A stretch of DNA of 40,021 nucleotides from Candidatus Bathyarchaeota archaeon (GTDB lineage Archaea; Thermoproteota; Bathyarchaeia; Bathyarchaeales; DTEX01). The DNA is taken from contig QMXE01000003.1 of NCBI GenBank assembly GCA_003661975.1, positions 1 to 40,021 on the forward strand, read 5' to 3'. Made by a program: the position numbers and the translations under genes. Shown here piece after piece: positions 1 through 40,021 of this stretch. Position 1 is the stretch's first letter; every line of letters starts with the position of its first letter. The notes below the pieces were generated by a model. The model was given only the letters and a program-made list of their open reading frames with translations, was not told the DNA's origin and did not search any database.

Positions 1-693
1 CATATAGGGATAATCCTTGATGGAAATAGAAGATGGGCTAGAAGCCGCTCCTTAGATCCAAGCATGGGACATTATTATGGGGCTGATAAGACGGAGGAGG
101 TTCTAAGATGGTGCTTGGATCTCGGCATAAAGACTATTACACTCTACGTCTTCTCAACTGAGAACTTTAATAGGCCGAGAAGGGAGGTTGAGAGGCTCAT
201 GAATCTCTTCGAGGAGAGACTTCAGAGGCTAAAGGAGAGCAGGGATATACATGAGCATAAAGTCCGAGTGAAGGTAATCGGCAGGATAAATCTACTGCCG
301 AGAAGACTGCAGAAGATCATAGGGGAGATCGAGGATATAACGAGGAATTATGATGGGCATTTCCTAAACCTCGCAATAGCATATGGAGGAAGAGCCGAGA
401 TAATCGACGCTGCAAGGAAGATAGCCAGGAAGGTTCTGAATGGAGAATTATCCATAGAGGATATTGATGAGAAGACATTCGAAAGAAACCTGTATACTTC
501 GCATCTTCCAAAACAGGATCTGGATCTAATAATTAGGACTTCGGGGGAGGAGAGGCTTAGCGGCTTCCTACTCTACCAGTCAGCATACAGTGAGCTCTGT
601 TTCATAGATGTCTACTGGCCTGAGTTTAGACGCATAGACCTGCTGAGGGCAATAAGGACGTATCAGAGTCGAAAGAGGAGATTCGGCAGATAA
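1..693 (+). CDS. uppS: cis-prenyltransferase (undecaprenyl/polyprenyl diphosphate synthase), 5'-partial
   Basis: Frame is open from base 1: HIGIILDGNRRWA, FSTENFNR, YGGRAEI, IRTSGEERLSGFL, RRFGR motifs; start lies upstream of the window. Confidence 0.96.
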   Translation, partial: HIGIILDGNRRWARSRSLDPSMGHYYGADKTEEVLRWCLDLGIKTITLYVFSTENFNRPRREVERLMNLFEERLQRLKESRDIHEHKVRVKVIGRINLLPRRLQKIIGEIEDITRNYDGHFLNLAIAYGGRAEIIDAARKIARKVLNGELSIEDIDEKTFERNLYTSHLPKQDLDLIIRTSGEERLSGFLLYQSAYSELCFIDVYWPEFRRIDLLRAIRTYQSRKRRFGR

Positions 694-702
694 AGAATCT
701 AA

Positions 703-1923
703 CTACGCCCTCTTCTTCGCACTGACAATCGAGATCACATCTCTATCTTTCAGGATGTAATCCTCCCCTCTTCTAACCTTGCTCCTACAATCAATCGCGT
801 ATATGAAGCTGTCCCCAAGCTCCGTATGTATCAGATAGGCGAATTCACGGGCCGTTGTCCCCTTAGGAACGAGCCAAGCATCCGGGAGAACCCTGCCGCT
901 ATGATCCGTAAGTTTCTCGGGATCCTCAACTGGATACACAACTATCATCTTTAGAAGATCGAAGAAGGCCGCATTAATCGCGTCTTGAACGCCTGTCGTT
1001 CCGAAGGGCCTTAGGATCTTCTCCCTGATCATCTCGAGGGCTCTCTTCTGCTTCTCATTCATCTCAGCCGACCTGAGAATCGAGAAGTCCGGGTCTCCGG
1101 GTCTATACTCTATGAGATTCTTCTCCGCCGCTCTTCTAAGGGCCAATTCAGCCTCTGCACTGCATGGGATCACAATATAGCCGGATTCCCTAAGCCTCTC
1201 AATATTCTCCTCGGCTGATGGAATATCAATCTTATTCGCGGCTATGAGCATGGGCTTCGATAGCCTCCTCAATGCATCGACGAATGATAAAAATTCATCT
1301 TCGCTCCACCCGGATGGCTTATCCGCATTCAGCCCTGTAGCCCTAAGGGCTCCGATGATATGCCTCCTCTTTATTGCGAGGCCGCTAAGCCTATTCTCTA
1401 GGAGCGACTGTAGATCAGCCCTTCTAGACTCTACAGTCCTCACCATTCTCTGCCAGTCTCGCTTTATGATCTGGGCCATCCACATCGTTATCTCCCTCTC
1501 CAGAAATTTGACATCCTCAAGTGGATCATGCATTCCCGGCTTGAGGACTCTGCCTTCAAGATCGGTTGATCCAGAAGCGTCTACTATATGAATGAGGGCA
1601 CTTGCCCTTCGAATCTCATCTAGGAACTGGTTTCCAAGCCCCCTTCCCCGCCACGCATCGGGAACCAAACCGGCTGTATCGATCAATTCGACTGGTATCA
1701 ATCTGACGCCGTCAATGCATATGGAATTAACAGGGTTATCCTTAACGTTGAACTCCTTGCATACGCATTCGGTTCTTAAGTATCCGACTCCGACGTTAGG
1801 CTTTATGGTCGTAAATGGATAGCTTGCAATCTCAACAGTCGCAAGCGTAGCCGCGCTGAAGAACGTAGATTTTCCAACATTCGGCTTCCCAACTATGCCA
1901 ACCGAGAATGTTATCGCTCTCAC
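703..1923 (-). CDS. ychF: YchF/Obg-family translation-associated NTPase with C-terminal TGS domain
   Basis: GKPNVGKST P-loop, YPFTTI, DTAGLV, GLGNQFL, ANKID, TGS-like tail. Confidence 0.93.
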   Translation of the reverse strand: MRAITFSVGIVGKPNVGKSTFFSAATLATVEIASYPFTTIKPNVGVGYLRTECVCKEFNVKDNPVNSICIDGVRLIPVELIDTAGLVPDAWRGRGLGNQFLDEIRRASALIHIVDASGSTDLEGRVLKPGMHDPLEDVKFLEREITMWMAQIIKRDWQRMVRTVESRRADLQSLLENRLSGLAIKRRHIIGALRATGLNADKPSGWSEDEFLSFVDALRRLSKPMLIAANKIDIPSAEENIERLRESGYIVIPCSAEAELALRRAAEKNLIEYRPGDPDFSILRSAEMNEKQKRALEMIREKILRPFGTTGVQDAINAAFFDLLKMIVVYPVEDPEKLTDHSGRVLPDAWLVPKGTTAREFAYLIHTELGDSFIYAIDCRSKVRRGEDYILKDRDVISIVSAKKRA

Positions 1924-2007
1924 CTCTAAACGTCAAATAGGCGATACACCAGAAATTATCCATCCTAAACTTTAAAATATTCGATTTGGAGCTCTGCTTT
2001 GCGACAC

Positions 2008-3399
2008 TTAACCCTTCAATACGCTCTGAGGCTCCCTCCTCATTATCTCCCTAGCCACTATTACCCCGCTCACGCTTGCCTGTATCAGGCCCCTAGTCAC
2101 TCCAGCCCCATCTCCAATCGTAAACAGATTCTTCACTTTCGTCTCCAAGTTCTCATTGAGCTCCAGCCTTGAAGAGTAGAATTTCACCTCAACGCCATAC
2201 AGGAGGGTATGCTTGCTGTAAATGCCAGGTGCAACCTTATCCAAAGCCTGAAGCATCTCTCTGATATCCGTCAAATACCTGTATGGCAGGACGAAGCTTA
2301 GATCCCCTGGAGTAGCCGTCTTTAACGTCGGATTCACAATGCTCCTCTTAATCCTCTCCTCAGTCGATCTTCTGCCCAACAGTAGGTCTCCAAGCCTCTG
2401 AATTATGACTGAGCCGCTTAGGAGATTCGCGAGTCTAGCAATGTATTCTCCATAGGCTATCGGCTCCCTAAACGGATAAGTAAATGAAGTGCTAACGAGG
2501 ATCGCGAAGTTAGTATTCTCGGTCTTTCTGTTGGCGTAGCTCTGCCCATTAACGCTTAGGACTCCGCCGTAAGATTCGGTTATTACTTCGCCGTAGGGGG
2601 CTACACAGAATGTTCTAACCTTATCGTCAAATGCCCGTGAATAATATATGAATTTAGGCTCGTATAGGACATCGGTTAATCTCTCCATGACTGATGCTAA
2701 TGTCTCAACTCTAACCCCTACGTCCACTGGATTATTCAGCGTCTTTAAGCCTAAGGTTTGAGCCTGCATCTTAAGCCATTCAGCCCCGACTCTTCCGGGA
2801 GCGACTATCACATATTTCCCCATGAACCTCTCTCCATCGGCTGTCTCAACCCCTACTGCTCTGCCGTCCTTTACTAGGAGATTCTTAACCTCAGTCCGCG
2901 TTTTGATCTCAACGTGATCGTTAATGTCCTTCTGCATTCTCTGAAGTGTCTCCCTGCATTTCTCAGTGCCCAAATGCCTGATCTTCTGCCTGATCAGTTT
3001 AAGCCCCGCTAATGCCGCTTCCCTCTCTATCTTCTCAACCTCATCCTCATCGTATCCGTAAACCTTCGTCTGCCCAGAATATCTCACGTATATCCCATCT
3101 ACGTAATCCAGAAGTTTCGAGAGCCTTTCCTCTCCTATGTATTCGTCAAGCCATCCGCCGACGAGCGTTGAGAGCGTTAATTTCCCATCGCTGAATGCGC
3201 CGGCTCCACCCCAGCCAGAGAGTAAATGGCATGGATTGCAGTTGAGACATCCAATTCCCCTGCTGGCCGGGCATTTACGCTCATTAATATTCGCTCCCTT
3301 CTCAAGCATTAATATGCCGAGATCAGTCTTGCTGGACAATTCTAGGGCTGAGAATATCCCAGCGGGGCCGGCTCCAACGATTATGACATCATACTTCAA
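2008..3399 (-). CDS. FAD-dependent oxidoreductase with N-terminal Cys cluster
   Basis: GAGPAG Rossmann motif, CPA..CLNCNPC, GGAGAFSDGKL, GDGAGVTRG; start moved to TTG 3399 (MKYDVIIVG). Confidence 0.85.
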   Translation of the reverse strand: MKYDVIIVGAGPAGIFSALELSSKTDLGILMLEKGANINERKCPASRGIGCLNCNPCHLLSGWGGAGAFSDGKLTLSTLVGGWLDEYIGEERLSKLLDYVDGIYVRYSGQTKVYGYDEDEVEKIEREAALAGLKLIRQKIRHLGTEKCRETLQRMQKDINDHVEIKTRTEVKNLLVKDGRAVGVETADGERFMGKYVIVAPGRVGAEWLKMQAQTLGLKTLNNPVDVGVRVETLASVMERLTDVLYEPKFIYYSRAFDDKVRTFCVAPYGEVITESYGGVLSVNGQSYANRKTENTNFAILVSTSFTYPFREPIAYGEYIARLANLLSGSVIIQRLGDLLLGRRSTEERIKRSIVNPTLKTATPGDLSFVLPYRYLTDIREMLQALDKVAPGIYSKHTLLYGVEVKFYSSRLELNENLETKVKNLFTIGDGAGVTRGLIQASVSGVIVAREIMRREPQSVLKG

Positions 3400-3404
3400 A
3401 AGCG

Positions 3405-3427
3405 TCCCTTCCCGAAAGAGGAAGGGA
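3405..3427. promoter_or_regulatory. 8-bp inverted repeat TCCCTTCC-N7-GGAAGGGA between the TATA-like box and the start codon of the FAD oxidoreductase
   Basis: Perfect arms at 3405-3412 and 3420-3427; TATAAG on minus strand at 3444-3439. Confidence 0.5.
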
Positions 3428-3462
3428 TCCAAAACTACTTATATTCTTTTTGATGTGAAGGC

Positions 3463-4635
3463 TTAAAGGATCTTCTCCATCCTCTCGCAGGCCTCCCTAA
3501 TCATCTCGACTGGCTGGGTTACCGAGAAGCGGACGTATCCCTCACCATACTCTCCAAATCCTATTCCCGGAGTCGCCACAACCCCAACATCCAAGAGTCT
3601 CCGGCAGAAATCCATAGAGTCTCCTCCACACTTAACCCACACATAGAATGTTGCAAGCGGCTTTCTGCATTTAAGTCCTAAACGCTGTAGTCCCCGGATT
3701 AGCTCGTCCCTTCTCTCTCTGTATATCTCCCTCATCCTCCTAACGTATTCTGGTGGTTCTCCATTCACGTAGCTCCTCAATGCCTTCGCGGCTACAATCT
3801 GAGTGTAACGTGGAGGTCCAGAATCGATTTGGGTCTTAACCCTCAGGAGTCCATTGATTATCTTCTCGTTTCCAACGGCGAATCCTATTCTATCACCAGT
3901 CATGCTGAAGGTCTTTGAGCATGAGTGGAACTCAACTGATACGTCCTTTCCGCCTTCAACCTCAAGTATGCTCGGAGCCCTATAACCATCAAATGTGATC
4001 TCCGAGTATGCATTATCATAGCATACTATTATGTCGTGCCTCTGTGCAAACTCGACGATCTCCTTGAGATAATCTCTATCCATTACGCCTCCGGTTGGAT
4101 TATTCGGGTAATTCAGAAACATCATCTTTACGCCCTTAAGATCCATCCTCTCGAGGGATTCGATGTCTGGCTTAAAGTCATTCTCCTCCAGTAGCGGCAT
4201 ATCTACTGGTATGCCTTCGCTCAGTATCGTCGCTCCATTGGCATATACTGGATATGCGGGGTTTGGAACCAGAACTTTATCTCCAGGATTGACGAATGCC
4301 CTTGCAATATTAGCCAGTCCCTCCTTTGATCCTATCAATGCTATAATCTCGCTCTTCGGGTCGAGGTCCACGTTGAATCTGCCCCTATACCATTCTGCAA
4401 CGGCCTCCTTGAATTCCGGCTCTCCCTGGCTGAAGGAGTAATTGTGATTATTCGGATTTGAGCTCTCCTCGGCTAATGCCTCTAAAACGAATTTCGGCGG
4501 CGGTAAGTCTGGGTCTCCTATGCTCAGGGAGATCAGATCTACTCCTTGACGCTTCTTCTCATTTATGATCTTCTCAAGTTCGGCGAATATGTATGGTGGA
4601 AGATTCTTAACTCTATCGGCAACCTCAAACCTCAA
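3463..4635 (-). CDS. dapL: LL-diaminopimelate aminotransferase-like class I/II PLP aminotransferase
   Basis: LPPYIFAEL, SIGDPD, LIGSKEG, NYPNNPTG, DNAYSE, SKTFSMTGDRIG; start moved to TTG 4635. Confidence 0.85.
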   Translation of the reverse strand: MRFEVADRVKNLPPYIFAELEKIINEKKRQGVDLISLSIGDPDLPPPKFVLEALAEESSNPNNHNYSFSQGEPEFKEAVAEWYRGRFNVDLDPKSEIIALIGSKEGLANIARAFVNPGDKVLVPNPAYPVYANGATILSEGIPVDMPLLEENDFKPDIESLERMDLKGVKMMFLNYPNNPTGGVMDRDYLKEIVEFAQRHDIIVCYDNAYSEITFDGYRAPSILEVEGGKDVSVEFHSCSKTFSMTGDRIGFAVGNEKIINGLLRVKTQIDSGPPRYTQIVAAKALRSYVNGEPPEYVRRMREIYRERRDELIRGLQRLGLKCRKPLATFYVWVKCGGDSMDFCRRLLDVGVVATPGIGFGEYGEGYVRFSVTQPVEMIREACERMEKIL

Positions 4636-4761
4636 ATGATCACGGCTCCCAGCAGATCCTAAACGATTAATCTTTATCTTTTCCTTAATAAGCGTCAGGT
4701 ATAGATGCGGATCTGAAAAACTTATTGGAGAGAATCCGCTAAAATCATCTTTGAGGGGCTG

Positions 4762-5145
4762 GTGATGAGTGAGGATGAAGAGAGGATCTATGTGATCCAG
4801 AGGCATCAAGCGTCACATTTGCATTGGGACCTACGCTTAGAGATGGATGGGGTTTTGAAGAGCTGGGCGGTCCCAAAGGAGCCCCCTACAAGAAGCGGTA
4901 TAAGAAGACTTGCAGTTCAAGTTGAGGATCACCCGATAGAATATGCGAATTTTGAGGGTGTAATCCCGGAGGGGCAGTATGGAGCGGGCATAGTTGAGAT
5001 CTGGGATAAGGGAACATACAGGCTGATAGAGCGAACCCCAGACAAGATAGTCTTTGAGATTCATGGGAAACGGTTAAAAGGTAAATACTGCCTAATAAGG
5101 TTTAAAGGGGAGAAGAATTGGCTTTTCTTCAAGAAGAAGCAGTGA
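4762..5145 (+). CDS. stand-alone DNA ligase D 3'-phosphoesterase (PE) domain protein
   Basis: [64 protein letters not shown] are LigD PE signature segments. Confidence 0.93.
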
Positions 5146-5146
5146 G

Positions 5147-5641
5147 TTGATGATGGATCGCAGAAGATACACGATGCTCGATGCGATCTCAGAAGTTCTC
5201 TCCGAAAAGAGGTCGCCAAAGAGGCTTCCAACCGGTGTGGAGCGAGTTGAGAGGATCAGCTCAGACATCATTAGAATCCAATTCGCGGATGACGTGGACT
5301 ATGGCATTCTCAGAGCTGAGGCCGTAAGGGAGGGATATCGCGTTGAAAGCGGCATGTTCACCCCGAGAATAACATATCATGGCACGATCATAGCTCGTGT
5401 CGGCGGGGAATCTGACCCTGCAAAGCAGAGGAGCATCTTCATATATCTGATCCCGCCGGATAAGAGCGAGATGAATACATACAGGAGGGTCGTCGCCGTC
5501 AGGCATGGGGTGATCGATCCCATAACTGGACGTCTAAACTTCCAGAAATTCCTTGAATATAACCTTAAGATCATCAGGCTGCTGGAGAGATATAGAAAGG
5601 CCAGATATGAGAATCTGCCCGAAAAGGTAGAATTCCATTAA
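5147..5641 (+). CDS. hypothetical protein
   Basis: 164-aa ORF starting 1 nt after the PE stop, followed by a T-rich tract; no motif recognised. Confidence 0.7.
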   Translation: MMMDRRRYTMLDAISEVLSEKRSPKRLPTGVERVERISSDIIRIQFADDVDYGILRAEAVREGYRVESGMFTPRITYHGTIIARVGGESDPAKQRSIFIYLIPPDKSEMNTYRRVVAVRHGVIDPITGRLNFQKFLEYNLKIIRLLERYRKARYENLPEKVEFH

Positions 5642-5669
5642 TGACATTCGTCTGTAGGCCTATTTTTTA

Positions 5670-5715
5670 TTTATTACTGATTGGTAATATTTAAATATTA
5701 CCAATCAGTAATAAA
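5670..5715. promoter_or_regulatory. 46-bp perfect palindrome centred on a TTTAAA TATA box; putative double operator of the wHTH-hsp20 operon
   Basis: TTTATTACTGATTGGTAATATTT followed by its exact reverse complement AAATATTACCAATCAGTAATAAA; centre about 26 nt upstream of GTG 5719. Confidence 0.85.
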
Positions 5716-5718
5716 AAT

Positions 5719-6135
5719 GTGGCGAGACCCATGGGATTGAAGATAAGGCTCATAAAGGACGAGGAGGTGCTCCTGGAGATCCCAATATCAGTAGCCGAAT
5801 GGTCAAGGGAGAACCTAGAGAGCGAGATGAACATGATCGAGGAGGAATTCCAGAAGTTCTCGAGGATCTTCAGCGCACTATCCAATGAGACATGCATGAA
5901 GATGATGTGGAGATTCATGATGAAGGAGGATTCATCGCTGAGGTTCGCCGAGCTGATGCAGAGTCTAAACCTAAATCCGAAGATAGTATGGGAGAATCTT
6001 GGGAGGCTCAGTGAATGCGGATTCCTAGAGAAGATCGGGAGGGGAAGATATAGATGCTCAGAGTTCGGACGAAAAGCCTTCATGCTGATGGGTCTCGCCA
6101 TGAGGCAAATACTCGATGCAATTGAAGAAATTTAA
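5719..6135 (+). CDS. ArsR-like winged-helix transcriptional regulator
   Basis: IFSALSNET..., FAELMQSLNLNPKIVWENLGRLSECGFLEK...GRY fits an ArsR-type wHTH pattern. Confidence 0.8.
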   Translation: MARPMGLKIRLIKDEEVLLEIPISVAEWSRENLESEMNMIEEEFQKFSRIFSALSNETCMKMMWRFMMKEDSSLRFAELMQSLNLNPKIVWENLGRLSECGFLEKIGRGRYRCSEFGRKAFMLMGLAMRQILDAIEEI

Positions 6136-6150
6136 TGGAGGTGAGTAAAA

Positions 6151-6738
6151 TTGACGGATGAGTGGGACAGATGGTTCAGGAGGAGATTCCCATTCTTTAG
6201 AGGGGGAATATTCGATGACATCGATAGGATATTCAGGGAGATGGAGGAGATGATGCGGAGGGAATTCGAGGAGTTCTCAAGGATCACACCAAAGAATCTC
6301 ATACGTGAGAGGACATTGCCTGACGGCTCAAAGATACGTGAGTGGGGCCCATTCATCTATGGATACAGCGTTACGATAGGCCCGGATGGGAAGCCTGAGA
6401 TCAGAGAGTTCGGCAACGTAAAGCCCGAGATGAAACTTGGAGGTCCAAGGATAAATATCAGAGAGGAGAGGGAGCCGCTCGTTGATGTGATGGAGACAAA
6501 TAATGAGGTTAAGGTTATCGCTGAGCTTCCGGGAGTCGAGAAGAAGGACATTAAGCTCTACGGGACAAAGGATACATTGACGATCTCAGTTGATACTCCG
6601 GAGAGGAAATACTACAAGAAGGTTAAGTTGCCATGCAGGGTTGATAATAAGAGCGCTAAGGCATCATACAAGAATGGAGTTCTAGAGGTTACACTGAAGA
6701 AGGAGAAGGAGCCAGAGGGAGAGCCGATACTGCTGTAG
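6151..6738 (+). CDS. hsp20: archaeal small heat shock protein Hsp20
   Basis: GPFIYGYSVTIGPDGKPEIREFGN, EPLVDV, AELPGVEK, ASYKNGVLEV; SD GGAGGTGA upstream of TTG. Confidence 0.96.
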   Translation: MTDEWDRWFRRRFPFFRGGIFDDIDRIFREMEEMMRREFEEFSRITPKNLIRERTLPDGSKIREWGPFIYGYSVTIGPDGKPEIREFGNVKPEMKLGGPRINIREEREPLVDVMETNNEVKVIAELPGVEKKDIKLYGTKDTLTISVDTPERKYYKKVKLPCRVDNKSAKASYKNGVLEVTLKKEKEPEGEPILL

Positions 6739-7009
6739 ACCCCTCCACCCCTCTTTCCCAAAACATTTTTCCTTAGCCCCAAGTTCTTTCATGCTGATGG
6801 ACTGAGGGTTCACAAGAGATTTTAAACAGTAGCGATCTCCGCCAGATATATCTGTGGTTGCGGAGCGTATGAATCCTGTTCTATATGGGTAAGTGCGTAA
6901 AGAGAGGCTCATGGATACTCTGCATATATAAGCGCGAAAATGATGAATACTGCACTGTTAGGCTTGTTAGGGCTGAAATGCCAAAGGATAAGAGTGGGAT
7001 GATTAGGGC

Positions 7010-7354
7010 TTAGCTGGCTGATCCTTCCTGGCTGAGGAGCAATATTGCCTGCGCAAGATCACCATTCGTCTGCTCCAAAGCGGCTCTTGCACGCTCAAGG
7101 CTTACACCAGCCTGCTGGGCGACCAACTGAACATCCTCATCCGGAATGACCATCTTCTTCCTCTCAGAGACTTCCCCGCCTACAATCTGGAATATCCTTT
7201 GTCCCTGAACCTCCAGAACGGCGACCTCAGGCTTCTGAATGATTATCTCTTTATCTTTAGTCTTCAATATGACTTCGTCAACATCAAGTGGGCTCATGTT
7301 TAGGCCTAGACGCCTCATCATCCTCCTAGCTTCTCTCGGGCTTATCCTCCTCAG
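7010..7354 (-). CDS. nac: nascent polypeptide-associated complex protein (aNAC)
   Basis: SPREARRMMRRLGL, IIQKPEV, C-terminal UBA-like DVQLVAQQAGVS...GDLAQAIL; start uncertain (CTG 7354 behind SD GGAGGTGG, or a downstream ATG). Confidence 0.9.
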   Translation of the reverse strand: MRRISPREARRMMRRLGLNMSPLDVDEVILKTKDKEIIIQKPEVAVLEVQGQRIFQIVGGEVSERKKMVIPDEDVQLVAQQAGVSLERARAALEQTNGDLAQAILLLSQEGSAS

Positions 7355-7373
7355 AAAAATCCACCTCCAAGAG

Positions 7374-7886
7374 CTATTCTCCACTTTTCCCTTTTTTAGT
7401 CTTCTCCATCCTTCCCCTACGAACCCTAACGGCAACTCCCCTCTTAAACTCGAGCATCTCGGATCCCGAGAGCAGAGCTCTTCCAACGGCTATGATCTCG
7501 CCATGCGAATTTAGAACGACTACCTCCTCGAATGGGCGGATAGCCCCGTCAGCGTCGATTACATGCCTCGCAAATACATCTCTTCCCTCCTCGATGAAAT
7601 GTGCGGCATCATCCCTCACCTTAACCCACCTCATCCTAACCTCTCCATTTGAGCATAGCCTCTCAGCACCCTCAATCGTTAAATTTAGAAGTCCAGATCT
7701 GGGATTTAATGTTGCTATGAGAATTCCATTCAGCAGTATCTGCCTGACACGTCCGGTCTTCTTAGAGATCACGAGATCCACATCTTCCGGAAAGAGGATC
7801 TCTCCGGCTCCCAATCCAAACTGGTAATCAGCCGTCTTCCTGATGATCTCAAGGAGCCTCCTCCTTCTAGCATGATCAACGGTCAA
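7374..7886 (-). CDS. PUA-domain RNA-binding protein (resembles the archaeosine TGT C-terminal region)
   Basis: ADYQFG, SKKTGRVRQI, GRDVFARHVI, EEVVV...AVGRA, GVAVRVR. Confidence 0.85.
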   Translation of the reverse strand: MTVDHARRRRLLEIIRKTADYQFGLGAGEILFPEDVDLVISKKTGRVRQILLNGILIATLNPRSGLLNLTIEGAERLCSNGEVRMRWVKVRDDAAHFIEEGRDVFARHVIDADGAIRPFEEVVVLNSHGEIIAVGRALLSGSEMLEFKRGVAVRVRRGRMEKTKKGKSGE

Positions 7887-8010
7887 TTTTAAGTCACCGT
7901 AGATTCAAGGCTTAAGATGCTTCTGAGCATTTAAATATGCTCTATTCAAACCGGAACAGTCACACTTAATTTCATGGAGAGACCATATTATATTTTGATG
8001 GTGCTGTAAG

Positions 8011-8538
8011 TTGCAATGTGATGTCTGCGGCTGCGATATAAAGGGCAAGCCATACCACGTGATAATTGAGGGAGCAAAGCTCACGGTATGCGCTAAGTGT
8101 GCAAGGCTCGGCTCAGCCGAGTGGAAGCCGGAAGAGGGGACCATGAGGTTTACTCCTAAACTTCCACGTCAAATCAAGCCTAGAAGGACAGGCATGAAAT
8201 GGAAGGATGTGATTCAAGAGGATATCACAGTTATCGAGAATTATGGGTCGATCATTAGAAGGGCGAGGCAGAGTATGGGTTTAAGCCAAGAGGACTTGGG
8301 CAGACGGATCAACGAGAAGGTCTCGGTCATTAAGAAGCTTGAGGGGGAGAAGATAGTGCCGGATGAGAGGCTTGCAAGGAAGATCGAGCATGCACTTGGG
8401 ATCAAGCTGCTCGTCCCCTTCACAATGCCCGAGGTTCCATCAGACCTTTCGAGGATAAGCAGGGAGGTCACTCTCGGAGATATAGTTCATCTGAAGGATT
8501 CTAGGAGGAAGCTGCGGAACGAAGGCAATAATAGTTGA
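8011..8538 (+). CDS. mbf1: archaeal multiprotein bridging factor aMBF1
   Basis: N-terminal CDVCG...VCAKC Zn ribbon, Cro-type HTH (IRRARQSMGLSQEDLG), TLGDIV motif. Confidence 0.93.
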   Translation: MQCDVCGCDIKGKPYHVIIEGAKLTVCAKCARLGSAEWKPEEGTMRFTPKLPRQIKPRRTGMKWKDVIQEDITVIENYGSIIRRARQSMGLSQEDLGRRINEKVSVIKKLEGEKIVPDERLARKIEHALGIKLLVPFTMPEVPSDLSRISREVTLGDIVHLKDSRRKLRNEGNNS

Positions 8539-8566
8539 GAGGCGCGGGCGCTTCGAGAAGTCCAGA

Positions 8567-9811
8567 TTGGAGGAGCTTAAGAGCCTAGCTGAGGCGGCGG
8601 GATATGAGGTTGTAGGTTTTCTGGAGCAGGTTACTCATCCCCATTCACGCTACCGTATAGGCAGGGGGAAGGCTGAGGAACTGGAGAGGATGGTGTCTGA
8701 GCTTGGAGCTGAGAAGATAATCTTCGGGGAGGAACTTAATGTTACGCAGATCTATAATCTCGCAAAGCTGACTGGAGTTGAGGTGATAGATAGATTCCAG
8801 CTCATCTTGGAGATATTCGATAGGAGAGCCTCGACGAGGGAGGCTAAGCTCCAGATAGAGCTGGCTCGCTGGCGCTATGAACTTGCACATGCAAGGGAGA
8901 AGGTCAGACTGGCGAAGATGGGTGAGCAGCCCGGCTTCCTCGGACTCGGAAAATACGAGGTTGACGTATACTATGAGACCGTTAAGAGGCATGTTCACAG
9001 CATCCAAGAAAAACTTAGGAGGGTTAGAAGGACGAGGGAGCTGCATAGGCATAGGAGGAGAGAGCTCGGCTTTCCAACGATCTCCCTTGCAGGATACACG
9101 AATTCCGGGAAGAGCACGCTCTTCAAGACGCTTACAGGAGAGGATGTGCCAATAGACGATGGGCTCTTCACAACTCTCTCCACGACTACGAGGGTGATGA
9201 ATCTCCTCGGCGTTCCAGCTCTGCTCACGGATACAGTCGGCTTCATCGATAGGCTTCCCATAACACTTGTGGAGGCCTTCCGATCTACGCTGGAGGAGAC
9301 GATATTTGCAGATCTCATTCTTCTCGTCGTGGATATAAGCGAGTCTGAAGATGAGATAAGGAGGAAGCTTGAGTGCTGCCTAAATACGTTGAGGGAGATA
9401 GGTGCTACTGGAATGCCGATCATAGCCGTCCTGAACAAGATCGATCTCCTCTCGGATGAGGAATTGCAGTCTAAGATCACCCGTCTCGGAGATTACTCGT
9501 TCGATCTAGTTCCAGTCTCGGCCCTACATAGAATGAACATTGATGAATTGAAGGTTAAGATTGCAGGTCACATATTAAGGCATGTGAGGTCCCTTGCGGT
9601 AATACCCATAAATGGAGATTCATTCTCGCTTCTATCATGGATATACAATCATGCAAAGGTGCTTGAGGTCTCGTATGGAAACTCGGATCTTAAAGTCTCA
9701 TTTTACGCTGAGCCGACTGTCGCCGAGAAGGTAAAGCATAGAGTTGAAGAGTTAGGCGGGGCATTCAAGTATGAAGCCACGGAAGGTCTATATCCTCAGA
9801 TTGAATCATAG
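8567..9811 (+). CDS. hflX: GTPase HflX (true N-terminus probably upstream of 8567)
   Basis: EELKSLAEAAGY, VIDRFQLILEIF, EAKLQIELA, GYTNSGKST, LFTTL, DTVGFI, NKID. Confidence 0.95.
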   Translation: MEELKSLAEAAGYEVVGFLEQVTHPHSRYRIGRGKAEELERMVSELGAEKIIFGEELNVTQIYNLAKLTGVEVIDRFQLILEIFDRRASTREAKLQIELARWRYELAHAREKVRLAKMGEQPGFLGLGKYEVDVYYETVKRHVHSIQEKLRRVRRTRELHRHRRRELGFPTISLAGYTNSGKSTLFKTLTGEDVPIDDGLFTTLSTTTRVMNLLGVPALLTDTVGFIDRLPITLVEAFRSTLEETIFADLILLVVDISESEDEIRRKLECCLNTLREIGATGMPIIAVLNKIDLLSDEELQSKITRLGDYSFDLVPVSALHRMNIDELKVKIAGHILRHVRSLAVIPINGDSFSLLSWIYNHAKVLEVSYGNSDLKVSFYAEPTVAEKVKHRVEELGGAFKYEATEGLYPQIES

Positions 9812-10316
9812 GCCTCAAAGGGATAAGAGGGTGACAACACATCTCTTCCTCGCAGCTAGGGCATTAGGCGCCACGGGAGGCTTCTATTCGGGCGAGGAGG
9901 ACGAGAAGGTTCAGATGAGCATAGAGAAGGTCAGTAGGTCATGGGGTGGAGACTTCAAGGTCTCCTACGTTCAGAACTGGGCGAAAAAGATAGTGGAGTG
10001 GAAGAGGATGGGAGGGAAGGTGATTCACCTCACAATGTATGGGCTTCCTTTAATGCAGGTGATCGGTCAGATCAGAAGCCTTAGGGAGCCTCTCCTAATA
10101 GTCGTCGGCGGAGCTAAGGTTCCCGGCAGGGTCTACATGATGGCTGACTATAACGTCTCTGTTACGTCTCAGCCCCACTCCGAGATAAGCGCCCTCGCAC
10201 TTTTCCTCCATGAATTGTTTGAGGGGGAGGAGCTCTCAATCTCCTTCGACGATGCGAAGCTTCGAATAGTCCCTCAGGAGAGGGGAAAGCTGGTTTTGAG
10301 GCTGAACGAAAAATAG
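9771..10316 (+). CDS. trm56: tRNA (cytidine-56 2'-O)-methyltransferase
   Basis: LRLNHRPQRDKRVTTH, HLTMYG, VGGAKVP, QPHSEI SPOUT motifs; overlaps hflX by 41 nt. Confidence 0.93.
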   Translation: MKPRKVYILRLNHRPQRDKRVTTHLFLAARALGATGGFYSGEEDEKVQMSIEKVSRSWGGDFKVSYVQNWAKKIVEWKRMGGKVIHLTMYGLPLMQVIGQIRSLREPLLIVVGGAKVPGRVYMMADYNVSVTSQPHSEISALALFLHELFEGEELSISFDDAKLRIVPQERGKLVLRLNEK

Positions 10317-10383
10317 AGATGATAACGAACAATTTAAGTTTGCAGATGCTATTAAATTAATATGCATGATAGATGGTGATTTA

Positions 10384-10890
10384 ATGGCCCTATCGAACCG
10401 TGAAGTTCTATATAAGGTCGCGAGGATACTCGGCGGGGAGGAAGCGGTTAGCATAGTCAAGATCCTAGAGAATGTTGATGAGATAACCGATGAGGAGATC
10501 GTTGCAAAGACAAAGATAAAATTGAATACCGTTCGAAAGATCCTGTATAGGCTTTATAATCATTCCATTGTGGGGCTTAGAAGGACGAGGGATGAGAAGA
10601 CAGGCTGGTTCATCTTCCACTGGAGGCTTCAGCCAGACCAGATCGAGGGTTTCCTAATAAATCAGAAGAAGAAGATCCTTGAGAAACTTGAGGAGAGATT
10701 GAGATACGAAAAGTCCCATGAATTCTACTATTGTGGAACTCCGGGGCATAGACGCATACCCTTCGAGGAGGCAACCGAGTATATATTTAGATGTCCCGAA
10801 TGTGATAAGCCGCTCATGTATTATGATAATAGCAAGATAATTGAGTTTCTGACGAGGAAGATCGAGCAGTTAAGGGCTGAGTTGCAGTGA
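10384..10890 (+). CDS. tfe: transcription factor E (TFE/TFIIE-alpha)
   Basis: TDEEI...LNTVRKILY wHTH, RDEKTGWFIFHW, Zn ribbon C..H/CPEC; SD GGTGA before ATG 10384. Confidence 0.94.
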   Translation: MALSNREVLYKVARILGGEEAVSIVKILENVDEITDEEIVAKTKIKLNTVRKILYRLYNHSIVGLRRTRDEKTGWFIFHWRLQPDQIEGFLINQKKKILEKLEERLRYEKSHEFYYCGTPGHRRIPFEEATEYIFRCPECDKPLMYYDNSKIIEFLTRKIEQLRAELQ

Positions 10891-11426
10891 AGGGAAGGAT
10901 CCCAACGCCGGAGGAAGCCATAGAGATCCTCCGTGAAAGCGGATGTTCACCTAACGTCATAAGGCACTGCAGGGCAGTAGCCGAGATCGCGGTGAAAATA
11001 GCATTGAAGTGCCGAGAGAGGGGCATTCCAGTTGATCTTGAACTCATACGCATAGGCGCTCTACTCCATGATTTAGGCCGCTCAAAAACTCACAGCGTTC
11101 ACCATCCAGTAGTTGGGGCTAAAATAGCGGAGGAGCTCGGTCTTCCAGAAGCCATCATAAGGATAATCAAGAGGCATATTGGAGGAGGCTTAACAGCCGA
11201 GGAGGCAGCTGAGCTCGGATGGCCAGTTGAGAATTATCTCCCAGAGACATTAGAGGAGAAGATCGTAACATACGCCGATAAGCTTATAGATGGAGATAAG
11301 GTGGTTCCGATCGAGAAGACAATAGAGGAGTTCAAGAGAAAGCTCGGAGAGGATCATCCATCAATAAAACGGATAATGAATCTGCATAGGGAAATAATGG
11401 AGTTATGCGGTGGATCAATAGAGTAG
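10887..11426 (+). CDS. HD-domain (HDIG-type) metal-dependent phosphohydrolase
   Basis: VIRHC, LLHDLGR, RHIGGG, EEKIVTYADK. Confidence 0.88.
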   Translation: MKGRIPTPEEAIEILRESGCSPNVIRHCRAVAEIAVKIALKCRERGIPVDLELIRIGALLHDLGRSKTHSVHHPVVGAKIAEELGLPEAIIRIIKRHIGGGLTAEEAAELGWPVENYLPETLEEKIVTYADKLIDGDKVVPIEKTIEEFKRKLGEDHPSIKRIMNLHREIMELCGGSIE

Positions 11427-11439
11427 CATTCAGACCTGC

Positions 11440-12084
11440 CTACTCTAAGACGTATTCCTCATTCGGCTCGAGGATAACCACTTTCACATTGGAGGATCCC
11501 TCAACTCTCCTTCTGAACTCCTCGGGGTCAGTGTCCCATCTATGCATTGGAATCACAACCTCAGGATTTATCGCTATGGCCGCCTCAGCCGCTTCTTCAT
11601 TATCCATCGTGTATGTCCCTCCGCTTGGGAGAAGAGCCAACGAGATATCCTTCAGTTCCCTCATTTCAGGAATGAAGTCTGTATCGCCGGCATGATAGAT
11701 CCTCTTATCGCCTATCGTGATGACATATCCATTCCCGAAGCCCTTAGGATGGAATGGAACGCCTGGAGATCTAAACCGCTTGTAATTATATGCATGCACT
11801 GCCTCAACGATTATGCCGTTAACCTCAATCTTCTCGCCCGGCCTTAAGGCTCTAACGTTTCCGCTGATCTTTGAGGCACATTCAGGCGGGCAGATGATCA
11901 CCGTATCCCCGGCGCTTATCCTCTTTATCTTTGAAGTGTCAAAGTGGTCGTAATGTGAATGCGTAACCAATATTAGATCTGCCTTCTCGGCATACTCGCC
12001 CTCATAGGGATCAATGTAAATGTTCCTTCCATCAGCCCTTACTTGAAAACTGGCATGCCCCAGCCACTTCACGACAATACCCAT
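11440..12084 (-). CDS. metallo-beta-lactamase-fold hydrolase
   Basis: WLGHASF, IDPY, THSHYDH, YHAGDT, PMH; start moved to ATG 12084. Confidence 0.9.
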   Translation of the reverse strand: MGIVVKWLGHASFQVRADGRNIYIDPYEGEYAEKADLILVTHSHYDHFDTSKIKRISAGDTVIICPPECASKISGNVRALRPGEKIEVNGIIVEAVHAYNYKRFRSPGVPFHPKGFGNGYVITIGDKRIYHAGDTDFIPEMRELKDISLALLPSGGTYTMDNEEAAEAAIAINPEVVIPMHRWDTDPEEFRRRVEGSSNVKVVILEPNEEYVLE

Positions 12085-12160
12085 CAAACATCCCCAAAAG
12101 AATAATTTAATTCTCAACTTATCTATTTTCCGCCTCAAGTTCAGGCGGTTATCCCTAGGT

Positions 12161-12823
12161 TTATATTGGGAGAAGCCTGAAATTCAGGAATGTTTTGAGG
12201 CATATATCCAATCCGAAGAGTATCAATATTATGCCAAGCGCTACCAAGAGCGCCCCATATCCCCTGGATCTCAGTATCTTCACACTGCCTTCCCCGGCTA
12301 AGCTCATTAGGGCAAGCCAGAAATAATCCATCCATACATGCGCCGCATACATTACTAGCAGAACTTGAAGGCCCATGCTCATCGACATCCTGATCAGAGG
12401 CATCCCAACGGAGAGCCACCAGAGAAGGAAGTATGGATTGAGCCCAGTTAGGAGTAATCCTATCAGTAATGGATTGTATGCATAGCCTCCTCTCCCACCC
12501 TTAAATTCCCTCTTCAATCTCAGCACACTAATCCCATCCCTTATCGTCAGATATGAAAAGAAGAAGATGAAGGCTGAAATGGCGACGGTCAAGGCGAAGT
12601 TCACAATCGAATTCTCAATCAAGACCGTGACTGATGAGTAGAGCATAGCAATAACCAGAATGTAGGGAAACTCAAATATTGTATGGCCAAGAGCTATAAG
12701 AAGGCCTCCTTTCTCTGATCCCCTAGCCCCAACCATAATAGCCGAGGCCGTTAATGGACCCGGAGACATCACCCCAGAAACCGAGATAGCAACAGTTGTG
12801 ATTATCAGGCCGGTTAAATCCAT
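12161..12823 (-). CDS. LysE-family translocator
   Basis: SGVMSPGP, GH..FE, NPYFLLWW, several hydrophobic helices. Confidence 0.88.
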   Translation of the reverse strand: MDLTGLIITTVAISVSGVMSPGPLTASAIMVGARGSEKGGLLIALGHTIFEFPYILVIAMLYSSVTVLIENSIVNFALTVAISAFIFFFSYLTIRDGISVLRLKREFKGGRGGYAYNPLLIGLLLTGLNPYFLLWWLSVGMPLIRMSMSMGLQVLLVMYAAHVWMDYFWLALMSLAGEGSVKILRSRGYGALLVALGIILILFGLDICLKTFLNFRLLPI

Positions 12824-12878
12824 ACCGATACTCCTTCTCTATTGGATCTGTAGTGCAGTAATCTAAAAGCGAAGAATC

Positions 12879-13073
12879 CTATGGTCCTTCAAATCCGCAG
12901 TTTGGACATTTATATTGCCTGCCGAACTGCCTGCATTTTTCGCATCGCCAGATCATTATCTGCCCACAGTTCGGGCATGGAAACTTCGTCGCATCAGTTC
13001 CGGGCGGGATTATCCTATTGCATGATGTGCATTTCGGCATGCTGACCCGTCTAGCCTCACTCAACCCGCTCAC
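12879..13073 (-). CDS. small double Zn-ribbon protein (DUF1610 type)
   Basis: CTSC, FPCPNCG, WRCEKCR, YKCPNCGFEGP. Confidence 0.9.
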   Translation of the reverse strand: MSGLSEARRVSMPKCTSCNRIIPPGTDATKFPCPNCGQIMIWRCEKCRQFGRQYKCPNCGFEGP

Positions 13074-13118
13074 CCAAGGATGATCTTCAGAAAATAGTGA
13101 AGAGTCGCATATTTATGC

Positions 13119-14330
13119 TTATCCATTAATCTGCGGCTTTCCCAAGCCTAAGAGATGTGTTAGCATCTTTAATATCCTCCCGTGATGTATGAGCTCAGAG
13201 ATCACGCGGCTCTGAAAGTCCATGTCTCCAAGCTTGGATATGACTCTGCAGAGATCCTCCCTCTTTATAAACTCGAATAATTTGTCGATCATCCTGTCGG
13301 ATAATGCATTCAGAATCCTTCTGGCCCAGAGCATATACCTGAATTCTCTGCCAAGCATGCCCCTCCAGATCCTCTCGTATGAGACTAGGAAATCACTGTT
13401 GAATCTGCTGAGCCTAACGGCTTCCGCAGCAACCCTGCCGGCGGTCATTCCGCAGATCCCTCCGAGAATAACTCCCCCACCAGTTGTGGGCTTAACCTGT
13501 CCAGCGGCATCCCCAACTATAAGCAGGCGGTCCGCGAATGTCCTCCTTATTGGACCTGAAGTCACTATTGTTCCAGAGCGAACAGCAAGAATCTCATACT
13601 CCTCATCTTTAAATCGTCTCTGAATGAAGCGGTTGAGGAGTATTCTCGGATTTGCCCTCTTACAGCCCAATCCGACCCTCACGGAGTCGCTGCTGAGAGG
13701 GATCAGCCATGCAAAGAATCCTGGAGCAACCTGCCTTCCGAGATGCACCTCAACATATTCCGGGTCCACGCTTACCCCGCTGAGATCAAACTGTAATGCC
13801 GAAAGAAGGCATGAGCTGTTTAGGGGCTCTAAACCAGCGGCCCTAACGAGTCTCGATGATACTCCCTCAGCATCGATAAGGATCTCAGCCATGAACCTGT
13901 CCGGCTTGGAGCATACGTGGACTCCAATTCCATCCACGCTTATACCATAAACTTTACAGTTGAGTCTTATCTCGGCTCCGGCTCTCTCTGCTTGGAAGGC
14001 TAAGAATTTATCGAATAGGGATCGATTAACGACGCATGCCACAGGCCTATCCCTCTCTATCCTTAGGGATAAGCCTGATGGAGAATAGAAGATCGCGCCT
14101 CTAACCATATTCTGCACATAAGAATGATCGATTGGAATCTTCAATCTTTCCAGTCCATTTAGGCTTAGTAGGCCAGCGCAATGGCAGGGAATCCCTACTT
14201 CAGGATGCTCCTCCAAGACTAGAACTTCCACCCCCCTCTTGGAGGCTTCCCTCGCTGAGAGAAGCCCGGAAGGCCCTGCCCCAACAACTATAACCTGTCG
14301 TTTCTCCAAACTCAAGAATACTACTCCCAT
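13119..14330 (-). CDS. geranylgeranyl reductase family flavoprotein
   Basis: GAGPSG, PCHCAG, DAEG, APGFFAWLIP, GDAAGQVKPTTGGG. Confidence 0.88.
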   Translation of the reverse strand: MGVVFLSLEKRQVIVVGAGPSGLLSAREASKRGVEVLVLEEHPEVGIPCHCAGLLSLNGLERLKIPIDHSYVQNMVRGAIFYSPSGLSLRIERDRPVACVVNRSLFDKFLAFQAERAGAEIRLNCKVYGISVDGIGVHVCSKPDRFMAEILIDAEGVSSRLVRAAGLEPLNSSCLLSALQFDLSGVSVDPEYVEVHLGRQVAPGFFAWLIPLSSDSVRVGLGCKRANPRILLNRFIQRRFKDEEYEILAVRSGTIVTSGPIRRTFADRLLIVGDAAGQVKPTTGGGVILGGICGMTAGRVAAEAVRLSRFNSDFLVSYERIWRGMLGREFRYMLWARRILNALSDRMIDKLFEFIKREDLCRVISKLGDMDFQSRVISELIHHGRILKMLTHLLGLGKPQING

Positions 14331-14376
14331 CTTAAGATTGATAACTCAAAAATTGCTCGTATAATACAGAGGGTGC

Positions 14377-15363
14377 TTACCTGTTAATCTTTATCTTTTC
14401 GCCGCGAATTAACCTCTCTACATCCTGCCTCTCTATAACCGGAATATTCACTGGTAATGTTATCTTAAGCGCGGCCATCGCGCTTCCATACTCCAATCCC
14501 GTCTGAACGTCTCTCCTTAAATAGCCATATATGAATCCAGCTGCGAATGCATCTCCAGCTCCGAGAGGATTCACCTCCCTGACTGGATGGGGCCTCCCAC
14601 GGAATATCCTCGTTGTCCTCGCTATGCTGCCCTTATCTCCAAGCGTGATGACAACGACCTCGCTTCCATACTCCTTCTGAAGCCTCAATGCTGCCTCCTC
14701 CGGAGGTAGATCATCATTCAAGAGGATATTCGCGTCTCTCCAAGTCGATATTAGAATATCAATGTTGGGGAGAATCTTGTCTAGGCATCTCCTCGCCTCA
14801 TCCGGGCTCCAAAGTAAAGAGCGGTAATTAACGTCGAATGAGGTCTTAACTCCCATCTCCCTCGCCTTTTCAGCAGCCTTGATCGTGAGTTCCCTGCAGC
14901 ATTCACTCAGCGCAGGGGTGATCCCCGTTTGATGCAATATCTCAGCTTGGCCAATATACTCCCAATCGATCTCCTCAGGCTTAAGCGTCGTGAATGCTGA
15001 TCCAGCCCTATCATAAATTGTCTTTAACGGTCTTGGTTCAGCCCCGAACTCTACGAAGAATAATCCGACACGTCCCTTATCAGTTAGGATTACACGAGAA
15101 ACATCCACGCCGTAGCTCCGCATCGTATTTAGGATCTTCCTTCCAAGGGCATTATCGACTAGCTTACTGATCCATCCTGAATGCATCCCAAGTCTCTCAA
15201 GTCCGATCGAAACGTTAGTCTCAGCGCCCCCGAGCATAGCGATGAATGTATTCGAGTTCTCTATTAGCTGGAAGGGTGGAGGGGCAAACATGATCATGGT
15301 CTCGCCTATCGTTACGGCCTCCACCCTTCTCCTCTCTGAGTTAAGTTCGATTTTCCCCGGCAT
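14377..15363 (-). CDS. PfkB-family sugar kinase, 2-keto-3-deoxygluconate kinase-like
   Basis: GGAETNV, YDRAGSA, TGITPALS, FDVNYRSLLW, GAGDAFAAG. Confidence 0.88.
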   Translation of the reverse strand: MPGKIELNSERRRVEAVTIGETMIMFAPPPFQLIENSNTFIAMLGGAETNVSIGLERLGMHSGWISKLVDNALGRKILNTMRSYGVDVSRVILTDKGRVGLFFVEFGAEPRPLKTIYDRAGSAFTTLKPEEIDWEYIGQAEILHQTGITPALSECCRELTIKAAEKAREMGVKTSFDVNYRSLLWSPDEARRCLDKILPNIDILISTWRDANILLNDDLPPEEAALRLQKEYGSEVVVITLGDKGSIARTTRIFRGRPHPVREVNPLGAGDAFAAGFIYGYLRRDVQTGLEYGSAMAALKITLPVNIPVIERQDVERLIRGEKIKINR

Positions 15364-15375
15364 ATCCGCTAAACC

Positions 15376-16272
15376 CTACTCGCCGAGTAACCCCAACCTA
15401 ACAAACTCATCCTTCATTCTCTTTCTTTCTTCCTCAGTAACTGGAAGCACAGGTCGCCTTGGAACTCCAACGTCCACTCCGCGCTCCTGAAGCATCGCAT
15501 AGCATGCAGCGGCTGTTGACTTCGCTATGTGAAGTATCCTCCTAGCCTCATTGACCTTAAGCTGCAACTTTACGGCCTCATCATAGTTCTTGTTCACTGT
15601 TGCATTATAGAGGTCAACTACGACCTCTGGGAATGCATTTGCAAGTCCTGAGACGCATCCGTTTGCCCCCAACATGACAGCTGGAAGCAGAAGAGCCTCT
15701 GTTCCAATTATCAAGTTGAAGTCCCTTGAGCCTACCTCCAATACGAAGTGGGAAAACTCAACCAAGTTGAATCCGCTGTCCTTCAAGCCCTTAACTCCAA
15801 CATCGGCCAATTTAACCAGAACTGAGGGGGTTATTGTGAATCCCGAGGTCTTCGGATTATTGTATGCATAGACCGGCAAGTTCACGGAGTTAACCAGCTG
15901 CCTATAATGCTCAACGACCGTTTCATCATCATGCCTATAATAGTATGGGGGGACAGCGGCTACTGCGTCAGCTCCATTATCCTCAGCATGCTTTGCAAGC
16001 TCAATAACCTCATTTGTGCTGGCCGCTCCGACATGCGCTATGATGGCCATCTTACCCCCAACCTGATCAACCGCGATCTCCAATACCCTTTTACGCTGCT
16101 CAACTGTCATTATTGGGCCTAGACCATAGGTGCCGCATAGGAAGACTCCATGAGAGCCCTTTTCCACCTGAAAGTCCAGAAGTCTCCTCAAACCCTCCTC
16201 GTATACTTCCCCGTTCTTATCGAATGGCGTAATTAGCGGAGGTATAACGCCTTTAATCTCCATCTGGGTCAC
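15376..16272 (-). CDS. DHDPS/NAL-family class I aldolase (KD(P)G aldolase-like)
   Basis: ITPF, GTYG, VPPYYY, YNNP, GLKDS Schiff-base Lys; directly upstream of the KdgK-like kinase. Confidence 0.85.
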   Translation of the reverse strand: MTQMEIKGVIPPLITPFDKNGEVYEEGLRRLLDFQVEKGSHGVFLCGTYGLGPIMTVEQRKRVLEIAVDQVGGKMAIIAHVGAASTNEVIELAKHAEDNGADAVAAVPPYYYRHDDETVVEHYRQLVNSVNLPVYAYNNPKTSGFTITPSVLVKLADVGVKGLKDSGFNLVEFSHFVLEVGSRDFNLIIGTEALLLPAVMLGANGCVSGLANAFPEVVVDLYNATVNKNYDEAVKLQLKVNEARRILHIAKSTAAACYAMLQERGVDVGVPRRPVLPVTEEERKRMKDEFVRLGLLGE

Positions 16273-16381
16273 CTCCAGATTTATTTCCTCTCCGCATATT
16301 AAAAACTATCTTGGATGAACACAACCTTAAAATATACCTAATCCTTCATTAGTGCAACATAAGGCGGATGGAGGAAGAGGC

Positions 16382-16651
16382 TTGGCTAAGGTTCTAATAT
16401 CATTGAAGATATTTCCTTCAGATGTCAACATCGACTTGGAAGGCTTGAAGGGGAAGATCCGGAAAGCCCTTCCAGACTATGCATCCATATATAAGTTTGA
16501 GGAGGAGCCTGTTGCCTTCGGATTGGTAGCGATAATAGCCCACATCTTGGTTCCCGAGGATAGGGCTGGAGGAGTAGATGAGGTTGAAGAAGCCCTGAAG
16601 GGGATTGAGGAAATAAGTAACATACAAACCCTAACTGTTAGACGGTTATAG
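16382..16651 (+). CDS. ef1b: translation elongation factor EF-1beta
   Basis: AKVLISLKIFPS, EEPVAFGL; TTG 16382 downstream of GGAGG. Confidence 0.92.
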   Translation: MAKVLISLKIFPSDVNIDLEGLKGKIRKALPDYASIYKFEEEPVAFGLVAIIAHILVPEDRAGGVDEVEEALKGIEEISNIQTLTVRRL

Positions 16652-16721
16652 CCGTTCACTACGTTTATATAGTTTTTTGCTCCTTTCATTGTTTGATAAT
16701 CAGATAAGCCATTAATATGCG

Positions 16722-18902
16722 GTGATCCAATTGACTGAGGTTCAGCTTAGAGTAGGTGATGCAAAACAAAGGGATGTAGCCAGAGGAATAGCGAGGATAG
16801 ATCAGCAGACCATGGAGAAACTTCAAGTCTCAGCTGGGGATGTAATCGAGATAATTGGGAAGAAGAGGACATCTGCAATTGCGTGGCCAGCGTACTCGGA
16901 GGATCAGGGTAAGGGAATAATTAGGATTGACGGCTTCACACGTAAGAATGCCGGAGTCTCAATAAATGAGTATGTAACTGTTCGCCGGGCTGAAGTTAGG
17001 GATGCTATAAGCATAGTTTTAGCTCCAATAGATATGCGTCTAAATGTAGATGAGGACTTCACGAACTTCGTTAAGAATAGGCTAATGGAGAGGACATTCG
17101 TTGAGGGAGATACAACTCTGGTCATGATGCTTGGGCATCCAGTTCAGTTCACAGTTATGAAGACTAGGCCCAGGGGCGTAGTTAGATTGACATACGATAC
17201 GAAGCTCCAGATACTCTCTGAGCCTGCTCCCGAGGCGAGGGGCGTTCCAAGGACGACCTATGAGGATATAGGCGGCTTGAAGGAGGAGATACAGAGGCTC
17301 AGAGAGATGGTTGAGCTCCCAATGAGGCATCCTGAGATCTTCCAGAGGCTTGGGATAGACCCGCCTAAGGGTGTTCTCCTGCACGGTCCTCCCGGCTGCG
17401 GTAAGACTCTTCTTGCAAGGGCAGTCGCCAATGAGTCGGATGCGAACTTCTTCTCGATAAATGGACCTGAGATAATGAGCAAATTTTACGGCGAGTCTGA
17501 GGCTAGGCTTCGTGAGATCTTCCAGCAGGCTGAGAAGAATGCCCCTGCAATAATCTTCATTGATGAGTTGGATGCGATAGCGCCTAAACGTGAGGAGGTA
17601 ACGGGGGAGGTTGAGAGGAGAGTTGTAGCTCAGCTCTTAGCATTGCTTGATGGATTGACGAGTAGAGGAAACGTGATCGTTATAGGAGCCACGAACAGAC
17701 CTAACGCCCTTGACCCTGCACTTAGAAGGCCTGGAAGATTCGACCGTGAGATCGAGATTGGAATTCCAGATAAGCAGGGACGATACGAGATCCTACAGAT
17801 CCATACGAGGGGTATGCCTCTGGCGAAGGACGTTGACTTAAGGAAGCTAGCCGAGATAACCCATGGATATACAGGAGCCGACTTGGCTGCTCTATGCCGT
17901 GAAACGGCTATGAAGGCCCTGAGGAGGTATCTGCCCGAGATAGATCTTGAACAGGAGAGGATCCCGCCTAGCGTCTTGGAGAAGATGGAGGTTAAGATGG
18001 AGGACTTCCTGAATGCATATAGGGAGATAACTCCCACGGCTATGAGGGAGGTTGCAGTTGAGGTTCCCACAGTCCACTGGAGTGATATTGGAGATCTAGA
18101 GGAGGTTAAGCAGGAGCTTAGGGAATGCGTTGAGTGGCCTCTTAAGCATCCGGAAGTCTTCAAGAGGATGGGGATAAAGCCTCCTAAGGGTGTTCTACTC
18201 TTCGGTCCTCCCGGCTGCGGTAAGACTCTTCTTGCAAGGGCAGTCGCAACTGAGAGTGAGGCAAACTTCATATCTATTAAGGGTCCAGAGGTCTTCTCAA
18301 AGTGGGTTGGAGAGTCCGAGAGGGCCATCAGGGAGGTCTTCCGAAAGGCTAGAATGTCCGCCCCAGCGATAATCTTCTTCGACGAGATCGACGCGTTGGT
18401 TCCGAGGAGAGGAGCAGGATACGCGGATAGCGGGGTGACCGAGAGGGTTATCAGTCAGCTCCTAACCGAGATAGATGGAATAGAGACCCTTCAGGAGGTT
18501 GTGATATTGGCGGCTACAAATAGGCCTGACATACTGGATCCAGCGATCCTCAGGCCGGGCAGGATCGATAGGATGATCTATGTTTCAGAGCCAGATGAGG
18601 AGGCCAGATACCAGATATTCAGGATACACACGAAGAACATGCCCCTGTCGGAGGATGTCGATCTAAGGAAACTCGCAAGCCTAACTAAGGGATACTCCGG
18701 AGCTGACATAGAGTCTGTCTGCCGTGAAGCAGCATTAATAGCGCTGAGAAGGGACATAAACTCAAAGGCCGTTACATTCGCAGATTTCGAGGAGGCACTC
18801 GAGAAGATCGGGCCGAGCATAACGCCAGACATGGACAAGTGGTATAGGAACTTCATGAAGCAGGCTAGAAAGGCTCAGAAGCCAGCTCCTCTAATAGCAT
18901 AG
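16722..18902 (+). CDS. cdc48: CDC48/VAT AAA+ ATPase
   Basis: N domain plus two AAA modules (GPPGCGKT twice, FIDELD/FFDEID, RPGR); start may be TTG 16731. Confidence 0.97.
17384..17428 (+). repeat. 45-bp exact direct repeat, copy 1 (cdc48 D1 Walker A)
   Basis: CGGTCCTCCCGGCTGCGGTAAGACTCTTCTTGCAAGGGCAGTCGC, identical to 18203-18247. Confidence 0.95.
18203..18247 (+). repeat. 45-bp exact direct repeat, copy 2 (cdc48 D2 Walker A)
   Basis: Identical to 17384-17428. Confidence 0.95.
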
Positions 18903-18918
18903 AAGGGTAGGAAGTGGA

Positions 18919-19143
18919 ATGAGCACATGGAAGATCCATCCGGTCTACCTGACGATAATAGAGATCCTCAGAGAGAAGGGATCAATGACGGATACGGAGC
19001 TACTAGAAGCCCTAAGAGTCTTCTATAAGGATATAGGAATGGATGACCTAAACAAGAATCTAATGGCCATGGAGATATCGGGACTAATCCACGTCTCATC
19101 ATTGACGAGGGGAAAAAGACTAATTGAACTGATAGAAAAATAA
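18919..19143 (+). CDS. small winged-helix protein
   Basis: 74 aa, IIEILREKGSMTDTELLEAL...LNKNLMAMEISGLIHV wHTH pattern; follows cdc48 after 16 nt. Confidence 0.75.
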   Translation: MSTWKIHPVYLTIIEILREKGSMTDTELLEALRVFYKDIGMDDLNKNLMAMEISGLIHVSSLTRGKRLIELIEK

Positions 19144-19408
19144 TATAAATCTTCAGCCGAGTCTTCGCTGAGAAAGCCTCAATGTCTTCTTTAGGATGGG
19201 GCGTTCTCAAGAGAGTGGGCTGAGCGGGGATTAATGCAGCTGTGATCCCAACCTTAAAGCAGATGCCGCAAACATTTTCCTTCAGACTGTTCAGGATCGA
19301 ATAGTTGACGGTGACATCCAATTTCCATTTGAGATGTTCAATGATGAAAACGAAAATGTTAATCTTCTATCGCCGCCATATGATGGCGTCAACATGGAGG
19401 TTCAAATT

Positions 19409-20362
19409 TTGGGTTCATGGATCTTCACTCATGGTGATGTTGATGGCTTATGTGCTGGAGCCATAGCCCTAGCGGCATACCCTGATGCCAATGTATTCTT
19501 CACGCATCCATACGGCTTAGAGGGGGATCTACATGAGGCTAAAGACGCTGACAGAATCATAATATGCGATATTGCCCTCTCAGAGAGTCATCTGAATGGT
19601 CTCTTAAAGGCATTCTCCAAGATAGCCGAGACGAGCGAACTAATATACATCGATCATCATCCATTACCAGAAGGCCTATCCGAAGATGAGATCGCCGGAG
19701 TTGTCGTTCACAGCCTTGACTCCTCAGCCTCAGAGCTAACCTATAGGTTCTTTCAGTCCCGGATAGACTCACTTCATGCCAGAACGGCGATCATGGGCGC
19801 TATTGGAGACTATCTTGATGATACGCCGCTCATCAAACGGTTATTGGAGAGATGGGATAAGAGGACATTATACTTCGAGAGCGGCCTGCTGATTCAGGGG
19901 ATCGAGGGCCAAAAGAGAAACTATGATCTAAAACGGAGCATAGTGTATAATTTGGCGAATAAAATCCCTCCGAGCTTCGATAGGATGCTCGTGGAGCTAG
20001 CAATCCAGAATACGCATTTGGAGGAGATAGCGATTAGGGAGCTACGTGACAGGGCGAAACTATATGGAAATGTAGCATACATACTCAACTTTCCCTTCTC
20101 ACATGGGAAAACCGCAACTTACATTCGGGGATTAACGGGTGCGATGGTTGGATTGGCAGGGGAGGAGAGAAGGGGCATGATAGATATGAGCCTAAGAGCA
20201 AGCAGCCAAAAGATAGACCTAAACAGAATATTAAGGAGGATAACTCCTCATCTCGGCGGAAGCGGAGGTGGACATCCAATGGCAGCGGGAGCAAGAGTCC
20301 CCAAAGAAAAGTTCATGGAGTTCCTTAGGGAACTGAATGAATGCCTAAGGGGGATCGATTAG
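19409..20362 (+). CDS. DHH/DHHA1 phosphoesterase (RecJ/NrnA superfamily)
   Basis: THGDVDG, ICDIA, YIDHH, SGGGHPMAAG; start moved to TTG 19409 behind GGAGGT. Confidence 0.88.
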   Translation: MGSWIFTHGDVDGLCAGAIALAAYPDANVFFTHPYGLEGDLHEAKDADRIIICDIALSESHLNGLLKAFSKIAETSELIYIDHHPLPEGLSEDEIAGVVVHSLDSSASELTYRFFQSRIDSLHARTAIMGAIGDYLDDTPLIKRLLERWDKRTLYFESGLLIQGIEGQKRNYDLKRSIVYNLANKIPPSFDRMLVELAIQNTHLEEIAIRELRDRAKLYGNVAYILNFPFSHGKTATYIRGLTGAMVGLAGEERRGMIDMSLRASSQKIDLNRILRRITPHLGGSGGGHPMAAGARVPKEKFMEFLRELNECLRGID

Positions 20363-21564
20363 CCTGGAGGCGGGCGGACTTCAAGCTCCAAAGTAACGTT
20401 CACCAGCCTCCCAGCCCTTATAACGGCAATCTGGATCTTATCTCCAGGCTTGGTATTCCTCTCGAGATATGTTGACAAGTCATCTCCATTCCTAATTCTA
20501 GTCCCATTGATCATGACTATTATGTCGCCGCCTACCTTTATGCGCAGGTCATTAACGATTACTGTTCTATTTCCACCTCTCAACCCCGCCTTCTCAGCTG
20601 GGCTTTTAGGTATGACCTCAACGACGAGTAATCCATACGTGACATTCACATTCATTATCTTTGCAATGTCATAGTTCATGTCGACTCCTCTTATCCCAAG
20701 CCATGGATGCGGATAGCTCTTTCCCCTAATCAGATAAGGCAGCTCCCTAAGGATGGTATCTGAGGGAATCGCAAATCCAACTCCCTGAGCCCCCGCGATT
20801 ATGGCCGTCGTAACGCCGACGACTTCACCGCGTAGATTAAGTAGAGGTCCTCCGGAGTTTCCTGGATTTATCGGCGTGCTTATCTGGATCACATCTGCTA
20901 TCGGATATCCTCCAGTCGCAGACTCGCTTATAGATCTGCCGAGCTGACTTATGACGCCAGTCGTTATTGAGCCCGCCAATCCGAAGGGGCTTCCAATCGC
21001 TATTACTGGCTGACCGATCTTAAGGGTGGATGAACTGGCTATTCTAAGCGGCTTAAGCTTAGATGCTGGCGCATCCGCTGATAGTATGGCTAGGTCGCTG
21101 TATGGGTCTCTTCCGATGACATAGGCTGGGTATGTCTCTCCGCTTAGAAGCGAGATCGTTATATCTGAGGCCTTCTCGACGACGTGATTATTAGTTATAA
21201 CTATTAACTTTCCATCGTAAGAGTATATGAAGCCTGAACCTTGAACCTCCCCATATTCGCTTCCGAAGATGGTTTGCCTAATGATCTTCCCGCGAATAAC
21301 GACGACTGAGTCCTTAACCATATCATATACTTCGCTGAATGAGTAGGTTGACTGAACAGAGATGTTTTGTGTCTCCAAATTTGAGATTTCACTACGGATC
21401 TGCGATATTTGATCGCTTAACTCCTTTATCCGTATGCTCTCCTTTTGTATGGTATCCTGCAAATCCCGAAGGTTAAATGCCAGTATGGAGATCGAGCCGA
21501 GATAAATGATCAAAGAGATGACTAGGAAGGTCTTCAGGGTGAACGGCTCGTCTCGTCCACTCAA
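20359..21564 (-). CDS. htrA: membrane-anchored HtrA/DegP serine protease with PDZ domain
   Basis: N-terminal TM helix and coiled coil, GSGF, TNNHVV, SDLA, INPGNSGGPL, C-terminal PDZ. Confidence 0.92.
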   Translation of the reverse strand: MSGRDEPFTLKTFLVISLIIYLGSISILAFNLRDLQDTIQKESIRIKELSDQISQIRSEISNLETQNISVQSTYSFSEVYDMVKDSVVVIRGKIIRQTIFGSEYGEVQGSGFIYSYDGKLIVITNNHVVEKASDITISLLSGETYPAYVIGRDPYSDLAILSADAPASKLKPLRIASSSTLKIGQPVIAIGSPFGLAGSITTGVISQLGRSISESATGGYPIADVIQISTPINPGNSGGPLLNLRGEVVGVTTAIIAGAQGVGFAIPSDTILRELPYLIRGKSYPHPWLGIRGVDMNYDIAKIMNVNVTYGLLVVEVIPKSPAEKAGLRGGNRTVIVNDLRIKVGGDIIVMINGTRIRNGDDLSTYLERNTKPGDKIQIAVIRAGRLVNVTLELEVRPPPG

Positions 21565-21650
21565 GATGCATCCCCAGCAGATCTAAATTACACTTGTAAA
21601 ATTAAGGGTTATCATCCGCTCAGTCATGAAGCCCATGCAATAATAGCATC

Positions 21651-22712
21651 CTAATCGTATCTGCCGTATTTTTTGACGAGCTCTATAACCCTCATGTACT
21701 GCTTGAAGCTGACGTTCTTCGGAACGGAGTGATCCGAATGGTATATGTATCCGCCTCCCTCCTTGGCAACTGTTATCTTCCTCTTAATCTCCTCCTCTAT
21801 GGGCTTCGGATCATCCAGTGCCATTAGCCTGACATCTATTCCGCCCATAAATGCTATTTTATCGCCATACTCCTCCTTTAATTCGATCAAGTCCATTCCA
21901 GCCTTAACCTCTAATGGCTGAAGACAATCTATTCCCTCCTCAATGAAGTATGGTATCAGATCCTTAACTCTCCCGCAGCTATGAAGGATCACGTACATGC
22001 CTCTACTATGAAAGAACCTGCATAGCTCCTTAAAGACTGGGTGTAGCTGCTCCTCAAAGTGCCTCGGAGAGAAGAATAGGCCCTTCCTATATCCCAGATC
22101 ACATGCGAGAAAGGCACCGTCAAATTTGAATCCCGCCCTGATCATCCTATCGCACATCTCCATCACGAGCTTTGCATCAGTCCAATACATGTCTATGACC
22201 CAATCCGGCTCGGCTATCACGGCCTTCAAGAGGCGGGGAGTCGCAACATAGGCTTGGATCTTATCGAATCCAACAGCAGCCCTGTAAGTTATGAATCGTC
22301 CCCGACTGTATTGTCTATGAAACTCCCGGAGGCCTGTGACCCAGTCAACCCTATAATCGCTGGGCTTTAATCTAGGCTTTATCCTCTCCCAGTCCTCCCT
22401 GCTCTTACATGGATAATCAATTATCATTGGAGTTGTGGAGTAGTCGCGATGATTCTTTCTTATGCCGCCGAAGCTCGTCCTCTCCACGATATACTCATCA
22501 TCCTCAGATATGACCTCAACTGGAAACTGAGGGGAAGTATCAGCTCCGAATCCGCATATCTCATAGCCGAAATAATCCGCTGGTGAAACCCCTGAGGGAA
22601 GCCCCTCGGTCCTCCACCTATCAACGGTCGCCTGCCATGGACTATCATGTATTGGGATCCTATCGGCCTCACGGTGCTCAAGGGCCATCTTAACTCTCTC
22701 ACGAGGCTCCAT
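21651..22712 (-). CDS. uroporphyrinogen decarboxylase / MtaA-CmuA superfamily protein
   Basis: RERVKMALEHREADRIP, DLG, LHSCG, QPLE, GGID, GGGYIYHSDHSV; start moved to ATG 22712. Confidence 0.85.
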   Translation of the reverse strand: MEPRERVKMALEHREADRIPIHDSPWQATVDRWRTEGLPSGVSPADYFGYEICGFGADTSPQFPVEVISEDDEYIVERTSFGGIRKNHRDYSTTPMIIDYPCKSREDWERIKPRLKPSDYRVDWVTGLREFHRQYSRGRFITYRAAVGFDKIQAYVATPRLLKAVIAEPDWVIDMYWTDAKLVMEMCDRMIRAGFKFDGAFLACDLGYRKGLFFSPRHFEEQLHPVFKELCRFFHSRGMYVILHSCGRVKDLIPYFIEEGIDCLQPLEVKAGMDLIELKEEYGDKIAFMGGIDVRLMALDDPKPIEEEIKRKITVAKEGGGYIYHSDHSVPKNVSFKQYMRVIELVKKYGRYD

Positions 22713-22785
22713 ACAGATCACTCCAAGCCTCATTCACTAATGCATCCAGAAAATGTTATATCTTTATCGGGCTGGACATAAAGCC

Positions 22786-23634
22786 TCAACGTTGAACCCT
22801 AACGATAACGATTGGTTTATGCTCGATTCTCCTCAACATCTCCCATGTAACACCCGTTAGGTCAACGCTGAATCTATCAGCCATGTCCCAGACTGTCCGT
22901 CCCGCCCCGAAGCCCCTAGCTCTATTCGCCGCCTCAGCTATATTCAAGGCTGACTCTACATCTAATCTTATACCCGAGATGGCAATTGGGGTTGATCTAC
23001 GTTTCAATCTCAGCGCCCTTCCAAGGATATATGCCGCCGCGGGAAGCCTATGTATCCCATTAAAGGAGATTGGGCGGTGTGTAAAGTGAAAGTTTCTGAA
23101 TGAGTATGTCTTGTCGGTATCCACGATCATAACTGCAACTCTCTTTGCAAGCCTGCTTCGTATATAAAGCCTAATCTCATCAGCGTCTCTCTGCGGGTCA
23201 CCAAGTGGGAGACATACATATGCGTATGGCAAGTTGCTACCGTCAATTCCACCCTCAGAGCCCCAAAGCAGAGCCTCCAAGAATCCCGCGTATCTCAATG
23301 CCACTTGCTTATGTCTGCCTCCATCCTCGCATGGATACCTCCTTAATCTCTGAATATTCTTCTTCCTCAGGTGGCATAATCTCCCCAAAAAGTATCCCCA
23401 TATTATCCTCGTCCATAAGCGGGCTAAGAACCTAGCCAGCAATCCTGCCTTCACGCGCTTCTCATCGATTATCAGTCCCTTAGCGATAGACAATGCCTTC
23501 TCAGAGATCACGATTATGTCTCCATCATTCAATTTGCCCCTGAGAGCCGAGACTATAATATCCAAGTAATTCGAATTGGGCATCCAATACTCCGTTCTGA
23601 TCGCGCTGATGGAGTATTCCTTCATCTCCAGCAT
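22786..23634 (-). CDS. coenzyme F420:L-glutamate ligase (CofE)-like protein
   Basis: GDIIVISEK, GGIDGSN, IVDTD motifs; substrate not established. Confidence 0.75.
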   Translation of the reverse strand: MLEMKEYSISAIRTEYWMPNSNYLDIIVSALRGKLNDGDIIVISEKALSIAKGLIIDEKRVKAGLLARFLARLWTRIIWGYFLGRLCHLRKKNIQRLRRYPCEDGGRHKQVALRYAGFLEALLWGSEGGIDGSNLPYAYVCLPLGDPQRDADEIRLYIRSRLAKRVAVMIVDTDKTYSFRNFHFTHRPISFNGIHRLPAAAYILGRALRLKRRSTPIAISGIRLDVESALNIAEAANRARGFGAGRTVWDMADRFSVDLTGVTWEMLRRIEHKPIVIVRVQR

Positions 23635-23721
23635 TTCCGAAATGAAGCGGTAGAACTAAACGAAATATAAGGGAAATCGCTCTTTTAATGATTAGTTAGG
23701 GATTTCGGGAAATATGAGCGT

Positions 23722-25398
23722 ATGAGTAGCAATCTCCTAGAGCAGAACTTGAAGACATCAATTCAGAATCTGTGCATGCGGAGATTCTCTGAGGAGATGC
23801 TGGCGGCCTCCGCCCAGCCAGTATTCGTAGGGATAAATGGAACAAAGGGCAGGATAGACGTAACTGTAATACTCAAGTCTTCAACCCGTAAGTTGTCTTA
23901 TAGACGGGAAACCCTCAGTGACAGAATAGTCTCCATCCTAGCAGCCGACCATAGAACATTCGAGATGGATGTCGAGAGCGACTGGCTTGGAGGATTACTA
24001 ACCGAGAGCCTGCTCTTTCCGTATGAGCCACTGATCAATGAGGCTCTCCTCAGACACTATGAGATCAAACTTAAAATGAGGATGATAAGCGAGATCATAG
24101 ATAATCTTATCCTCGAGTATCCGGAGCTCTCTAGGGAGATACTGATCAAACCCGAATACTTCATGTGGGAAACTATAGCTCGGAAGATCTCGCTGTATCC
24201 GCCGAGTATATGTAGGCTCTTAGATCCTAAACGCGGAGTGATCATCAGGGAAATTCAAGAATTGATCATGCCCGGTTTTCTTAAGGCCCTTAAGAGACTG
24301 GAAGGGGATCATGTAATCTCCATCTCAAATGGATATGTCAAGATAAGTGAACGCTATATTGAGTCCCTCAAGGGCTGGAGGATAAGAATTCCAAGTCTCC
24401 TCAGGAATGTCAGAGACGCCATACTTAGGCATGGAATTGAGTTCTTCCCTAAAATGATGAGTTCCCTCCTAGAAGATTATACTGCATTTACAACTCAATC
24501 AATTACTGAGGGAAGACTTCCATCTGAAATTGAAGATGCAAAGAGTTTCCTCTTCATTCCGACATCCTCGGGGCTGGCATCCCTGTCGGAAAAGAGGAGA
24601 ATCAGCAGCTTTATAGATTCCCTATTCGCAGGGAAGAGTTCAACTGTTAGGATTGAGAGGCTGGGAGGAGTATTAAACTCCGTTTATCTCATAACGGTTA
24701 GGGAGAATGGAGAGCTCAAGCGAAGAGTCGCAAAGGTCTTTAAGAGCTGGTATAACCTAAAGTGGCTTCCAATAGCATTATGGACCCTCGGATCAAAGGA
24801 GTTCGCGGTTTTGGGGAAGACGAGGCTTGAGAGAGAATACTCCATAAATAGGCTCCTCTCAAGCAATGGGATAGCTGTTCCGAGAATTCTGCATATAAGC
24901 CCATCTGAGGGGATACTGATTCAGGAATATATTGAAGGTGAGAGTTTAACGCGGATAATAAAGAGGATATGCTCATCAGGCGGCGATGACGAGCGGCTCT
25001 ACTCCATAATCAGCATGGTCGGAGAGGAGATAGCCAAGATCCACAGCTTAAACGTCTCGCTTGGAGACTGCAAGCCCGAAAACATCAAGTTAGCCGAGGA
25101 TGGAAGGATATTCTTTCTCGATCTAGAGCAGGCTGAGAGAGGAGGTGATCAAGCATGGGACATAGCAGAGTTCCTTTACTATTCGGGGCACTACGCCTCC
25201 CTATCTCCACTTAAAGTTCCAAGAAGAATTACTGAGAGCTTCATAGATGGGTATTTAAAGGGCGGGGAAAGGGTCGAGAATATTAAGCGTGTTAGATCAC
25301 CAAGATACATTAGGGCCTTCAGCTTCTTCACTCCGCCCCACATAATCTACGTAATAGCGAATACATGCATTAGGAAGATCAGGACGGAATCGGGCTGA
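23722..25398 (+). CDS. protein with C-terminal atypical kinase domain (Kdo/RIO/Bud32-like) and a long uncharacterised N-terminal region
   Basis: GGVLNSVY, VAKVF, EY..N, GDCKPEN catalytic loop, DLEQA, WDIAEF. Confidence 0.75.
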   Translation: MSSNLLEQNLKTSIQNLCMRRFSEEMLAASAQPVFVGINGTKGRIDVTVILKSSTRKLSYRRETLSDRIVSILAADHRTFEMDVESDWLGGLLTESLLFPYEPLINEALLRHYEIKLKMRMISEIIDNLILEYPELSREILIKPEYFMWETIARKISLYPPSICRLLDPKRGVIIREIQELIMPGFLKALKRLEGDHVISISNGYVKISERYIESLKGWRIRIPSLLRNVRDAILRHGIEFFPKMMSSLLEDYTAFTTQSITEGRLPSEIEDAKSFLFIPTSSGLASLSEKRRISSFIDSLFAGKSSTVRIERLGGVLNSVYLITVRENGELKRRVAKVFKSWYNLKWLPIALWTLGSKEFAVLGKTRLEREYSINRLLSSNGIAVPRILHISPSEGILIQEYIEGESLTRIIKRICSSGGDDERLYSIISMVGEEIAKIHSLNVSLGDCKPENIKLAEDGRIFFLDLEQAERGGDQAWDIAEFLYYSGHYASLSPLKVPRRITESFIDGYLKGGERVENIKRVRSPRYIRAFSFFTPPHIIYVIANTCIRKIRTESG

Positions 25399-25445
25399 GC
25401 AATCCATTTTTATCCATAATGAGCCTTAATCATTCTTGGTATGAG

Positions 25446-26759
25446 ATGACGAGCATAACCTTCTACGGCGGTGTCAATGAGATAGGTGGAAATAAGATCC
25501 TCATAGAAGATGAGGATTCAAGGATACTTCTAGACTTCGGCATGTCATTCACCCTGAGATACCAGTATTACTCAATTCCATTTCTATCGCCCAAAGATGA
25601 GAATGACCTACTAGAATTTGGGATCCTACCTCGGCTTCGGGGGGCATACCAGTTTGAGTGTGATGAACCAGCAATAGATGCTGTCTTTCTTTCACATTCA
25701 CATCTCGACCACTCGGCGTACATATCCTTCCTCAAAAGGGAGATACCAGTCTACTGCGGCGAGACAACCGCGACCATATTAAGGGCCTACAGTGAAGTCC
25801 ACCTTCCCAGCCTAGAATTCAATATTGAAGGATTAAGATTCAATACGTTCAGAACTGGAGATAAAGTGAGGATTGGAAGCATCGAGGTTGAACCGATCCA
25901 CGTGGATCATTCAGTTCCAGGATCCTATGGTTTTATAGTCCACACAACCTCCGGGACGATCATCTATACGGGAGACTTCAGGAGGCATGGTTCAAGACCC
26001 GATTTAACGGAGGACTTCATAGGCAGATCCTCTGAGAGCCATCCGGAAGCCCTGATCTGTGAGAGCACGAATATGGCTTCAGTTGAGATATCATCTGAGA
26101 GGGAAGTGATGGAGAAGATCAATAATGTGGTCAGTAGAGCATCTGGACTTGTGATGGCAAACTTCTCATGGGCTGATATTGACAGGCTTAGATCATTCTA
26201 TGAGGCCGCTGAGAAGAATGAGAGAAGCCTCGTCGTCACGCCTAAACAGGCTCATCTATTGAATCAGCTAAGCGGAGATCCACACTTGAATGTTCCGAAG
26301 ATCGATGAGCTCCTAATCTTCAGGAGGGAGAAGAAGAGATATTATGATTGGGAGAAGGAGATTATGGATTCAGCCGAGACGATAGATTCCCATGAGATAT
26401 CGGGGAGGCAGAGCGAGATCATCCTTGTCTGCTCCTTTTATGACCTGACCGAACTGACGGAGATAAGACCCGATGCCGGAAGCTGCTACATATTATCCGC
26501 TTCCGAGCCATTCAATGAGGAGATGGAGATGGACTATAATAGGCTGATAAACTGGCTTGAGCACTACGGCCTCCCACAATTTCACATTCACGTATCCGGG
26601 CATATCACGCCTCTGCATCTCAGAGAATCGATCATGACGATAGATCCGAAGCTTGTATTTCCAATTCACGGAGTCCACCTGGATCTCTTCCGCAGATTCA
26701 TGAGGGATATAAGAGGCGAAATAATAACGCCTGAAAAGGATAAAAGATATCGGATTTAA
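25446..26759 (+). CDS. beta-CASP metallo-beta-lactamase ribonuclease (RNase J-like)
   Basis: GGVNEIGGN, LDFG, SHSHLDH, DHSVPGS, YTGDFR, ESTN, HVSGH, PIHG; start moved to ATG 25446. Confidence 0.88.
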   Translation: MTSITFYGGVNEIGGNKILIEDEDSRILLDFGMSFTLRYQYYSIPFLSPKDENDLLEFGILPRLRGAYQFECDEPAIDAVFLSHSHLDHSAYISFLKREIPVYCGETTATILRAYSEVHLPSLEFNIEGLRFNTFRTGDKVRIGSIEVEPIHVDHSVPGSYGFIVHTTSGTIIYTGDFRRHGSRPDLTEDFIGRSSESHPEALICESTNMASVEISSEREVMEKINNVVSRASGLVMANFSWADIDRLRSFYEAAEKNERSLVVTPKQAHLLNQLSGDPHLNVPKIDELLIFRREKKRYYDWEKEIMDSAETIDSHEISGRQSEIILVCSFYDLTELTEIRPDAGSCYILSASEPFNEEMEMDYNRLINWLEHYGLPQFHIHVSGHITPLHLRESIMTIDPKLVFPIHGVHLDLFRRFMRDIRGEIITPEKDKRYRI

Positions 26760-26789
26760 TAATACACTAAAAGAGGTCAGTGATCAATC

Positions 26790-27563
26790 TTGGAGAATAT
26801 CATCCGAGAGGGGGATGATGTGCTTTTATATCTAGATAAGAGGAGAAGCTACCTTGTTAGGATAGAAAGGCAAAAGAGGATTCACACGCATAAGGGCTTC
26901 ATAGACCTAACTGGGCTGATAGGCAGAGAATTTGGCACTCGAATACATAGCAATAAGGGAGTTGAATTCATAGCGTTCAAGCCGACAATAAGGGATTACA
27001 TATTTAAGATCTCGAGGAGAACGCAGATAATATACCCAAAGGATATATCCCTAATAGTATTCTTCAGCGGGATCGAGCCTGGAAGCCGAGTTGTTGAGGG
27101 AGGAACAGGGGCTGGAGCTTTGACGGCGGCCTTGGCGAGTTATGTGAGGCCGTCCGGAAAAGTTTATAGCTATGAGATCAGAAGGGAATTCCTGGAGGTG
27201 GCGGCTGAAAACCTTAGGAGAATAGGCATGATCGATTATGTCGAATTAAAGAATAGAGATTTAACGGAGGGAATAGAAGAGAGGGATGTCGACGCCGTCA
27301 TCTTAGACATGGCGACTCCTTGGCTTGTAGTTCCGCATGCCTATGAGGCGCTTAGGGGAAGCGGAGCCTTCGTATCATTCAGTCCAACCGTGGATCAAGT
27401 CGTAAAGACTGTTGAGGCTCTGAGGCAGTATGGATTTGCGGGCATAGAAACATTCGAGTCGATGTTTAGGGGAATGCAGATAGAGAGGGGTAGAACTCGC
27501 CCTGAGACATTGATGACTGGTCATACGGGATATATAACTGTCGCGAGGAAAGCATTGAAGTAA
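26790..27563 (+). CDS. trmI: tRNA (adenine-N1)-methyltransferase
   Basis: HTHKG, RRTQIIYPKD, EGGTGAGAL, LDMATPW, FSPT, HTGYI. Confidence 0.94.
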   Translation: MENIIREGDDVLLYLDKRRSYLVRIERQKRIHTHKGFIDLTGLIGREFGTRIHSNKGVEFIAFKPTIRDYIFKISRRTQIIYPKDISLIVFFSGIEPGSRVVEGGTGAGALTAALASYVRPSGKVYSYEIRREFLEVAAENLRRIGMIDYVELKNRDLTEGIEERDVDAVILDMATPWLVVPHAYEALRGSGAFVSFSPTVDQVVKTVEALRQYGFAGIETFESMFRGMQIERGRTRPETLMTGHTGYITVARKALK

Positions 27564-27629
27564 GGCATAGAAGATAAAGTATATGTGTTTGATATTGTGT
27601 GATCTTTTGAGAATGCGGGGAATCCGGGC

Positions 27630-28226
27630 TTGTCTGATAGAGGAGTAAACTCTGGAAGGGATAAGGCCTTAAAGAGTGGATTATTCGGATTCGTCATGCT
27701 CATTCTGCTTGCGCTCATTGGAAGCTTATCTCTCCAATGGATCCTCTCGTTTGCCCTTCATACGAGTGTCCCATTGCATACGCCTATATCGGGAAGCATG
27801 GAGCCGACGTTAAAAATAGGAGATCTACTCGTAATATGTGGAGGACTGAAAGCTGAGGATATCCATGCCAGCCCTAAAGATGGAGACATAATAGTCTTTA
27901 AGAATCCGGATAACCCGAAGGGCATGCCCATAGTTCATAGGGCCATAGGGAAGTTCCAGAAGGATGGGAAGTGGTATTTCATAACGAAGGGAGACAACAA
28001 TTACTATGATGATTATAAGCTCTTCGGCTGGATAATCCCAGAGGACTACATAATCGGGAAGGTGATCTTCGTTATTCCCAAGCTCGGATATGTCTTTAGG
28101 GGGCTTGACGAGATAAAATTGCAGATCGGAGGGTTCGTGGTCACCCTAAGGATGATCCTGATTGCTGTAGATGTTGCGGCACTGTTATATCTGCAACTGG
28201 CGGATTACCGAAGTGAAGGCGAATGA
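27630..28226 (+). CDS. sec11: signal peptidase I (archaeal SEC11 type)
   Basis: TM helix, SGSMEPTLKIGD, IVHR, TKGDNN. Confidence 0.9.
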   Translation: MSDRGVNSGRDKALKSGLFGFVMLILLALIGSLSLQWILSFALHTSVPLHTPISGSMEPTLKIGDLLVICGGLKAEDIHASPKDGDIIVFKNPDNPKGMPIVHRAIGKFQKDGKWYFITKGDNNYYDDYKLFGWIIPEDYIIGKVIFVIPKLGYVFRGLDEIKLQIGGFVVTLRMILIAVDVAALLYLQLADYRSEGE

Positions 28227-28322
28227 AAAGCTCGTATAGACCATTAAATATAAATTGTGCCGCTTCAATCCTTTATAAGAAAGATAAAGTCCAGCTGGCC
28301 AATTCTGTAAGAGGCGAATCGA

Positions 28323-28883
28323 ATGCCAAAGGTTAAAGCGCAGATTAGAATAGAGAATGTAGTTGCTTCTGCCTCTCTAAATCAAAGGATTGATCTGAAG
28401 GCTGTAGTTAAGAGCTATCCCGGGGTTGAGTATCGCCCGGAGCAATTTCCCGGCTTGGTATTCAGGCTGAAAAAGCCGAAGACCGCAACTTTGATCTTCA
28501 ATTCTGGGAAGATGGTGTGCACGGGTGCCAAGTCTGAGAGGGAGGCTCGTGGAGCGGTAATGAAAGTCATCAATGAACTAAAGAGAAGTGGAATAGTTAT
28601 AGTCGGTAAGCCGGATCTTAAGATTCAGAATATAGTTGCCTCTGCAAATCTATCTGGAATAATCGATCTTGAGCAGGCAGCGTTCGCTCTTGGGAAGACG
28701 ATGTATGAGCCTGAACAGTTTCCCGGCTTAATATACCGCATGGACGATCCGAAAGTCGTTATTCTCCTATTTGCAAGTGGAAAACTCGTATGCACTGGGG
28801 CTAAAAGGGAGGAAGACGTCTACATAGCCGTTGAGAAGCTGCACAGAAGACTTGAAGAGGAAGGTCTTATCTACTATGAGTGA
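28323..28883 (+). CDS. tbp: TATA-box-binding protein
   Basis: Two repeats of N(V/I)VAS...Y.PEQFPGL...F.SGK.VCTGAK. Confidence 0.98.
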   Translation: MPKVKAQIRIENVVASASLNQRIDLKAVVKSYPGVEYRPEQFPGLVFRLKKPKTATLIFNSGKMVCTGAKSEREARGAVMKVINELKRSGIVIVGKPDLKIQNIVASANLSGIIDLEQAAFALGKTMYEPEQFPGLIYRMDDPKVVILLFASGKLVCTGAKREEDVYIAVEKLHRRLEEEGLIYYE

Positions 28884-29983
28884 ATATATCAATTATGGGG
28901 ATGTCATCGAATATTTATGAGCATTACATGCTCAGAGAGATCCTTGAGGAGCCTGGGGCGTTAAGGAGGACGATAGATCTAGAGCGAGGTAGGATAAGGA
29001 GCGTGGCAAACAGGGTAGTCGCTGAGAATTATGAGATGATTTATATAACGGGGAGCGGAACGAGCTATCACGCTGGACTTGCAAGCCAGTATGCATTATC
29101 TAATCTGTCTGGTCTCACGGCATCGACATTACCCGCTTCGGAGTTTGACCGTTGGGTTCCAAGGAGGTTCTCAAGGCGGACATTATTGATCGCGATATCC
29201 CAATCCGGTGAGAGTTCGGATATTTTGGAGGCTGCTGACGCGGCTTCTGAAAGGGGCATCCCCATACTTGCGGTTACTAATACTCCGGGCAGCAGCTTAG
29301 CGGAGAAGGCTGACTTCCAGATCTTCCCGAGATCCGGAAGGGAGAATGCCGTTCCGGCGACGAAGACTTATGTTACGCAGTTAATGAGTCTATTCATGCT
29401 CTCGTTGGAGCTCGCCATGAGAAGAGTGGGGAATGATGAACTTTCAGATTTTAGGGAGCGCCTTTACATGGCTCCTCAAGCAGCTGAATGCACATTGAAA
29501 TCTTTAATCTCCAAGGTTAGGGAGGCTTCTAGAAGATTTAAGGATTTAAATGTTATCTTCCTGCTTGGAAGCGGATCAAATTTCGCAACGGCGTTGGAGG
29601 GAGCATTAAAGCTGAAGGAGACTTGTAATGTTTTCTCTGAGGGATTCGCTACGGGGGAGTTTCTGCATGGACCATTGAGGCTCGTAAATGAGGGTACCCT
29701 CGTGATAATGATGGCGACTCCGGATGAGATCGAGTCGATCGTTGAGTTGAATAGGAGCTTGAAGGGTTTTGGAGCGTTTACGATGCTCATATCTGAGGGG
29801 ACGCCTAAAGTTACGCGATTATCCAATGAGGTTGATGAGATCTTCACTGTTTCATCTGGTATGCCGCGGATATTCTCTCCGCTCCTCTATGTCCTGCCGC
29901 TTCAGGTATTCGCTTATTACTCCTCCGTAATTAGGGGCTTTAATCCGGATAGACCTGAGAAGCTCAGGAAGGTGGTGAGGTGA
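28880..29983 (+). CDS. double-SIS sugar-phosphate isomerase/deaminase (GlmS isomerase module without glutaminase domain)
   Basis: MLREILEEP, GSGTS, SQSGES, ATKTY, EGALKLKE, EFLHGP, NPDRPEKLRKVV. Confidence 0.88.
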   Translation: MNISIMGMSSNIYEHYMLREILEEPGALRRTIDLERGRIRSVANRVVAENYEMIYITGSGTSYHAGLASQYALSNLSGLTASTLPASEFDRWVPRRFSRRTLLIAISQSGESSDILEAADAASERGIPILAVTNTPGSSLAEKADFQIFPRSGRENAVPATKTYVTQLMSLFMLSLELAMRRVGNDELSDFRERLYMAPQAAECTLKSLISKVREASRRFKDLNVIFLLGSGSNFATALEGALKLKETCNVFSEGFATGEFLHGPLRLVNEGTLVIMMATPDEIESIVELNRSLKGFGAFTMLISEGTPKVTRLSNEVDEIFTVSSGMPRIFSPLLYVLPLQVFAYYSSVIRGFNPDRPEKLRKVVR

Positions 29984-30684
29984 GAATGGGTAGGGTGAAG
30001 GCTGTAACATTCGATATAGAGGATACGCTCTACGATGCTTCCCTGCAGATGAGGATGGCGCGTTTGAATGCTATTAGGGCTATGAATGAGGCTGGGCTTC
30101 CGATAGATCTTGAGGCTGGATATAAGGTGCTGGAGGAGATCGTTAGGGATTACGGCGTCCACTATACTAAGCACTTTGATAGGCTGCTTGAGCGGTTAGG
30201 CTTGAGGTGGAATCCTAGGGTGATAGCGGCTGGGGTTGTAGCTTACCGTGAGACGAGCGAGGCCTATTTGAAGCCATACGCCGATACCATTCCGACGCTT
30301 ATTAAGCTGCGTGACTTAGGATATAAGATCGGTGTGATCGCCGAGGGCAGATCAGTTAAGGAGTGGCAGAAGCTCATACAGTTGGGTGTTGATCACATCT
30401 TCCATTCGGTTCTGATATCGGAGGATCTGGGATCTGAGGAGTTCACGGTTGAGCAGTTCATCGAGGCAGCTCGGAGATTGAATGTTAAGGCTGGGGAGGC
30501 GATTTATGTGAGTAGTAAACCTAATAGAGGCATATTATACGCCAATAAGGCTGGATTTATAACCGTTAGGATTAGGCGGGGGGACTCGTTCGCTGAGAGG
30601 CCGAGGGAGGCCGGAAGCGTAGCGGATTATGTGATAGACTCCCTAGCGGAGATATTCGATATTCTGAAGTCTTTGGATGAGTAG
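29980..30684 (+). CDS. HAD-superfamily hydrolase homologue with degenerate catalytic motifs
   Basis: AVTFDIEDTLYD, ARLNAIRAM.EAGL, IAAGVVAY, LKPY; motifs II-IV are altered. Confidence 0.85.
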   Translation: MRMGRVKAVTFDIEDTLYDASLQMRMARLNAIRAMNEAGLPIDLEAGYKVLEEIVRDYGVHYTKHFDRLLERLGLRWNPRVIAAGVVAYRETSEAYLKPYADTIPTLIKLRDLGYKIGVIAEGRSVKEWQKLIQLGVDHIFHSVLISEDLGSEEFTVEQFIEAARRLNVKAGEAIYVSSKPNRGILYANKAGFITVRIRRGDSFAERPREAGSVADYVIDSLAEIFDILKSLDE

Positions 30685-30758
30685 TATCGGAATGTATAAA
30701 GCCATTTAAATATCCTTTTGTCTACATGAATATTTAGATTTAGATATTATCTGTTGCG

Positions 30759-31190
30759 GTGGGAATTTTGAAGGTATCAGAGGCTATGGATGAGGAGATA
30801 GTTACTGTAGACGAGAACGTCTCGGTTGCTGAGGCAGCGGCTAAGATGAGGGAGAAGGGTAAGGGATGCGCGATCGTTCTTAGTCAGTGTAGGCCAGTCG
30901 GCATGGTGACTGAAAGGGACATAGCATACAAGGTTGCGGCGGAAGGTCTGAATCCGAAGAAGGTGAGGGCTAAAGAGATAATGTCAACTCCGCTGATAGA
31001 GGTTGATCCTGATGCCGACCTCATAGCCGCAGCGAAGATAATGGATGAGCATAAGATCAGGAGGCTGGCCGTTGTTAGAAAGGGCATCCTATACGGCGTC
31101 ATCTCAGCCTTGGATATAGCTCGGAACCTCGAGGGATACGTTGAGAGCGAGGTTCGCAAGATCCTCAGATATGCATTCTTCATGGCTTAA
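30759..31190 (+). CDS. tandem CBS-domain protein
   Basis: Two CBS repeats (VGMVTERDI; IRRLAVV...GVIS). Confidence 0.92.
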   Translation: MGILKVSEAMDEEIVTVDENVSVAEAAAKMREKGKGCAIVLSQCRPVGMVTERDIAYKVAAEGLNPKKVRAKEIMSTPLIEVDPDADLIAAAKIMDEHKIRRLAVVRKGILYGVISALDIARNLEGYVESEVRKILRYAFFMA

Positions 31191-31272
31191 AATGTAAGTT
31201 CACACGGTTCAGTGCACTACTGGAGCATAAATGTTATTTACTGTGTATTTAACCTACTTGTCGGTGTCGTGT

Positions 31273-31929
31273 ATGCATCCAGATATAGTTAAGGTTGAAG
31301 AGAAGTTAAGGAGTATTCGCCGTGGAGGCTACAAGGTTATCCTCTACTTGACAACCCTCATACTCTCGCTTTCCATCGTGAATTACATTTTCGGCGAGGC
31401 TCCATTCGCTGAGGTTCCGGTTTTCCTGCAACCATACAGAGAATCAATCATGCTTATGAGGCCTCTTCTCATATATGTCCGTGCGGCCTTGATCTTCATC
31501 TTTGGATATCTAGCACTAAACTCGATATGCACGATCATCTACATTTATGCCCTTAGGGTGGCAGATAGGAACACAGCGGCTACGATAAAGAGTTTAGCGA
31601 GGATCTCGGGTATAGCGATACTGCTTGGGCTTGTCGGATCAGTATTTAATGTGAGTCCGGCCGCTGCATTAACAATCGGATCCTTCGGCGGAATGATAGT
31701 CGGCTTCGCCTTTCAAACCACCATGACCCACGTGATAGCGGGCGTCTTCCTGCTGATTACAAGGCCATTCTCCTATGGTGATACTATAACCGTTGCTGGT
31801 CAAACAGGGGTTGTCAAGGAGATTAGGCTTATGCATCTCATCCTAGATGCTGGTGGAGAGGAGATCCTCATACCGAGCGGAACCGTTGTGACTCAGATCC
31901 TCAGGAGGAAGACCTCGCAGCAGAATTGA
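31273..31929 (+). CDS. short MscS-family mechanosensitive channel
   Basis: TM helices then GFAFQ...AGVFLLITRPFSYGD.I...GVVKEI...IPS; ends after the beta domain; start moved to ATG 31273. Confidence 0.82.
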   Translation: MHPDIVKVEEKLRSIRRGGYKVILYLTTLILSLSIVNYIFGEAPFAEVPVFLQPYRESIMLMRPLLIYVRAALIFIFGYLALNSICTIIYIYALRVADRNTAATIKSLARISGIAILLGLVGSVFNVSPAAALTIGSFGGMIVGFAFQTTMTHVIAGVFLLITRPFSYGDTITVAGQTGVVKEIRLMHLILDAGGEEILIPSGTVVTQILRRKTSQQN

Positions 31930-32002
31930 TGGGATAAGAGCTGTAGCCATGCATGAGTATTTCTCAAAATGTTAAAAGGGGACTGTTCTTTATAGTTGAT
32001 CG

Positions 32003-33898
32003 TTGGTGATCGATTTGAGGAAGGAGCTATTCTTTGATCTATCTCAAGCCAGGACGATTAGAAGGGTGAGGCAGGAGCTTGAGAGCTGGTCTCCACCGGC
32101 TGAGGGGCAGATAATAGCCCAGAAGTTCATTAAGCCAATAGTCTGTCATGCCGGATATGATGTTGATGGAATAAAGGAGGCTGTTTTGTGGGCTAACAGT
32201 GTAGATCTTTCCGGTCACTTTGAGATTATCGATGTGACTACGAATAAGCAGCCTCCCGCAATTCCATCAGTAGTTTACAAGGGAGGCTTCAAGAAGTGGG
32301 GATTCCACATTTGGGGCGGAAACAACTATAAGCTTGACTTCACAGACTTCAGGAAGGAAGGCCTCTACTGGATAGAGGTTAAGGTTCCGAAGTCCTATGA
32401 GGTCGCTGTATCCTACGTCTTCAGAATAAAGAAGGATCTATATTTGGATCTGGCCTTGAAGGCAGCCAAGTGGTTCTATTATCAGCGGTGTGGAACTGAG
32501 GTTCCCGGTTGGCATAAAGCCTGCCACACGGAGGATGCAATTATACTCGATGATGGGACAAGGCTGGATGCTACTGGAGGATGGCATGACGCTGGGGATT
32601 ATGGAAAGTGGATTGGAAGCGGAGCCTATGGAGTCTGGGCCTTGAATGTCCTCGCCGAGATCCTATTAGAGTTTGGACGTGAGAGGGAGGCTCATGAGGT
32701 TCTAGAGGAGGCCCTTTGGGAGGGCGAATACTTCAGCAAAGTATACTATAAGAAGATGGGAACTTTCCTTCAGGTATTCACGTCAACGAAGAACTTCACT
32801 CTCTCAGATGAGTTTCCGCCGCTTGAGAATGTATGTGTGTGGCTCGGCTCGCCTGAGAAGGATCCTCCAAGGGTAGTAACCCTAGAGCAGTCGTTGGATT
32901 ATTATCCTCCAAGCCACACCTTTAGGGCGGGAGTGGCAATGTCACTTGCTAAGCTTGGAAGGAACATCTCCAAGTATGATAGGCAAGTCTCAGATAGATA
33001 CATCGGCATAGCAAGGGAAGTTTATGATTACATAATGAATTCTAAGCCTTCAGAGTCCGATCTCAAGAGGTACCTCAACTTTCAATCTTCGCTATTGATG
33101 CTGAGCATTGAACTCTATAGGGCATTGGAGGATAGGGAATACTTGAGAACGGCTGAGAAATGCGTTGAGGAACTGCTGCCACTTCAGGATGAGAGGGGAT
33201 ACTTCTACATTGACAGGAACCGTTCATCCAAGTATCTGTTCTGCGATTATCATGTAATCGGCCTTTATGAGTTCGCTGATCTCGATGTGAACGCTGATCT
33301 TAAGGAAAGGGCTCTGAATGCGTATAGGCGGTGGATAGATTTTGTCGCTTCATTAACGGATCTATCGCCATTCGGTCAGGTTGGAACGTTGGATGAGAAG
33401 GGGAATCCGAGGAATCTGGGGAGGTATCCCACAAGTAAGTTCTTTGGGTCATACGCTTGGGGCTTAGCTACTGCAAGTATGCTATTTAATGAGCCGAAGT
33501 TCCTGAGGATGGCTGAGCATCAGATCCAATGGCTTCTAGGCTTCAATCCTAGGGATGTATCCCTGATGGCTGGTGTTGGTAGGGGTCCAAGCTGCTATCA
33601 TCATAGATACTGCTTCATTGAGGGGCATGAGGATGGAGTTGTGCCTGGAGGAATCCTCAATGGAATTGTCGGCGGGGATGGTGAGAGATTCGATATAGGC
33701 GATTTAAGGACGGCGAACTTCATCGTTTCAGATAGGCTGCCCGTGGATTATCCGCTGATAGACATGGATGTTTGGGGCTGGACATACGCATACTACACGA
33801 ATGAGTATTGGGTGCGCAATAATGCCAGCTTCATAATCGGCGCCGCCCAGGTGCATAGAGCCCTTAAGAGGCTTAAGTCTGAGGGGCTCTTGGACTGA
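32003..33898 (+). CDS. glycoside hydrolase family 9 protein
   Basis: Ig-like N-terminal region (DFTDFRKEG.Y), FYYQRCG, DATGGWHDAGDYGK, WLLGFNP, HHR, YTNE. Confidence 0.88.
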   Translation: MVIDLRKELFFDLSQARTIRRVRQELESWSPPAEGQIIAQKFIKPIVCHAGYDVDGIKEAVLWANSVDLSGHFEIIDVTTNKQPPAIPSVVYKGGFKKWGFHIWGGNNYKLDFTDFRKEGLYWIEVKVPKSYEVAVSYVFRIKKDLYLDLALKAAKWFYYQRCGTEVPGWHKACHTEDAIILDDGTRLDATGGWHDAGDYGKWIGSGAYGVWALNVLAEILLEFGREREAHEVLEEALWEGEYFSKVYYKKMGTFLQVFTSTKNFTLSDEFPPLENVCVWLGSPEKDPPRVVTLEQSLDYYPPSHTFRAGVAMSLAKLGRNISKYDRQVSDRYIGIAREVYDYIMNSKPSESDLKRYLNFQSSLLMLSIELYRALEDREYLRTAEKCVEELLPLQDERGYFYIDRNRSSKYLFCDYHVIGLYEFADLDVNADLKERALNAYRRWIDFVASLTDLSPFGQVGTLDEKGNPRNLGRYPTSKFFGSYAWGLATASMLFNEPKFLRMAEHQIQWLLGFNPRDVSLMAGVGRGPSCYHHRYCFIEGHEDGVVPGGILNGIVGGDGERFDIGDLRTANFIVSDRLPVDYPLIDMDVWGWTYAYYTNEYWVRNNASFIIGAAQVHRALKRLKSEGLLD

Positions 33899-33942
33899 TC
33901 GATGACTGAATTATTCACCCTTCCATTTTTGGGCTGATTTGA

Positions 33943-34329
33943 TTGAAGAAGGTGTTTATTTCTGGGCCTATACAGGGGATGGAGTCTGATCAGTCCTATA
34001 GGGAGGCTATTAGGAGTATCTGTTTGCGCTGCGGATTTGAGCCTGTTGATCCATGGCTTCGTGAGAGGATCATTTATAGAAAGGGCAAAACTGAGGTTTC
34101 ATCCTTCGATTTCATTAAGAGGGATCTTGAGGATATAGAGCGCTGCGATATTCTGGTCGCGTATATGCCCCGCTTATCAGCCGGGACATGCATGGAGCTC
34201 TTCTATGCGAAGCTTAAGGGCAAAAAGACCATTACGATCTGCAAGATTAAGGATCCAAGCCCTTGGATAATAGCTCACTCAGACGTCATCATAAGGGATA
34301 TTAGGGATCTCGAGAAGCATCTAAAATGA
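33943..34329 (+). CDS. nucleoside 2-deoxyribosyltransferase / nucleotide N-hydrolase family protein
   Basis: VFISGP, RDLEDIERCDILVA, SAGTCME. Confidence 0.82.
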   Translation: MKKVFISGPIQGMESDQSYREAIRSICLRCGFEPVDPWLRERIIYRKGKTEVSSFDFIKRDLEDIERCDILVAYMPRLSAGTCMELFYAKLKGKKTITICKIKDPSPWIIAHSDVIIRDIRDLEKHLK

Positions 34330-34472
34330 ACGCTGAGCATCCTCAATTTTAAGGCTCCCATCGGATCCATTTTTGTTGCTGCGTGGAAAAAATTGTATAT
34401 AAAGGAGTGTCATTTCTGGTTCGTCAATGCGGAAAAATACTCATCAGTATGCATTTTTGCTCTGTTATCATT

Positions 34473-35723
34473 TTAGTTGGAGGGTGTTATCTCGATTTTT
34501 ATCTGTCTCCTTATGTTTGTGCATATGTAGATTCTGTCCTCCTTCATCATCCAGGAGTTTGGTTTTAGTCTCTCCGTTGTTCTCTTTATTGGTGTATCGT
34601 TGATCTTTATGCGTTTTATCTCCTTCGAGGTTTTCATGCTGAATGTGAAGTTTGGACAGTTGAATGGAGAGTTGAGTCTCAGCTCGATGCTTCTTGGGCT
34701 TTCATGCAATTTGGGCTTGAAGGTCTTTGAGGCAGCGAAGTATCTGGCTATCTCGCTGCATCTCATCCATAGAACGTTATCTCCAAGATTCCTCTTTATC
34801 CTATGTATTGCCTCCTTCAAGGCTCTAAATCCAGTATTATCATCTATCCTGTGGGTGTTATGCCAGTGTGTATGAAAGATGAGGTATGCCCCATCATTGT
34901 AGAGGTCTATGAGCCTCCCGCTCTTTCCATCACTACTTATCCAAGAATCCGCGATCTTATGGATGTCCCCGTCGGCCTCCTCGACTATTTGGCGTGAAAG
35001 GTAATCCCTCGAGCAGCTCACCACGCTTACAACTGCCTCCCCAGAATCCTCGTCGAGATACATGAGCCTCGGATTCACGAATGGGACGCTCCTATTCGGC
35101 TCCACGTGGAGGAAATACCATGTTAATCCAATATTGTTGACGGTCTTTTCAGCTTCAAGCACGGCTCTCGCATATAATCCCTCAACCTCAACTCCGAAGT
35201 TGCATGGCGACGTAACTCCATTGGCTATTATTTCCGCCTCACGTAGGATCCTAAGGGCATGCGCAATATACCTCGTGAGGCTCTCGAGGCTTTGTCTCTG
35301 AGACCACTCCCACTCAGTTTCATCCATTAGCCTTCCAGTCTCAACATCCAACCTCAATTTATGGGTTAGAATCTCAGGTGTTATGTCAAAGTATACTGAG
35401 GCTTCATCCCTGATGAGCCCTAGGATCCATTGGATCTTCTCTCTCGGTATTCCCCTCAAACCCCTGCTTATGCATCCCAAGATCTCGTACTTCCCGTCCC
35501 CTCCGGGCTTGGTCAAGTATGGCACAAGGCTTATTTTTCCCCTAACACCATCCCTCCCTATGCCTATCATGTCCAGAAGGAAGTCAGACGCCCTTCTGAA
35601 CTCTAAGTCAAGTGGAATCTCCCTTTCGGTGCTTAGATACCCGAATGTCCAATCGTCTATTATAAGCGAGATTGGAGTTCTGAGCATGGGAAACTCGCTC
35701 TTAACATCAGAGATCAAAGCCAT
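34473..35723 (-). CDS. hypothetical protein, possibly polysaccharide deacetylase/GH57-like barrel
   Basis: 416-aa ORF; SLIIDD, EILTH, GVTSP, FHTHW appear in the order of NodB-like motifs (inferred). Confidence 0.65.
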   Translation of the reverse strand: MALISDVKSEFPMLRTPISLIIDDWTFGYLSTEREIPLDLEFRRASDFLLDMIGIGRDGVRGKISLVPYLTKPGGDGKYEILGCISRGLRGIPREKIQWILGLIRDEASVYFDITPEILTHKLRLDVETGRLMDETEWEWSQRQSLESLTRYIAHALRILREAEIIANGVTSPCNFGVEVEGLYARAVLEAEKTVNNIGLTWYFLHVEPNRSVPFVNPRLMYLDEDSGEAVVSVVSCSRDYLSRQIVEEADGDIHKIADSWISSDGKSGRLIDLYNDGAYLIFHTHWHNTHRIDDNTGFRALKEAIHRIKRNLGDNVLWMRCSEIARYFAASKTFKPKLHESPRSIELRLNSPFNCPNFTFSMKTSKEIKRIKINDTPIKRTTERLKPNSWMMKEDRIYICTNIRRQIKIEITPSN

Positions 35724-35941
35724 TAGGAATCTCCCCTAGGCAGTCCTTGAACTCTTCTATAAGCATCCCGCATAAATAATATTATCTAAGGGGTCTGAGC
35801 AACTGGAATTATTAATTGCCTGCTCCTCAAATTCCCCCATATAATTGCTGGGCTCGCCGATTGGGCTTATCGAGCGGAATCTCTCTTTGGCGGTTAATGG
35901 GTTTGGTGATATTGTATGCGTAGGGATGATGTTTTGGGCGT

Positions 35942-36877
35942 TTATATTAGGAGTGTGATGGCGTAGGATATTAGTGCCCCGATCGCCGGCGCCAGGCACC
36001 ATCCGGCGATGATCCTCCTTATCATGCGCTTATTTATCAGGCGTATCCTCTTTGAGAGGCCTGCCCCGAAGATCCCGCCTATTAGGGCTTGAGTGATCGA
36101 TACGGGAAGCCCGAACTGCGTGAAGAGATGCACCGTCAATGCTCCACTTAGCTGCGCAACGAAGGCCGCTGTAGGGCTTAGGCCAACTATCCTCCTACCC
36201 ACAGACTCGGTTATCTCGCGGCTAAGGAAGTATATGCCGATGGCAGTTCCAGAACCAAAGAGTAGTGGAGTGAGCTGGCTTGCTCCGATGAGGGGTGCAT
36301 ACATCCCATTTAGGAGGCCTACAGTATTCGCGCCTAAAACATAAGCCACATAGAAGGATAGGAAAAGCGATATTCTACCGTAAAGGTTGCTAAGCATCAT
36401 AACATTCTTAACGGATGAGGATAGATGCATCATCAGCCTATATATGGCGATCGCTAGGAAAGCCGCAAAGAACGGATTTATCATCCAAGAAGCAAACACC
36501 GTCAGTGTAAATCTCCAGTTTATGATAGCCCCAAACCCCAATCCAGCGCCAACGGCGGAGCCGATCATACTCTCCGATAATGATAGTGGCACATGGAATA
36601 CAGTGGCTATAACCATGACAACCAAGGCGACAACTATGATTATCCATACGACACTAATATTGCTCTCAGCCAGCACTCCATGATGTATCGCCCTTGATAG
36701 CTTCGCCCCCTCAAGAATCACTCCCAAAAACACCCCTAAAACGGCGGAGCCGGCGATCACGGAGTATCTAAAGAATCTTGCGCCTACATTAGCTCCGAAG
36801 CATGCAGAGGCATTATTCGCCCCTAGGATCATGCAGATCACAAAGCCAAGAGCCAGGAGAAGTGTCTCAAAGATCAC
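35942..36877 (-). CDS. PiT-family inorganic phosphate/anion transporter
   Basis: GANNA and GANTV signature repeats, PLSLSE and PVSITQ, multiple TM helices. Confidence 0.88.
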   Translation of the reverse strand: MIFETLLLALGFVICMILGANNASACFGANVGARFFRYSVIAGSAVLGVFLGVILEGAKLSRAIHHGVLAESNISVVWIIIVVALVVMVIATVFHVPLSLSESMIGSAVGAGLGFGAIINWRFTLTVFASWMINPFFAAFLAIAIYRLMMHLSSSVKNVMMLSNLYGRISLFLSFYVAYVLGANTVGLLNGMYAPLIGASQLTPLLFGSGTAIGIYFLSREITESVGRRIVGLSPTAAFVAQLSGALTVHLFTQFGLPVSITQALIGGIFGAGLSKRIRLINKRMIRRIIAGWCLAPAIGALISYAITLLI

Positions 36878-37115
36878 TTAACTTCCCTTCCGTCAATAAA
36901 GACTACATCAACATCCTCATTCCTCAAGAGAAGATCCCGATCATAATAATATCTCGGGGCGCCATACTTCTCAGCGAGGCTCCTATCCTTGTCGATGCTG
37001 TGGCTCATAACGGCCACAAGCCTCGAGTTCCCAGCCTCTACTATCGCAAGGGTCTTCTTACTTACTATTGAGCCGCACCCAATCATCAAACCACCAAAAC
37101 TACTAAATCGGCCAT
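36874..37115 (-). pseudogene. truncated Gfo/Idh/MocA oxidoreductase (N-terminal Rossmann fragment)
   Basis: IGCGSI...LVAV...AEKYG...LLRNEDVDVVFI then an abrupt end at the pit start; upstream ATG GCC GAT TTA GTA is in another frame. Confidence 0.7.
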
Positions 37116-37221
37116 AAAAGAAAAGATTTTTCGCGTGGGAGCATGCTCCTCAAACGAAAAGGCAGAGCATCCCTCTTGATCAATAATTTTATGCTCTCAA
37201 TAGCCTAAATCCCCTTTTGAC

Positions 37222-38379
37222 GTGAGGTTCATGTTGGAGGGTCCTAGGGCAGCTAAACCCGAAGAGCTGGACGATATAGTCCATCTGGTAAACTCGGTCT
37301 TCATGCTAAGACATAATCTGCCCCCGCTGATGAGGAACAGATTTCCACATATCTTCAACGAAGAAAACCTTGAGAATCTCAGGGTGATCGTATGCGACGG
37401 GAAGCCCGTCTCCCACGTTGATATATGGGAGGGTCATCTACTCATCTGCGGTTGCTGGTTTAGGGTTGGAATGCTGGGAAGCGTCTGCACACATCCAGAC
37501 TACAGGAATAGAGGATACGCCTCAGCCCTAGTTAAGGATGCACTCTCAAAGATGCGGAGGGACAATGTCGACTTCATCCTCATTTCGGGCTCAAGAGGCC
37601 TATACAAGAGGCTTGGATGCGTAGAGGCTGGCAGAATCTACAGATACAATCTAAGGCGCGAAGAACTAAACTTAGACCCGAAAGACATAGACCTAATAGG
37701 CTACGATGAGAGCCTACTAAAGGATCTTATCAGAATCTACCATCTGGAACCCGTCAGATACAAGCGCAGCCTAGAAGATTTCAGCCTCCTAGCAGGACGC
37801 GAAATATCGGTGGGGCACGTTAAGATAAAGACTTACCTTGTCATGGCCGATGGTGAGCCGATAGCATACGTGGCTGTCAAGTCGATAAGGGATCCAAGCA
37901 CACTTGAGATATACGAGTATGCAGGATCCAGAAATGCAATTCTACATGCGCTAAGCGTCCTCTATGAGATATTAGATGTAAACGTGATTAGGCTGGCTGT
38001 TCCACATCAGGACATAAATATGCTGCATCTCCTGGAGAGAATAGGCTTGGAAAGGCCGCCCTCAACAGCCCAGGCGGTATTCTCAATCATAAACCCACAA
38101 AGCTTCCTCAGAAAGGTCAAGCCATACCTAGAGGAGAGGATCGGAAAAGAGAGATCAGAAGAACTAATCTCAAGCCTAACAGACGGAAGGATAAGACTAT
38201 ACCTAAACGGCGAGGAGGTGAACCCTCAGGATTCAAGAGCCCTCACACTCCTATTCTTCGGATCGCCGGAAAAACTGAGAGGGCCACCTCAGCCAGAAGT
38301 TGGGATGAAGCCGCATCCAGAATTCATATCGGATGCTCTACCGCTGCCGACGCCAATGCATGGGCTGAATTACATCTGA
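37222..38379 (+). CDS. GNAT N-acetyltransferase, Eis-like length
   Basis: GSVCTHPDYRNRGYAS acetyl-CoA motif A, GLYKRLG; 385 aa. Confidence 0.85.
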   Translation: MRFMLEGPRAAKPEELDDIVHLVNSVFMLRHNLPPLMRNRFPHIFNEENLENLRVIVCDGKPVSHVDIWEGHLLICGCWFRVGMLGSVCTHPDYRNRGYASALVKDALSKMRRDNVDFILISGSRGLYKRLGCVEAGRIYRYNLRREELNLDPKDIDLIGYDESLLKDLIRIYHLEPVRYKRSLEDFSLLAGREISVGHVKIKTYLVMADGEPIAYVAVKSIRDPSTLEIYEYAGSRNAILHALSVLYEILDVNVIRLAVPHQDINMLHLLERIGLERPPSTAQAVFSIINPQSFLRKVKPYLEERIGKERSEELISSLTDGRIRLYLNGEEVNPQDSRALTLLFFGSPEKLRGPPQPEVGMKPHPEFISDALPLPTPMHGLNYI

Positions 38380-38426
38380 AGATAATCGACCCTCCAGTTT
38401 GGTAGCACTGCAACCAGCGGCTATTC

Positions 38427-39317
38427 TCAAGTTCTCAAAGAGAGCTGCACCAGTATCCTCTTTGCCCTCCTAATATTATCTATCTTCATTCTGCAGTCTG
38501 GGCATACTTCAGCGGCTCTCCTCAATTCACCGACTAGCTCATCCCTTATATCGGCTCCCTCAACTACCTTCTTTATCGCCCAATCAACCTGTCTTTGGGG
38601 CGCATAGTATGATCCGCATACGCGGCACCTAAGCATCTTAACTTCATTCTCGACGTATGCGTCCTCCCGATCCACAGTTGATAGGTGATATTCCTCTGTA
38701 AGCCTTATAGCCTCTGTTGGACATTCATCTTGGCAGAAGGCGCAGAAGGTGCATCTTCCATAGTTGACTCTTATTATTCGCTTTCCATCCTTATCATGCA
38801 CCTCTATGGCCTCGGAGCTGCATATCTGAGCGCATGCACCGCATCCAATACACTTTTCCCCGTCAAACTCATGCTTCCCCCTGAAACCCTCAGGCGTATA
38901 CCAATAATCCTCCCTCTCCTCCAATTCTATGCCTAAAATCTTCGCTATGGCCGAGATTATGGCCTGAGGCCTAGGCGGGCATCCGGGAATATATAGGTTC
39001 ACTGGAACTATTTGGTCGGGTGGGCCTACCATTGGGTAGCCGTCGCTGAATATCCCCTTAGTGACAGCGCAGTTTCCAACTGCAATAACGATCCTAGGCG
39101 GCCTAAGCCTTTCATAGGCATTTTTTAGCTCCTTTAATCCCTTAACATTTATTCCCCCAGTTATTGCGAGGACATTTGCCTCTTCAGGTGTTGATACTAT
39201 CTCCACTCCAAGAGCCTCAAGCCTATATCTTGGAACGAGACACTCGAGTATCTGCACGTCGCAGCCGTTACAGCCAGCGGACATGAACCTGTAAATTGAG
39301 ATCTTCCCCTCACCCAT
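38427..39317 (-). CDS. group 4 [NiFe]-hydrogenase small subunit fused to a 2[4Fe-4S] ferredoxin subunit (HycG/NuoB + HycF/NuoI type)
   Basis: GCNGCD, GNCA, IPGCPPRP, then GFRGK, CIGCGACAQIC, CTFCAFCQDECP, CRVC...CPDC. Confidence 0.9.
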   Translation of the reverse strand: MGEGKISIYRFMSAGCNGCDVQILECLVPRYRLEALGVEIVSTPEEANVLAITGGINVKGLKELKNAYERLRPPRIVIAVGNCAVTKGIFSDGYPMVGPPDQIVPVNLYIPGCPPRPQAIISAIAKILGIELEEREDYWYTPEGFRGKHEFDGEKCIGCGACAQICSSEAIEVHDKDGKRIIRVNYGRCTFCAFCQDECPTEAIRLTEEYHLSTVDREDAYVENEVKMLRCRVCGSYYAPQRQVDWAIKKVVEGADIRDELVGELRRAAEVCPDCRMKIDNIRRAKRILVQLSLRT

Positions 39318-40021
39318 CTAAATCAACTCCACCATTCGTCTCCTACCTGTCTTCGCATCTACAACTGTAACGCGATCCGTGCATGCGAAGCATGGATCTA
39401 TACTCTCAATTATCACCCTTGCATCCTGAAGCCTATCGCCGCGAAGCATCTCGATTAATGCAAAGTCATTAGCGAAGGATGGGGTTCTCACCTTCACCCT
39501 TACAGGCATATTCGTCCCATCCGATCTAATGTAATAGACGAGTTCTCCGCGTGGAGCTTCAGCCCTCCCAATCTCCTCCCTCTCCAGAGGCTCACCAGGC
39601 TTAACGGCTATTTCTCCTCCCGGAAGATCATCAAGGGCCTGCTCGATTATGCTTATGCTCTCAAGCGTCTCCCTCGCTCTAACAGAGGTTCTAGCCCACA
39701 CATCACCCTCATCCTCTGTTATCACATTGAAGTCTAGCCTGTCATAGGCAGCGTATGGATCATCCCTACGCACATCGCTTTCCACTCCTGATCCACGTAG
39801 TGTAGGACCGACTGCTCCTAGACTTAACGCCTTCTCCCTTGGCAAGACTCCTATACCCTTAATCTTCTTTGTGAATGCCCCATTCCCATCTAAAAGTGAG
39901 AGCAGATAATCTGAGAGTTTCCTAAGGCTTCTGAGGACCTTACGGATCTTCTCAGCCTTCCTCGGAGTTATATCCCTCCTGACGCCGCCTATCGTATTAA
40001 TCAAATAGTTTATCCTATTCC
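39318..40021 (-). CDS. group 4 [NiFe]-hydrogenase large subunit, C-terminal part (5'-partial)
   Basis: NRINY..IGGVRRD, GPTLRGSG, DPYAAY, EAPRGE, RTPS, L2 motif DPCFACTDR plus C-terminal extension. Confidence 0.93.
   Translation of the reverse strand, partial: NRINYLINTIGGVRRDITPRKAEKIRKVLRSLRKLSDYLLSLLDGNGAFTKKIKGIGVLPREKALSLGAVGPTLRGSGVESDVRRDDPYAAYDRLDFNVITEDEGDVWARTSVRARETLESISIIEQALDDLPGGEIAVKPGEPLEREEIGRAEAPRGELVYYIRSDGTNMPVRVKVRTPSFANDFALIEMLRGDRLQDARVIIESIDPCFACTDRVTVVDAKTGRRRMVELI

Follow-up and report, generated by a model that had tools for sequence, protein, structure and literature searches.

A small winged-helix protein and its paired TATTAC-N6-GTAATA sites as a candidate autorepression system of hsp20 in Bathyarchaeia

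The window analysed here is a stretch of 40,021 nucleotides from a Candidatus Bathyarchaeota archaeon (contig QMXE01000003.1). It contains a perfect palindrome in front of two adjoining genes, one for a small ArsR-like winged-helix (wHTH) protein and one for Hsp20. The question is whether this protein controls both genes through the palindrome, and in which way. According to PMC9133787, PMC10653856 and PMC5852551, the described archaeal heat-shock transcription factors are Phr and HSR1 only, both from Euryarchaeota and both of one family. For Crenarchaeota none is known according to two recent studies (one of them PMC10653856), and for Sulfolobus a regulator-free mechanism has been argued. The literature on the phylum Thermoproteota states that no thermal-responsive regulator is known. 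These organisms are uncultured, and comparative reconstruction is therefore the main route to their regulation. Our comparison suggests that the small DNA-binding protein of this sediment archaeon very probably represses its own gene and the neighbouring hsp20 via two sites flanking the TATA box. As judged from the sequences, this pair of protein and site recurs in many related archaea of a phylum without a known heat-shock regulator. The features of the locus are as follows.

5670-5715, no strand: 46-bp palindrome, holding both operators and the TATA box
5672-5689: predicted operator O1, TATTAC-tgattg-GTAATA, core TTAC at 5674-5677 and GTAA at 5684-5687
5690-5696, plus strand: putative TATA box TTTAAAT, read from the sequence
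5696-5713: predicted operator O2, TATTAC-caatca-GTAATA, core TTAC at 5698-5701 and GTAA at 5708-5711
5719-5730, plus strand: putative transcription start at about 5719 and short leader, placed by TATA spacing (about 26 nt past the TATA centre)
5731-6135, plus strand: regulator gene, ArsR-like winged helix, from a profile match, a structure model and a homodimer model
6137-6144, plus strand: Shine-Dalgarno (SD) sequence of hsp20, GGAGGTGA, 1 nt past the regulator stop codon
6151-6738, plus strand: hsp20, 195 aa, TTG start (PF00011, NF041800)
6766-6770, plus strand: run of five T after hsp20, a possible archaeal terminator, read from the sequence

The two arms of the palindrome (5670-5692 and 5693-5715) are 23 nt each and 100% complementary with a gap of 0 nt. 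They resolve into O1 and O2, separated by TTTAAA (5690-5695), just as the original prediction had described. Counted from the putative transcription start, O1 spans about −47 to −30, where the BRE is expected, and O2 spans about −23 to −6, immediately next to the TATA box. The 18-nt pattern with at most one mismatch was found three times in the window against 0.05 expected, and 0 of 100 shuffles reached three. O1 and O2 were the only exact 18-nt sites in the assembly, which has 1,775,367 bases and is 92.94% complete. As single-stranded DNA the palindrome folds at −18.5 kcal/mol, compared with −3.1 ± 1.48 for 200 shuffles, none of which was equally good (z = −10.41).

A leaderless promoter with translation from GTG 5719 had been proposed for the regulator. 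This is unlikely, since relatives share a start at ATG 5731 that follows a conserved SD. Alignment A1 has 35 homologue rows, and in 29 of them the protein begins at the position matching ATG 5731 (MGLK...), which is also where the match to the regulator family profile starts. The leader carries the SD-like GGCGAGA (5721-5727), and a GGCGAGG-like stretch is kept before the start codon in relatives, where it stands in no conserved reading frame. In two relatives (L009, L008) the stretch from operator to ATG is out of frame or contains a stop. The regulator thus likely starts at ATG 5731 behind a short SD-bearing leader, giving 134 aa rather than the 138 aa of the open reading frame from GTG (5719-6135). 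In orthologous promoters TTTAAAT or TTTATAT occupies the corresponding position, either between the sites or ahead of them.

That the palindrome stands upstream of an ArsR-like wHTH gene and an hsp20 with its own SD was borne out by the open reading frames and the Hsp20 models. The hsp20 product scored 39.4 bits with PF00011 (cut-off 20.8) and 189.9 bits with the archaeal Hsp20 equivalog NF041800 (cut-off 140), and hsp20 adjoins the regulator in 20 of 21 orthologous loci. Contigs from RNA libraries of related strains cover 5847-6800 only, with no cover at 5657-5809, and such contigs cannot reveal a transcript end. One of them spans 6079-6176, from the end of the regulator into hsp20, which is a weak hint at co-transcription.

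We then consider the protein. Its best sequence-profile match was the ArsR structure 6j0e (E = 0.0012). Family models recognized it weakly: Pfam HTH_5 (ArsR) gave E = 0.0077 and 16.5 bits, under the cut-off of 22, and the ArsR/SmtB model NF033788 gave 18.4 bits against a cut-off of 55. With DUF7347 (PF24038, cut-off 27.6) the window protein scored 15.7 bits and close homologues 26.6-26.7, so none reached the cut-off. The precomputed list of the database assigns DUF7347 to some homologues. The structure model (pLDDT 78.6) consists of a beta-hairpin (8-22), a helix (30-52), a wHTH (56-113) and a C-terminal helix (115-137). Structural searches with Foldseek (best match 1y0u, E = 0.014, TM 0.31/0.43, 87 columns; ArsR/MarR folds at E = 0.014-0.04) and VIA-align (best match 3cuo, Z = 6.6, rmsd 3.6, 96 aligned) returned generic wHTH matches only, with no standout row and with scores in the range that the tool calls common.

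The homodimer model scored 0.69 against 0.00 for the best control. Of 30 proteins with solved structures of two copies of one chain, 20 reached this mark, compared with 1 of 23 whose structures hold a single chain. The runs shared at least 54% of contacts, and the partner pLDDT was at least 72. The modelling supports a symmetric homodimer, in which the recognition helix and the wing would stay outside the interface, and the pass in the dimer test may stem from the likeness to solved ArsR/MarR dimers.

We examined the upstream zones of 63 orthologous regulator loci. TTAC-N6-GTAA was found within 450 nt upstream in 61 of them, with at least two copies in 53. Among these relatives, which are non-independent samples and whose distant members were hand-picked, there were 126 core sites per 27,955 nt of upstream zones against 1 per 185,775 nt elsewhere in the same loci. 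Across 301 genomes of the class, the tandem-site pattern was present in 55, compared with 4 for the reversed control. The regulator is encoded in 54 of these 55 genomes, corresponding to 54 of the 93 regulator-positive but 1 of the 208 regulator-negative genomes. Nine loci were fetched from other classes of the phylum: seven carry TTAC-N6-GTAA at the TATA box, one has an N7 spacer and one has no site. The motif was absent within 450 nt upstream at L118 and L119, two loci of a subfamily of 26% identity, and the sole core site near a third locus, L120, lies 370 nt upstream and may be due to chance. The predicted autoregulation would have been in doubt if orthologous regulators lacked the motif; it stands, because the core precedes them class-wide and beyond.

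The consensus dyad is WWA-TTAC-Y-WWWW-R-GTAA-TWW, of 16-18 bp. The half-sites TTAC and GTAA are invariant while the spacers vary, which argues for the site of a dimeric protein rather than a selected cruciform. The near-universal site lies directly downstream of the TATA box, and the upstream one is facultative: a site at the position of O1 recurs in bracket-type and three-site promoters, but seven promoters (L013, L015, L017, L088, L091, L122, L124) have only two overlapping downstream sites and none upstream. Six further promoters have downstream-only pairs 15-16 nt apart or three downstream sites. On this comparative evidence, the conserved site at or over the predicted transcription start is the geometry of repression. 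It had been suggested that two dimers occlude TBP/TFB from both sides. The sites of this locus do bracket the TATA box, but the downstream site is near-universal and the upstream one facultative elsewhere, so that two-sided occlusion would be just one of several layouts.

We propose that the 134-aa protein forms a symmetric dimer and that one dimer would bind each dyad of 16-18 bp, the centres of the half-sites being 10 bp apart and therefore on one face of the helix. The dimer on O1 would cover the BRE position, and that on O2 would occupy the gap between the TATA box and the transcription start. With both dyads filled, assembly of TFB/TBP and recruitment of RNA polymerase would be blocked, and the regulator and hsp20 would be repressed. 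Proteotoxic stress, most likely heat, would free the operators; the operon would fire, and fresh repressor would reset it by negative autoregulation. As a whole, this account of a two-gene operon promoter governed by a wHTH dimer autorepressor that proteotoxic stress releases seems to us likely. It builds on sequence features that are conserved and co-occur with the regulator gene, on a wHTH fold and on a supported dimer model, and from these we infer binding, the direction of regulation, the transcription start and the nature of the signal. An autoregulatory wHTH repressor that acts through an unrecognised motif, on two dyads that bracket the TATA box, was the core of the original prediction, and the motif conservation and the co-occurrence in 54 of 55 genomes support it.

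Other explanations of the palindrome should be considered. It could be non-regulatory, that is, an artefact of assembly or template switching, a terminator hairpin of the upstream gene, or the site of some other protein. De Bruijn assembly tends to break at palindromes: among the listed DNA contigs, the longest one of run X2 has its start at 5686, within the palindrome, and one contig of X3 has a loose end at 5715. The DNA contigs of two other studies give depth across every bin of 5657-5758, with no listed piece that bridges the whole palindrome. The palindrome also lies 28 nt past the stop codon of the upstream open reading frame. However, a different species of the same genus (G004) carries the same 46-bp palindrome with different flanks. 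An assembly artefact, which had been named as a way for the prediction to fail, is unlikely for this reason. Dozens of genomes from independent assemblies show this architecture, motif and regulator gene go together in 54 of 55 genomes, and the conserved element is the sequence TTAC/GTAA, not the pairing. Rfam gave no family at threshold for the palindrome, only sub-threshold matches to miRNA-precursor hairpins. We regard a non-regulatory origin as extremely improbable. Action through DNA structure, by a cruciform sensitive to supercoiling or temperature, with or without the protein, is only slightly less improbable. The perfect 23-bp arms, with a hairpin of −18.5 kcal/mol per strand, are the same in G004, but whole-palindrome symmetry is limited to this lineage, and many orthologous promoters with tandem sites cannot form such a cruciform. 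Over 23 distinct bracket-type promoters, the inner spacers are complementary at 40 of 92 positions (the 4 of 4 in the window included), which is by our own estimate about chance for W-rich spacers. The earlier idea of cruciform extrusion thus finds no support in conservation.

The protein and operator could also be as proposed, with another output or another signal. Archaeal activators are known to bind just upstream of the TATA box, which is where O1 lies, and many orthologous promoters have an upstream site. The protein might therefore activate transcription, or act in both directions, by recruiting TBP/TFB from the upstream dyad. However, the site kept in all promoters is the one directly downstream of the TATA box or over the start, the seven and six downstream-only promoters described above lack an upstream dyad, and the TATA boxes, being close to consensus, should work unaided; we think activation improbable. 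A stronger competitor keeps the same protein-operator pair but takes the signal to be thiol, oxidative or other proteotoxic stress sensed via C113, or titration of the repressor by unfolded clients or Hsp20. C113 lies in the wing, in the invariant YRCS, and is the only invariant cysteine in 36 sequences. Furthermore, in G167 a ferritin-like gene is divergent from the operator pair, and targets such as ClpB and a HExxH-motif protein would suit general proteostasis as much as heat. Yet the constant partner is hsp20, of the NCBIfam archaeal Hsp20 equivalog, an inspection of ten extra loci showed neither a peroxidase nor a thioredoxin as target, and one cysteine per subunit makes a weak redox switch unless two wings meet. 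Such a signal has perhaps a quarter of our belief, and release of the repressor by heat is still the reading that we prefer.

The repressor had been presented as the head of a regulon. We searched its own genome for further sites, and the numbers were close to those of controls. The 18-nt pattern with one mismatch was found in 4 places, compared with 10 for the reversed control; ATTAC-N6-GTAAT occurred 4 times against 2, with 0 matches for ATTAC-N5-GTAAT and ATTAC-N7-GTAAT; and TTAC-N6-GTAA occurred 11 times against 9 (N5) and 11 (N7). The sites outside the operon were rejected as targets and are taken as chance, because they lie inside or at the ends of open reading frames or have G/C-rich spacers. 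Sites had been expected before the thermosome, cdc48 and other hsp20 genes. The promoters of the two other hsp20 genes and of two of the three thermosome matches (the third, C142, is cut) have no site, their best approximations showing 3-4 mismatches in 10 specified bases; for the hsp20 of C21, close to the end of its contig, the upstream sequence amounts to about 45 nt. For a cdc48-type AAA+ ATPase the evidence is the motif scan of the whole genome (93% complete), which gave no further credible site. In this genome, the candidate regulon is this one operon. The label of heat shock comes solely from the identity of the target gene, because no other stress gene of the genome carries the site.

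In other genomes the targets are wider. The operators go with hsp20 when it sits apart from the regulator. In G022 the regulator (with two sites and no hsp20 match beside it) and hsp20 (with two sites around TTTATAT) are on different contigs, and stand-alone hsp20 genes with site pairs were found in G089 and G098. Site pairs were also found at ClpB (G123), at TraB-family genes (G231, G167) and at an unnamed protein (G263, G098); among the genes behind operators is that of a small HExxH-motif protein. A tblastn search with ClpB, the TraB-like protein and the unnamed protein against the genome of the window gave nothing better than E = 0.004. The proposed circuit would therefore be limited to one operon here and would elsewhere include stand-alone hsp20, ClpB, TraB-like and HExxH-motif genes.

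A dedicated, autoregulated repressor of essentially one small heat-shock gene has a bacterial parallel in RheA-hsp18 of Streptomyces albus and other bacterial sHSP repressors, where the repressor is thought to be itself the thermosensor. The circuit logic of the single-operon regulon is the same, but the promoter is bacterial and the protein family unrelated. Among archaea, HSR1 of Archaeoglobus fulgidus is an autoregulated wHTH protein, encoded by the first gene of an operon with hsp20, and it binds an inverted repeat in its own promoter (PMC9133787), and it is proposed to block the transcription machinery at normal temperature (PMC9133787, PMC5852551). Our regulator shares with HSR1 the first place in an hsp20 operon and a dyad in its own promoter, where binding is predicted. 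However, the HSR1 motif is CTAAC-N5-GTTAG (PMC9133787) against TTAC-N6-GTAA here, there is no specific sequence relation between the two proteins, and the described regulons of HSR1 and Phr hold a cdc48-type AAA+ ATPase (PMC10653856, PMC5852551), a target that the genome-wide motif scan did not bring up here.

Phr of Pyrococcus furiosus (PF1790) is described as an ArsR-superfamily wHTH repressor of hsp20 and its own gene, which binds beside or over the transcription start and blocks recruitment of RNA polymerase (PMC9133787, PMC6316755). Sites at the regulator's own promoter and at hsp20, with binding predicted, are likewise present here, at the 61 loci given above and at stand-alone hsp20 genes. 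One element required by Phr, TGGTAA, contains the GTAA half-site core of our motif (PMC9133787, PMC6316755). Phr is described with a separate C-terminal portion (PMC6316755), whereas here a beta-hairpin and a helix precede the wHTH and form the modelled dimer interface. The architecture of Phr/HSR1, with an N-terminal wHTH and a long C-terminal part (about 200 aa), was not seen in our protein of 134-138 aa, and neither was the N5-spaced operator type, the spacer being N6 here and N7 in a single locus from another class.

The chain 2p4w (202 aa), taken here to be Phr, matched the regulator profile over wHTH residues 4-71 only (E = 0.017), no better than an ordinary ArsR protein, and was not among the rows listed by either structural search. 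The NCBIfam model NF053602 (Phr_regulator), a narrow model of type 'exception', matched only the wHTH of the window protein, with E = 0.027 and 14 bits where its cut-off is 320, and its best match in the whole genome was 28 bits. The Phr/HSR1 family (arCOG01684) is described for Euryarchaeota, a lineage different from ours. The regulator probably represents a distinct family of the ArsR superfamily, separate from Phr/HSR1. With ArsR/SmtB and MarR repressors in general it would share the fold class and the logic of a dimer on a palindrome, but the Pfam matches are below cut-offs and the N-terminal beta-hairpin is an addition.

The regulator and its operators before hsp20 in Bathyarchaeia and related classes are a concrete candidate for this phylum: the protein has 134 aa, the site 16 bp, and the promoter geometry is predicted. 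A bolder reading, which we hold tentatively and which falls somewhat short of an even chance, is that archaea have a third family of heat-shock repressors, distinct in structure, to which this protein belongs and in which the repressor is the thermometer. The strand-exchanged N-terminal beta-hairpin and helix of the dimer would melt on heating and free TTAC-N6-GTAA, and this dimerising unit would be absent from Phr and ordinary ArsR proteins. The family would be common to most sampled orders of Bathyarchaeia and to other classes of the phylum, with a regulon that varies around an hsp20 core (ClpB, TraB-like, HExxH) and an extra 95-aa domain fused in some lineages. If true, the family would be old, as it reaches beyond Bathyarchaeia into other classes. 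The operator layouts (TATA-bracketing, overlapping tandem, three sites, displaced downstream site) form a natural series on how position relates to the strength of archaeal repression.

The motif differs from those of HSR1 and Phr, as had been stated. The same string is known for CzcR in Pseudomonas, printed as aTTAC-N6-GTAAT with an A/T-rich spacer (PMC8469834). CzcR is a bacterial two-component regulator of metal efflux and thus of another protein class and another domain of life, and we therefore take the match of the strings as a coincidence of sequence.

A repeat search found two arms of 23 nt each (5670-5692 and 5693-5715) with a gap of 0 and 100% complementarity, that is, a perfect 46-bp palindrome. 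As the original prediction had described, and as the sequence, repeat and family scans confirmed, it holds two dyads around TTTAAA and stands before a wHTH gene and an hsp20 gene. The features of the region are as follows:

4762-5145, gene with a LigD 3'-phosphoesterase domain (PF13298, E 2.7e-40), upstream of the palindrome
5147-5641, ORF of 164 aa directly upstream, without Pfam or NCBIfam match
5663-5668, T6 run between this ORF and the palindrome
5672-5689, operator O1, TATTAC-tgattg-GTAATA, inside the palindrome
5690-5695, TTTAAA between O1 and O2
5696-5713, operator O2, TATTAC-caatca-GTAATA, inside the palindrome
5731-6135, plus strand, regulator gene
6151-6738, plus strand, hsp20

GGAGGTGA precedes hsp20 and begins 1 base past the stop codon of the regulator. 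The hsp20 product matched PF00011 (39.4 bits) and the NCBIfam archaeal Hsp20 model (189.9 bits, cut-off 140). With one mismatch allowed, the 18-nt operator pattern had 3 matches in the window against 0.05 expected, a count not reached in any of 100 shuffles. In same-genus relatives, too, the operator is immediately preceded by the coding sequence for the C-terminal part of the 164-aa ORF.

Of the 41 closest genomes, the window's own included, 21 have strong regulator orthologues (loci L005-L025), and hsp20 adjoins the regulator in 20 of these 21 loci. Among 301 genomes sampled within the class, 93 had the family (E <= 1e-10), as did 28 of 401 sampled from the phylum (E <= 1e-8), 12 of the 28 being outside the class. 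We analyzed 63 orthologous loci, namely all strong closest-relative matches, the best 30 class-level loci and 20 hand-picked distant ones. The motif is not missing at orthologous regulators: the core TTAC-N6-GTAA had at least one copy in 61 of the 63 loci and at least two in 53 (within the 450 nt before the wHTH domain), with 126 sites in 27,955 nt of upstream zones versus 1 in 185,775 nt in the rest of the same loci. The symmetrised consensus was WWA-TTAC-Y-WWWW-R-GTAA-TWW, which is informative only around TTAC and GTAA, both preset by the motif search; the fuller dyad is thus ATTACC-N4-GGTAAT. The spacers vary between genomes.

In distant orthologues (31-36% identity) the flanking base is altered, giving GTTAC-N6-GTAAC. 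Nine loci were fetched from other classes of the phylum, and the core stood at the TATA box in seven, with N7 in one and none in one. A divergent subfamily of one genus (26% identity) lacks the core upstream at two loci (L118, L119) and has a single site, 370 nt upstream and possibly due to chance, at the third (L120). At all three loci a different conserved element, TTAAC...GGTAATTAAG, sits just 5' of a TTTAAATA-like box and may reflect altered specificity.

We also searched the 301 class genomes for a tandem pattern of two cores 0-14 nt apart. It was present in 55 genomes versus 4 for the reversed control, and in 54 of 93 regulator-positive versus 1 of 208 regulator-negative genomes, although these genomes are relatives and the counts overstate independence. 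Most regulator-positive genomes without it have other layouts, such as a single site or wider spacing. The comparative evidence supports the main interpretation, a putative autoregulatory wHTH repressor on twin dyads, and calls for four corrections, to the start codon, the regulon size in this genome, the upstream site (facultative) and the cruciform. We infer the binding, the direction of regulation, the transcription start and the signal.

GTG 5719 had been taken as a leaderless start codon. The relatives' starts favour ATG 5731, whose methionine is the first residue in 29 of 35 homologue rows of an alignment of 36 regulator-family sequences (A1), and the match to the family profile starts there too. 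A GGCGAGG-like stretch is kept 5' of the start codon in relatives (GGCGAGA, 5721-5727, in the window), and its reading frame is unconserved, with an in-frame stop in one relative and a frame shift relative to the gene in another. Because of the aligned start and this unconserved frame, GGCGAGA may be read as a Shine-Dalgarno element within a short leader. GTG 5719, about 26 nt past the TATA centre, is probably the approximate transcription start rather than a start codon. Counted from a +1 at about 5719, O1 would occupy the BRE position (-47 to -30), the TATA box -29 to -23 and O2 -23 to -6.

The site positions at the orthologous loci gave these layouts:

12 loci: bracket of two sites around the TATA box, their starts 22-24 nt apart (the window's own layout)
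10 loci: bracket with an additional, third site that overlaps the second (shared GTAATTAC, offset 14 nt)
7 loci: two overlapping sites, both downstream of the TATA box, no others
6 loci, one genus: upstream site plus downstream site shifted by about 15 nt
4 loci: GTTAC-type brackets, spacing 33-34 nt
6 loci: two sites about 20-22 nt apart, before regulator forms with a 95-aa N-terminal extension
Remaining site-bearing loci: single sites and other spacings

The near-constant operator is the one abutting or following the TATA box, and the upstream operator is optional. This geometry suggests repression through blocked recruitment of RNA polymerase; in some lineages, that of the window among them, the BRE would be occluded as well. 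Occlusion from both sides, as first proposed, fits the window's layout, which is one of several, the upstream site being facultative among orthologues.

The conserved N-terminal extension of about 95 aa, without Pfam match, was seen in at least six genomes (G010, G016, G029, G039, G014, G152). Its conserved D...E-C-G pattern may resemble PD-(D/E)xK nuclease folds. A TATA box and then two operators stand in front of the fused gene. The fused genes are:

L074, 1495-2187, minus strand
L075, 2545-3258, plus strand
L076, 2012-2710, minus strand
L077, 2064-2753, plus strand
L078, 2332-3048, minus strand
L128, 1492-2187, minus strand
also L066, 2098-2444, plus strand

All family matches of the regulator (HTH_5, DUF7347, NF033788) were ArsR-type and sub-threshold, HTH_5 at E 0.0077, and the Phr_regulator model gave 14 bits (cut-off 320). 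Against PDB sequences, the family profile had ArsR 6j0e as top match (E 0.0012); its match to the 202-aa chain 2p4w, which we take to be Phr, had E 0.017 and was confined to the first 71 residues. In the AlphaFold model (pLDDT 78.6), a beta-hairpin at residues 8-22 and a long helix at 30-52 come before the winged wHTH at 56-113, and a C-terminal helix follows at 115-137. Structure searches with it returned generic ArsR, MarR, PadR and Sso10a folds and no outstanding match (best Foldseek E 0.014; best VIA-align Z 6.6, rmsd 3.6 over 96 residues). The two-copy model scored 0.69 against 0.00 for the best control, a mark attained by 20 of the 30 solved one-chain pairs and by 1 of the 23 solved single chains, with at least 54% contact agreement between runs and partner pLDDT of at least 72. 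The modelling supports a symmetric dimer, although resemblance to solved ArsR/MarR dimers may partly account for this pass. In the model, the hairpin, helix 1 and C-terminal helix form the interface, and neither the recognition helix nor the wing takes part in it. A distance of 10 bp between half-site centres would suit a dimer reading two successive major grooves. Invariant residues include Y111-R112-C113-S114 in the wing, C113 being the sole invariant cysteine. Two adjacent paralogous genes on contig C14 of the same genome (L160; 1550-2041 and 2042-2557, both minus strand; 163 and 171 aa) each have a C-terminal wHTH with weak HVO_A0261_N/HTH_5 matches and are the source of weak secondary matches to the regulator; relatives also have ORFs of this kind, 174-195 aa long.

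The exact 18-nt sites have no other copies in the genome. ATTAC-N6-GTAAT has 4 matches there (reversed control, 2), and the core TTAC-N6-GTAA has 11, compared with 9 for N5 and 11 for N7. The other sites, which lie within or at the ends of ORFs or have G/C-rich spacers, were put down to chance. No operator sites were found at two further hsp20 and two thermosome genes. The circuit appears to control just itself and hsp20 here, so the heat-shock regulon of the original prediction reduces to a single operon in this genome, while wider targets occur in others. A second Hsp20 paralogue with the same N-terminal style (contig C21, 18948-19202, minus strand) has a TATA-like box, and no operator in the approximately 45 nt before the contig end.

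Other genomes show the predicted operator element acting in trans. G022 has the regulator on one contig, with two sites and no adjoining hsp20 match, and hsp20 on another, where two sites bracket TTTATAT in the hsp20 promoter, followed by SD and start. Site pairs also precede stand-alone hsp20 genes (G089, G098), ClpB (G123; L139, 1-1959, minus strand), TraB/PrgY/GumN-family genes (G231, L135, 1234-2052; G167, L137, 1042-1743; both minus strand) and the gene of an unnamed 173-196-aa HExxH-motif protein (G263, L136, 2109-2699; G098, L142, 2260-2781; both plus strand). The latter protein, which may be a new addition to the stress regulon, is metalloprotease-like (LLHEYLH), lacks a Pfam match and has its operator pairs in two families of the class. 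Among ten extra tandem-pattern loci inspected, seven had chaperone, protease-like or TraB contexts (L135, L136, L137, L139, L140 in G089, L141 and L142 in G098), one had a second regulator copy behind the sites (L144, G112) and two looked like chance or unclear contexts (G043, G322). Homologues of ClpB, the TraB-like protein and the HExxH protein were not detectable in the window's genome (best E 0.004). In G167, a ferritin-like gene is divergent from the operator pair.

The palindrome had also been proposed to extrude as a cruciform. Its single strand folds at -18.5 kcal/mol versus -3.1 in shuffles (z -10.41), and the hairpin could extrude in the window, though not as a conserved function. 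The perfect symmetry recurs only in G004, which has the identical palindrome between different flanks, and the inner four spacer bases of paired sites were complementary at 40 of 92 positions across 23 distinct bracket-type promoters (the window's 4/4 included), by our estimate the chance level for A/T-rich spacers. It is therefore the dyads that are under selection, rather than the long hairpin. An Rfam scan of the palindrome gave sub-threshold hairpin matches and nothing above. An assembly artefact is very unlikely, because independent assemblies share the architecture. Two other studies have DNA contigs over the region, and none of the pieces listed bridges the palindrome. A contig of run X2 begins within it, at 5686; one of run X3 has a loose end at 5715 and by eye continues as the reverse complement of a same-genus relative's upstream flank. 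Both look as if de Bruijn contigs had broken or folded back at a long palindrome. RNA-library contigs from one sample of related strains cover 5847-6800; one spans the intergenic gap (6079-6176), at most a weak hint of co-transcription.

In the portions of the papers covered, Phr and HSR1 are given as the only characterised archaeal heat-shock regulators, both of arCOG01684, autoregulated and controlling hsp20 and an AAA+ ATPase (PMC9133787, PMC6316755, PMC5852551). The HSR1 site is CTAAC-N5-GTTAG (PMC9133787), and Phr requires TTTA, TGGTAA and AAAA around the transcription start (PMC9133787, PMC6316755). No heat-shock regulator of such type is known in Crenarchaeota according to the covered text of two 2023 papers (PMC10653856, PMC10746257). 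The present system resembles HSR1 in operon layout, presumed autoregulation and dyad operators, and its half-site core TTAC/GTAA recalls TGGTAA of Phr. However, it departs from the Phr/HSR1 family in sequence model, architecture and spacer length, and its TTAC-N6-GTAA differs from the HSR1 motif, as had been predicted. Among the titles and passages covered, no description of the regulator family or of an archaeal TTAC-N6-GTAA motif was found, and the string ATTAC-N6-GTAAT appeared only for bacterial CzcR-type regulators.

The assembly has 1.78 Mb in 207 contigs and is 92.94% complete. A homologue 68% identical to the regulator is named 'ArsR family transcriptional regulator [Candidatus Bathyarchaeota archaeon]', and one 50% identical is labelled 'Thermoproteota archaeon'. 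Public runs labelled as hydrothermal vent, marine sediment and sediment metagenomes contain DNA near-identical to the window.
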